From Lama glama (taxonomy: Eukaryota), in assembly GCA_028534125.1 (NCBI GenBank), contig CM052816.1, positions 65,660,001-65,724,000 on the forward strand: DNA of 64,000 nucleotides, in the 5' to 3' direction. The translations under genes were made by a program, and so were the position numbers. Under the pieces are notes generated by a model. That model did not search any database. It saw only the letters and a list, made by a program, of their open reading frames with translations, and had not been told where the DNA came from. Numbering within the stretch: position 1 is the stretch's first letter; each line of letters opens with the position of its first letter. Shown here in pieces: positions 1 through 64,000 of the stretch.

Positions 1-1497
1 TTTGGCTGTGATACAGAGAAGGCTAGAAAATGAAGTGCTTCATGTGAGAAGGGGCAGTTTGTTGAAAAAAATAAACTAATACTTGGGAGACGCTGTCATG
101 CAGCACTTGTCCCTAGAAATAGTGCCTCTGTTCTGTCTGTAGATGTCTGACTTGAAAGGGAGTTATACTAAGGATGTCCAGTGACACTACTGATTACATT
201 TGAAAAAGCACATGTTAATCCAGCTTCCTAACAGATCACCTCCCCAAGCATTCACTGTGGGGATAGCGTTCAGTTCACAGCTTGGGATCTCCCAGGCTAA
301 CCAATCACTGCCATTACAGGGTGCCATGTGATGGTAGGAATCTCTGCTCCAAATATAACAGTGATGGGTTTCTTGGTTTGCCCTTTCCTTCTGTGTGGCC
401 AGCAGCAGACTGTTTCTCATCAGTCTCATGTGGCCAAATTAGGTTTCTCTCCCATGCTGATGGATTTAAAGAGTCAAATCCTAGGATCATTGTCCCCAGT
501 GTCCTTTTCTACAATCCAAGTCAGAGTAGGGGCGCTCATGACCGGGGATGGTGACGATCCCCTTCTCCAGCCCTTGTGCATGGAAGCCTCCTCTCTGTCC
601 ACACTAGAGGCCAGAAAGTCCTGCCTCCACCCGGAGCAGCCGTGGCCTTTGGCAGTCTTGTAGCTTTTGCCCTCTGGCACGGGGAGGACGAGCGTCACCT
701 GGGTAATTCCACCCTTGTCATCCTTCTTCTGTGAATGAGAGAATCTGAGAACCAGTTGCCAATGGCCTCTTCCTCGTGCCCAGTTTCCTCTGATGTGATG
801 CGAGGCGCTGATGGTGACCATCCGTTTCCACCCCACCCCTCCTGCCCTGACAGGATTTATGGTCTGCATGCCCCAGTTGTGAAGCTGGCCTGTGGTATTT
901 GCTGCCGCAAGCTTGTGAATGTTTAGAGTTGTGTGTTTATATTTCCAGGGCTACAGTTTGGAAGTCCAGGGAGCAAACAGATAGCAGAGAACTTACGGGT
1001 CAAGCTGCTGCTCCTTTCTCTTTGGAAGGCTTGCTCCCTGTCTGTGTAGTCCATACCTAGATTCCCACGGAGCCTCCATTTTTCTGACTCATTTCTTTGG
1101 TTTGATACTTTCAAGTGGGTTTTTTTGTAAGAAATCCCTGTAGGAGAGGTGTTTACATGATATGATGGGGAAGTGAGGTCTGCCTGACACATAGAACCTC
1201 GGAAACTTTCTCTTAATGAAAAGGTCTGGCTTGTGGGTGGGCGCCCTTCCATCCAGACAGACGGGAATGTGGCTGGGCAGCCAGGAGACACATGGACTTG
1301 TGACCACCGGGGCAGGCACCTCTCTAGAAAAATCCTAGCAGCTGGACCTATTCGTCTCTTCCAAAAGTACTTGCAGGCGTTTGACCTCTTTAAATCTATC
1401 AGGATTCTTTTTATGTCATTACAGTCATTATTTTCCCCCTCAAGAATTCCCTTTATGTAGATGCCCTTAATAAAACCCTTTCAGCCTGCTCCCCCCC

Positions 1498-1696
1498 TTG
1501 ACCTTGTGACTTGAATATGAATGTGAATTTCACTAATTGGTAAAAGAAATCAACATGACCTTGATGAGGCCATTTCTACCCTGTTTGGTTCCTTCTTTGA
1601 CCTTGTGACTTGAATATGGATGTGAATGTCACTAACCAGCGATATAAATCAACATGACCTTGACGCCATTTCTACCCTATTTTGTTCTTCCCTTCT
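1498..1696. repeat. Tandem duplication, 2 x ~99 bp
   Basis: Units start TTGACCTTGTGACTTGAATATG at 1498 and 1597. Both contain AAATCAACATGACCTTGA and CCATTTCTACCCT. Confidence 0.95.
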
Positions 1697-4600
1697 AAGA
1701 ATTTTTTCACTCAAACAAGCCTTTGAGCCTATTTGGACCCACTAGGACACTGAACAATTAAAATGAACTCAATATTCTTAGTGTAGTTGCCGCAATTTTC
1801 TCCTAGAACCCAGGTAGTGTAATCTCTTGCCCCTCCCCCCTGCTCCAGCCTTGAGTGGATTAATTCACTGCATCACAGCCAGCACCTGAGTGCAGAATAA
1901 TTTATTTTTGTGTCACTTCATGACGAAAGCCTAGCTGGCATTAGCTCAAGCTGTGCAGCTGGCTATTAATTGAAGAAAACGTCTCTGTCACTCCTTAGTT
2001 GAACACAGTCTGATTCAGCAGATCCTTTTCACTCTCCTCCCCCCTATTATACCAGAAGAACAAACGTAGATGGCTCCCACTTGGCTGAGCTTGCCGTGGA
2101 TTGTAAATTAGCTGGCGGCATGCAGACTGATTGCATTAATGCTTTCTGGGCTGAGCTTCTCAATTGATCTTTATTTCTAGAAGAGGTTTGGACATTTCAT
2201 TTCTGAGGCTTTCATGTTGTCCAGTGGAAGGAAAAATTGGAGGCTGCCTTTGTTCTTATGTCCTGCATAATTAATTTTCAAAGTAATTTCAAATCACAGC
2301 ACCTGTCAGGCAGGTGCTGGGCTTCTGTGAGTTGATGTTCTGTTTTTCTATCATACTAGACTGTGCTTGTGGTTGTATTTTAAACAGAACCTCAAGAGAG
2401 ATTTGTTTAGGATTTTAGAAATACATAAACATGCAATACATAGCACATGTGTGCCAAACGTTTTTGATGAGTGCATTTTATAACTCTTAGAGTATGAAAC
2501 TACTTGGTGCAAGGAGATGATATAGTATGTGTAAAATCATGGAACTTTTCCATAAAAATAAAACTGTGCAGAAATGACATAGGAGAATTCTTGCAGGAGT
2601 GCTAAAATAGTACATCAATTTGATCATCGCTGGATATGAGAATTCACCAATTATTATTCTGTAGAAATATGTTTCAGCACCAAGAACCTTTTTGGTGCCC
2701 TCTTTCCACCCCAGTTTCTATGCTCTCTACAATGTGCTTGTTGGGTACCAAGTGACTGACTAGTCATTATTATATCTCGATCCCTGAAAATGAAGTTAGG
2801 ACAGCAAAATTGTACTTTGTTAGGACTTAGGGTGTCAAGAGGGGCTCAGTGGAATTTCAGCAACAGGGACTGGGAAAGAAATCAGAACTTGGCAGAAAAA
2901 AAAAAAAACAGGGCTCTGATGCTAGAAGAGATCTGGGAGAACTGCCTTGTCCCTAGAGGTTGGTCTTGTGACTCATTAAAGAAACAGTATCCAAAGGGCA
3001 TCAGAGAACCTGGCTTGGATTAGGCTGTCTTGGGTTACAGGAAGGGCATCCAAAGCTAGAATTGGTAATAAAGCATCATGATGTGAAGCTCTCCTAATCT
3101 GAATGTGTGATGGAGTGTCTAGTGTGTTCATGAAGCAGACCTTAGGGGTTTGGGTAATCTGGGAAGTAGAATAGCCTAGGCAGGCACAGAGGTCACAGCT
3201 GACCTCTAGATCCAGATCTGAGTGTCATGACCTAATTGCAGCTGAAGTTTTTACAATGGCTCCCTCCCTGGAAGGATTCTTCCATGCACTCAGATGGGGT
3301 GAGGCTGTAGTGTGCAGATTCAGCTGAAGGGGCTGTAAAGCTCTAGAAGCTGATGTAACTGCAAAAGGGAGAAGACGCTTTGAGGAAACCATTGGTGTTG
3401 AAAAGAAAGGCAGTCTTATTTATTTATGTAATAGTTATATGCCCTTCCTGAACAAGTCTATGTTCCCTCTGTGAATGGGGGTTTCTCATGGGGAATTCCT
3501 TTCCATGTATAAACTGGTAAATGATTTAAATGAAAAATGTTTGACTAGTTTGGGCATTTTCTGAGTATAAAACTGGGGGTTTAAGTCCAGAAATGTAAAT
3601 GTATACTTATGTTGCTGCCAGAAGTCTGGTGATGGATATATTTGTAGATTGGGGGTTAGAGGAGGTTATAGTCAGTAAGACATCTTCTGATTCATTTCCT
3701 TCATTTGTACAAGCCATCTCTTTAGGTAATGTTTAATTTATGAACTTTGGTATCACATTATACTTATTTAATTTTTATTGTGCATCACCTTTAATGCTTA
3801 TAGTAAAAGCCAGTCAGGCAACAAATGTAACATATTGTGTGCCTTCTATTTGGGGGGCACGATTTTAAATTCCAGGGACAAAGCTATCAATAAGACAGAG
3901 TCCCCACTCTAAAAGAATCTTCAGAGAGTGAGAACTTACAGAGTTCCTTGTAAGGGTCACAGTAGGGTGTGGCTGATTTCTTCAGAAGCCATTAGGAAGG
4001 GCATCACTTTCTTTAAATTCTGGGACCCTTTAACGTGACTCTGCTTATGCCAGAACACATGAGAACTCAAACTGTCTCAGACATTCCTTCTTTCTAAGAC
4101 AAAAACTGAAGTAACAAGTCTACAAAAGTAACTGTCCTGCCAAGCCTGACTCAAGCCAAGGTTTTCAACTGGCTCTTCGGAGCACAGTGATACAACAAAG
4201 GACCCAGAGAGAATGGAAGTCTTTAGAGCAAAGTGTTTAAAGAAGATGGCTTCCAATTGCTCCATATACATAGTTTAAATGGGGCAGGATGTGACAGGAT
4301 CGGAAATCTAGCCCCTTCCTTTGTGGCTCTGAGAATTCACAATGAGCAGCCACTATTTAGGTTGCAAGAGGAGAGAAGGAACTAGAACTTGGAATGAGCT
4401 TGTGTGGGCCCTCATTGTTCCAGGGTTCACAGAGGGCTCCGCTATCATCACAGTAAACAAATGGCTTCTTCTCCTTGTGCCAGCTTAATTGCCACCTTGG
4501 CTCCTGAACAAAGAAATCACGACTGAGGCAAAACATGTTTTCTGTTGAAGGTGACAATCTTAGAGCAAGCTTTGGGTTATTTTTCCATCTGATTTTTTAA

Positions 4601-5489
4601 TCTTGCAGAAAGAGACCTCTTCTTTTTAAGAAAATGATGTACTCTTGTGCTTTTAAGTTTCAGCATTGAGTGCGTGCTTCACATATTCGGTGGTAAAACT
4701 AAGTTAAATACCGATGACCAAAAATAAAAAGGGAGAGTGGGGGAGGGCATGCCTTTCAGGAGCTTCCAATGTGCGCTAATGTTTGAGAATCACGACTGCA
4801 AAAAAAAAAAAAAATACCACAAGGCAAATGTGGAACTAAACTGGTTCAGCATCTTTGAAAATGAATTATGATGATATTTAGAACTTTGAGGAAAGTTATG
4901 TGAATCCATAGTGTTACTTTTTCTTTTAATCAGAATTCTATGTTTGGAAATATGGGTTAGAATTTCTTTTACTTTTTTTTTCATTTTTAAAATTAAGGAG
5001 TAAACAGAGAAGTACAATGAGCTATTTATGTCATTATGTAGGAATAATGGAGTTTGTTCTAGTGGAAAAGGGTATCTCCTAGAAGAACTTCACTAATATT
5101 CTGTCTAGACACATACTCCTTTTTTGAGGTAGGAAACACAAAAGAAAATTGGCTTCTTCATCTAGTTCAAGGAAATGGTATTTTAATTCTGTAGAGAAGT
5201 AATTTCATTTTCTTGGAGAAATGGGTAGACCCATGTTAGTAATTTAATTTTCTGAAGTATAATGATGGTTGCTACAGTTCTTACCAAAGCTGAAAGAAGC
5301 AGAGTCAAATAGATTGAAATCTAGCAAGTGATTGAATTTTGGGGGTGGGATCGTGAAACTGTATAGGAGAGAGGTAACTTTATAATAGCTTATGGCTGAT
5401 TATCATGTGCTATTTCCTGTAGTACTCTGACCAGACAGCTACAGGCATAAACAGAAATCTGAACTCTGGTCTTTGTGCATAACTCCATC

Positions 5490-6400
5490 CAGATCCATTC
5501 ACTTAACAAATACTTGTGGAATACCTACCATGGTAATGCACCAGCTTTGGACAAATGAGCAAGACAGTCATAGCCATGGTTCTTGTGAAGCCGGAGGTTC
5601 AGTGGTAAAGCTAGATGATCAAACAAGCAATTACAAATGAAGTGTGCTAACTTTCAGGATGCGGCAGAATATAGGATGCTCTCTGTGGGAACAACTCTCC
5701 TGGACTTGAGGGCATGGATGTGGGTGGTCAGGAATGGTTCATGGAAAAGGCACTAGAACTCACTTGGCTGAGTAGAAATTAGATGAAGCAAGGGCAGACT
5801 GAGAGAAAAGCAGATGCAAAATCCAAAGGCAGTGAGTTTTTGGTGTCATCACGTGATTGATCGTGGCTCCATCTGGTAGCTCTTGGAGGGCAGGTGGTGG
5901 CTGTGCAGGTTCTGGAGAGAGAGAGGAGATGAAACTCAAGACAGATTTTTTTTTTGTTTTAAAGTCTTGCCAGCCATGCTAAGGATTCTGGAGTTTATCC
6001 CAACTAAATGGAAAGCCTTTGAGGTTGTGGGATTTGGCCGAATTCTAGAGACTGGATTGGGGAACCACAGTGCTGGAGGGAGGGAGACCAGAGGAGACAC
6101 TGCTGTGATATTTCAGACAAGTGTTCATAGCTTGGACCAGCAGCAAGGTGGAGATGGAGAGAGGTGAAAAGGTTTAGAAAGCAGCTATTTAGGAAGTAGG
6201 TTCAATGGGACCTGTGATTCATCAGGTGTGGGAGCAACGAGAGTCATTCACTGAGCTAGTGCCACAGGAGCGGTAGCAGGTTTTAGGGTGAAATGATATG
6301 TTCCATTTGGACATGCTGAGTCTGAGAATTTCTTGGTTGTCCAAACAGAGATGATAAACAAACTGTTGGAGATACAGCATTGGCCCAGAACACAAGTGAT
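5490..6400 (-). mobile_element. Degraded L2 LINE fragments
   Basis: CATTCACTTAACAAATACTTGTGGAATACCTACCA resembles the antisense L2 3' end, followed by purine-rich L2-like body. Boundaries approximate. Confidence 0.6.
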
Positions 6401-7259
6401 CTGGGCTCTTAAGCCGCTCTGTCCTCATAAACGTTTTCCATGCTTTATCATGCAGAAACTACCGCCAAAGAACTTTCCTTATGGTCTTTGGTTACTCCCA
6501 TACCTAGTGGGCACTACTCTTGATGCCAGTTTTATTTAAATTCTAAGTGAAATTAAGAGCCGTAGAATTTTTCTGCAAGAAATCCTAGAAAGCAATTTGG
6601 TTTACTCAGTGAAACATACCTACCGACTAAGCACACATATTACCTTTCAGTTGGTGTTTTATTTCAACAATGAAAAATATGAGAGAATTAGAATGATCTA
6701 AGCCCAATTTAAATACTCTTATCTTTATTTACATTAGGGATCATTTCCCTGTAACAGCAAAATATAAATATATTTACTATAGATTTGTTGTTTGGTGAGA
6801 GCAACGCTAAAATGTAATACCTAAAATGTAAAAATAAGTATTCACATTTTGAGAAAGAATTGTTTATCATACAACTCTCCTTAATTTTACAGTGTTGTAG
6901 CGGTACATTTTCAAATAAAGTATTTAAATTAGAACTCTAGAAGTGTCTTTTGCCGTATCTTAAGAGATTGAAGCCATCCTATTTACTGAATAATGACATA
7001 TTCAAGGGATGGTTGTCAAAAGCTAAGGAAGAATCTCATATAAATTTTGAACTACTCTGTACATTTTTACCCAACAGTCTCTATAAAAATGGAACTTTGG
7101 AAGTAATTTTATTTCTAAGAAACCACAAGTTGTATGTATATTTATGATGATGCATTCTTTTTAACATCTGCATTACTTTGGTCTATTAAGTGGACAACTA
7201 AGCCTACTCTGTGATATACTAGATGTCAGCTTTTTCTCATTAATAATTTGGAGGCTTCT

Positions 7260-7588
7260 TGATATCACTTATATGTGGAATTTGAAAAAAAATGGCACAA
7301 ATGAACTTATTTACAGAATAGAAACAGTCTCACAAACAGAGAACAAACTCATGATTACTAAAGGGTGGGGAGAGGGATAAATTAGGAGTTTGGGATTAAC
7401 AGATATAATTACTATATGCAAAATAGATAAACAACAAGGTCCTACTGGATAGCACAGGGAACTATATTCAATAGTTTGTAATAACCTATAATGAAAAAGA
7501 ATATATCTATGTATAATTGAATCACAATGCTGTATACCAGAAACTAACACAACGTTGTACATCAACCATATTTCAGTTTTTAAATTAG
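7260..7588 (+). mobile_element. 5'-truncated L1 3' end (cetartiodactyl type)
   Basis: ATATCACTTATATGTGGAAT...AAACAACAAGGTCCTACTGGATAGCACAGGGAACTATATTC. Degenerate TSD at 7242-7259 and 7589-7606 (14/18 match). Confidence 0.9.
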
Positions 7589-9378
7589 AAAAATTGAGAA
7601 GCTTCTGTTTAAAATTCAAAATTCTTGCTCATACAAAATGTAGATTAAAGCTGGACAGGTTAGGGGCTGATCAGAATTGTTAAAGTTTGTATTCTGGAGT
7701 CTCATTTTCTTTTCCTGAGCTCTTTGTCCTAATTCAGATCATCAGAACCCTTCTTCTCTCTAATAAATGTTTTATTCCAGCTGGAACAGTGCATATCCTC
7801 ATATCCCATATGACTGTCAGAACCATTCAGCAAAATGTATATGTGTGTGTGTACATTCTTCATATCCACATACAGATTTAACTATTCAGTAAACTCTGTT
7901 AAATCTTCTATAAATTTAAGATAAGCCTGTTTAAATTTGGGGTGGATCTTTATTGCAGCTTACCAAATGGTCCATATACTATTTATTGGACATGATATAT
8001 GGAACAGTATTTAGAACTGAGGTCCTACTTCATGTAGGATGTTCCAAATTTATGGCAGCAAACAGGTTAGGTTAGCTCATTCACAAAGAATACAGAAAAG
8101 CACAATTATCTATTTTCCCATAATGTCATTCACTTCAATTGGTAGATAGTAAACCTCATCTTAAAGAGAAAAGAAAATTCATTTTAAAAAGCTTGCAAGG
8201 ATAAGTTGAATAAAGGCCTTAGAAATGTGCCATATAAGTTGAAATCCAAGAAAATGGAAAAAGTGGGAGGAGTTAAATATTATACGCACACAGAGCCTAG
8301 AAATCTTAATTGGACCGTGACCTGGGTACTGCCAATATTTGTGTTGAAAACTTAAAAGAGTAGGTAAGAAGCTACCCTTTCTAATCACATCCTGCAGATG
8401 GAATTTTGTCTGGATTGATACACTCCGCATTTGTGTATCCCAAATTCCCATGATCTGTGGTTTTGTTTTGTATCTTTATTATTTCCAAATATAATCTGCT
8501 GAGCCCTTTGGCTTGATATTTTCTCTTTTTTATATTTCTTATTTTTGACTGCCACCATTTTTTTCTTCTTTTTCTCTAATCATTAAAAAATTACATTTAT
8601 GTCAGTACCCTAAAGAAAGAAATTCATTCTTTGTTTAGGCATTTTAATTATTTAATAGTGTGGTGGTTACATCTCTGCCCAGATTTCCCTGCTTCTGGGT
8701 TTCAGTCACTGTCCTTTAAGGCTTGGAAGGGGTCAATTTCTTCGGCAGGACCCAGCCCCAAACAGTGTAACATTAGTGTAATATATTAACACCAAGCATG
8801 TGCAGATGTTGCTCCGGTACTTACAGAATCTTTATGGAGCATCCAATATGTGCAAGGCAAAGTCAACTTAGGAATTTTTGAATTTACAGGATCTGTCATT
8901 TATAAGACAATTTTATGAAAAGTCAACTCCCCTCCCCCAAAATGAGTGCTGACATCAGTTTGCATTTACAGCTCCTCTGATGCCTTTTAAAAAATATATC
9001 CACTCATCATATGTCAGCAAAAAAGATATATTTATTAAAAATTGTGATAGTGTTTATGAAAAATTTATACCCTCCATGCTAAAGATAAAAGTGAAGAAAC
9101 TATGCCACCTTGGTGTATCTTGCCAGTGATTTATGTAAGATTTATTTACCCCCTATAGGAAATGTTTAAAACACTGGTGCTGATAGTAGGGCTCAAATAA
9201 ATACCAGCTCAGTGTATTTTCACACATATTATCTTATTTGTTTTCGCATCATCCCTAGGGGGCAAATATATAACACTTTGGTTTCATTAGCATTGCAACA
9301 GATCGTTAGGCAAATCAACAGAATGAAAATTGAAAGCTACACTATCAGATTGAAAAAGCCTTCCCTTATATTTTCAAG

Positions 9379-9500
9379 CAGTAGTTTTCACCCACCTTAA
9401 ATCACTTAGGGAACTTTAATGAAAATCTCGTGCCCAGGCCAGATACCGGACCGATGAGCCTGGAGTTTCTGGGGACAAAATCCAGGATACAGTGTGTGTA
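9379..9500. mobile_element. hAT-Charlie MITE fragment (MER5-like)
   Basis: CAGTAGTTTTCA terminus and AATCACTTAGGGAACTTT...TGCCCAGGCC interior. Confidence 0.5.
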
Positions 9501-9719
9501 ACCATCCTCAATAGCCCTTCTACATAAAAGGTTCACAGACCTTAACTCCGAACTGCTGGTTAAGAAGCGCATGCACCACACCTGCTCTGACTTGCAGTGA
9601 TGCTACTTTCCACCTGTTCCTGTCATTTTGAAAAGTGATCATTTGAACCAGCTAGATCCGTGAGAGGGGCCACCCCCCGCCACTTCCTATCTAAGCCTAA
9701 AAGCCTTATTTAGCCTTAA

Positions 9720-10330
9720 CAGTGTGTGTGGATAACTAATGTCAATATGCACCACACCCAATATTAAGAAATACTTAATAAGAGGTTCAAGGTTCTGCCT
9801 TGTTTCTTATTTTTTCCCTTCAGTCATCACATTCAAACCCACCTCACAGGATCTCTCAAGTTCTTGCCTCATCTCTGCCATCTCTGATTTTGCATTGTAT
9901 CAAGTTAAAAATTGCCAGTATTCTCTGACATCCTTCTCGGTGAGATTCAGTTCAGAGCTCAGGCTTTTGCCGGAGCCCATCTTGCTAACAAGAGAATGCG
10001 TCTGTAAATCCACAGCCTAGAAACTCTCATTGGCCCTCCACTGCCTACAAAGAAACACTAACCCCTGAGCTCAGGAAGTCCTCTGTGAGCAGCTTCATGG
10101 CTTTCGGGTTCACCCCACTTGGCCCCTCTGTGATGGGGTGCTCTGTGTGCACTGCTTCTCTTATGGGAAAAATCTTTACTCACGTTCTGTAGCCTGGAAA
10201 CTCACATCCAAGACTTAGCTCAACAGTCCTTCTGGGACACTGGTTCTCCAGGAAGAATTAGCTGCCACACCCTCTGGGTTCTCCCAGCCTTCTGGCATGA
10301 CCTTTATTACAGCAGTTATTATGCAGGTAA
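9720..10330 (+). mobile_element. Degraded L2 fragments
   Basis: Pyrimidine-rich L2-like segments such as AAACTCTCATTGGCCCTCCACTGCCTACA and TCCAAGACTTAGCTCAA. Confidence 0.45.
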
Positions 10331-10386
10331 AATAGTATTTTCAGTTATTAGAACTGTAGACAATAAATAGATGTGTTTTGTGCTTA

Positions 10387-10544
10387 TTATTTTTTTAGTG
10401 AAGTATAGTCGGTTTACAATGTTGTGTTGATTTCTGGTATACAGCATAGTGATTCAGTTTTTCATTATTGGCAATTACAAGATACTGAATATAGTTCCCT
10501 GTGCTATACAGTAGGACCTTGCTGTTTATCTATTTTATATATAG
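10387..10544 (-). mobile_element. Short L1 3'-end fragment
   Basis: GAAGTATAGTCGGTTTACAATGTTGTG...GAATATAGTTCCCTGTGCTATACAGTAGGACCTTG, with T-rich tail on the left. Confidence 0.9.
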
Positions 10545-11086
10545 TGTGCTTTTTTAACTCACAGAGGAAAATACCCTTTTTTTTTGACTCTGAAAGTTTT
10601 AAAATCTAGTTGCATAGAATATGATTTTGTTTCTTTATTTGGCTTTGCTTTTACATGTTTCTACCCCAAGGTTCTTTAATTTTGATTGAGAGAGGAAGTC
10701 AGTCTCCAGAAAATACATGTAAAGTATAAGAGAAGAATTCTGATAGAATATGCCCGATTCCTGTTAATATCAGAAAAGCATTTCTTAATATAACCTAGAA
10801 TGCTTATTTTGCATGAGTGATTTATGTCAACTGTGGAAGAATAAATGAGACTTTGAGACTGGGTTGCGGGGGAGGCTCTAGGCTGTTTTTGGCTGATTCA
10901 AACAGCCAGTTTTCAAAATAATCTGCCCACGTAAGTTTTAGATATCACTTAGTCCAAACAGCTAGTTGTTGATGCCAGTTTTCACCTTTTAACAAGCAGT
11001 TGTGCTTTTCCATACACACCATCAAAAAAGGAGTAGGGCATTACATTTTAGAGTAAGAAAATAAAAGTGTATTTGCTGTTACTTCA

Positions 11087-11275
11087 GCCAAGGAGTTCTC
11101 AGAACTTGGCGTCAGAACCACCTGGAGGGGCTGGTCAGACGTACTACTTGGGTTTCTCCCCAAAGTCTCTGATCCTGCAGGTCTGTGGTGGCCCCTGCCC
11201 TCATGGTGCTCTTCTAACAAGTCCCCAGGTGACGCTGATGCTGCTGGTTTGGACAGCACACTTTGAGAATCACTG
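11087..11275. mobile_element. MER5A-like hAT-Charlie MITE
   Basis: Ends TTCTAACAAGTCCCCAGGTGACGCTGATGCTGCTGGT...CACACTTTGAGAATCACTG. Confidence 0.8.
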
Positions 11276-12652
11276 CTTTATCTGAAACACTTATCAGTTG
11301 GGCTTTTACTACTATGCATACTACTATACTACTCTTGACTAACAGTGAAGAGTCTGTCACCAAGCATCCTAATGTTTCCAAATAGCCATATGTTGCCAGA
11401 GACCCTAGAAGCAAACCAGAACTATATTAAGACCATTCTGTTGTTGTTGCTGTTTTGGCCTACTTTCATAAGTTTAATGAAATCAATCCGAGAGAAAAAT
11501 AAATGTTTTCTAACTTTAGCATCACAGGTTTTAAAAAATAAATAAATAAAAGATTCTATTTTACACATTTTGATTTTCTTTCTTCTAATTAATATAAGCA
11601 TATGCATTCCAGGCAATCTCTACCTTTTTTAAAGGTAGATTGGATTTTTTTTAAAAAAAAGGATGAACAAAATTGGCAGATTTTGTCATTAAAGCTGAAC
11701 AGACTCATTTCCTTGCACAGATATTCTCCAAGTAAATAATGATGAAAGTTCTAAATCACTATTTTTTGAAAAATCAGCAAAAAATCTTTACTATAATATT
11801 GGTTGTAAACTTGTGTTATATGAAGACAGTGTGTTAGGTAAATTATGTTCTGTTTTTATTGTAAGGAAATAATAAGAATGGTAGTGTCTTCTTTGGCTCC
11901 ATTGTGCTGTTTACCAACATCTTCTAGTAACATGTGACTGAGAACGATAGTCTGTAGGCAGAAGGGAGGCTTGGAGAAATTCAGTGAAATATCCTATGTG
12001 GTCAAAAGCCTAGACTAAAGTCTGGAGACTCCCCGTGTCCTCCAGCCATCTCATCACCTTCTAAGATGGTCCAGCACACTGCCCCTAGTCGGGGGCCATG
12101 GCCCAAAGGATGGCATGTCTGGCAGGAAGAGAAACCAAAGAAGAATACAGCCTCACTGTTGGATCTTCTCATTTATCTCTTTTAGCATCTTGGATAGGCT
12201 TTCTGACTGTCTGAAGAGTGACCTTCTGACCAGAATTGCTGATATCTTGAGTTTGAAAAAATGTATGTTTTTTAGATGAGGATGCTAAGAACAACTTAAA
12301 AAGAACAGTGGTAATACTTTACATTTCTCTAAGGATTTTAAACCATTTCAATGTAAACCATATTCACCCCCAAACACTCTTATGAAATGGACCGAGCAAT
12401 CACTTCATTTTTCAAAAGAGGACTGAAGTTTATTTAATTCTAGTGATGCACTCTTCGAACACAGCTGGGAGAGGCCTGTGTCCTAGTCCCTGCACTTCAA
12501 ATACGGCTCGTCATCAGCCAAATCTGGTTTTCATTCATTTGTCAAGTGTTTATTGAGGACATACTGTGTGCCAGATGCTGCTGTAAGTGCCTGAAATACA
12601 ACAAAGCAAATGAAATTCCATGGCCTCACAGAATTGACATTTCAGCAAAGAG

Positions 12653-13139
12653 TATGGTAGGTGGAATAAGGGGCCCCGCAAAGATTTCACTGCCTAATCC
12701 ACAAATCTTTAAATATGCTATCTTAAAGGAAAAGGGGATTTTGCAGATATGACTGAGACCTTGAAATTGTCCTAGATATCCAGGTGGGCCCTCTCTAGTC
12801 ATGGGACTCCTTAAAAGCAGGGACTCTTCCCTGACTGTGTTAGAGGGAGAGGTGATGACAAAAGAATGGTCAGAATGATACGACTTTGCTAGCTTTCAGG
12901 ATGGAGGAAGGGGCCACGAGCCAAGGAATGGGCGTGACATCTAGAAGCTGGCAAAAGAATGGAAGCAGATTCTCCCTTAGAGCCTCCAGAAGGGAGTGCA
13001 GCCCTGCTGTTACCTGGATTTTAGGCCTGTGAGATCTGTGTTAGATTTCCAACATACAGAAATATAAAATAATGAATTTTCATTGTTACATCACTGTGTT
13101 TGTGGTGATTTGTCACACCAGCAATAGATAACTAATGCA
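12653..13139 (+). mobile_element. MaLR solo LTR (MLT1-type)
   Basis: Starts TATGGTAGGTGGAATAAGGGGCCCC, interior GATTCTCCCTTAGAGCCTCCAGAAGG, ends GCAATAGATAACTAATGCA. Lies within or next to an L2 fragment starting at ~12530. Confidence 0.85.
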
Positions 13140-14051
13140 GGGGAAGGTAGGTAATAGTCAAAAAAAAAACAAGTAAAATACAGGAGGTGAGAGGAAAAAC
13201 ATTTTAGAGAACAGGAGGCCACAGTTTCTCAGTCTAGGACAATGACCAGCATGTCTAGATCCTGAGTATGGACATCAAAAGAGCACTGACCATTCCAGAC
13301 TGTCCATGCTTCCCCTAATAACCATGTTTGGTGATTAAGATAAAGGCTCAAAACTCAAAATATAAAAAAGAATAAAAAATAACCTCAAAGAATGACACTG
13401 ATTTTTCTATAAGGAAGTAAACCTCCAGGTCTAAATAACATCATTTGCTCTTTCATATTCTCTGGAGAATACATAAAAAATGCAGTAGTATTTATTTCAG
13501 TTTTTTTTAAAATACCTTAAAATTTAGTCTAAAGCAAACAACCTAGGGACATTCAGATTTGAGTCTTTTTACAGCATCTACTCAACATCATTATCAACCA
13601 ACAACTTTCAGCATTGCAAAGGGATCTCAGACTATATCTGATCCTGGATTGTTGCTATAATACATTGAGGTACAGGGAAGAAAAGCTATTATTGTATTAT
13701 AAGAGACTTTCACATCCTGTGAATAAAAGTAAAATTAGACTGCTAATTTAGTGCACCACTGACCGTTAATCTTAATGGACTTGTCCACTGGTGCTTTCAA
13801 ATTACCTGATTAATCTGATCATGGAGGCCAAGTCAGTGATTTTGTATATTCTCTTAAGTACCTGGTGTGTTGGGGGGGAACCTTGCTGTCTGATTTATAT
13901 TATGTTTTATTATAGTGTATACTTTAATTTCCAAAGAAAGAAGAATAGGAACTATGATCTGTGTCAGTAAAAATGTTAATATATAAGGCAAAGAAATAAT
14001 TAGTGTACTAATATACATTCTGCAAATATGTTTCATGGGGAATATGCCTTA

Positions 14052-14214
14052 CCTTGTTACTCAAAGTGTGGTCCATGAACCACAACATGAACATCACTTG
14101 AGAACTTGGTAGAAATGCATATTCTTGGACCCCACTCCAGTCTACTGGGATCATGACCTGCAGTTTGACAAGATCCCAGGTAATTCATAGGCACCTTAAG
14201 TGTAGAAAGCACTG
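14052..14214. mobile_element. MER5A/MER5A1-like hAT-Charlie MITE
   Basis: TACTCAAAGTGTGGTCC...GTAGAAATGCATATTCT...ACAAGATCCCAGGTAATTC...AAGCACTG. Confidence 0.8.
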
Positions 14215-14899
14215 GGTTGAGGGAGTATCTTGAACCCTCATTACAAATCATGGCACCAAGTATTTAATGTTCTTCAGATTCTGACAGGTCCAATGAATTC
14301 ACATTGTTCTGAATTCAATGCTTAGGGTATCACATTTGAGAAGCTAATGAGCAGGGAGCATACTGTCTGATGCCCTGGGAGAAAGCTACAGGGAAGTCGG
14401 TAGTTAGTGTTATGTTTCTTTGAGAGTTGAGCAAGTCTTTGGGCCATGTATTGTTTATATTTCAAAACCTTTAAGTGGTCAACATAGTCTTAAAGATACA
14501 ATAGTTTGAGTAGAGTAGTGAAGGATCCAGACGTTTAATTAATTCAAAGGAAGGTACATTGAAAATACAGAGGGAGACAAAGAAGGGTAGACTTCTTGTT
14601 GAATCAGAATTCTTGAGTTGCAGGAAGACACCAATACCCTCTGGTTCAGAGCTAATGCAGGCAATGACTTGACCCTTCCAAAGCCAGGGCTGGCGGTCCT
14701 GTTGACACTCAGACAGAGGACTCACGATTTTATGTGTTGGGGACCAGCTCTGCATCGTTAGCTTGTTCTTGCTTTCACTTGATCAACTTCTGCAACTTCA
14801 GAATCTTGGAGACACACAGGGCAAGTGAAATGCCGCTTTCACTTCAGACTGTTTTGTATCTTTAACCATTAGGTCTGGCCCCTGTGTATTCTATTTCTT

Positions 14900-15360
14900 A
14901 CACTAGCTTCCCATACACTCTGGCATCTGTCTTCCCATATCCTGGTCATTCTCCTTTAGACTAACTCTTATCTCACAACATCCTTTTTTTAAAAAATATG
15001 TGGTCCAGGGATGAACAAATTATTTCAAATATGATCCAAGTAGCTCAGAGCATCAGAGAGACTATCTTTTTTAACCTTATCCCAGTCATTATTAATGAAC
15101 GTGACTTGAAATCACATAGACCCTTTAACTGCCCCATCCTGTTGTCATATACTGACACACACTTTGCTAAACGTGCTGGCTTAGCCACCATCTCCTGTCC
15201 CCTTGGTGGCTGCTCAGTTAGATGTTTTTGTTCTCACCCAGGGGTGGACTCCAGGTGCATCCCTGTGTAGCACCATCCTGTTAGATTCGGGCCGTTGGCT
15301 CTGTATATCCTGATTCTGTCATCCATTCTGTTAGCTATGCTTCCCAGCGTGAAGTCATCT
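14900..15360 (-). mobile_element. Probable L3/CR1 LINE fragment
   Basis: GATGAACAAATTATTTCAAATATGATCCAAGTAGCTCAGAG resembles antisense CR1/L3 RT-region sequence. Highly diverged. Confidence 0.4.
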
Positions 15361-18300
15361 TATTTTTTCCCTAAAACATGACCCTTTCTTAAAAAACCTT
15401 TCTCTACTTCCTCAATCCTTCTTAAGCAAGCTTTATCATATGTCTTTGAGGATCTCTGTAGCTGATGTTTTCTGGCACATGTGTGTGTGTCCTTAAAAAT
15501 GTCACTTAATCACAATTTCTCTATTAGATTATTAACTCCTGTTGTCAAGAATCTTCTGCTTTCCCTTCACAGTTTTGCCTAAAGTATATACAAAAAAATG
15601 TTATTGGCTTTGTATGATGACTGGTGGTTAATAAAAAACAGTGAGTTGGAGACAATGTTTCAGATGTAACAGAAGGATGCTTGGGAAATGCTTTTTAATG
15701 AATAAAACTCCAACTTTTGTTAAACTAAGAGATTCAAATAAAACTAGGACTGTATCAAAAAAAGGCTGTAGTCGGTTTATTCTCTTCAGTCCCTAGCCCA
15801 TGGTGGTGGTATGTCAGCCAAGTATCTTGCATTTGATTTTAAAACAAATCAGAAGTAGATGACTCAGAAATGGGTGACTCAGTCAAATTATAGGCAAACC
15901 CCTTGCTACAGTGATTCTTGTTAATTAAATATCTATGACTTCTGAATCAAAACAGGAAGAATTGTATACAGTTTAGAAGCAAGGCCATAAAATTATTCCT
16001 TTCAGCTGGAGGCACCTTAAGTCCTTAAGCACGTAACATTTTTAAAGGAATAAGAATGGGCCTTATTCTAATTTGTAAAGAAGACTTGAATCTTTGAAGT
16101 TAGATTTCACTTTGTCTCATTTAAATCAAGTACACCAAGCCTCATCTGTCCTGGTATCTCTCAAACACTTGAATAACTTTCAAGTAAACTTTTTCTTTGC
16201 CTGCTGTAATATACTTTTCTTTAGTGGTTGAAAAAATGCAAACTTTGTGCATGTATTCCTGGAAAATGGAAACTGTTTTGGATACTTCAGAAGTCTCTCA
16301 GGATTAAAAACAGGCATGTTATAAAAAGTATAAATTGTTGCATTTGTTTATTGACATATATGCTTATGCTCAGAGAGTAAAGGATATGAACACATGTGCT
16401 TGCACCACCATATCCCAAACCATTCAGTGATCATTTCAGAGTATGTAGGATTGTAGAGATTTTTAAATAGTCACATCTTTGTTTTCCAGTCTTTTCTCTT
16501 ATAAACTTTCATGTTGGCATAAGAAGAAAAATGTAATTTTCTTGAATTAAAAATTTCCTCATTCGGTTTAATAGTGAAAAATGGAAATTAATAAAGTATC
16601 TATCAATGGGAGTCTTGGTACATAAACAGAAAGGACAAATAAGAAATAAAATTAAACAATGGGGAAAGATTCTTGTGGCCATTTTTAAAGGCTGATCAAC
16701 ATGCAGATTTCCTGTGGAATCAGACAGCAAAATAAGCTAACTTCTTGAAACAGCGATTATTGTAAATAATAACATATAAATGTTTTGCTTTCCCTGACTT
16801 TATCTAAAATAAAAGTGGAGAGAAAAAGTGCATTGCAGCATCATACATTTATTTATTTTTTAACAACATTCCTCAATTTTAATGTTCTGTAGTCAAACCA
16901 CCAAGAGAATGGTGAGTAGCGGACATCAGTCTGCGTCTTCCCCTGCCGGGTCCTTTTGCTGTCATCAGTGCCAAGGACCAGATAGATAATTGTGGGCTTG
17001 AAAGAAAAATGCATTGATATTGAAAGTGGTAGTAAGTTCCTCCTCATTGCCTGATTGTGGTTTGTGTATCAGGCTGCAGCATATTCTTTTTCAAAGCTGT
17101 GCAGTCAGCTTCCATGGGACTGTTTGCCCTGTCACGTTACTGGAGCGTGTTTATCTGGAGATGAGCAGGCAGTGGGTGAGGAGACACGGCCCGCCCTGCT
17201 GTGTGACGCAGGGCACAGGAAGCAATGGTGGGGCGTTGCTGCTCTTCATCTATCTTTCATAGCGCTTAAAAATGAAAATGTTTATAATTGCAAAAGTTTA
17301 TTTTTGATAAGGGAAGTGTATTTTTTTTTTTCAACAAAGCAGCTTATTAAAGTTAGTAAGTTTTCTTAGGGGCAGCCTTTTTCCACTTTTGGATGTGAGT
17401 GAATGATTCTCTGTGATCCTAATACAACTGAGGTCATCTAAGAAAGAAGTAGTGCAAAATAAGATATCTCATCTAATCCTATAAAAAATCTCATGCAATG
17501 AATGAACTCCAGGACAGATAGGGGACAACTCTCAGACTTGATATGGGAAATCCTGATGCGTGAAATTCAGATGGAAACGGGCTTACTCAGTTCAGAGCTC
17601 ATTTTGTATGAATATCCTAGGAATGTTTTCATGGTTCAAAATTGATATTTGATGACTATGTATAAACATGCCTTAGGTACCTATAAAGAGTCACAAAATA
17701 TGTCTATAATCATCAGGTACAAAAGAGCAGTATGGGTTTTAAAGTTCTATGTTGACCATAAATTTTGTGCTTTTGCAGATATGCTTTGATTTACATCTTC
17801 TCAGTGAGAAAAAAATGAGGGAGGGGGTGTGTGTGAATGAGTGAAATGTATGAATAAAGACAAAGGAAAAGAAGTGAGAAGGAGAGTGAGCTACAGACAA
17901 TGATATTGGTTGGCATCAATTTCAAAAGCCAACTACCCCAATTTAGAGAATTTGCATTTAGGATGAATTAAATTACAAGCTAATTAGGCAGGAACAGTGT
18001 TAAGCTTACTGATGTTGCTTCATAAATATTCATATTAACAACGATAGAAGATGTTCTGTTCCAAGGCTAAATACTTCTAAGCTGTACGCCTTGTGAATGT
18101 TGGGAAGTCGATGTTGTTCTGCTCTTGGTCTTTTCTGTCCCTTTAAGGACAGTTCTTACTTAGGCTAACCGAAGTACAGACCTGGAGCAGTAGACCCCCT
18201 CTATAAGTTGAGAGAGTTCTCCGTGTGCAGCGCTCTAAAATGGCAAGCATTTCAGAATCCTTCATGTCAAATGGCATAAACAACTTCCCTGGACCACAAG

Positions 18301-20067
18301 ACTTTTTGCCTGGAATTCACACTTTAATTAGAGCAAATGTTAGAAATTGTTGGCAGTTTCTCCAGCTCTTCTGGAAGCAAAATGGCCTTCTCAAATTATA
18401 GCTTTGGTACATTAAGAGTTACTCAGGTGGCCTAAGTGAGTTAGTTAATGTGCAGATTAAATATCTGACACATACCGGGAAGTAACTGGGGACCAGGGGG
18501 AATCACCCTCTCTGCTACTTGATTGCCCTTTGTGTAAAACAGTGTAGCGGAGCTGTTTGCCTGTGGCTAGCAACTGTGTCTAAGACTTGGGTTTATAGGA
18601 GAGTAAAGTGCACTCCAGCTCCATGAGCACACATGAATGAGTATTGACCTTGGTTCATAGGACTTGCTTTAAAATTACACTCCAAATAAACACCCTTTTA
18701 CATTTAATCTTTCCTACATTTCTGCATGGGTATTATTAATTCAAGAACAAATATTTAAGTGATAGCCATTCAATGACTATTTCAAGTGAATTTCATTTTT
18801 TCCCCCTCAAAGGAGCTGAATTGATTCTCAGATGTACTTTACATGAACTTTATTTTGGTTAAATTGTACTGTATTTTATTTTTTAATTTGTAAATGTGGG
18901 AGATTATACAATGTTCTATAATTCTAAACCTGACTTTTCTTTTAATGTCCATGAAAGCTTGTTTCTATTCATTTAATATTCTTTTTAATGTATCTGAGTG
19001 CCACCTGCACCTTATCTGAAATGTCAAGCAATATAAAAACCTTTTACATTCTCAAGAAGTGATCAGTTGCTGTCTCCATATCTTCATGTTCATCAGTAGT
19101 CAACATTCCACCTTCAATGGTTAACAAATATTTAAGTACTTACTACGTACCATGCACTTTTTTCCTGCCTGGGATGACGGATGTAGGATTACAAATACAT
19201 CAAATATGATAACAGAGAGGTGGGAGGGCTGCCTGAGAATTAAATAAGAGAAGGATATAGTTGTAGAGGTGGGTAGGGAAGAGATGGGGGATGGTGTCAT
19301 AACAGGTAATTTTCCAGAATTTACCAGGAAATTATGTAAAGTAATTTGGGTTTTGAGGATGGGAAAAAGTGGGGATTATTGGGAAATGAGATAGAGCCAG
19401 AGACAACAGGATTTGGTATTTATCCGAGGAGAGTTTTGAGGTCATGTGGTTGGCTGGGAAGAATGGGGTACACAAGGGCGAGTGACGATGTCTTTGGCTA
19501 GTTAGGAAGCCACATCTATAGCAAACACAAGGGATGGGGATGACCTGGATTAGGAAATAAAAACCATTCTGTCTTTCACCTGTAAAATGGTTGTTGGCTT
19601 TCTCTCCCTTCTGTGCCAGGCTCGGGTTCCCCATGTTACAGACAAGAGATTGGACAGTCATGGGTCTCTTTCTACTTTTATTCTAACTTGGTTGCTTCAT
19701 GCAAGATGGGCCAAGTCTCCCTGATAAACAACATCAAGGATGTATTTGTGTAAAGTCAGGACACTTCCTGTTCCCTCAGGTCACCTCGCCTCCTGGTCCT
19801 CATGCCTCAGGTCCTCTCTCCCTATCCCGGCTGCACATCATTTACCATTGCTGTTCCTGTCCTGCCGTGGTTTCCCATTCGTTTGGTTTTGCAGTGGAGA
19901 TTTTTTTAGGAATGACCCTCATGGTTCCTTTGGATCCCTTGAAATATGCCTAGTTAACTGCAGTGAGCCCTTATGATGCAGACATGTCTTTAAACCTTAG
20001 GAATATGAGGGTTCCTTATGTACCTAAAGAAACAATTCCATGACAGTCTTTGAAACTGAAGTTTCTC

Positions 20068-20087
20068 GTGTGTGTGTGTGTGTGTGT
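20068..20087. repeat. (GT)10 microsatellite
   Basis: Direct reading. Confidence 0.95.
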
Positions 20088-20318
20088 ATGTGTGTACATA
20101 TACATGTTTTATCAGATATGAACAGTTCTTTTTACCTCTTAAAAGCAGCAAAAACTTAAAATATTGACATTATTCAGTAGTCTTAGTAGTTGAAATTTAA
20201 GGATTTAAGAGGCTTTTACTGATTTAAAAATAAAAGCTGTGAAGCAAATCCTGAGCCCTTTTATACTTTTTTTTTGAATGAAAGTCCATGAAACTTTTCT
20301 TCTTTCCCTGTCATTTTA

Positions 20319-20394
20319 TAGTTTTAAAAAAATTTTTATTGAAGTATAATTGGTTTACAATGTTGTGTTAATTTCTGGTGTATGGCATAGTGAT

Positions 20395-20455
<61 letters not shown>

Positions 20456-20704
20456 CTTTTCATATTCTTTTTATTACAGTTTATTACAAGATATTGAACA
20501 TAGTCCTCTGTGCTATACAACCGGACCTTATTGTTTAGCCGATTTTGTGAGGACTTCCCTTGTGGTTCCAATTATACAAGATCTTCTACCGAAGTTCAAT
20601 AGATAGTCTGTTAGAACTGTCCCATATGCAGATGTATTTCTGATGTATTTGTGGGAGAGGATGAACTCCGCATCCTTCTACTCTACCATCTTGAAGCCCC
20701 TACC
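20319..20704 (-). mobile_element. L1 with 5' UTR start joined directly to 3' UTR end
   Basis: Minus strand begins CAAGATGGTAGAGTAGAAGGATGCGGAGTTCATCCTCTCCCACAAATACATC (L1 5' start). After ~160 nt it continues as TAAACAATAAGGTCC...GTATAGCACAG (L1 3' UTR). TSD at 20302-20318 and 20705-20721 (14/17). Confidence 0.8.
20401..20452. repeat. (TA)26 microsatellite inside the L1 3' UTR
   Basis: Direct reading. Confidence 0.95.
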
Positions 20705-21199
20705 CTTTCCTGGTGATTTTAAATCTACTTTCCTCTTATGCCTCCCTCAGTCCTCCTTCTTTCATGTAAAATGCATTCTCAGATGAGCCTCAGTTTCCCT
20801 GAGAGGCACTCTCTCCAGTGCTCATGCCTCTTCTGCTCCGCTCACATGAGTCTTCTTGTCCCACATCCCTCCCAGGGCCCTACTTGCTTCTGTGCCTTTT
20901 ATTATTCCTTTCATTTGGGATTCAATTCTACAGAACTTTTAGGCACCTTTGTCTTAAAGCATGTTTAGGCACTTAGGCGTGGTGGTCAGCGCTAAAGATT
21001 ACAGAAGAGAAAGGTCTGATTGCTGGTCACTGGCAACAGCCATGGGGTGCGAGTGTGGAGACCAGACCTCTAAAGATGTAAGTGCTGAAATAGAGGTTAT
21101 ATTGGGGGAGGGAGAAGAGTGGGTTCCCTTTGCCCCCAATCCAGTTTGTCTGATTACCTTCAGTGCTTTCCCCCAGGACTGAATATTCTGTCTTACTTT

Positions 21200-22230
21200 G
21201 TTGCAATACCCTTGTCCCCAGCTTCCTTACTTGTTCTCTGGCTCCCCTGCAGTCTAATCCCCAGTGGTGGAGTTATGCTACAAAAGCAGTAATTAGGTTA
21301 CATCTCATTGCCTTCCATGCACAGACATCCAATGGGTTCCCATTATCATGTAGTCAAAGTCCAAGTTCTTGCTGTGTCTTTTTAAAAAAAAAATTTTAAT
21401 TGAAGTATAGTTGATTTCTGGTATACAGGATAGTGATTCAGTTACATATAAGTATTATTTTACATTTTCTTTTTCATTATAGGTTATTACAAGGTATTTT
21501 ACGTAATTCCCTGTGCTATACCGTAGGTCCTTGTTGTTTATCTGTCTTTTATATATGGTAGTGTGTATATCTGAATCCCAAACTCTTGATTTATCCCTAC
21601 CCCTCTCCTTCCTTTTTGGTGACTGTAAGTTTGTTTTCTATGTCTGTGAGTCTCTTGCTGTGTCTTTTAGAAGTCGATGTAATCTGTTCTCTGCCATCTA
21701 CTTTCCAGGGGTCTGACCTCAAGCCACTTTCCCCCTCATCCGCTCATGCCCACCACTCTGTCTTCATTGCTGCTGCTCAAACATAGCAGGCTTGTTCTGC
21801 ATCATGGCTTTTGCACCTACTGTTCCCTCGGCCAAGAAATCTCTTCCTCTAAGTATCTGCCTGGCTGGTTCCATCCTATCCTTCCAATCACTGCTCCTTT
21901 GTCACTCTGAATGCGTTTCTGTCCATGCTATTCCCATCATTATTTAGATTTTTCCAAAATTTTTTTGTACCTTCTGTTCAAAGTGCAGATGTATTAATAA
22001 TAAAATGTAAAGAATTAAAAAAAAAAACCTGCTCTATTTTTCTTCATAGCGTCTGTGACCTACTGTATCTTTTCTTGTTTCCCTGTATATTGACCATCTT
22101 CCTCCAACAAGAATATAAGCCCTTAGAGGGCAAGGGCTTTTGTCTACTTCTTCACAGTTGCACCCCCTAGGGACCTGTTACATGCCTAGAAGTGTACCTG
22201 GCACATAATAGGTGCTCAATAAGTGTTTGT
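21200..22230 (+). mobile_element. L2 fragment interrupted by an L1
   Basis: Ends GTACCTGGCACATAATAGGTGCTCAATAAGTGTTTGTGAAATG, the canonical L2 3' end. Left boundary approximate. Confidence 0.75.
21383..21652 (-). mobile_element. 5'-truncated L1 3' end
   Basis: L1 3' UTR motifs. Perfect 16-bp TSD TCTTGCTGTGTCTTTT at 21367-21382 and 21653-21668. Confidence 0.95.
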
Positions 22231-22235
22231 GAAAT

Positions 22236-22350
22236 GAAGGAAGGAGGGAGGGAGGGGGAGAAACGGGGAGAGAGAAAAAGGAAGGTTGGAAAAAGAAGGG
22301 GAGAGAGAAAAGGAGGGAGGATAGTAGGGAGGAAGGAAGGGTGGGAGAAA
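22236..22350. repeat. Purine-rich (GGAA/GGGA) low-complexity tract
   Basis: Direct reading. Expands from the L2 tail. Confidence 0.85.
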
Positions 22351-23474
22351 GTCCATGTTAGTGTTACCAAGTCTCCAACTTACATTAAACTTTCAAGCTT
22401 AACTCTGTGTTGCTAAGTCTCTAACACTTAATATCTGCTTAATATCTCTTTTAAACAAAGGCAAAACTGGCCTCTAGCCCAGGCCCTTTGGAAAATAACC
22501 TTCTCTGGATAGAAATTAGTAAGATTGTTCTGTTTACATTGTATTTATTTTCAGATACCTTCCCTTTTTTTTATGAGAAGTGGTATTGACTTTCCATTTA
22601 TGGGAGTGCTATAAAGTTTCCCTATAAATAAAAGCACTTAGGGTTTCCAAAAAGTATTCTACTTTGGAATTTTTAAATAAATAATGGCATGGGGAAACAA
22701 AGATAGAACAAATATCATGAAGTAAAAAATGTAGCTTTAGCAAAATATGAAGCTGGTAGTCCAGTGCCTGGAACTGGGGGTAACTGACTTACAAAAATTC
22801 TTTTCTTTTCTTCAAAATCCTTTGCAATTCCCACTTCATCCATAAAACATTCCCAGACTGCTGCCCTCCTCACCTCCTTGTCCTTTATTATTATTTTTTT
22901 ATTAGATTCCTGTACACCATCATAGGTTGACCTGGAACTATTTGGTGTGGCTCATGGTTGTTTTGGGTCCTTTAATTCTGTCTCTTTCCATTGACGTGAG
23001 TTCCTTGATGTGAGTGATCAAGTCCTGCTCCCTCTCCTCTTATGCAACCACCACATTGCACGTCCCAGCACTGACATAACAGACAGTTAATAACATTCAT
23101 TTGTTATTTTCATCATGACTCACCTACTCAAGGGTGTAGGTTGGGCAGGGGTATTCTGACAGCAAAAATAATTAAGCATGCCTTAAGATTGCAAATTTTT
23201 TTAACTGAAGAATGATAATAAAGAGCAAACATCATTTGGGCTTGCAAAATTGAAATCACTGTTTTGCCACTAGTAAAAATAATATTCGTATTTATTCGTC
23301 TGGTAAGAGAAATTAATCACTAGGGCAAAATCATAAGAAAATTGAAGCCAGAGTTCAGTTTCTCCAATCTGAATGCATGAGAATTAAAATCTACTAATCT
23401 GATCAGAATAGATGTCATTCATAAATATATTAGTCTGGCACATTTTAATGAAAGTGGGAAACAAAAAATAATAC

Positions 23475-23864
23475 TTAAAAAATTTATTGAAGTGTAGTTG
23501 ATTTACAATGTTATTTTCAAGTATACAGCATAGTGATTCAGTTATACATATATATACATACTTTTTCTTTTCAGATTCTTTTCCGTTATATGTTATTATA
23601 ATAAATTAAATATAGTTCCCTGTGCTATATAGTAGGTCCTTGTTGTTTATCTGTTTTATAGTAATGTTTGTTAATCCCCAACCCCTAATTTATCCCTCCC
23701 CACCTTTTTCCCTTTGGTAACCATAGTTTGTTTTCTATGTCATGAGTCTGTTTTTGGTTTGTAAATAGAATTTGTATTTTTTTTTTAGATTCCACATATA
23801 AATGATTTCATATGATATTTGTCTTTCTCTAACTTACTTCATTCAGTAGGGTAATCTCTAGGTC
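23475..23864 (-). mobile_element. 5'-truncated L1 3' end
   Basis: TTGAAGTGTAGTTGATTTACAATG...TTAGATTCCACATATAAATGAT...AATCTCTAGGTC. TSD AAATAATAC at 23466-23474 and 23865-23873. Confidence 0.9.
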
Positions 23865-24089
23865 AAATAATACATTTTTTTTACTAATATATTTAGATAT
23901 TCTGATTGTCAGTGAAGATCTTTGTTGTACTGTTTTACTGTTGTAAATGGAGTTAGTATTATATTTTCACTGGGAACTTTCAAGTTTAAAATGTTATCAA
24001 GAGCAAAAACTACTTAGATTATCTGTTATAACCATTGCTTTGATGCCATTTCCTGCAGCATGAGCAATTATTAAATGTAACTAATGTAA

Positions 24090-24330
24090 ATAATGATAGC
24101 TAATATCACAGATCACTTGGTATGAACTAGGCACTGCTCTAAGTGCTTTGTATTTTAACTCATATAACTGCCGCAGTCCCGTGAGGTAGGTGCTCCTTCA
24201 GCCTCATTTTACTACTGAGGAACCAAAGCTCAGAGGGGTACAGTTACTTACCCAAGGCCAGCACAGCTAGTAAGTAACCTAAGGTGGCTGTTGACATTCT
24301 GCCCTCTGGCACCCGAGTCCATACTTCTAA
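24090..24330 (-). mobile_element. MIR SINE
   Basis: AGGCACTGCTCTAAGTGCTTT...CATTTTACTACTGAGGAACCAAAGCTCAGAGGGGTACAGTTACTTACCCAAGGCCAGCACAGCTAGTAAGT (MIR core). Confidence 0.85.
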
Positions 24331-24912
24331 GTATGAGACCCCTGAATGCTGCTCAGTCCTTCCGGAAACTGGTGTTTCAGTAGACAAAGCCACAGCAAAT
24401 GAGTCCCAGAGCCTAACAGGAAGTTTGAAAAGTGCTGTGAAAGTAAGCATTTGATCCTTCAAAATGAAGTGAATTTGACCTGCCCTTCTTAATGGCATTT
24501 GCAACCAAAAAATTTATTGTAATTCACATTAAGATTCTAATATCTTTCTTTCATAAAAAATGACTTTCAAGAAATATGAAGGCATTTTATACAAGGTTGA
24601 AGAACTTTTTAATGATGGGCTGATAAAAAGGGATGAAATAACTTTCTATAATACCCTTTTAATTGATGTAATATTAAAATATGAAAATCACATGGCCAAG
24701 GATTTTTTCTTTTATAAAAAATATAATTATATTAACAATATTATATTATAATAAACAATATAATTATATTAAACTAAGAAAGTTAGCAGTTTTTCTCATT
24801 TCTCAGTAAGTTCATATATTGAAAAAGAGTTTAACATTTTACATGAAGAATCCACAATTATTTTTAAGTGACTTAGAAAGCATTTACCATATTTAACCTT
24901 GAATGACTATGT

Positions 24913-24914
<2 letters not shown>

Positions 24915-24950
<36 letters not shown>
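24915..24950. repeat. (GT)18 microsatellite
   Basis: Direct reading. Confidence 0.95.
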
Positions 24951-24957
<7 letters not shown>

Positions 24958-26255
24958 TATATGTGAATGCATGTATGTGTAACATCTAGTGATTCCCAGT
25001 GAGTGTCAGAGCAAGTGGGATGTGTGGTCATATGTAGTTTGTAAAAGCTAAGTGGTTCTTCTCTTGTCCCACAAATACTTTCATTAATCTAGTGGTAATG
25101 AAATAATATTAATCATGGCATTAATGTTAATTTCCCTGATAACTAACAAATTTAAGCATCTAAAATATGATTATTAATCATTTATATTTCCTCTTCTATG
25201 AAAATTCTGCCCAAGTCTTTTGCCCGTTTTTCTCCTAGGCTGTCCTTTTCTGATTGATTTTTAGGAATTCTTTGTGTGTCCTGTTAATTCACTGTTCATC
25301 CTAAGTGTTGGAAATCTCTTCTCCCAGTAAGTTACTGTTGGAGCCTTTTGAGAAACAGAAGTGGGTTTTTTATTGGTGGGAATTTCTTCTAAAAATGTTT
25401 CAAGATCTGCCTTTTACATCTGAATTCTTTTATGTATTGAATTAAATTTTGTTCACAGTGTGAGAAGTAACCCAATTTTATGTATGTTTTCTGCATCAAT
25501 AAAGACTAATCAACTGCTGCATCTTTTCCTGCTGACTGGTGGTACTACCTTGATAGGTGTTGAGTTTCTTAGTACCTTTCGTCTATTTCTGGGGTTCGTA
25601 TTCTGTTCCATTTGCCTGTTTTTTCTATGTTTCAGCCCTCATGGTGCTAATATCTTCAGTACTGTAATAGTGAATATCAGGTAAAGAGTTCCTTCTGCCT
25701 GATCTTATTCTTTTTCAATTATATGTTAGCTGTTCTGCGTCTTTATCAGCTCCATAAATTTTAAGAAACAGCTTAAGTCCCTTGAAATAAGCTATCATGA
25801 TATGGATGGAAATTCCTTGAATCTGTAGATCAATTTAAGAAAAATTGATGTATTTAAGATTTTGGCATATCCCCTCATTTGTTCATGTTTAGTACTTTTC
25901 AATACATTTTATAAATGTATAAATACATTTTAAAATCTTTCACATCTTTTATTTACATGCACTAGGTGCTTCTGTTGTTGGAAAATGGCAACAATTTTCA
26001 AAATTACATTTTCTAAAACACTTACTGCAATTATATGTAAATCTAATCATTTTTACATTGTTCAGATAGCCAAAGAATTTACTAAACTTTGTTATACTTT
26101 CAGTAGTTTCTCTTCTGGTTCTTTTAGGTATTCTTTGTAGACAGTTGCATCATTTGTGAATAATAAAAAAGGATTCATTTATTCCATTCTAATTTTATAC
26201 TTTATATTTTATGCCTTTTGTAAAAATATGTTTTGTTTGCTATATTAAATTAGGT

Positions 26256-26390
26256 CAGTGCTTCTCAAACTTTGAAATGCACATGAACTGAGGAACATAG
26301 AAAAATGAAGATCCTAGTTCAGTTGTAGGTGAGAACCTGAGGGTTGGCATTTCTGACAAGCTCCCAGGTGATGACAATAATGTTAATTCA
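26256..26390. mobile_element. MER5-like hAT-Charlie MITE, one end missing
   Basis: CAGTGCTTCTCAAACTTTGAAATGCACATGAA...GCATTTCTGACAAGCTCCCAGGTGATG. Confidence 0.75.
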
Positions 26391-26395
26391 AGATA

Positions 26396-26801
26396 GAATG
26401 TCATTCTAAGTGAAGTAAGACAGAAAGAGAAAGAAAAATGCCATATGAGATCACTCATATGTGGAACCAAAAAAAAAAAAAGAACATAAATACAAAACAG
26501 AAACAGACTCATAGACATAGAATATAAACTTGTGGTTGCCAAGGGGGCGGGGGGGTGGGAAGGGACAGACTGGGATTTCAGAATTTGTAGATACTGACAG
26601 GCATATACAGAATAGATAAACAAGATTATACTGTATAGCACAGGGAAATATATATGAGATCTTGTGGTAGCTCACAGCAAAAAAAATGTGACAATGAATA
26701 TATGTATGTTCGTGTATAATTGAAAAATTGTGCTCTACACTAGAATTTGACACAACATTGTAAAGTGACTATAACTCAATAAAAAAGTTAAAAAAATAAA
26801 A
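26396..26801 (+). mobile_element. Young camelid-type L1 3' end
   Basis: TTCTAAGTGAAGTAAGACAGAAAGAGAAAG...GGTAGCTCACAGC...GCTCTACACTAGAATTTGACACAACATTG...CTCAATAAAAAA, then an A-rich tail. Confidence 0.9.
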
Positions 26802-28289
26802 GTAGATAGATGTTCAGTAAATTTAGAAATAGAGATAACAAGGATTCTTGCCTTGCTTTTAAATTTAAAAGGCATATGCCTCAATATTTCATCAGTTTTT
26901 TATAAGTTCCCTGTATTCCAGATTTGTTGTAAGTTTTTATCATAAGTGATTTTTGCATTTGTCAAAGGATTTTCATCATTTATTGATGTATATGTGGTTG
27001 TCTCCTTTAATCTATTAATGAATTAGATTCTAATGTTTATAGCTTTTCATATTATGAAACAAGCATACACACATATATTTACATTCACAAATTATGTTTA
27101 TTGCTGCTTTCTTTATTAATATTTGGTTTTGAGTTTTCAACTGGTCTTTATGATTCCCTTGATTCCCTTTGGCTTTATACAATCCCTGAGGATTTCTTTT
27201 TTGTTATTGTTCTTGTGTTTTATTTATCTGTTTGTTTGTTTACTGAAGTACCATCAGTTACAATGTGTCAATTTTTTGCGAGGATTTCTAATTTTAAAAA
27301 ATACCCTTTTGAGTGAACTGAGTGTATACCCTCTTATTCTCAGCTCTTTCTCTTGAATTCATTTCTTGTAATAATTTTTTGACATACATTTTGTGGTTAC
27401 CAGCATTTTATTAATGGTTCATACAGATACCGTAAGTTGCCCAAAGTCACGCCACTAATACGTGATGGAGCTATAGTTCATGACTTTGTCTTTAAGGAAA
27501 AGAATGATAAAGGGGAAAAAAAGTTATTGTGTTAGTCACTGATTGATTCACTAATTCAGTCTTGAATTCACGAATTCAGTTCCAGACAGTTTTCAAGGTC
27601 ACTAAAAACATATTTAAATCCTGGTGAGTGAAAGAAACGTTGTTGTCAGGCCACCTGCAAAAGAGGGGCCCTTGGTGATCTGTAACAGGTTCCCAGACCC
27701 TATGAAGCAGTGAGGCTAGACCCCAATTCTGAACTGAAGAATATACACTTTCCTTCGATGCGTAGCTTAACAGCCTGTGTCAAATCTTGATTTACTGAAT
27801 GATCTCAGTGCAGGTGTAGACCTTTCTCTGAATTCAGCAGTGATTTAAAACAAATAATGCAGGGATATTGCTCCCTTTTTATAACCTTCCTTAGCCCTAA
27901 TGTACTGATTTTCACTGTAAGGGCTTCTTTATAAATGAATCTCAGTCTCTCTTTCTGAGATTTAAACCTATCTCATTACAGTTAGCTTCAGAGAAGTTGG
28001 AAGAGAATATTATCACCTCTGAGGAAATCCTGTTTGTACACATCAGGGCACATTTGTTTTGCTTCCACTCGTTGTTTGGTTTTGGGGTTTTCCTATCACG
28101 TGGGCTTTCTTAAATTCTTCATTTGTTGCCACACTGATAATGACTCAAGGAATTTTTTCTTTGCTACAGATTATGACAACTGAGAAAAATGCAGGAGACA
28201 TTAATCTGAACATCAACAATTTTGAAATGATAGATCTAGTAGAGAAAATAATAAAATAATGCTAATTTCACCTAACAAAAGCAAATGTT

Positions 28290-28357
28290 GGGAGGTGAGT
28301 TTAGCTCAGTGGTAGAGCGCATGCTTAGCACACACGAGGTTCTGGGTTCAGTCTTGG
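28290..28357 (+). mobile_element. tRNA-Ala-derived SINE head or tRNA pseudogene without tail
   Basis: A box TAGCTCAGTGG (28302-28312), TGCTTAGCA anticodon arm (AGC) and degenerate B box GGTTCAGTC. No SINE tail or poly(A). Confidence 0.8.
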
Positions 28358-30835
28358 TTACACTTTGGCATGTTTTTCTTTTTGAACTAGACATCCCTAA
28401 TTTCTTTCCAGAAACAGAAGTAGCTTTTTCTTTTTGTATTTCGTACTAATCATACCTGTTTGTTCAGTGACATTGCTATTCTGTGATAAGATTTTATTAG
28501 AGAAAATGTCCCAAACTATATTTGAACATTAACCTAATTTCTTTTTTTTACAAATGTCCCTTGATTTGACTTACATCAACTGGTTTCTAAATGAATACTA
28601 TCTTTTTGATTTCCGTTCCTTTGAAATGAGAAATCCAATGTTGAATCCTTTGTAGAGATGAAGCTTACACCTGTGAGTCTAGAATTTTGGCTTTACCAGT
28701 TCAGTGGAGTTGAACGTTCTTGAACTGAAATCGGAGAGATGTTTCACAAACATTTACCTCGTGTTCATTCATCTAATCATCGTCTCTTTAATTACATCTG
28801 GTTGAAAAATTATTTTTGTTGATTGATAGTGGCTTCCTGGAATTTCTGTGAAGATTATCAGACATATGGGGTTCTGAGACTCAGCAGAGAAGAGTGGATA
28901 GATGAGTGATTCTGCAGTAGACATGCACACACTGCGTTGGATGTAACTGGCTGAAAGACTTGAATGGGAACAAAAGCAGACAAAAAGGCTTTAGGTCATT
29001 TGACCTAACCTGTTCCTTCCAGGAGATCCATTACCACATCAGCCAAAAGGGAGTTGTCTATAAATATTTTTAGAATGTCTTAAAATGGATATTTTACAGT
29101 CTGATATTAAATAGCAGTGATTCATTCTTCTTTTTTCTCTCTTAACATTGGAACATTAAAATTTTTTATTTTATATGGCTATCAGCAGTTGAGCACACAA
29201 ACTAGATGTTAAGACTGAACACAGTAAAAAATTTAGACATCCATCCACACTAATCTTATGTTTTTTTTTATATTCTGGAACACTAAACTGTCTTGCATCT
29301 TTGAATTTAATTTAGACCTCAAATTACTACATTAAAAAAAAAACCCTTATTAGGAACACCCCATGGAGTGCTGAGTCCATGGAAGAGACATTCAGTGTTT
29401 CTATATTGCTAATGAGAATATAATGTGGGAAAGTTCCCAAAGTTCCAACATCCCACTAGCTCTAACTTGGCCTGTTATCCTATCTACTGAGGAAATTGAA
29501 CTAACTGGATACTATTTGTTCATTATAAAGCCACATCAGATACATCCTAGTAACTTATGCTTTTTTTTACATATCTGAAATTTACTGTTCACTTTCATAT
29601 TTATCTAAGCAAAGTTGGAAAGTAAAATAATTGTACTTTTAGATCTCTTGTAAAAGAATTTTATACATTTTTCTAGTTTAGTGAATTTCCTGTAAATTCA
29701 CAAAAATAATAACTAATGGCCTGTCCCTACTACAATCATGCATTTAGTCAACAGGTAGAAGTAAAATGGAAAAAAAATGTAGTCCTCAGATCTATATACA
29801 GTATAGACTTTTTAAATTACTTAGCCATAATTCTACCACTAAAATATAATTTTGATTTTTTCTTTCCCTTTCAAAAGTTGTCCATTGATATACATATTTT
29901 ATGTAGCTACAGTAATAATCATATACGATTTTTGTCCTACTTTTAAAACCTAACATTATTCCTTTAATGCTTTTATATTATCTGATGCAGTCTTCACATA
30001 TATCATTTTGATTGCCACATAATATTCTGACTTGTTAAAATTTTCTGTATTTTTTATGTTCAAGCATTTTCCCTCATTTATTTCTATGATAAATAATAAT
30101 TCTAGAAACGTCTTTTGACATTCTGTTCATCTTTTAAATTATTTTTATTAGGCTAAATTCTGAGTGGTAGAATTATCAGGGTAAATCTCAATCTCCAAGT
30201 CATAATCTCCTGCCATTTTATAATCAAAAAGATGATGTTTATTAAGACCTGTTTGTTAACTCTTACTTTAGTCTTATTTTATCTTCCATCATAAATAAGT
30301 CAAATTCTGTCTTTCTCTAAGTAAATCTAGGACTGGTAAGGACTCAGATTTAAATTTTATAATAAAACAGAAAGAACTGGGGAAAAAAAGACTTAAGTAA
30401 TAGAATTTGTAGCTGTATTTTCAGACCTTCTCACCATATCTGTCAAATCAATGGTGACACCACTTTCCATTGTGCTCCTTTGGCTAACTTAAGTGAAAAA
30501 GTTTTCACTGAGACCTTTATTAAGATCCATCATATTTCCCTGCTTTTTTCATATAAATGTAAAATGGTTCTTTCATTTACATTTCCTGTTGCTATATTTT
30601 TCTAGGTAAGTTATGCCTGCTTTCAGTTTTCACTACTACGTATTTGCTATCTGTCTGTCTGTCTGTCTACCAGCATATCATCTGTCTTTAGCCCATGTAT
30701 TTTGTCCATTCTTTGTCTTACCAAATTTTCTTTCAAAATTTTTACAAAAGTTTGTTGTTTTCCCTATCCCTCTATTCTCGCCTTTTGTCAATTTACGACG
30801 CTACTTCACTACTCTATTAGTCTATTCAGGTGGCT

Positions 30836-31680
30836 TTCTTTTTTTTTTAATTGAAGTATAGTTGATTTATAATGTTGTGTTAGTGTCTGGTGTACAGCAA
30901 AGTGATTCAGTTTTATACACAAACACACACACACATATTTTTTCCTATTCTTTTCCATTATGGTTTATTACAAGATGTTGAATATAGTTCCCTGTGCTAT
31001 CTGTACAGTAGGACCTTATTGTTTATCTGTCTTATATATAGTAGTTTTATCTGCTGATCCCAGATTCCTAACTTATCTCTTGCCTGTCCCTTTCCCCTTT
31101 GGGAATCATAAGTTTGTTTTCTATGTCTGTGAGTCTTTTTCTGTTTTGTAAACAAGTTCATTTGTATCATATTTTAGATTTCACATATAAGTGATATCCT
31201 ATTATATTTGTCTTTCTCTGTCTAATTTACTTCACTTACTATAATAATCTCTAGGTCCATCCATGTTGCTGCAAATGGCATTATTTCATTCTTTTTTATG
31301 GCTGAGCAGTGTTCCATTGTATGTATATGCCACGACTTCTTTATCCATTCCTCTCATGATGCACACTCAGGTTGCTTCCATGTCTTTACTACTGTAAATA
31401 GTGCTGCTGTGAACAAGGGGTGCATGTATCCTTTCAAATTAGTGTTTTCATATTTTCTGGTTATATACCCAGGAGTGGAATTGCTGGATCATATGGTACC
31501 TCTATTTATAGTTTTTTAAGGACCCTGCATATTGTTTTCTATAGCAGCTGCACCAGTTTATATTCCCATCAGCAGTGTAGGAGGCTCCCTTTTCTCCACA
31601 CCCTCCCCAGCAATGATTATTTGTAGACTTTTTGATAATGGCCATTCTGACTGCTGTGACGTGATAGCTCATTGTAGTTC
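30836..31680 (-). mobile_element. 5'-truncated L1 (ORF2 C-terminus plus 3' UTR)
   Basis: T tail at ~30836-30848, then GTCCATCCATGTTGCTGCAAATGGCATTATTTCATTC and ATATACCCAGGAGTGGAATTGCTGGATCATATGG. Confidence 0.95.
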
Positions 31681-33900
31681 ATTTTTAAACTTCTCTAGTT
31701 GTATTATCATCTTTTCTTTGTTGTTAGTGTCTGTTCTTAACATTATTTCCTTTCTTCTACTTTCTTTAAGTTTATTTTTCCCTTTGTACTAGGTTCTTAA
31801 GTAAATTGCTTTGTGCATTAATTTTTAGATTTTATTTGTAATATGTTCATCTAATTTTACTACTTTAGCTCCATCTCACGTATTTGATACACACTATACT
31901 TACTATTCAGTTTTAAGTATTTCTTTAATTCTGTTATGATATCTTCTCTGAACCAAATTCTACGTAGAAGTTCTTTAAAATCTTTTCCAAAGGAAAGCGT
32001 TTTTTATATTTATATAAATAATAATAATTATTATTTATTATAACATACATGATATGTGTTATTCTTTCTAACTTCATTCCATTGTTAAAAGAGAAAGTAT
32101 CTGATAATACCTATTTTCTGACATTGGTAGAAATTTACTTTAATTGGAAATATTAGTTTATTCATGAACATTTGGTTAATTATAATTATAATATTCAAAA
32201 ATACTATTTTAAGCTATTTATCCTATTTCATGTTTGCCTTCTTCTTACTTCTTTTGTTTCCTTGCATCATTTTGAATCAAAGTTACTTCTTTTTTCTCAT
32301 TGTATATTTTCCTTCTAGCTTTAACTTTTGTTCTCTATTATTTTAGTAATAACCCTAGAAAAATTTCCCTGAATATTTACCTTAATAAAGGCTAAAGTTA
32401 AACAATATTTTACTCTCCTCCTCAACAATACAAGAAAAGTGGATTTAGTTTCTTTATATTTAACCTCACATTTTAGACATTTTTATCATAGTTTTGGTTA
32501 AGTCCATTTTTGTCAATATTTATTGACATATTTTCTATTTTCTTGGCTCTCTATAGGTTGTCAGCATCTCAGACCTTCTTTGTTCTTAAAATATATCTTT
32601 TAGAAGTTCCTCTAGTGCCCAATAGTAGAGAATTCTATTGTTTGATTTTCTTAAGTTCTGATTTTGCACTTATACTTGAAAGATAGTTTTGTTGTATCAG
32701 TATTTCTGGGTTGACAACTCTTTCTCTCAGCACTTTAAAGACATTATTAAATCGTCTTTTAAGAAATCATCTTTCAGTCTGATCAGTGTTCTTTTGTTCT
32801 ATTTCTTCTCTGTGGATGCTTTTAAATTCTTCTTTTTATCTTTGTTGTACAATTTCATTCTAATGGATCCAGATGTTGATTTTTTAAAAATTTGCCTTGC
32901 TTAAGACTCATTGGCCTTCCCATATGAATATTGATGTCTTTTGTTAATTTTGGAAAATCTTAGCGGTTATCATTTTAAATATTTCCTTATTACCATTTCT
33001 TTTATTTTCCTATGAAACTCTAGTGACATATATTGACCTTCTTATTTATTCACTTCTTTTAACTTCTCTTTGCATTTTCCATCTCTCTTCTACTTCTCCA
33101 TTGTATTCTGAATGTTTCATTCATATATGTCTCTGGTATAATAATCCAGCCTTCAACTGTGTCTAATTTATTGTTTAATCTGTTTATTGAACAATTATTG
33201 GATGTTCAATTTTAAAGATTCTAGTTGTTTTTATTTTAAATATGCCAGGCAAGTTTTTAAACAGTGCCTTGCTTATCTGCTGAATTTCATATCATTCCTT
33301 ATATTTCTTTAAATAGATTGAATGTATTATTTTGTATATTTGGTAGTTTCCATACGTATAATCTTTGTCATCTGTTTCTGCAGTTCATTATTTCTGTTGA
33401 TTGTTTTTCATGGGAGTTTGCTTTTTCATTCATTCAGTGATTTTTCTGTTTTTCTGTGATGCTCCTTAGTATTTTATCTTTATTTACAGTGTTTTTTTTT
33501 TTCCAGGGGGAATTTGCTTACACCAAGGAACTGCATGATCTATCAGCCATAGACCTACTTTAAACTAAATGTTCACTTCCAGGCCAGACAAATACCCAAT
33601 CCCATTTGAGTATGTGCCTGTGATTAGAAATTTTCAGGAGAAACTTTTTTAAAACTATGCTACCTGGAAACAAGGCAAGCCTTGTTCTGCATGAAAAGTT
33701 TTATTTAGTATACTCTCTGGGTATTGGCATTTGGTTGTGAGCCTCCCGTGGAGTCTGAATGTGACTTCCTTCTCTGTTTGGGTGCCCAGCTTTGATTCTT
33801 TCCCTGGTACCTGAAGGATTTTCAGATGCCTTCAGGATGACCATCATCTGTAGCGCTTATCTTCTGTTGAATGATGCTTTCTTAATTTCAGGCCTCACAT
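31681..33900 (-). mobile_element. Old, fragmented L1M remnant
   Basis: T-rich antisense L1 motifs such as CTTGAAAGATAGTTTTG, TTTCTCTCAGCACTTTAAAGA and TAATTTTGGAAAAT. Boundaries approximate. Confidence 0.6.
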
Positions 33901-33959
33901 TATAACTCCTAATTGAATGCTTTAAAAAATTCATCTAGTATACTATCTGGGGCAAATTT

Positions 33960-34720
33960 TGGTGAATTATATCATACATGAATTTTCGTGAAATGAACTT
34001 ACACATGTAACCAGACACTAGATCAAGAAGCAGAACGTTACCAAATTGCAGCAGTTCCCTTTGTGTGCTCTTTCAGATACCATCACTCAGGAGCAGCTGC
34101 TATCCTGACTTCTAATGCCATGGGTGCCTTTATTCACCAAAGATGATGTACCCGTTAGTGTCTGGCTTCTTGTGTACTGTTTAGTGTCTGCAATTTTTTT
34201 TTTTTGGTCAACATTAGGTTTGGAAAATTCATCTGCCTTTATACATCTACTTGTATTTCACTTTTATTCTCATATAAATATGCCATTATTTATCCATTTT
34301 CTAACTGTTGAGAAGCATTTGTTTGTATTTGAAGTTATTACAAATCATGCTGCTATGAAAATTATTACCCCTATCTTTTTGTATATATACACAAAGTATA
34401 CATTTATGTTGGATATATAGCTAGAAGTGAAACTGCTTAATGATGGGGCATGAGTATTTTTCAGCTTAGAATATACTGCCAGCAGTTTTCCTAAGTAGCC
34501 TTTCCATTTAGATTTCAACCAATACTGCCTTGGTTTTCTGTTTGCTCCACATTCTTGCCCACACCTGTTAACCTGTTATTATGTATTTTTTTTTCATTTT
34601 AACCTTTCCAATCCATAAATGGTGGAATGTCCTTGTAGTTTTAAATTTGCATTTTGTGATGTCTAGTGATTTTGTGCATGTTGATTTTTTTTTTGTCTGA
34701 ACCATTTTTATCCAGCCTTT
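33960..34720 (-). mobile_element. Old L1ME-like 3' region
   Basis: ACACATGTAACCAGACACTAGATCAAGAAGCAGAACGTTACC and TTGTAGTTTTAAATTTGCATTT. Confidence 0.7.
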
Positions 34721-35639
34721 TGAAGTGTTCTTTAGTGAAAAGTGTTCCTCTGTGGAGTTAGTTCACTATTTTGCTGGAAATTACTTCAGCCTGTATAAAA
34801 TACCATCTAAGAATTTCACTAGGCATCTCTGTTCTTAACTTCCTTTTTCTTCTCTTCAAAACTGTCTTAAAATGTTTTTTTCAGTTCTCTAAGTAAAGCC
34901 AGTCTTTAATTTATCCAACCTGTCTTTGAGCTCCCCCTGCTGTTTTTCACTTAAATTATATACCTATTCGTTGAGCATAATTATCTTTAAAGTGATGGCT
35001 TCTTAGGCAATAAGCTATTTTAAACAAAAATATTTCCTTTTTCCAAAGTCAGAGGGTGTCAATCAATTGAAATACTAACTTGGGACAAAAGAAATTTTAA
35101 AGTCATACTTAAAAAGTAGTACTTTAAAGATCTTGCTTGTCACATATAACCATTTGTATTAATGTAATGAATCAACATTTCAAGTTATTAAAAACTAGGC
35201 AAACTGCTGAGCCATGTTATCTTCTCAGGTATACCATAAACTTGTTGAGGTCAACATCATGACTTACACCTCTTTCTGCTTTTTCACAGTTCCCAGAATA
35301 TTCACTTTGACATAATTCAGTCATTAACTATTGAAAAAATCTGAAGGCTTTTATTCATTTGTCTTGCTACATCCACACTCATGGTGTACATTTCTGGAGG
35401 GCAATGGTGCTGAAATGAGTAAAGCACACACACCATGCAATGTTTATACGTGTTTCATCCACCAACTGTGACAGATAGTGTCTCCTTACATTACAGTATG
35501 ATAAAGGTTCTCCTTCTCAAGCTTGCCAGTTGATTAGCTTCATAAAGACCTATTCTATTTTTAAAAATTACTAGGAAGCAAGGAAATTCATAGCCTTATC
35601 AATTTAGATTTGAAGCCATATAATGAGTACATGAGATTA

Positions 35640-35755
35640 TGGACTTTGTATGTGGGTAAATCTCAGTAATAATATCTAATCCATAGGATTTTTATAATAA
35701 TGAATACAGTAATGTGTGTAAAGTGCTTAGCACCGTCCTTGGCACATAGTAAATT
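35640..35755 (+). mobile_element. MIR fragment
   Basis: GTGTAAAGTGCTTAGCACCGTCCTTGGCACATAGTAA (MIR 3' part). Confidence 0.7.
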
Positions 35756-36227
35756 CTAAGCTGTATTTTAAATGGCTATTGTGCTATTAATAAGCCGTAA
35801 ATTGGCATTTTCCCCTCTTGAGAATGTGCTATTTAACTGTTGAAAATCTGATTTTCCCCTGTTCATGTTAATTTCTGTAACATTAGCTTTGCCAATGGTG
35901 CCACATACCCGTATATTAATGCACTGCAAGAGGCCAATCAAAGGTAGGCGTAAAAAGAGTAATTTCCTGCGCTCTCAGCACCCTCTGCTAATAAAGCTGT
36001 TTGAACTTATTCTAGAAAGACTGTTGATGCCAGGGCCAGTTGAGAATTGCACAGGTGGATGGTTTTAACTTCTGTTAATAATAATATCGCTTCTGCACCC
36101 TCCCTAATTTCTTGCTGTATTAAGGCCATGGTTCCACTTGGCTAGCTTTGGCATGTAACCTGGGTTATTTTAGCTTTTTGCTCCCCTCCTGAGAGGAGCA
36201 GAGGAGGAGAACCAAGTAACCTGAATC

Positions 36228-36308
36228 GATGCAGTTAGACTCTTGCAGCCATTGTTTGGGATTCAGATGAACCCCCACCGACATTTGGTTTGAATGTACA
36301 GATTAATG

Positions 36309-36359
<51 letters not shown>

Positions 36360-36644
36360 AAGGGATCACGAAACATTTATTACCTATGTGATTGAGACTT
36401 TTCTGGAGCTAGCAGGACAAGTTGACTGGCTGGGGGATTTTAGGGTTTTTAGGGGGTGAGGCCCAAGTTGAGAGAGTGACTTGGTAGAGCCTTGTGGGAC
36501 CTCAAGTTCTCACCAGCACCAAAAGAAAGAACTCCTGGGCTTTCTTATCATTCTGCCCAGATGTGGGGGAGAGGTGAAGAGGGAGGGGTGAGATGTAAGA
36601 ACTACGAGGAAACATCAAAAAATGGAGTCAGACTCCTTACTACA
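36228..36644 (-). mobile_element. ERV solo LTR (ERVL, MER54/MER73/MER74-like) containing an (AC)n repeat
   Basis: Minus strand starts TGTAGTAAGGAGTCTGACTCCATTTTTTGATG, and the poly(A) signal appears as TTTATT at ~36376. Subfamily name is from recall. Confidence 0.65.
36312..36357. repeat. (AC)23 microsatellite
   Basis: Direct reading. Confidence 0.95.
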
Positions 36645-37641
36645 GAGGCCCAGATGTATGAGAACAGAGGAATGGACCACAGTGATACACTACCAGTGTT
36701 GTCCAGAACTGAGAACTAGAGTTACTTTATAAAGCATGTGTTTCCATTGATTGGCACACAGTATATAACTGAATTTTGTTAAATGGGGATGTTGGATTTA
36801 TATAACTTCAGTTGTACAAGTAGAAGGAAGGCTGTTTGCTTTAAACTGCTTAAAATAAGATTCAGTTTCTTCCTAATGCAAAATGCATTGTTACTAAGTA
36901 TGCATATGTATATAACTGGTACTTGGTCCAATTACATTATGAAATAATATGGTTTGTAACTTTCTTAAATAAATAGGATGACAAACCAATACTGCGGCTC
37001 AATATTACTGTATGTCTCATAGCATGATGTCAAGTCCGGACACTTGGCAACCATCACATGTCATTATACTTACTGGTTGCCTATTTTTTTATTCATTATT
37101 TCTTTTGTTCATTCGAGAAGTATTTTACTGTTCCCCCAACATGTCCCAGGTCCAATATAAACACATATTTTGTCCTTGTCTTAAGAAGTCTGTAGTCTTT
37201 TGGAGAAATAGGAACAGAGAATAATATAACAGATATGCAATATGATAATGTCTCTAATAGAAAAGTATGCTTAATATGCTGGGTATGTTGATTGACTTCT
37301 GGAATATTAAAAATAAATGAATGTTATCAAAATAGTTACATTGTGATGGTGAGTAAAGTCACCAACTCTTTATTTGTTCCTTGTTTTATCGTCCATCACA
37401 TACTGTTCTGTAGAGTCCTGACCCAAAGAAAGTGTAAAAAACACTTTCATACCAGGAGAGTAAATCACATCCTGCTTCAGGGAGGCTGACACAATGAGCA
37501 TTGGAGCCACTTTACTGCTCTGGTTTACTGAAAGTTATAATCCTGGATGAAACAAAGCTTGAAAATCACAGCAAAAAAATAGTGGAAGAATACTGAGAAC
37601 ATTTCCTCTAAGTTTTTTAGAAAGTTAAGAAATAAAACCTC

Positions 37642-37782
37642 CAAATATATGTATGTATATGCATGACTGGTACATTGTGCTATACGCTAGAAATTGACAC
37701 ACTGTAAAGGACAGTACTTCAATTAAAACAAATACATGTCCTTAAAAATAAAAAACTAGATGGGCTACTCAAAAGAAAGAAC
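37642..37782 (+). mobile_element. Very short camelid-type L1 3' end with extra 3' sequence
   Basis: ATGTATATGCATGACTGGTACATTGTGCTATACGCTAGAAATTGACACACTGTAA...TACTTCAATTAAAA. TSD at 37628-37641 and 37783-37796 (13/14). Confidence 0.85.
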
Positions 37783-39429
37783 AGAAAGAAAACCTCAAGT
37801 TAAGTGAACTTGGAATAAACCCTCCTCTGGGCGTTCCAGTCTATTGGGCAGTTGTCAGTCATGGACAACCATGATCCTAGTACCTCAGTACTTTGCACTA
37901 GGTGTCCTCATCTAGGTATGTCACTTGCAGGATTTCGCTGGATCTGCAGGACTGCCATTGTGTTGTGCAGTCCTGGTTTTCATGAGAACTTTTGCTGTGT
38001 ACCAATAGCGAGAGCGCTTCTATTGAGATAAACTTGCCCCAGCTATCCAGCAGTTGCATTGAGTTATTTTACCATTTTCATTTTTCTTTTACTTGAAGGC
38101 ACAAGCTTCTGAGAATCTAATAGCAGTTTCACCTGTGATGCTTCAGGAGTGGTCACAGATAATGGGCCTATTGAACTTTCATCACTTTGCCACACTCTGT
38201 AAAATTACCTAAGAGCTCCAGAGCATGAAATGAACACTCAGGAATATTGTAGTCTAGACTCTTTTTTTCCTATTCAAAATGGTACTGAAATAAAGGGTCC
38301 ATAGCAGAACCCTCTTTAAACTGTACTTTCAAATGCTATACCCTTGGCTTTAGATCCTTCTGGACTCTTTTCTCCTAATGTAGAATTTACATCATATTTA
38401 AATAATAGTTAAATGTCTGAGATCACATCTTCAAAAACAAATGAAAGAAGCCATCTCAGCCAAAAATAAAAAAAATTTTAAGGCCTGTTAATCTCCTATA
38501 AAACATCTCATTAGTATATTATGATTTAGGATTAGAAATTGTGTGGAGTCAGATGTTAGCTTGTCCTTTCCAGCCAAATTTCTCCAGTTTTTAGTTCCTA
38601 CATCAGCGTAAAGAAAGATAATTCTTACAACATTTACTAAGGAGTGTCTTACAAGATAAAAAACAATGACAAAAAAACTCCCCCCAAAAACCCACCTTTA
38701 GGAATAAAGAAGTTATCTAAGTGGAAAATAATGATGCTGCCAATGTCCCTAATTGAATTCACATAATTATCTGAGTTTAATTTGTCTTGTTCCCAAAGTG
38801 AACAAAATGTTTCTGTCTTTTCAATATTCACTCCAGGGTTTAATTGGGTGGAAATATATAGAGGAAACTCCTATTGCTCAGAGCCTAAGTTTACAGTTTT
38901 CTGAATCTCAGTCACATTGCTTGAGACAGACCTGACTTTCACAGGTTAGAGTCTGATTAAAAAGATATCTGTTCTTTTAGGCAGCTCCTTGGGTGGCTTT
39001 AAAAGTCATGTCTTGCAAGTCTGACCTTTTTCTCTTTACTTTGGATTCCAGTCTCAGATGGGCTTCTCTATTAATGGAACATATGCATGGAGGCATTTTG
39101 TTGTTCTCAGAAATTCCACATAAATTTAATGCAGCCATTAGTTACATGTCCTCCATGGACTGAAATGGTATTCTGTGCTATTAGGGACCTTTTAATTTAA
39201 TAAACTTTTATTCTGTGACTGGTCTCTACTAAGAGTAATACACCATGCTAGGAGATAGAAGGGATATAGAAAGGAAGAAAGCATAGCCTGAATCCTCAGG
39301 GAAATTATAATATGGAGGGGACACCAGTGCAAAGAGACAAATGCATCAATAGAACAAGATAGCCTCTCTAGCTCTCCAAAGGTAGTTTTAAATTTTCTAA
39401 ACTTCTAAAGTTGTCTGGGGGAGACTTCA

Positions 39430-40435
39430 TGTAATTTCAGAGGTTTAGCTGTCAAAAACATGTTCATACTTCTTCAAGCTTTATTCCCGTCTCCAAGATC
39501 TCTCTTAAAATTTGGACTCTCTACTATCTATTCCACTTGACATTCCAGTTAGCAACTCAACCTCCACCTGTCAGAATCTGAACTCACATCACTTCCCTGA
39601 CCTCTTGCTGCCCCAGTATTTCCCAGGTGTAGTCAGCTAGTGCATCCAATCCGTTGTCGAAATATGTCGATGTTGGGTGCTATTTCTCAAGTCTTTCCCT
39701 TTTTATCAATTCTACCATGACTGCACTTGTTGAAATCCTTGCTGGCTCTCACTGGACCCTTGTTACAGCTTTCTCACTGGTTTCCATTCCTCTGATTTTC
39801 TCTCCATTTAAACTCATTGTTCACACAGCCACTGGAGAGACCTATCAAAAACATAAATTTAGCCAGGCAACATATCTGCTTACAATCTTAAGGGATTTCC
39901 AGAAACTACAATATAGGGACCCCAAATTATATGATGGTTTACAATAACTTCCCCAAATTAATTATTTTCGTTTTTTTCTTTGAGTACCCATAATGTGACT
40001 TAATTTATTGTTGAAACAGGCAGCTTTTGAGAATAAATGAGGGAGCTATTCATTCTTATGTTGAGAATGCAGGTTCAAAAAGTGACAAGACATATGGTTA
40101 CCCTACTCTTTGCTGTGTCTAGCTGCCTTCATTGTCCTGTACACAACCTGCTGTTTTCTCTTTCTAGAACATCTACTCCTCTCTTTCTTCCCTAGATGCC
40201 GCTTTTTAAAGACCTTTTGAGATTCAACTCAAACTTCATACGCTGCTAGATGCATCCTCTCACTTTCCTGCCTTCCAAGGGGCACTTAATTCCTCCATTG
40301 TGCTCCCATTTGCTGATATACATTATTTGTGTATGTGTTTATTTTTCCTCAAAGCTTGCAAGTTCCTTATCAGGAGCTATTCTTTTACATATCCATGCTA
40401 CCTAGTGTATTTGTGTTTAACTCATGTTTGTTGAA
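39430..40435 (+). mobile_element. Degraded L2 fragments
   Basis: ATTCCACTTGACATTCCAGTTAGCAACTCAACCTCCAC...AACTCATGTTTGTTGAA. Fragmented. Confidence 0.55.
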
Positions 40436-43400
40436 GTGACCAGACTTGAACTTCAGATTTATCTGAAGTGATCTCCTTGTCCAGCACAGGTGAAGGATAT
40501 GCTACTGATATTTTTTTAGGGGGAGATGAAAGTCTGACAGATTAGGCTACCCCAGTTTTTAAATCATCAACTGCATGATCAAGAATAATCAAAATTGGAA
40601 GGTAAACAGAGTGAGGAAAATATGTCTAACAAGTATTCAAAAATAGGATTTTGTTATTGGGAAGAATGCTCTAATGGAAAGAGGGTTTGGGTTTCGCAAG
40701 GTGGGACTTGTGTAGACAAATGATAAAAGAGATTCAAGAGCACTAATGTGAATATGGTTGGAAAACTGAATTCTGGAATCTAAGCTGAATAAAGAAGAAA
40801 GTAAGTTGTTCTACCATGTAATGCTGTAATATGGAAAAACAGGAAAAGAATATAGTATTAGAAGTGGTAGTGGGAAAAGACAGATCAGGAAGGATGAACA
40901 AAATGTGAGGGTTAGAATTTATGAACTTCATCATAAGAAGTGATGCAATGACCAGTCAGATCAGGCGGGGAGAAGAGTCTATACTTCTGAAGGATGGAAA
41001 TGCAGGTGGGGGTTCAGAGGTGAGGATCTGTGGTGAGACTTGTTGAAGTTTGATGATAAATTTCACCAAGAAAGTTAACAAAAGGATCCAGAGGTTGATA
41101 AATACTGGACACAGAGATGGTGTTCTAAGTAGTGTGATGTATTTGCAAAGAGGGAGCCTTGTTGAAAAGTGGAGGTAGGCTAATGGACTCCGAGAAGCGT
41201 AAGACACAAGGGAATCACTCTTGGTAGAAAAAGCTTTGGAAGTTAGTGACATCAGGAGAAAGCCTGATTTCAGTGTGGTTGCACAGCCGAACAAGTTATC
41301 TTCAGAAGTGATGGAGGATGTGTGTGAGTTTGCTCACAGTATCACAAAGGCTAGACAATCCCCACAGAAAGCTCATGGGAAGGTAACTGTTGGTTGAAGA
41401 ACTGCAGCCAAACCAGGCTGGATAAGGCAGAAGGAACATATGGACAAAAATAGCAGCCAGAGATTTCTGCCTTGGTTGGTAACTGCAGAGAGTTGCCTGA
41501 AGAGGGCTTGAACATAGGAGCCTGCGTTAGAGACTAGCTTTTTGCTACAGAAATGTAAAGAACAAATCCATTCATTCCAAATGTGGCTCCAAGTGATAAA
41601 TGAAGTTTAGGTGCACCTCAAAGTATTCCTCAAGCACTGAACGATAGTTTTCTGGGCTTGTTGTTGGAGGGGGCAGACTGCTAGGTGGGCTGCTTCAATG
41701 TCCTAATGCAGGTTCGTGGAGCCTGTTGCTTGCTAGACATTAAGAACTTTCTCTGGTCTCTGGGAAGATAGAGATTATGGGTAGTTAATAATAGTTTAAA
41801 AGATGTTTGTGCAAGCTTGGTAACAGTTTTTGCAATAATTAATGGAAATCACTTAGAAAAAAATTTTGCAAAAGCTTGAATATAGAGGAATTTAAAGCCT
41901 CCTAATCAGATGAAAGCTATGACTAACATTTCAACTTTCTCCTGATGTCTCACTTTCTGTAACCATTAAGTGGACCAGGAAAGAACTTTCCAGGTTTTTC
42001 ACTTGAGTTTACAGCTCTATCTCCATGTCAAATGAGGATGGTGACCTTCCCTAACAGATATTCAGGAGCTGAATGTGTAGCCTAATTTTTAGCTAGCATT
42101 TATTCTTACGGTCTATAATCCATCATTTTACTAACATGGCAATGCTTCAGAAGTCGAAATGGCTGAATGGCTTCTAGAAAGTTCATCTGTTGCCTGTCTG
42201 ACACATTGTGATATTCACGAATGGAGCACAAACAACTCTGGCAGCTTAGATGGTATTTTCCCTGCTCATGTTGTTCTGGACTCACCAGGTAGTAACACTC
42301 TAAGCATTACATTGTCTGTCACTGGGTTACAGTGCATTTTCGATATCATGCTGCAGGCTATTAAAGGAACTATTTCTTTAATCTTAATTGGAGTTACCAG
42401 GGTCAAAGCCAAGTTCACAGAGCTCATGTTTCTAATCTTATTCCATTGCTTGTGTATTAAGCCATTTAATTTTTGAAATAGTCTTTTTTTATAACAGGAA
42501 AAAACCTATTTGTAATGTGGTCAAATGTGACCAGATTTACGCCCAGGTATATATATATATATATATTCCATCTTTTTCCATAATTGTTTAATATCCGAGT
42601 ATGGTGTACATCCTTCTGGGATTGTGTGGCTTCATGAATCTAACATAAACAGTACTGTATTTTCACAAATACATAACCAGTCTTCCTGCCTATTGTGATG
42701 GATCTTAAAATATCCTGCCACGTCCATCTCTAGTTACTCATTCTGCTTCTGTTCTAGTAATTTACCCATACATTAAAATATGCAATTATGTATTTGTGTG
42801 TGTGTATATACACATATGTATATACTATGTATATAATTATATATATTACAATTATATATTTAAATCATCAGAATATCTATCATTTGGAGTCCATATCATG
42901 AATTGTTCATTAGAAAAAATTACTTAATTTTTGTTTGTAACTGGATGAGATTCTGGTCATTTAAAAGGCAGTTTAACTTGAGAATGAGAGAAGAGGAGGA
43001 AACATGAGACCTTATCATATTTCAACAATTTGTCAGTAAGTTTTGAATCTTTACAAAGGATTTTAGCCACCTGAAAAAGTTTCTCTTCTTTTCCTGATAG
43101 TCTTCTTTTTTCAATTGTGCCTAAGGCATATTTTGCATTTTTGTGAAAATGACTAAAATAAATTATTGAAGTAAAAAAAATCATGTTTGGAACCAATCTG
43201 ACAGTCATTTTTTAAAATATTTTGTTTATTATATATTAGTATTAGCATTGTTGAAATGAAAGTAATTAGATAAAGTAAGAAATAAGGTGTCTGAGTTCCT
43301 TCTTGGATCTGTATGGTTATACATACATTTAAACAGAGATATTGAAAGAGCTATAAGCTTTTATTTCATCTTTCCAGAGGACTATTGAGAAAACTATGTG

Positions 43401-43649
43401 AATTTTACATAACCTAGTTATCAGTTACTATTCAAAATGAGAGTACAGGGGTTTGCTAAAATTTTTAAGTAAAATTTGCTTTTGATGTTATATGATTTTC
43501 CTGTGTAGTAGATACTTGATTAATATTGTATCAATCACTACTGACATTAGTACTTGCTTCGTTAAGAAGTCATCATTCAATCTCGTGATTGGGGTCAGTG
43601 AGCTAGAAGGTAATGGTGTATTGCCAAGAAAATAACAGTAAGGGGAGAA

Positions 43650-44060
43650 GGGAGCTAATATTTGAGAAGTACGTTCTATATGTTATCCACTTTATAGATG
43701 ATATCTAACTTAAAGTTCACCTCAGCCCTCCCTCCCGAAGTAGCTATTATCAACTGTCAAGTTGTTTATTAATCTGTTTTATTCTTTTATTAAATGAGAC
43801 ATTTCAATCATATAGAAAAGTGCAGAAAGCAATATAAAATCACATAGGTGACCATTGCCCAGAAGTAACTGATTTTAACTCTCTCATCATAAAGCAAATT
43901 TGCTCCAGATAATAGAAATAAATAAAATGTTATAGATATGCTTAAAATACCTTTTGGTCCCTACGTGTTCAAGCTGAGGAAAGATGAGCTTAGACAGGGA
44001 TGAAGTAACTTGCCACGTTCACCCGGCTAGTGTGCAGACCCACGCCTGGATTCTGCATGA
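43650..44060 (-). mobile_element. MIR split by an old L1-like insert
   Basis: MIR-like pieces at ~43650-43750 and ~43970-44060 (GCTGAGGAAAGATGAGCTTAGACAGGGATGAAGTAACTTGCCAC), with an L1 3'-like AT-rich block between them. Confidence 0.5.
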
Positions 44061-46080
44061 GTGGGCTTTGGTGCTTGTGTTCGTTTCCTCCATTAAACAG
44101 ACCTTCTCTGTGCTCTTTAATGAACTTGCAGCCCCAGCAGAGACACGTTTTGTGGAGCTGCTTTATGGTGGGAAAATGATTGAGCCTTTTACTTGTGTTG
44201 CACCGTATCAGTTGCCAATTAATTTTGGCACATAATGAAGTATTATATGTTCACCTGTTCAATTATTATTTTTTTGTTGCACATCAAGAGGACAAGATAA
44301 TTTGGTTATAACAGCTTCATTTACTTCAACTTAATATTGTTAGTCATTATGCTGCACAACTGCCAGGGTATAACGAAATGCACAAAGATGGCAGGGGTAG
44401 AGTGTAGCAGATAGGCATTTCTCAGTGGTTTAAATTCTGTGTCTGAGTATATCCTCTCTGAATGGAATTTATTTTTAAGATAAGGAACCATTTTTAGTTG
44501 GTTTTAGTTCTTTCCCACATCTGTCATTTACCTCTCCTTCATTATCTGTGGGGATCACAAAATATATTTCATGGGACTCATATAAACAGCTGAGACGATG
44601 TATATGATGGCATTGGACAGAGTGATTGTCCTAAAGGAACTATTCAATACTTATTTGATATGGTGTCTTGAAAACAAAACTATTTTCCACGTAGTGGTGG
44701 GGCTGGGAAAGAGCCAATATCTTAAATATTTTTAAAATAACTTTGTTTAACTGAATTCAACCAGTTGCTATTTAAAAACTAGTTTGCAAGTGGAGACCTA
44801 TTTTAAGAGGATCCTTACTCCATAGTTGATTTAGAAAAGAGAGAAAAAAAATCAATCTACCTTCTTGTAAGGGTATTTCCCTGTTGTGGTTTATGAAAGT
44901 TCAAGGAGATAAGCAAATGTTTGAGAAATGGTATATTGCTACACTGGCAGTAATACCAATTAAAATGTTATTGTTATTTTATTAAGGTGATGATGTTATT
45001 ATCATTTCATTATCTCTAGAGAACTACTAGGAATTTTATTAAAAACATACTTTTAAAAAGTTGAAGTCTTGGATAATATTATCATTTCTATATATGTGAA
45101 AAAACAGCTGCACTGGGAGAGAAATGTTGATAGGTCATAAAAATATAATGCAATAAAGAGACAACTGAAAATTCCATGATATTGTCAAGGCTCTCTTGAA
45201 ACTCAGCCATGAAACAGTTCTTTTATTTTAAGAGATCTTTCTCATTAATGAGTCATTTTGAGCTCTTTTTTTATGTGGGCACAAGGAAATTAATAAGAAT
45301 TCATTGCCATTGCTAAGGCACCCTGAATCTTATTAATTCAAATGTTGAGAGTATTGAAGCAATGAGAAAAAACAAATACTGAAACTCCATATATCTTCTT
45401 TCATTAAAATAACAAATATCTCAGATTCTTACACCAAATAACTCTGTGTTTTCTAACCTGGGTTCCTTAAGATATGAATTTTAAACATTACATGTGATTC
45501 TCCCTAGAAATATGGAGGTCTGAAAAACAAAGTAATTCCATTTAGCAACTTAAATTGCATTTAATTAAAGAATAGTTCTGACATATCAAGAGAGAGGCTA
45601 ATTAATATTTTCTAGAAGCTTTTACTTTTGTAACCAAAAAAAGAGCCTAAGTAAGTATAAGCCTCAGAAGGAGAATGGCTTTACAGAGTGAGCAATAGCA
45701 ATGGTTCTTATTAATATTAAAATAAAGAAATTGGTTTGGATTGGAAAACAGCCCAAAGCTTATTTGCCACAGAAATTTGGTGTTTTCTTCCCTTTTTGAC
45801 TCATCTTTGGAAAGCACAGATGTTCCCTACATCTGCCTCTCTCTTACTCACCCTTAGATTTTATTTACCAGCTGAACCATCAATCCTAATACATCCAAAA
45901 ATATTTTATCATGCTAATAATTCAACTGTTGGATTTGAATGCATGCAAATTTCCTGAAACCATAGACATTCCAACCATACTTGGAAAGCTCTCTGAAGAC
46001 TCTCCAAAAAAATAAATGATTGTCCCAGTGGTTACGTTTTATTAAAAAGTTTATTGTTCTTTCTAATACATACCTAGTGA

Positions 46081-46225
46081 TTTTTTTTTTTTTTGGTGGT
46101 GGGGGGAGGTAATTAGATTTATTTATTTATTTATTATTTTTAATTTAACTGACTTACTGGGAATCGAACCCATGACCTTGTGTAGGCTAGGCATGTGCTC
46201 TACCACTGAGCTACACCCTCCCCCC
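46081..46225 (-). mobile_element. Camelid-type tRNA-derived SINE (Vic-1-like)
   Basis: Minus strand reads GGGGGGAGGGTGTAGCTCAGTGGTAGAGCACATGCCTAGC...GGGTTCGATTCCCAG...AAATAAATAAATCTAATTACCTCCCCCC plus poly(A). TSD TAGTGATTTTTT at 46075-46086 and 46237-46248. Confidence 0.9.
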
Positions 46226-47218
46226 TTAATCACTGTTAGTGATTTTTTATATGAATGCATCTCTGAGCAGTGTGCACAGCTTTGCACACATTAATGCCAT
46301 CATTATCAATTTCATTAAAAAGCCACAATATAGCAAAGAGAAGAAGAAATGTTCCCGGTAATGGTATTTCAAATGCATATTTAAACAGCTTATCTACTCA
46401 AAATTCATTTCTGATGGATTAAATAGCTGTATTTCACATTTTACAAGATGTACATCTCTTCACTGTTTTTTTTTTTTCCTCAGCTTGCATCAGCTGAATA
46501 GCTCAAATTATTTGCTACTGGTGAGGCATGAAAATGTGCAATCAAAAAGGAAATGAAAGCTATAGACTGAGTGGTCTACAGGGCTTAAAAATTATGGCAC
46601 TTTTAAATCTGTTGCATTTTACTTTGCCTCAGCTGTTAAACTTTTTTTTTCCTCTTGCTGATGTCATAAGATCTATCTGGGTTGTGTGTTCACTGCTTAA
46701 TGATGACCTGGCTAAAGCCTGAGAGAACCAAGGGGTACCCAGAGTCAAGTCTAAGTAATTAGCTCAAGAATCCTTCCCACAGAAGGGCAAGGGCAGTGTG
46801 GGTTGGAAGAACGAAGGTCACTGTGGGTACATACAGTGTGTGTATCATGGACAGAAAAAGAGGAGGGAGAAGTGGAGGGGCAGAAAACGCCTCTCGTAGT
46901 TCTCTAAAGGGACAGTCTCCATAGGATTCCTTCCCTACCAGCTCCTGCACTCAGTGCTGTGGTGGAGAGCAGGGGAGCCAGACGGAGATTAATCAACACT
47001 TGTAGGATCTCACTTGACCTTACAATACAGGAGGCAGATTTTTCTCTTCTTGAGTTGTGCAACTCACCAGGTTTCACTTGTTCAGTGGTTGCTTTAAAGC
47101 TAAGAGTCAAGTTCATAGCAAGGTATAATTCTTAATGACTGGCCTTTTTGTATTAGCCTACTTCTGGCTCTTGTTCCTCCACTTCCTGATCTACTTTTTA
47201 AAATGTTACCTTAGCTTA

Positions 47219-48286
47219 TTTGCAAATAATATGTCTAATAAGGGGTTAATATTTAAAATATACAAAGAACCCCTACAACTCATTATCAAAAAACCCCAAA
47301 CAATCCAATTAAAAAATGAGTAGAAAACCTAAATAGACATTTTTCCTAAGAAGAAATACAGATGGCCAAAGGCACATGAAAAGATGCTCAACATCACTAA
47401 TCATCAGGGAAATGCAGATCCAAACCACAATGAGATATCACCTCACACCTGTCAGAATGGTTATCATCAAAGACAAAAAATAACAAGGTTTGACAAGGAT
47501 GTGGAGAAAAGAGAATCCTCATACTGTTGGTGGAAATGTAAATTGGTGTGGCCACTATGGAAAACAATATGGAGTTTCCTCAAAAAAATTAAAAATACAA
47601 CTACTATATGAATCAGCAATTCCATGTCTGGATATTTATCTGAAGAAAATAAAAACACTCATTCAAAAAGGCATATGCACCCTCTATGTTCATTGCAGCA
47701 TTATCTACAATAGCCAAGTTTTGGAAGCATGGAAGCAACCTAAGTGCCTGTCAATAAAGGAATGGATAAAGAAGATATGATATATATATATAATTCAGCA
47801 ATACAAAAAAAAAGTGAACTCTTGTCATATGCAACAACATGGATGGAACTAGAGGGCATTATGCTAAACAAAATAAGTCAGACAGAGAAAGACAGATACC
47901 ATATGATTTCACTTATATGTGGAATCTGAAAAACAGAACAAACTAACAAACATAACAAAACAAAATCAGACTCATAGATTCAGAGAACAAAAAGTGGTTG
48001 CCAGAGGGGAGGAGGTGAGAAAAGGAGAATGGAGCAAAATTGATGAAGAGGACTGATCACAAACTTCTGGTTATAAAATAAATAAGTCACAGGGATGTAA
48101 TGCACAGCATAAGAAACATGGTCAATAATATTGTAGTAACTTAATATCATGACAGATAGTAACTAGACTTGTTATGATGATTGTTTCATAATGTATAAAA
48201 ATATTGAATCACTAGGTTATACACCTGAGGCTAATATAAGTCAATACTTCAATTTTAAAAATGTTATCTTAAAAAAAGTTATCTAA
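47219..48286 (+). mobile_element. 5'-truncated L1 (ORF2 C-terminal remnant plus 3' UTR)
   Basis: Translates to L1 ORF2p C-terminal motifs (CWWKCKLVWPLWKTIWSFLK) with frameshifts. TSD at 47200-47218 and 48287-48305 (17/19). Confidence 0.95.
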
Positions 48287-48639
48287 AAAATGTTATCTTG
48301 GCTTACATAGCCTTAAAAACTGCTCTTAACCCTTTCTGTATATAATTCGACAACTGACTAACTAGGAAAATGATATAGCTGACAGCATCATTTTATCCAT
48401 AAGGAAGCCCAAGATCACAGAGTGAGCCCCTCATATGAGGGAGTGTAAGTCTGGCTCCTGACCCTTCCCTTCCAATCTACACCTCACAGTTATATTTACT
48501 CATTTTGTTGAGAACCAAAACAAGAAAGTGTATTAATTATTTTTGTAAAATAAATTTTATTTATAACATTAAGTTCTCAATTCAGGGAGCAAATTTTTTA
48601 TTTACCTTTTATTTTCCACTACGACACAAGTGTGTCAAG

Positions 48640-48673
48640 TATTGACTTATAATAAATATTGACTTATAATAAA
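48640..48673. repeat. Perfect 17-bp tandem duplication
   Basis: TATTGACTTATAATAAA x2. Confidence 0.95.
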
Positions 48674-51600
48674 AATTTAATAAATGCCTAGTATTTTTAG
48701 GCAAGTGGCCAAGGCATTGGATATTTAATTCTTTAGAGGTTTACGGATAATTTCTTACATGTGCTTTCTATGCTCAGAAGGTGGAACAATATATATTTAC
48801 TAATGGCTAAGAACATGGACATTTTAACATGAGTATTTGATTAAGCCTCAGCTCTAATATGTACAAACAAATCAAATACAGTAATACGGTTCCCTCGACG
48901 TTGCTATTTTCAGAATCCCAGAAGTGGTACGTGCATTATGGAGTTCACTACCAAGTAACATTCATGTACCTCTAGGTGGTCAGTTTTAACAGGGCGCCAA
49001 ATGTCTCTACTCTAATTCAAATTATGGAGTCCAGAAAAAATATATTATATCCTGACAGTAATCTCAGTTGAAAAGAATAGGAGAGAGTTGATCATTTTCT
49101 ACAGGCTTGCTGTTGGGTGGTGAAAGGCATTCAAAAAAGCTTAAACTCTTTTGCCAATATTTCAAGTAGTTGTGATGGTATTTAGATGGCAGACTCATTT
49201 TAAAGAGAATTGGTTTCTCACAGAACCCAGGAGAATCAAGCAGCTGGCATAGCCAGTTCGCTGAATTTGATCTGAATTGACGTCAGGGAGCTGGGAATGC
49301 CTGAGGCAGTCCTGCGTTCCTCCTCATTGTGCACTATTTTGACAGTGGTGAGAATGTCTGAGTCTTCATCATTTTCTGACAGTGTTGGCTCTGATTTTAT
49401 ACAAAAATGAAAGCATTTAGAAACTTTACTTTCTTAATCTTCCATGAGGGTTTTTTTTTTAATCCTAGGAAAACTTTTCTGCAGTAAGATTGTCTATTGC
49501 TATACAATAGGTATCTGTACCCAGATAATTTAAAGATATGTAACTGCAAAGTTTGGTTAAAAAAAAAAGTCTTGCTTCAAGGCATCATTCTTGGGGAGAG
49601 AGGTTATTTTGTAAAATTTTTTGGTAGAGACTTAAAAAAAATTTAAGACAGACATTATGTCCAAATAGAAATGTTAATTTCTTGGGTGTATCTTTTTTTT
49701 TTTAAACTTGTGGTATGGATATTTAAGCAGGGCCAGATGTCTCAGATTTAATCATTCATGCTCTTTAATAAATAACGACATGCAGTGAGAATAAAGCCCA
49801 GATGGCTGACACGTTGCACAAGTCATTGGATGCACTATATTGTCATTCCTTAGTTTCCTGAATGCTAATCGATAGATAATAAACATTAGATTATCCAAGT
49901 ATCTATTTGACAATTAAGCAACAAGTAATTACCATGTCTTCCATGAAATAATCTAGGTGGCTTATAAAAATGCACTGCCAGATATTACCATAACATCATT
50001 CGCTTTTATTTCTATTATTCTCAGGCCCTAGGCTTCCCTAAGAGACTCAGGTTTCTGGAATTCTTTTTCAAGAGTGCTCCAAAACCAGAGCTGAGTTTGC
50101 CATGATGGTTGCTGAACTAACTGGTTTCCTAGGTTGGGCCTCATGCATCATGGTGGATATTACTGGTTGTCAAGGAGTGGTTGATGAATCATAGAATCAT
50201 ACAATTTTAGAATTCTCAAAGAAATTCAAAGCTGACTCAAATTACATTTTACAGAAGGGATAATGTGAAACAAATGAGTAAGTGATTTCACTAGCTCCAG
50301 GCAACTAGTGTCAAAACTGAGCCTTAAACCATAGGTTGCTAACTTGTGATCTGATGTTCTTTCTAGTGTAACCCATCACAGAAATGGATGGAATTAAAAG
50401 TGCCATCATGGGAATGAGGGTGCAATAACTTGGGTTTTCTCCTGCCACTGACGAAGGATGGGATTAAGCAAGAGGCACAAAACTTTAACAGTGGACCTAC
50501 TTCATTGATGTGTTCTCGGTTGTTAATGGGGGTGTGGAGAGTAAGAAAATGCAATCTGGCTCCACAAAGCCTCAGCAGAGGCTCTGATGGGTCTAGGATT
50601 ACCTAGACTTTGTCAAAGTACAGAACTCCATAGCCACAGAGTTATTTTCCTAGGTATGATATCTACAGGGCCAATGTGAAAAATAAAAATAAGCTGAACG
50701 GTTGGCTTTAGACAACCACAGCCTTTTTTGGGGAGGGCATAAAAACACAAACATTATTCATCAGTTACTAAGTGGTGAGTTATTACTGGTATTTGGTGTA
50801 GAGTGTGCAGATGTGAAACCCCAGGAGAGCCACAGCTAGAATTGCCATTTAAGAACCTGCCAGTCATAGGGAAGCCTGGACCCCAGTGGAATTCCCCAGA
50901 GATGTCTTACGTGATTGGGATTCTCTGTATTTGATGATGTTGGGGAAAAGAACAGAGCCAGGGGAGACAGCAGAGCTGTAAATCAGGACTGTCCTGTAAG
51001 AGGAAAAAGCCCACGTGAAAACCAGATGTCCCTGTTCCCACCTCCCAGTAAACTGCATCCTTACTGTTGAAATGTAATGTCCTCCCTTGAACAGAAACCA
51101 TAAGACTCTTTGCTACATGGGTTCATTTCATTTATACTGCTGATACTGTTGATGTTTGCCCATTTAGTTAGTGATCATTAATATCAGCCTTAATGAGAAA
51201 GACGAGGGCATGGTTCTTTCTGGTAAACGTAAGACCCAGTCTCAGAGGTAAAAGCGGGTGCAGGTGTGCTACTAAAAACCAATATGCACCCTGAGCCCAG
51301 TGTGGGTGGAGGCCACTGTTGCCAAGCAACCAGTCTTAATGGGTCATGCATGCCGGTGAGCTTTCTGTGAGGTTGTTTCAGCATCAACCAAAATGCCCTT
51401 CCCACTAAGTCCTCCAGGAGGTGAAATTGAGCCACTCAGAACAAAGGGGCCAGGATGATCACCCGCTCAGTGACTGTAGAAGAACTCTGCTGGTCTGTTT
51501 TCTTAGAAAAATGGTAAAAAACTTAAATTTTACAGAATCTAGGTCTGCCTGCTGTAGGCAGGCTCTTGGAAATGGGAAAAGAGTTTAAAGATTATGAATA

Positions 51601-51814
51601 TTTTTATCTAAGGCATTTTAACAAGGGGATGGACTCAAGTTTATACATGTGAGATGCTCACATATTTTCTTGTTTAAAAGATTTCAAAAACTTACTTCCA
51701 GGTATCCATATTCATGTGTGAAATAATGATTGAGTTCATATAGGATATAAGAAAATACGGGTTTTTATTAGAGAGGAATATAAGGAGGTAATTGTCATTA
51801 GAAAGACTTCTTTG

Positions 51815-51944
51815 CTGATGACCATTGAACCAGAGTCAAAACAAGATTGCACTGTAATCATAAGGATGTATGCACACTTCTAAAACCAGTCCGTGTTGCC
51901 AGGGACATCACAATAACTTCTGTGGGTCTGTTTGAAAAGAGCAA
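51815..51944 (+). repeat. 130-bp dispersed direct repeat, copy 1
   Basis: Aligns ungapped to 52661-52790 with 11 mismatches by hand count. Confidence 0.95.
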
Positions 51945-52559
51945 GAGAGAATTACTTATTTTTTCTTTTATTTCTTTGACTTAGTTTGATGTATTTTTAT
52001 GAGCAATCTTGAATTTCTGAGAGCATGTCCTCTTATTCCTACAAGGATGGTTTTGTCTCGATATTCTTGAAATGGCTGTGCAAAATGGTTTCCTGGAGAG
52101 TTTATCACTGAGGCAGAGGTCATTTAAAGACAGTATTTTAAAGAACAATGTCAAAGAAAATGGCTTCTGTTTCTGCTCTTAACACGCATTCCCTAGAAAG
52201 AAGAGACCAGGAGATAATGGTTGAACCAGCATGTTTCCATAATCTTTCCTAAGGGAGTTATGTTGTATATAAACAAAGAATAAAAAGAAAAATCATGTCT
52301 ATAAACCAACGAGTGGTTTTGACAAATAGTTAACCATTGACCGTGATTAGAGCACCACAATGACCAAAGAGCCTTACTTCCAAAAAGAGTCAGATCATAA
52401 AATTGTAATGTTGGGAGAGACCAAGCAAGTATTCTGGTCAAGGAGTTTTCATACTGTGTCCTTTGGACAGCCTTTCCCACCACCACCCAGAGGAACCCAC
52501 AGAACACAGAAGAGGGGCCAGAAACTATATGGAGAATCCCAAATGGAGGATTCACAGGC

Positions 52560-52655
52560 CTAATTCAACTCTCATTTTAGAAATGAGGCAGGTGTGTCTC
52601 CCAGAGGCTAAGATGCATTCAGACACACAGCTAGTTGGTGACAATTCCAGACTAG
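52560..52655 (-). mobile_element. MIR fragment
   Basis: CTCATTTTAGAAATGAGG...CCAGAGGCTAAG...ACACAGCTAGTTGGTGACA. Confidence 0.6.
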
Positions 52656-52660
52656 ACTTC

Positions 52661-52790
52661 CTGATGACCATTGAACCAGAGTCAAAAAAAGATTTCATTG
52701 TAATCATAAGAATTTATGCACATTTCTAAAACTAGTCCATGTTGCCAGGGGCATCACAACAACTTCTGTGGGTCTGTTTGAAAAAAGCAA
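52661..52790 (+). repeat. 130-bp dispersed direct repeat, copy 2
   Basis: Aligns ungapped to 51815-51944. Confidence 0.95.
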
Positions 52791-54876
52791 AAGTGTGTGT
52801 TTGTGTGTTTTGTTTTGTTTTGTTTTTGGTTATTAGCATTTCTTTGCCTACATTATTTTACTTCTCCATCCATTAGAAAATATAACTGCTGTGTTGAATA
52901 GGATTCATGGAGCACAGTCGAAAGCATTTGTCTTTCCCCCAACACCCTTTATGCCCAATAGAGAGGTGAGACTCAGAACACTTGCAACTCTCCCAACATA
53001 AATCTCTTGAATGTCCTGTCTCTCCTTTTTCAGTCCTCCCGGCCTTTTCTAAAAGCTGGCTGTGGGATGTCAGCTAGGTCAGAAAGCTGCACGTTGGCAA
53101 GTCCTATGAGATGGTCTAGCAACTCCATGGTGCTGGATGGTTTGCCCTCTCTTGTTTTGTCTTTGACCTTCTTAGGGCCTCTGGTGAAATGAGAGAAAGA
53201 GCCCCACGGACACCTTGGTACACAAGCAATTGTTGAGTTCGAGCACACTGGGTGCGGGATGCTGCCTGGCCAGGGCTGACCTGGTTGCTTTATAAACACT
53301 AAAGCCTATAGGCCTTGACTTTAAATCCATTTCAAGGGAGAATGATGAATTATTTTAGTCAGGGCAATGTGCTTGTAAGGAAGTGGACTCCATAAGGCAG
53401 GAGCCACCCTGCCATGTTGATTATTATTGCCTATCCAGCACACAATAGGTACTCAGTAAGTGAATGAGTGAACAGAAATCGATAAAAATTAGCTCAAGTA
53501 AAAGGAGATTTGTTGGAAAGACACAGAATAATTTCAATGAAATGGCATGCTGAAAATTAATGTCTGGCTTCATAGGGTGCCCCATTCTTGCGTGTTGGTT
53601 CCAGTAACCTCTCTGCTGATAAATCTCAGTGACCCAGTATGGCCATGCGCCAGAATGATGCAAATACAGTGCCCAACGTGAATGAAGAAAAGTAGAAACG
53701 TTCTTGAGCAGCCTGGACTGGACCAGAACGTGAGAGTTAGATGACAGTGGGAAATGAGGGAGGTAATCTGTGACATTGACAGACAACGTTTTTAGTAAAT
53801 CTTACACCATCTGGAAAACATAGGGTGGTATTATCTCCACTGTTACACCCTACAACCTTAAAAGAGAGTTTGTCAGAGAAACACGTACTTTCCATGTACC
53901 TGAAAAATAATATTGCCACAAGAAACATCATTTTTTCTTACGTTAATTATTCCACCCTTTTAGATAACTTGGCAAATTTTAAAATATCACCAAACAGTTG
54001 AGTTAAAAAACTCATAAGCTTTTAACTACTAGAATATTCATGAAAAAATCTTGGAAAATTTCTCCTTTAATGAGATTACTGAAGTATTAACACACATTTT
54101 AGGTATTGAAAAAACAAAATTAAAAAAATACAGCTTCCAAAAAATGTCTCCTGTGAGTAGGAAGACCAATTTGTATGGCACGAAGTATTAGTAAAATAGT
54201 TAGAGAAAAAGTCAAGAAAATTCTCAGCAGTGGAAATTAAAAATTAATTTGCATACTCTCCCTACCCCTGTGTGCATTTATAGGATATATACCATGGTTA
54301 TTCTATTAGATGATATTTTATGAGTTTAGTACTACTTTGATTAATATCATCACTGGAGAAACTCTTACTTTTCATGACCTTATAGAGGTTTATCAGTTTT
54401 CTGATGGCGAGAAAAGGATAAGCAACTAAAATTGGCCAAATGCCCAACAACCTACCACAGACATAATTTTACTTTACCCTCCAGCATACGTATTCACACA
54501 CATGTGTATATATATATCTAACTGAGACAAAACATTCACAAAGTTCTACTTACTCTTACTATGTGTGTTGAATCTAATCTATTCCATTGGTCATAACATT
54601 TGTCACAACCCATGCTGTGTTTCACAACCTTCCCATTGGTCATGCCCCCACAGTTTGAAATACACTGACCCAGGTTAAACGTGTAAATGGGAAATTTGAA
54701 GATATCATCAAGGATGGAAGGGTTAATAAATAGAACATTTGTATTATTTCCTCTGAGGACAGATCAGAAGAAATGAAAGCATGGTTAGATATTGATCTGG
54801 AATTGTTTAGACTTAACCATGGCTAGTAAGGGCAGACTGTGGTCTTAGTATAGTATCTACCTGAGAGTTGTTGTGG

Positions 54877-55043
54877 TGTGAGTCTTCCAACCCTAGCAGT
54901 GCTTTAGAATTACCTGGGGAGCGTTGAAAACATGTGGATGTCCAGGCCAATTGAATCAGAATCTCTGAGTACAGGACCTGGGCATCAGTATTTTTAGGAA
55001 GCTCTCTGCGTAATTCTAATATGCTGTTAGGGTTCAAACCATC
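54877..55043. mobile_element. MER5-like hAT-Charlie MITE
   Basis: TTAGAATTACCTGGGGAGC...AATTGAATCAGAATCTCTGAG...CCTGGGCATCAGTATTTTT...AATTCTAATATGC. Confidence 0.75.
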
Positions 55044-57049
55044 ACCCAGAACTTTGAGTCCATGCTTTTGTCTTGTGCATTGAATACACCTGTCATTCTA
55101 ACAGTTTTTCTTCATGTGGTATTTTATGGGATGCTTTATGTGCATCAGCCAAGAGCAGTAGATATTACAAAATTACAGAGGTTAGATTGAGTAAATAATT
55201 GTGCCCGTCATTAAACCTGACATTTTGAGATACTTATTACTAAAATATTATAGCTGTAATTTGTTTATTAAAAATCTTATAAAGAATCCATTGACAGGAA
55301 CAGGTTACATGTTAAGTACTACTTTGCTAGTTGAATATGGCTTGGGAGAAATGAATTAACTAATTAAATCAAATGGATAGTTTTGAATATTTATATTTAT
55401 TCACATAGTACACTTAAATGATACTCAGGTATTTTATCTATTATCTTTAAAAATCAAAAATGAATTCTTTAAGTTTGTCATAGGTTTTAAATAAAATTGT
55501 TATAAACACTCACGCACTGTAGTTTTTAATCTCTATGGTATCTAATGGATGAATTGTTTTCCACAGTGCCTTAAACATTTAGTATACTAATTTAGAGTTT
55601 TAAAGTACTAACAAATGGAGAATCTTTCTTTACTCAATTTAATACTAAGATAAAGTCATTTGTAGTTAGCATACCGATTTTTTCACCTCTAAACAGACAC
55701 TTAAGTAGTTCTTAAAAAACAGGTTGTTTTTTTTAGGTAATTTTAACATTTCTTCTTCAACCTTCTTTCCAAATTTAGTTGAAATGTTTTTAATCTATTT
55801 GAAAAAAGTAATGTGACTATAAACCTTAGCTCCATTCTTATATAGATTGTTACCATTTCTAATTAGGTGAAACTGGCAAAATTTACTGATATCTTAAAGA
55901 GAATAAGAACTGGATACTTCTGTATGACAATTTCTAAATGTTCTCAACTAAATCCAGTACTTTTAAATTTTTTAAGTATTATGTGAACCTAACCAAATCT
56001 GTTTCTTTTCATCTCACTAAATTATATGGTGATAGCCTTCACTGATTTGTTTTATTGAATGTGTGCATATTTCTTCCTTAATATCTTTATAAAATTAATA
56101 ATCTATCCCTTTGTTTTTGCTTTTCAAAAATATAACACATTGAATCATATGAGCTATATTCCTATGATTATTTTATGAGAGTAAAATCAATTTAGTAGCC
56201 ACTGCTGCTCAGTCAGTGGAATAAATAAACAAATTACAGAAGTGTTTATCTTAATATCACTATCAAGTTCTTTTTTTCTAAAAACAGAACTAATATTCTC
56301 ATTTTACTTTTGTGTAGGTGATTTTAACAGCTGTCTTAAAATATTCCCTGTCAATTGTGAATAGAAATTCAAATTCTTTAATCAAATAATGGTGTCATTT
56401 TTGTGTCCCCTAACATATATATAGACCAATGGTTCTATTGTTCTTTTTTATATGTTATCACTACCTCTGAATATATGTCCGTAGATTGCTGAAACTTATT
56501 GTAAAATTTAATTCAATTACATTTTTAAATGATCTGTTGTTATATGTCATATGCTATTAAGAAGTGTAGTTTGCAAGCAATATTTCAAAATTTTGTTAAT
56601 TTAAAATGTAGTGCAGGATACTCATTTTGTAATTATCAGCTGCATAGATTCTCTATAAAATCTCTTCCTTTTCCCCCTCATGGAATTAGTGCTGAGTTGA
56701 TATTGAGTCCAGTTATTGTGGTTGGGAAAGATGGACATTTGACCATATGCAGTGTGCTTGTCCAAAGTTTGTAACCCAAAACCGTATTCAAAGCAAATAC
56801 AAAGCCAAATGGGCAGTGCTTTATACAAGATTATATTGTTCATGAACTTGCCAGCCAAAGACAACCCCATCTCAGACTAGCACTTACATAAAAGTGCCAG
56901 AGGAGAATAATTCCAAGGGGGGTAAATTTGAACATATTCAAAATGGCCAAAAGTTAAGTTTCTCAGAGAAAAATTTACCTGTATGCTTGCATTTTGTACA
57001 TGATATATTTCCAGACATTTACCAGGTCAATTACAATCAGTTAACATTT

Positions 57050-57270
57050 TTATTAATAAATATGTTATTGAAATAAAACCTACATACATATAAGTATCCA
57101 GTTATAAATATACATCGTGATGAATGTCCACGAAATGAACATATCCATGTAACCATCATCCAGATCAAAAAATAGAACACTGTCAAGTCTTCCAGAAACT
57201 CCTGGTACCATACTCCAGTCACCCCTCCCCACCAGCAAAGGTAACTCATAATTTCTGGTTTAGATTAGTT
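57050..57270 (-). mobile_element. Old L1ME-like 3' end
   Basis: CCATGTAACCATCATCCAGATCAAAAAATAGAACACTGTCAAG...CCAGAAACTCC. Confidence 0.75.
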
Positions 57271-58149
57271 TTTGTCTTTTTTTTTCATATAGCTTTTATG
57301 TGTTCTTGATTGAAGTGTAGCTTTTTTGTAAGCTATTTTATCTTAGCCAGAAGCAGAACTCAGTTACATTTTAATTTTACCATTTTCTCTCCATAAAATG
57401 GAGGGAAGGAAGGAAGGATAGATTTCTGGAAAGAAACTCCTGCTCCTCATTCATTCTTCACCCTATGACATACTTAACCAGGCTTTAAGAGCTTTACTTT
57501 GTGTCTTTTTGTGATATGCTTGGCAAAGCTTTTAAAAACGTCAGGTTTTGGTTCTTTACACATTTGTTATATAATTTATTTTGTGTAGTTTAGAAGATAA
57601 AATGGAAGCATCAAGAAATGTTGGAGGGAGAAGAGTGTGTTTAAAGGACTCACCCACCCTATAATTTTCTTTTGGTCTTGGGTGGCCAGTGGGAACACCC
57701 CAGGAGGTTGGGGACACTGAGGTATACATCAATCAGCAAGCCCAGCCCCACTGTAATTGAGTCTGGAAATCTTTAATTCTGACAATCAAAAAAAAAAGAA
57801 AAGAAAAGAAAAGAAATACTGTCAAATCAAAAGCATGGTGTAGGAGGTTAAGCCAACCTTTCTTTCTTCCTCTTTTTAGAGGAAGACATAAGTAAATCTT
57901 AGGGATTGGGTAGAAAACTGAAACTCATCAGCCCCTGTAAGACCTTTTTGGCAAACCCTTTGAAATCTACTCTAATTAACCTCTTGGTTAGAATTCAGCT
58001 AAGGGTTCCTGCCTTGCAAAACAAATTTGCAGTTTAAAATGGCTGAAGTAAAAATTCTTGCCATGACCACATTGATCTGAGGGTGAAAGTAAGGCTACAG
58101 ATTTCCCATCGACAAGAAAGTTGTAGAATCATATAAAGATTATGGTTTA

Positions 58150-58897
58150 CCTCCTACACTGTTGGTGGGAATGTAAATTGGTGTAGCCACTATGGAAAAT
58201 AGTATGGAGGTATCTTAAAGAACTAAAAATAGAGTTACCATATGATATAGCAATCCCTCTCCAGGTCATTTATCTAGAGAAAATTCTTAACTTAAAAAGA
58301 TACCCAACGTTCGTAGTAGCACTGTTTACAGTAGCCAAGACATTAAAGCATGTAAATGTCCATAGACAGATGAATGGATAAAGAAGATGTGGTATATTTA
58401 TACAATGAAAGGCTACTGAGCCATAAAAAAAAGAATGAAATAATGTCATTTGCAGCAACATGGATGGACCTGGAGATTATTATACTAAGTGAAATAAATC
58501 AGACAGAGAAAGACAAATATCATATGACATCATTTACATGTAGAATCTTAAAAAAAACACAGATGAACTTAATTACAAACCAGAAACAGACTCACAGACA
58601 TAGAAAACAAACTTATGGTTACCAGTGGGGAAGGAGGGTAGGGATAAATTAGGAGTTTTGGATTAGCAGATACAAACTACTATATAGAAAATAGATAAAC
58701 AACAAAGACCTACAGTATAGGACAGGAAACTATATTCAATGTCTTGTAATAAGCCATAATGGAAAAGAATATGAAAAAGGATATATATGTGTGTATATAC
58801 ATATGTGATGTGTGTATATATATAATACATAACTGAATCACTTTGCTGTACACCAGAAGGTAATACAATATTGTAAATCAATTATACTTCAATCAAA
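58150..58897 (+). mobile_element. 5'-truncated L1 (ORF2 C-terminus plus 3' UTR)
   Basis: CCTACACTGTTGGTGGGAATGTAAATTGG...GCAGCAACATGGATGGACCTGGAG. Perfect 15-bp TSD AAAGATTATGGTTTA at 58135-58149 and 58898-58912. Confidence 0.95.
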
Positions 58898-58945
58898 AAA
58901 GATTATGGTTTATAATTTCCTACTTCAAGTAGGGCCACTGTTTAG

Positions 58946-59110
58946 CCATGGTTCTTAGCCCTATTTTGGATATGAGATGCCTCTGAGAACCTGATTAAAT
59001 CTATAGGCTTTCTTCTCTGAAAGTTGCACAGAGGTACGTGCAATTTAGCTATTTGCTTAGTCAGTTCACAGAGCCCCTTAAAGTAATTCATGAACCCCTT
59101 TGGGGTTCTT
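58946..59110. mobile_element. hAT-Charlie MITE fragment (subfamily uncertain)
   Basis: CATGGTTCTTAGCC...CCTCTGAGAACCTGATTAAATCTATAGG...GTTCACAGAGCCCCTTAAAG. Confidence 0.5.
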
Positions 59111-59559
59111 ATTCTACATTCTGAAAGTTAAAGTTCATCAGTAGGAACAGTCTGTGAATGATGGAGGTGTATCCTTTGTTACGGTTCTCTAGGGAAGGAG
59201 ACGCACAGCCTTCATCATTTTCCCCTTCCCCAGTTTCATCCTTTTTCCCTATGATCTGAAGATTTTTATTTTCTTCTTTTATTTTCTCTTATTTCCAAAC
59301 CAAAATCATCCTGCTTCCAGCTAGTTTCTTTTTGTTAAACAGAAGTATATTTCTTCAGAAGAATTAACACCTTTCTAGTGGAAAGAAAAAGACATAGTCC
59401 TGTTTCTATACTGGAGGATAGTAATTAAGTCAATCCTCAGTTGCTTTTCATTCTTGAACTTAAATACTGGAAATCATTAAGTTTTTTTGTGTGTAAAACT
59501 CTTCATGGCTTCATTAATGCCATGGCTTTATTAACATTTTGCTATTTTGATGACTCATT

Positions 59560-59965
59560 GTACAAGTCAAGATAGGCTAGGTTATTCTGCAGTAATCCAA
59601 AATCTACATAGCTTAATACAAGTATACTTTATTTCTTACTCTTCCTACATATCCAAGAGCCATAGATATATCCATAGATTTGCAAGGAGGCTCTGCCCAT
59701 TGTAGCCAATCTGGGACCCAGGGTGGCTGACCTTCCATCTCAATATAGGCTTCCAGTTACCTTAACAGGGAAAGAGAATGTTGTAAATCAGGCACAAGAT
59801 CTTAAAGCGTTCACCTGAAAGTGACATGTATTAATGCTGCTCAAACCCACTGGTTAGAGTATATCACATGACCATGGTTGACATCAAAGAAGGGGGAGGG
59901 TTAGGATAATCCTACCATGGACCCATAAAGAGAAAAGCTACACATATTTGGTAGACACATTAATC
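59560..59965 (-). mobile_element. Old MaLR LTR (MLT1J/K/L-like)
   Basis: GTCAAGATAGGCTAGGTTATTCTGCAGTAA...GGCTCTGCCCAT...GGGACCCAGGGTGG...GAAAGTGACA...TCACATGACCA. Confidence 0.7.
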
Positions 59966-60071
59966 ATGATTTCACTCTTTTCTGGACTCCCCTCCACTTT
60001 CTGTAACTTTTTGGGGATTTGGTTTCAGTTAAGCAGGAAAAAGGGGCTTAAGTTATATTTTTGGTGGAAAA

Positions 60072-60123
60072 AATACTCCATGTTAACTATATTACATAAT
60101 ACTCCGTGTTAACTATATTACAT
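60072..60123. repeat. 26-bp tandem duplication
   Basis: AATACTCC(A/G)TGTTAACTATATTACAT x2, one mismatch. Confidence 0.95.
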
Positions 60124-60324
60124 AATGTACCTGAACTTAAAATAAATAGGTACACATGGCATACAATGAACTCGAAAGAAATAAAATACAAGAATTTTTT
60201 TAATTGAGCCTATTACTAAATCACTTTTATTGGTATTATTTCACCCTAGATCATTGCTAGCCTAGCCCTTTTTTATAATAATATATGCACTGTGATTTAA
60301 ATTATATAGGCATTACCCCTCTCT

Positions 60325-60950
60325 GCTTACCTTTAAAATTCTTAGCCAAAACCGACTTTTATGGCAAAAATAATTAAGAATGAATACAATATCCAGAATA
60401 CATTCTGGTTTGTCTATAAATTCTAATCTCAGCTCTATCTGGGAACTGTCAAAGGAACAATTACAGTGTTGCTCCATTTTTTTTCAGCAGAACTGATTCC
60501 TGTTGTCCCACTTGGAGTGACATGTTGAGTGATGAGAAACTTGGCAAATCTCCTTGGTCATTTTCCTCTAACAGTTCACTTTAGGGCATCCTTATTGGTC
60601 TGCACCTTCCTTTCAGCCTGACCATTTGCTTGAGGGTGATGAAGAGTGATGATGACAGATTGGATAAGCTCTAGCTTCACAGATTTCTTAAACACATGTG
60701 AAATAAATGCAGATCCATTGTCAGGAATAATACCATCTGGAAATCTGGACATTGACAAGCCCTAATAACAAAAAATAACAGAGCTGTTTTTGTTGAAGCA
60801 GAGGTATTTTGAGAAGGTAGCTGCAGCAAGCACAAAATTTGTGTCCTTGCAAAATAAATAGGAGTTCTAACCAAGCCTTCTTGACTATTTTCCATGAGAA
60901 GGAAATGTGTCATTGGTGGATTATATGGTGTGGTCTGACATTGGCTAAAT
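60325..60950 (-). mobile_element. Fossil Gypsy/Ty3 LTR-retrotransposon integrase (rve domain) remnant
   Basis: Translation FPDGIIPDNGSAFIS..F......I....TLHHPQANGQAERKVQTNKDALK has exactly 35 residues between D and E. It continues past stops as RFAKFLITQHVTPSGTTGISSAE. Confidence 0.85.
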
Positions 60951-62944
60951 ATTTCAGTATTGCAATTAATTAGAGGCTTTAGATATTAATTGTTAGTATA
61001 TAAATATTCATTCAAAAATTCCTTGGTATTGCATATATTAATGCTGTAATAATACGATGAATTATATGAGGTCTCTCCTCTGGTCACTGAAAAGTAAGAA
61101 ACAAAGAGCTTTGATTAGAAATTGGGGTCTGAACTGTATATTCGGGAGGTATTAGCATAGTTAAAACTATGAAAGTAAATTGGCTCCCTGAGCTAGGTCA
61201 TGTAAAAAGACAAAAGATCTAGAACAATCTTGAGAATATCCTCAGCCAAACTGAGGAACAAAAGACAGACAGACACATAGATGGATTCAAAATGCACATC
61301 CTGAAAATAATGAAACAAAAGAACCGGATCTCACATGACTGGGAAGCATAGGTTATAAGGAAGTGCTCTCAAATTGTGGTAACTAACAGTGAATTGGCAT
61401 ATGTTCTAAAGCGGTGAACTCCAAATTAGTGGTGAGTAATCACTTGTCAGGGAAAAGGTTTAGCATGGGGTCTATTTATACTTCAGATTAGGGACTATCT
61501 CCAGTTGCCTATGGGGAGCGCTTCAAAGTTATGTCAATTGCCTGTTGTTTCAGAGACTTCTTTGATCAGATTCAAAGAAGTCTCCAAACACTGCAGGAAT
61601 GGACAGACTCTTTACCAATTTTTGTCCTTCCTTAGAAAACTAAAATTTTGACCTTTTGACTATTTTTAGACCATTTTTGGACACACTTTGTACTTTGAAC
61701 TAACTTTGCCGTTAATCACTATAACAAATACAATTTATTCTCTATGTATCATATTCTAGGCTTTCTTCCAGGTCATGCTTTATTTCTTTCCTTCTATATT
61801 TTTAGTTTTTTTTTCCCCCATGTGAAAATGGAGTGATTTGAACTAGATGTAATTAGATTAAAGGTCATGAACCTAGCTTTCTTTGACAAGAAAATCTACA
61901 CTCCTGTTACTGGAGTTGACTTACTCATGTTTTTTGTCTGGTGGGATTACAGTGTCTGGTGGGAGTTGGCATCAAATGTAAGCAAGAAAGTAATCCTTCT
62001 CCTACAATCTTCTTTTAGTCTTTATTTTCCATGTATGTTGAGAGCATTTCTAGTCAGAGTTCTTTTTTTTTTTACGCTGTTACCAAGTAGTGCAGTCTCC
62101 AGTAACTTTTTAATTAGTTTGTGACATATTCGCCCTTTAATCAGGTCTACAATGGCCAGCCAACTGTCTTCAGTGTCAGTTTTAGGTAGGCATTAGTATG
62201 ATAATATGGAACTGGTTGACAATCTTAATTTTAAAGCATTTTGGAGGAGATATTTTATGAATGGTGTTGAGGGACTTATATGACCTGTCAAAACAATTCA
62301 TAAAATTCCTATTTTGAAGGGGAAATTAAAAGTCAAGGTGATGGAAAGGTTATATTAGTGCATTTGAAGGAGATGAAAGATGTAGAGAGGATGACTTTGA
62401 AAGCTAATGAGAAAGAAGCTACTTGTCAGGCAGTCTGTTCAAGAGCAATGTCAGCAAGTGAAATGGGTTGTTGCCTTTGGGGAAATGATTCACAGTGTCT
62501 GAAAACGATGAAATCCATATTGGTTTAGGAGCTGGATTGACCATGGCACCTCTCCTGACTTTTTGGCTCTCCCTTCCTTCCTGTTTCCAGTGCAAAATCA
62601 GCTTTTGCCTATGAAGTGTGCGATCCATACTTGGCCTCCACTCGTGTGTGTTCTTGATATGATTTAAAATAATGAGATTGGCATTGGATACTTCATTAAA
62701 CAGCCGTATTTACTTTAGGTCTGTATTTACCTATTCTTTGTAGTTTAGCTGGCTAAACTCAGACAAAGTCTTCTGAATTTGAGCCCTAATCAAGTGTTGT
62801 GCTTTCGAAGAGAGTATGCAGAATTAAAAGAATATACAGTTCCTCTTTGCGTAAAAAAACAGACTTTCCTTTTTCTTTTCCTGTTTTTCTCATCTCTCTG
62901 CTGTCGGACCTGCCCCAGGCAGGGACACTTAGGTCATATCCCTA

Positions 62945-63013
62945 GTATGTATGTATGTATGTATGTGCATATATGTATGTGTAGTATGTATGTGTATATA
63001 TGTATGTGTGTGT
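62945..63013. repeat. Imperfect (TATG)n/(TG)n simple repeat
   Basis: Direct reading. Confidence 0.85.
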
Positions 63014-64000
63014 ATTCCATTTTAACATTGAATAAAGGAACTTACAGTTTTTTAACCTTTTTTTTTTCATAAATGCAAAAATAGAATCTGTCCTGTAAGC
63101 AAATGATCTTGAACCCAGAGTAGCTACCTCTGGAAGTTTGGCTACTTGGTGATAGGCATGGGGCTCTACTGTGCTTTACTACCACCTAAAAAAATAAAGA
63201 CAAAAGGACGACACCCTGTGTGCTACTAGAGAAAGGCCACAGTCCGAGCCGAACTGCTTGTCACTTTCTATCCTTCAGGCTCTTTAAACTATCTTCCTTT
63301 TGGATGATGCTTTTTGTATCTGTTGTCACTTGTGCAACTGGCCAGGGAAAAGGAAATGAATAACATGATTGGAAGGAGTGTAGAGGAATTGGAGTCTTAG
63401 GATGATCCTTAGGATTTACAGAAGCCTTTAAAGCTATTTGTGCTGCTTTGTGGTGCTTTGTGCCCTGTGTCAGCTCATATTTCATCTTTACTCCATTTTT
63501 ATGTTCTCAGATCGAGGACATGTTTTAAAAATCATTCTTTTGACCTCCTTTCTCAGTCCACCCTGAAGCCTTCCAGCTTCCGGCCAACCCTATTAGCTTC
63601 TCTGATTGCATCTCCATGGTCCTTTCACTTGGTTAAGCAACACAAAGTGGATGCTTCAATGCCAAGACCAATACGTAGGAAATCTTTGTAAATGGCAGCA
63701 CAGGTTCACCTGCAAATATGAAATGTGAAGGAACTTCCATGTAGCTCCTGATGAGTGTAATTATTAATGCTGAAGTCAGTTCACAGTTTGCTGATACTAT
63801 AACGAGTTTTTGAATTACATTTCACTTAGTAGTGGAGCATTTTAGTCTGGAAAAAAAGCTTCATATATAGTATGACATTCGATATACTCCTGTAAAGCAC
63901 TGTTTCATCCTTTTAAATAGACTACAACATCCTGGAAGTGAAATCAAGATTTCTGAATGTCTAAAGCAAAGAAACACTGGAATGTAATCAATACATCTTC

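Follow-up and report, generated by a model that had tools for sequence, protein, structure and literature searches.

The DNA analysed here, a stretch of 64,000 nucleotides referred to as the window, carries on its minus strand between 60943 and 60329 what is, judged by similarity to natural proteins, a genuine decayed integrase of a Ty3/Gypsy retrotransposon. The whole recognisable remnant (60329..60943) was delimited by frameshift-aware alignments to the natural proteins P0009, P0013 and P0238 and spans the end of the zinc finger, the catalytic core and the start of the C-terminal region, interrupted by several frameshifts, one deletion and stop codons. The aligned match runs from the last Cys of the zinc finger (60940) down to 60335, with frameshifts near 60898, 60869, 60837, 60800, 60757 and 60481-60446, the exact positions of which shift with the penalty applied. 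The end of the H2C2 zinc finger (60902..60943, minus strand) begins with the peptide QCQTTPYNPP at 60943 and can be matched to the CQ segment in P0009 and in P0238. In the window only the last Cys of this finger is retained, whereas both Cys residues are present in the related copy P0161, and the His pair was not found by a profile search of the six-frame pieces of the window. The linker, placed by alignment at 60848..60900 on the minus strand, contains two Trp residues in one frame followed by an I.FA motif in another, with the frameshifts near 60898 and 60869 at or within its limits; the peptide WKIVKKAW (60894-60871) lies in a different frame from the zinc-finger end, and the two Trp of this peptide correspond in the alignment to those of intact proteins. 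The strand that should bear the first catalytic Asp was placed by alignments at 60801..60839 (minus strand) and is followed by a deletion or frameshift near 60800 that is common to other copies.

The catalytic core (60483..60761, minus strand) is encoded in a single frame and was detected by library, PDB and profile searches. It contains the peptide PDGIIPDNG, which begins at 60740, the second catalytic Asp at 60722 and the catalytic Glu at 60614; exactly 35 residues separate the two, which gives the D(35)E spacing that had been claimed from the sequence. In-frame stop codons are located at 60578-60576 and 60560-60558, and past them follows the TP..TTG..SAE stretch that ends at 60483. The degenerate C-terminal remnant (60329..60448, minus strand, by alignment) is in a shifted frame and comprises the PDR and VLAKNF segments, the latter ending at 60335. 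Accordingly, all peptides quoted in the sequence-only reading of this DNA were recovered from the minus-strand translations, at the reported places and in the order of an integrase, and its remark that no first catalytic Asp is recognisable also holds, with the specification that the position can be aligned (60821-60819) and that the codon does not read Asp. The blocks flanking the core are co-linear with it but weak when taken alone, as between 0 and 10 of 150 control regions equalled the score of the upstream block and between 1 and 8 of 150 that of the downstream block, the counts varying with the query and the penalty.

Database searches assigned the remnant to the Ty3/Gypsy group. Against a library of 1.84 billion proteins, 1826 proteins matched at E<=0.001, P0002, which headed the list, being set aside as a spurious match caused by 13 repeated stretches. 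The core shares 44 of 86 residues with the Xenopus tropicalis protein XP_012815575.1 (P0238; score 210), and none of 1000 shuffled sequences reached this score, the maximum being 45. A profile of 44 natural homologues applied to 2550 six-frame pieces of the window yielded a single match at 60743-60483 with 78 bits, the next region scoring 3.8 bits, and in a tblastn search 156 proteins, including full-length Gypsy Pol sequences, matched the window at 60941-60480 only. The named close matches comprise K02A2.6-like proteins from a leafhopper, a tick and a weevil and a gag-pol protein of a fish, which bears out the label K02A2.6-like proposed earlier; other close matches are uncharacterised proteins of nematodes, frog and viper. 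The K02A2.6-like group is putatively linked to the Mag clade. Among the long matches, the D(35)E spacing pattern was present in 111 of 145 and a TP..TG.SPAE-type pattern in 75 of 145. The anticipated match to the Pfam family rve (PF00665) was not obtained at the curated cut-off, three long frames matching no Pfam family and one of three short frames giving a hit to rve_3 of 12.1 bits (E 0.17; cut-off 26.5), whereas the intact relatives do match Pfam rve; the part of the same check that concerned Gypsy Pol integrases was answered by significant similarity in the sequence searches. Compared with the K02A2.6-like Gypsy integrases of Xenopus (P0238), Vipera latastei (KAM3838872.1) and Ixodes scapularis (XP_042148867.1), the remnant has the same order and spacing of motifs, including D(35)E and TP..TTG, but unlike these intact proteins it is broken and devoid of the first Asp, of gag, reverse transcriptase and RNase H and of a long terminal repeat (LTR).

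Neither reverse transcriptase nor RNase H was found in the window by tblastn with the 156 proteins, including full-length Pol, or by profile search, and no direct repeat indicative of an LTR pair connects 59701-60330 with 60951-64000. A stretch on the minus strand at about 61050-61260 resembles a fragment of L2 and could indicate where the fossil ends upstream. From the absence of Pfam matches in 148 window frames of at least 68 amino acids, of Rfam matches and of tRNA matches in the window, together with an observed/expected CpG ratio of 0.09-0.26 across its whole length, it follows that the window is intronic or intergenic. The region of the remnant contains 1 CpG in 626 bases.

Additionally, the searches gave 36 short open reading frames, taken from assemblies of Logan and ENA, whose likeness to the window far exceeds that of any intact protein. 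Matches of this kind extend to junk frames, as P0152 follows the window over 60941-60579 and P0161, P0162 and P0223 match it in the shifted upstream frame. Exactly at the first stop codon of the window end 21 of 31 of these reading frames, and 4 more end at the second, in a count that leaves out P0218-P0222. The deletion is common to all 16 reading frames listed from the search with the upstream motif, none of which has the KW.EV segment that is present in 65 of 145 intact matches. In a quick tree of 67 rows and 93 columns the window and 17 copies form one clade (SH-aLRT 95) with a long stem, and neither the frog nor the snake proteins are its sister group. The tails of P0215 and P0225 are misaligned in this tree and P0162 and P0163 have under half of their columns filled, for which reason its branch lengths were left unused. 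The shared breaks and the single clade suggest that the copies probably descend, as orthologues, from a single insertion that a mammalian ancestor already carried in a dead state, and the great age claimed for it is supported by the number of other copies that share its breaks. Orthologous DNA was present in none of 465 metagenome stretches and in none of 20 stretches of a viral scan; a metagenome scan with P0208 gave distant matches in 44 of 543 cases (31-47% identity, and 55% and 67% in two short segments) and no orthologue.

The best explanation of these data, which we hold with a probability of about 0.5, is a Gypsy insertion in an early mammalian ancestor that was disabled before the carrier lineages split and has been inherited as non-coding DNA. 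A K02A2.6-like Ty3/Gypsy LTR retrotransposon would have inserted at this locus in that ancestor, and the disabling lesions, namely the deletion behind the first catalytic strand, the frameshifts and the stop codon after the core helix, would predate the separation of the lineages. Vertical inheritance without any protein role would have followed, gag, reverse transcriptase, RNase H and the LTRs being either lost or no longer recognisable. The legibility of the core would then result from about 0.15 substitutions per site on the lineage and from the small number of insertions and deletions that chanced to hit the core. This estimate was obtained by simulation, with a wide interval, from the 18 of 24 near-invariant columns (at least 90%) that the window has kept, a retention that is biased upward because the homologues were chosen by their likeness to the window. 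A value of this size is nothing unusual in a slowly evolving lineage if the fossil dates from early placental times. Neutral decay on such a lineage can thus give the retention of 18 of 24 columns, and the proposal of the sequence-only reading that the remnant is unusually legible through non-coding constraint does not gain from this figure, which is within reach of neutral decay.

Among the alternatives, an origin from an endogenous retrovirus (ERV), a foamy virus integrase or a Ginger-type DNA transposon appears very improbable. It could be argued from the PDB search, in which the 9 sequences at E<=10 comprised 8 foamy-type integrases and Ty3-G, with E 4e-4 for the best match, an integrase of foamy virus, and E 0.09 for Ty3-G, and from the likeness of Ginger1 integrases to Gypsy integrases described in a section of PMC5753468. 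The foamy match, however, ends short of the TP..TTG motif; none of the named close matches is retroviral, all being K02A2.6-like, gag-pol or uncharacterised proteins from arthropods and nematodes as well as from fish, frog and snake; the full-length matches (P0032, P0033) carry gag, reverse transcriptase, RNase H, H2C2 and rve domains in Gypsy order; and the fossil clade nests among Gypsy proteins in the quick tree, which was built without ERV or Ginger rows. The assignment to Ty3/Gypsy rather than to ERVs made from the motifs is therefore upheld. A domesticated coding sequence, in the form either of a reading frame of 58 codons (60752-60576) or of an exon from a gene that descends from an integrase, is the least probable of all readings. 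This frame runs from ATG to stop in the window, in P0004 and in group H of the copies, and 28-37% of the sampled words occur in three RNA runs, which belong to two studies, without distinction of strand or level, runs with small word shares (0.04-0.07) being excluded as evidence. Protein-level selection on the remnant is nevertheless rejected. In 11 representative copies the changes were unrelated to column conservation (Spearman rho 0.04, p 0.76), with 1.17 extra states per column in 24 conserved columns against 1.05 in 20 variable ones, and the mean BLOSUM score of 67 distinct differences was -0.67, whereas simulated neutral change gave -0.29 and a set of 58 intact proteins +0.24. The catalytic residues are gone in several lineages, since the second Asp is replaced by Gly in 2 of 33 reading frames and unaligned in another one, and Lys stands in place of the Glu in 7 of 29 reading frames that reach this position; moreover, lineages A and E lack the start codon, and in lineages D, E and F the frame stops early. 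The shared openness of the frame is a matter of ascertainment, as the databases searched contain open frames only. The stop codons and frameshifts along with the missing protein-level selection confirm the non-coding status stated before. Domesticated mammalian genes derived from integrases include GIN1, SCAND3, NYNRIN and KRBA2. Such genes likewise descend from integrase remains of Metaviridae, according to PMC3670739, but they are open, coding and under purifying selection, whereas the copy in the window is frameshifted and shows no protein-level selection. It is also improbable, though less so, that the copies are paralogues rather than orthologues, spread by amplification of a non-autonomous Gypsy derivative that already bore the lesions. 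A defective master copy would equally produce shared lesions, flanking DNA was seen for no copy, and P0114 is merely 52-65% identical to the other copies. Against amplification stand the pairwise identities of 65-95% with nested subgroups, which seem higher and more tree-like than independent copies of a family extinct since early mammals would show, and, as a weak argument, the lack of a second copy in the window.

The most probable alternative, although still less likely than not, is that the DNA of the core, once the element was dead, was co-opted for a non-coding role and came under purifying selection for its nucleotide sequence. The core would then most likely act as an enhancer, or as a splice or polyadenylation signal of the plus strand, and evolve at about a third to half of the neutral rate. 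This reading differs from the ancestral, non-coding insertion described above in requiring slowed rather than near-neutral decay. In favour of co-option, at least eight distinct lineages are highly identical, at 65-93% with the exception of lineage F, and this range in the core would imply an evolution slower than neutral if the copies come from different mammalian orders. The window shows 78-81% amino-acid identity in the core to lineages A-E and G (K about 0.10-0.12), 65% to P0114 and 83-93% (48-54 of 58 residues) to group H, which comprises 17 sequences of at least five variants. A value of about 0.2 is the neutral expectation for a comparison of ruminants with a camelid-like sequence, and simulation at K 0.2 gave 31-45 identical residues of 58, with 52 reached in 0 of 400 runs, so that the variants of group H would exceed neutrality provided that group H represents ruminants, which is a guess, and that the window is camelid-like. 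The simulation includes neither CpG nor regional rate effects. One member of group H is identical at 25 of 32 positions in an out-of-register frame, and the likeness therefore exists at the DNA level. The core is also more alike among copies than the 180 bases upstream (168 of 211 versus 143 of 209, Fisher p 0.01), the lineages in this test sharing the branch of the window, and ancient repeats are concentrated in conserved regions, as described in a section of PMC5753468. On the plus strand, a splice-acceptor-like pyrimidine tract followed by CAG (60605..60616), to be taken as a lead only, overlaps the codon of the catalytic Glu on the other strand as well as the least-changed block; this block, however, is covered by two fewer lineages. 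Acceptor-like matches number 25 in the window against 15 expected by chance, and AATAAA at 60702-60707 is a candidate plus-strand poly(A) signal. Searches for stable RNA structure gave none (z 0.47 and 1.00). Further points speak against co-option: identity within group H is 86-95%, which means that its internal differences are as large as those from the window, and close relatives under neutrality would fit as well; the copies were ascertained on the core, and lineage G, found via the upstream frame, shows no core excess (upstream 80-82%, core 75-79%); and the neutral rates are assumed values.

Traces of Gypsy elements in mammals are known. Table 4 of PMC5753468 lists MamGyp-int, MamGypLTR1/2 and the internal pieces X1_LR-X4_LR in the human genome. 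Like the piece in the window, MamGyp-int and X1_LR-X4_LR represent ancient, decayed internal sequence of Gypsy elements in a mammalian genome, the likeness being one of description only; MamGyp-int is accompanied by MamGypLTR1/2, whereas no LTR adjoins the piece studied here. Only rare and highly fragmented remains of Metaviridae are reported to have persisted in mammalian ancestors, with active lineages surviving in reptiles (PMC3670739), and mammals are described as having no functional Gypsy element, Mag being probably the oldest metazoan lineage (PMC2774666). Hence a fragment of this kind is expected in mammals (PMC3670739, PMC5753468). Among the papers listed in literature searches none describes this locus, which may still be annotated. 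The fossil is of a known kind and may belong to a catalogued family, with exaptation as a possibility; the joint claim that it is a constrained non-coding element kept across mammalian orders since an early placental ancestor and that it stems from a K02A2.6-like lineage absent from mammalian repeat libraries appears doubtful. In either case, it adds a datable relic to the record of Gypsy elements lost by mammals and bears on the question of which lineages lasted longest in mammalian ancestors. Should nucleotide-level constraint prove real, the locus would clearly exemplify how the coding region of an integrase can be put to non-coding use once its protein has died.

The stretch is evidently genomic in close relatives, as 14 DNA runs with five organism labels contain 0.93-1.0 of the sampled words, although two of these runs may come from the source itself. 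Elsewhere in the window, one interspersed family, which resembles 3' ends of cetartiodactyl L1 elements, occupies 7260-7578, 10387-10545, 20314-20537, 21388-21661, 23483-23864, 26395-26786, 30843-31679, 47523-48015 and 58150-58900, its longer matches being 65-80% alike. No second high-copy family was seen in the window, and four SINE-head motifs had 0-1 matches each, a picture that would suit a camelid-like genome. A direct repeat of 136 bases (51812-51947 and 52658-52793; 90% identical, about 710 bases apart) may be a local duplication or a decayed LTR pair. Tandem duplications of about 94 bases with 84% identity (1498-1591 and 1597-1687) and of 26 bases with one mismatch (60072-60123) were also detected, the latter just past the downstream end of the fossil.
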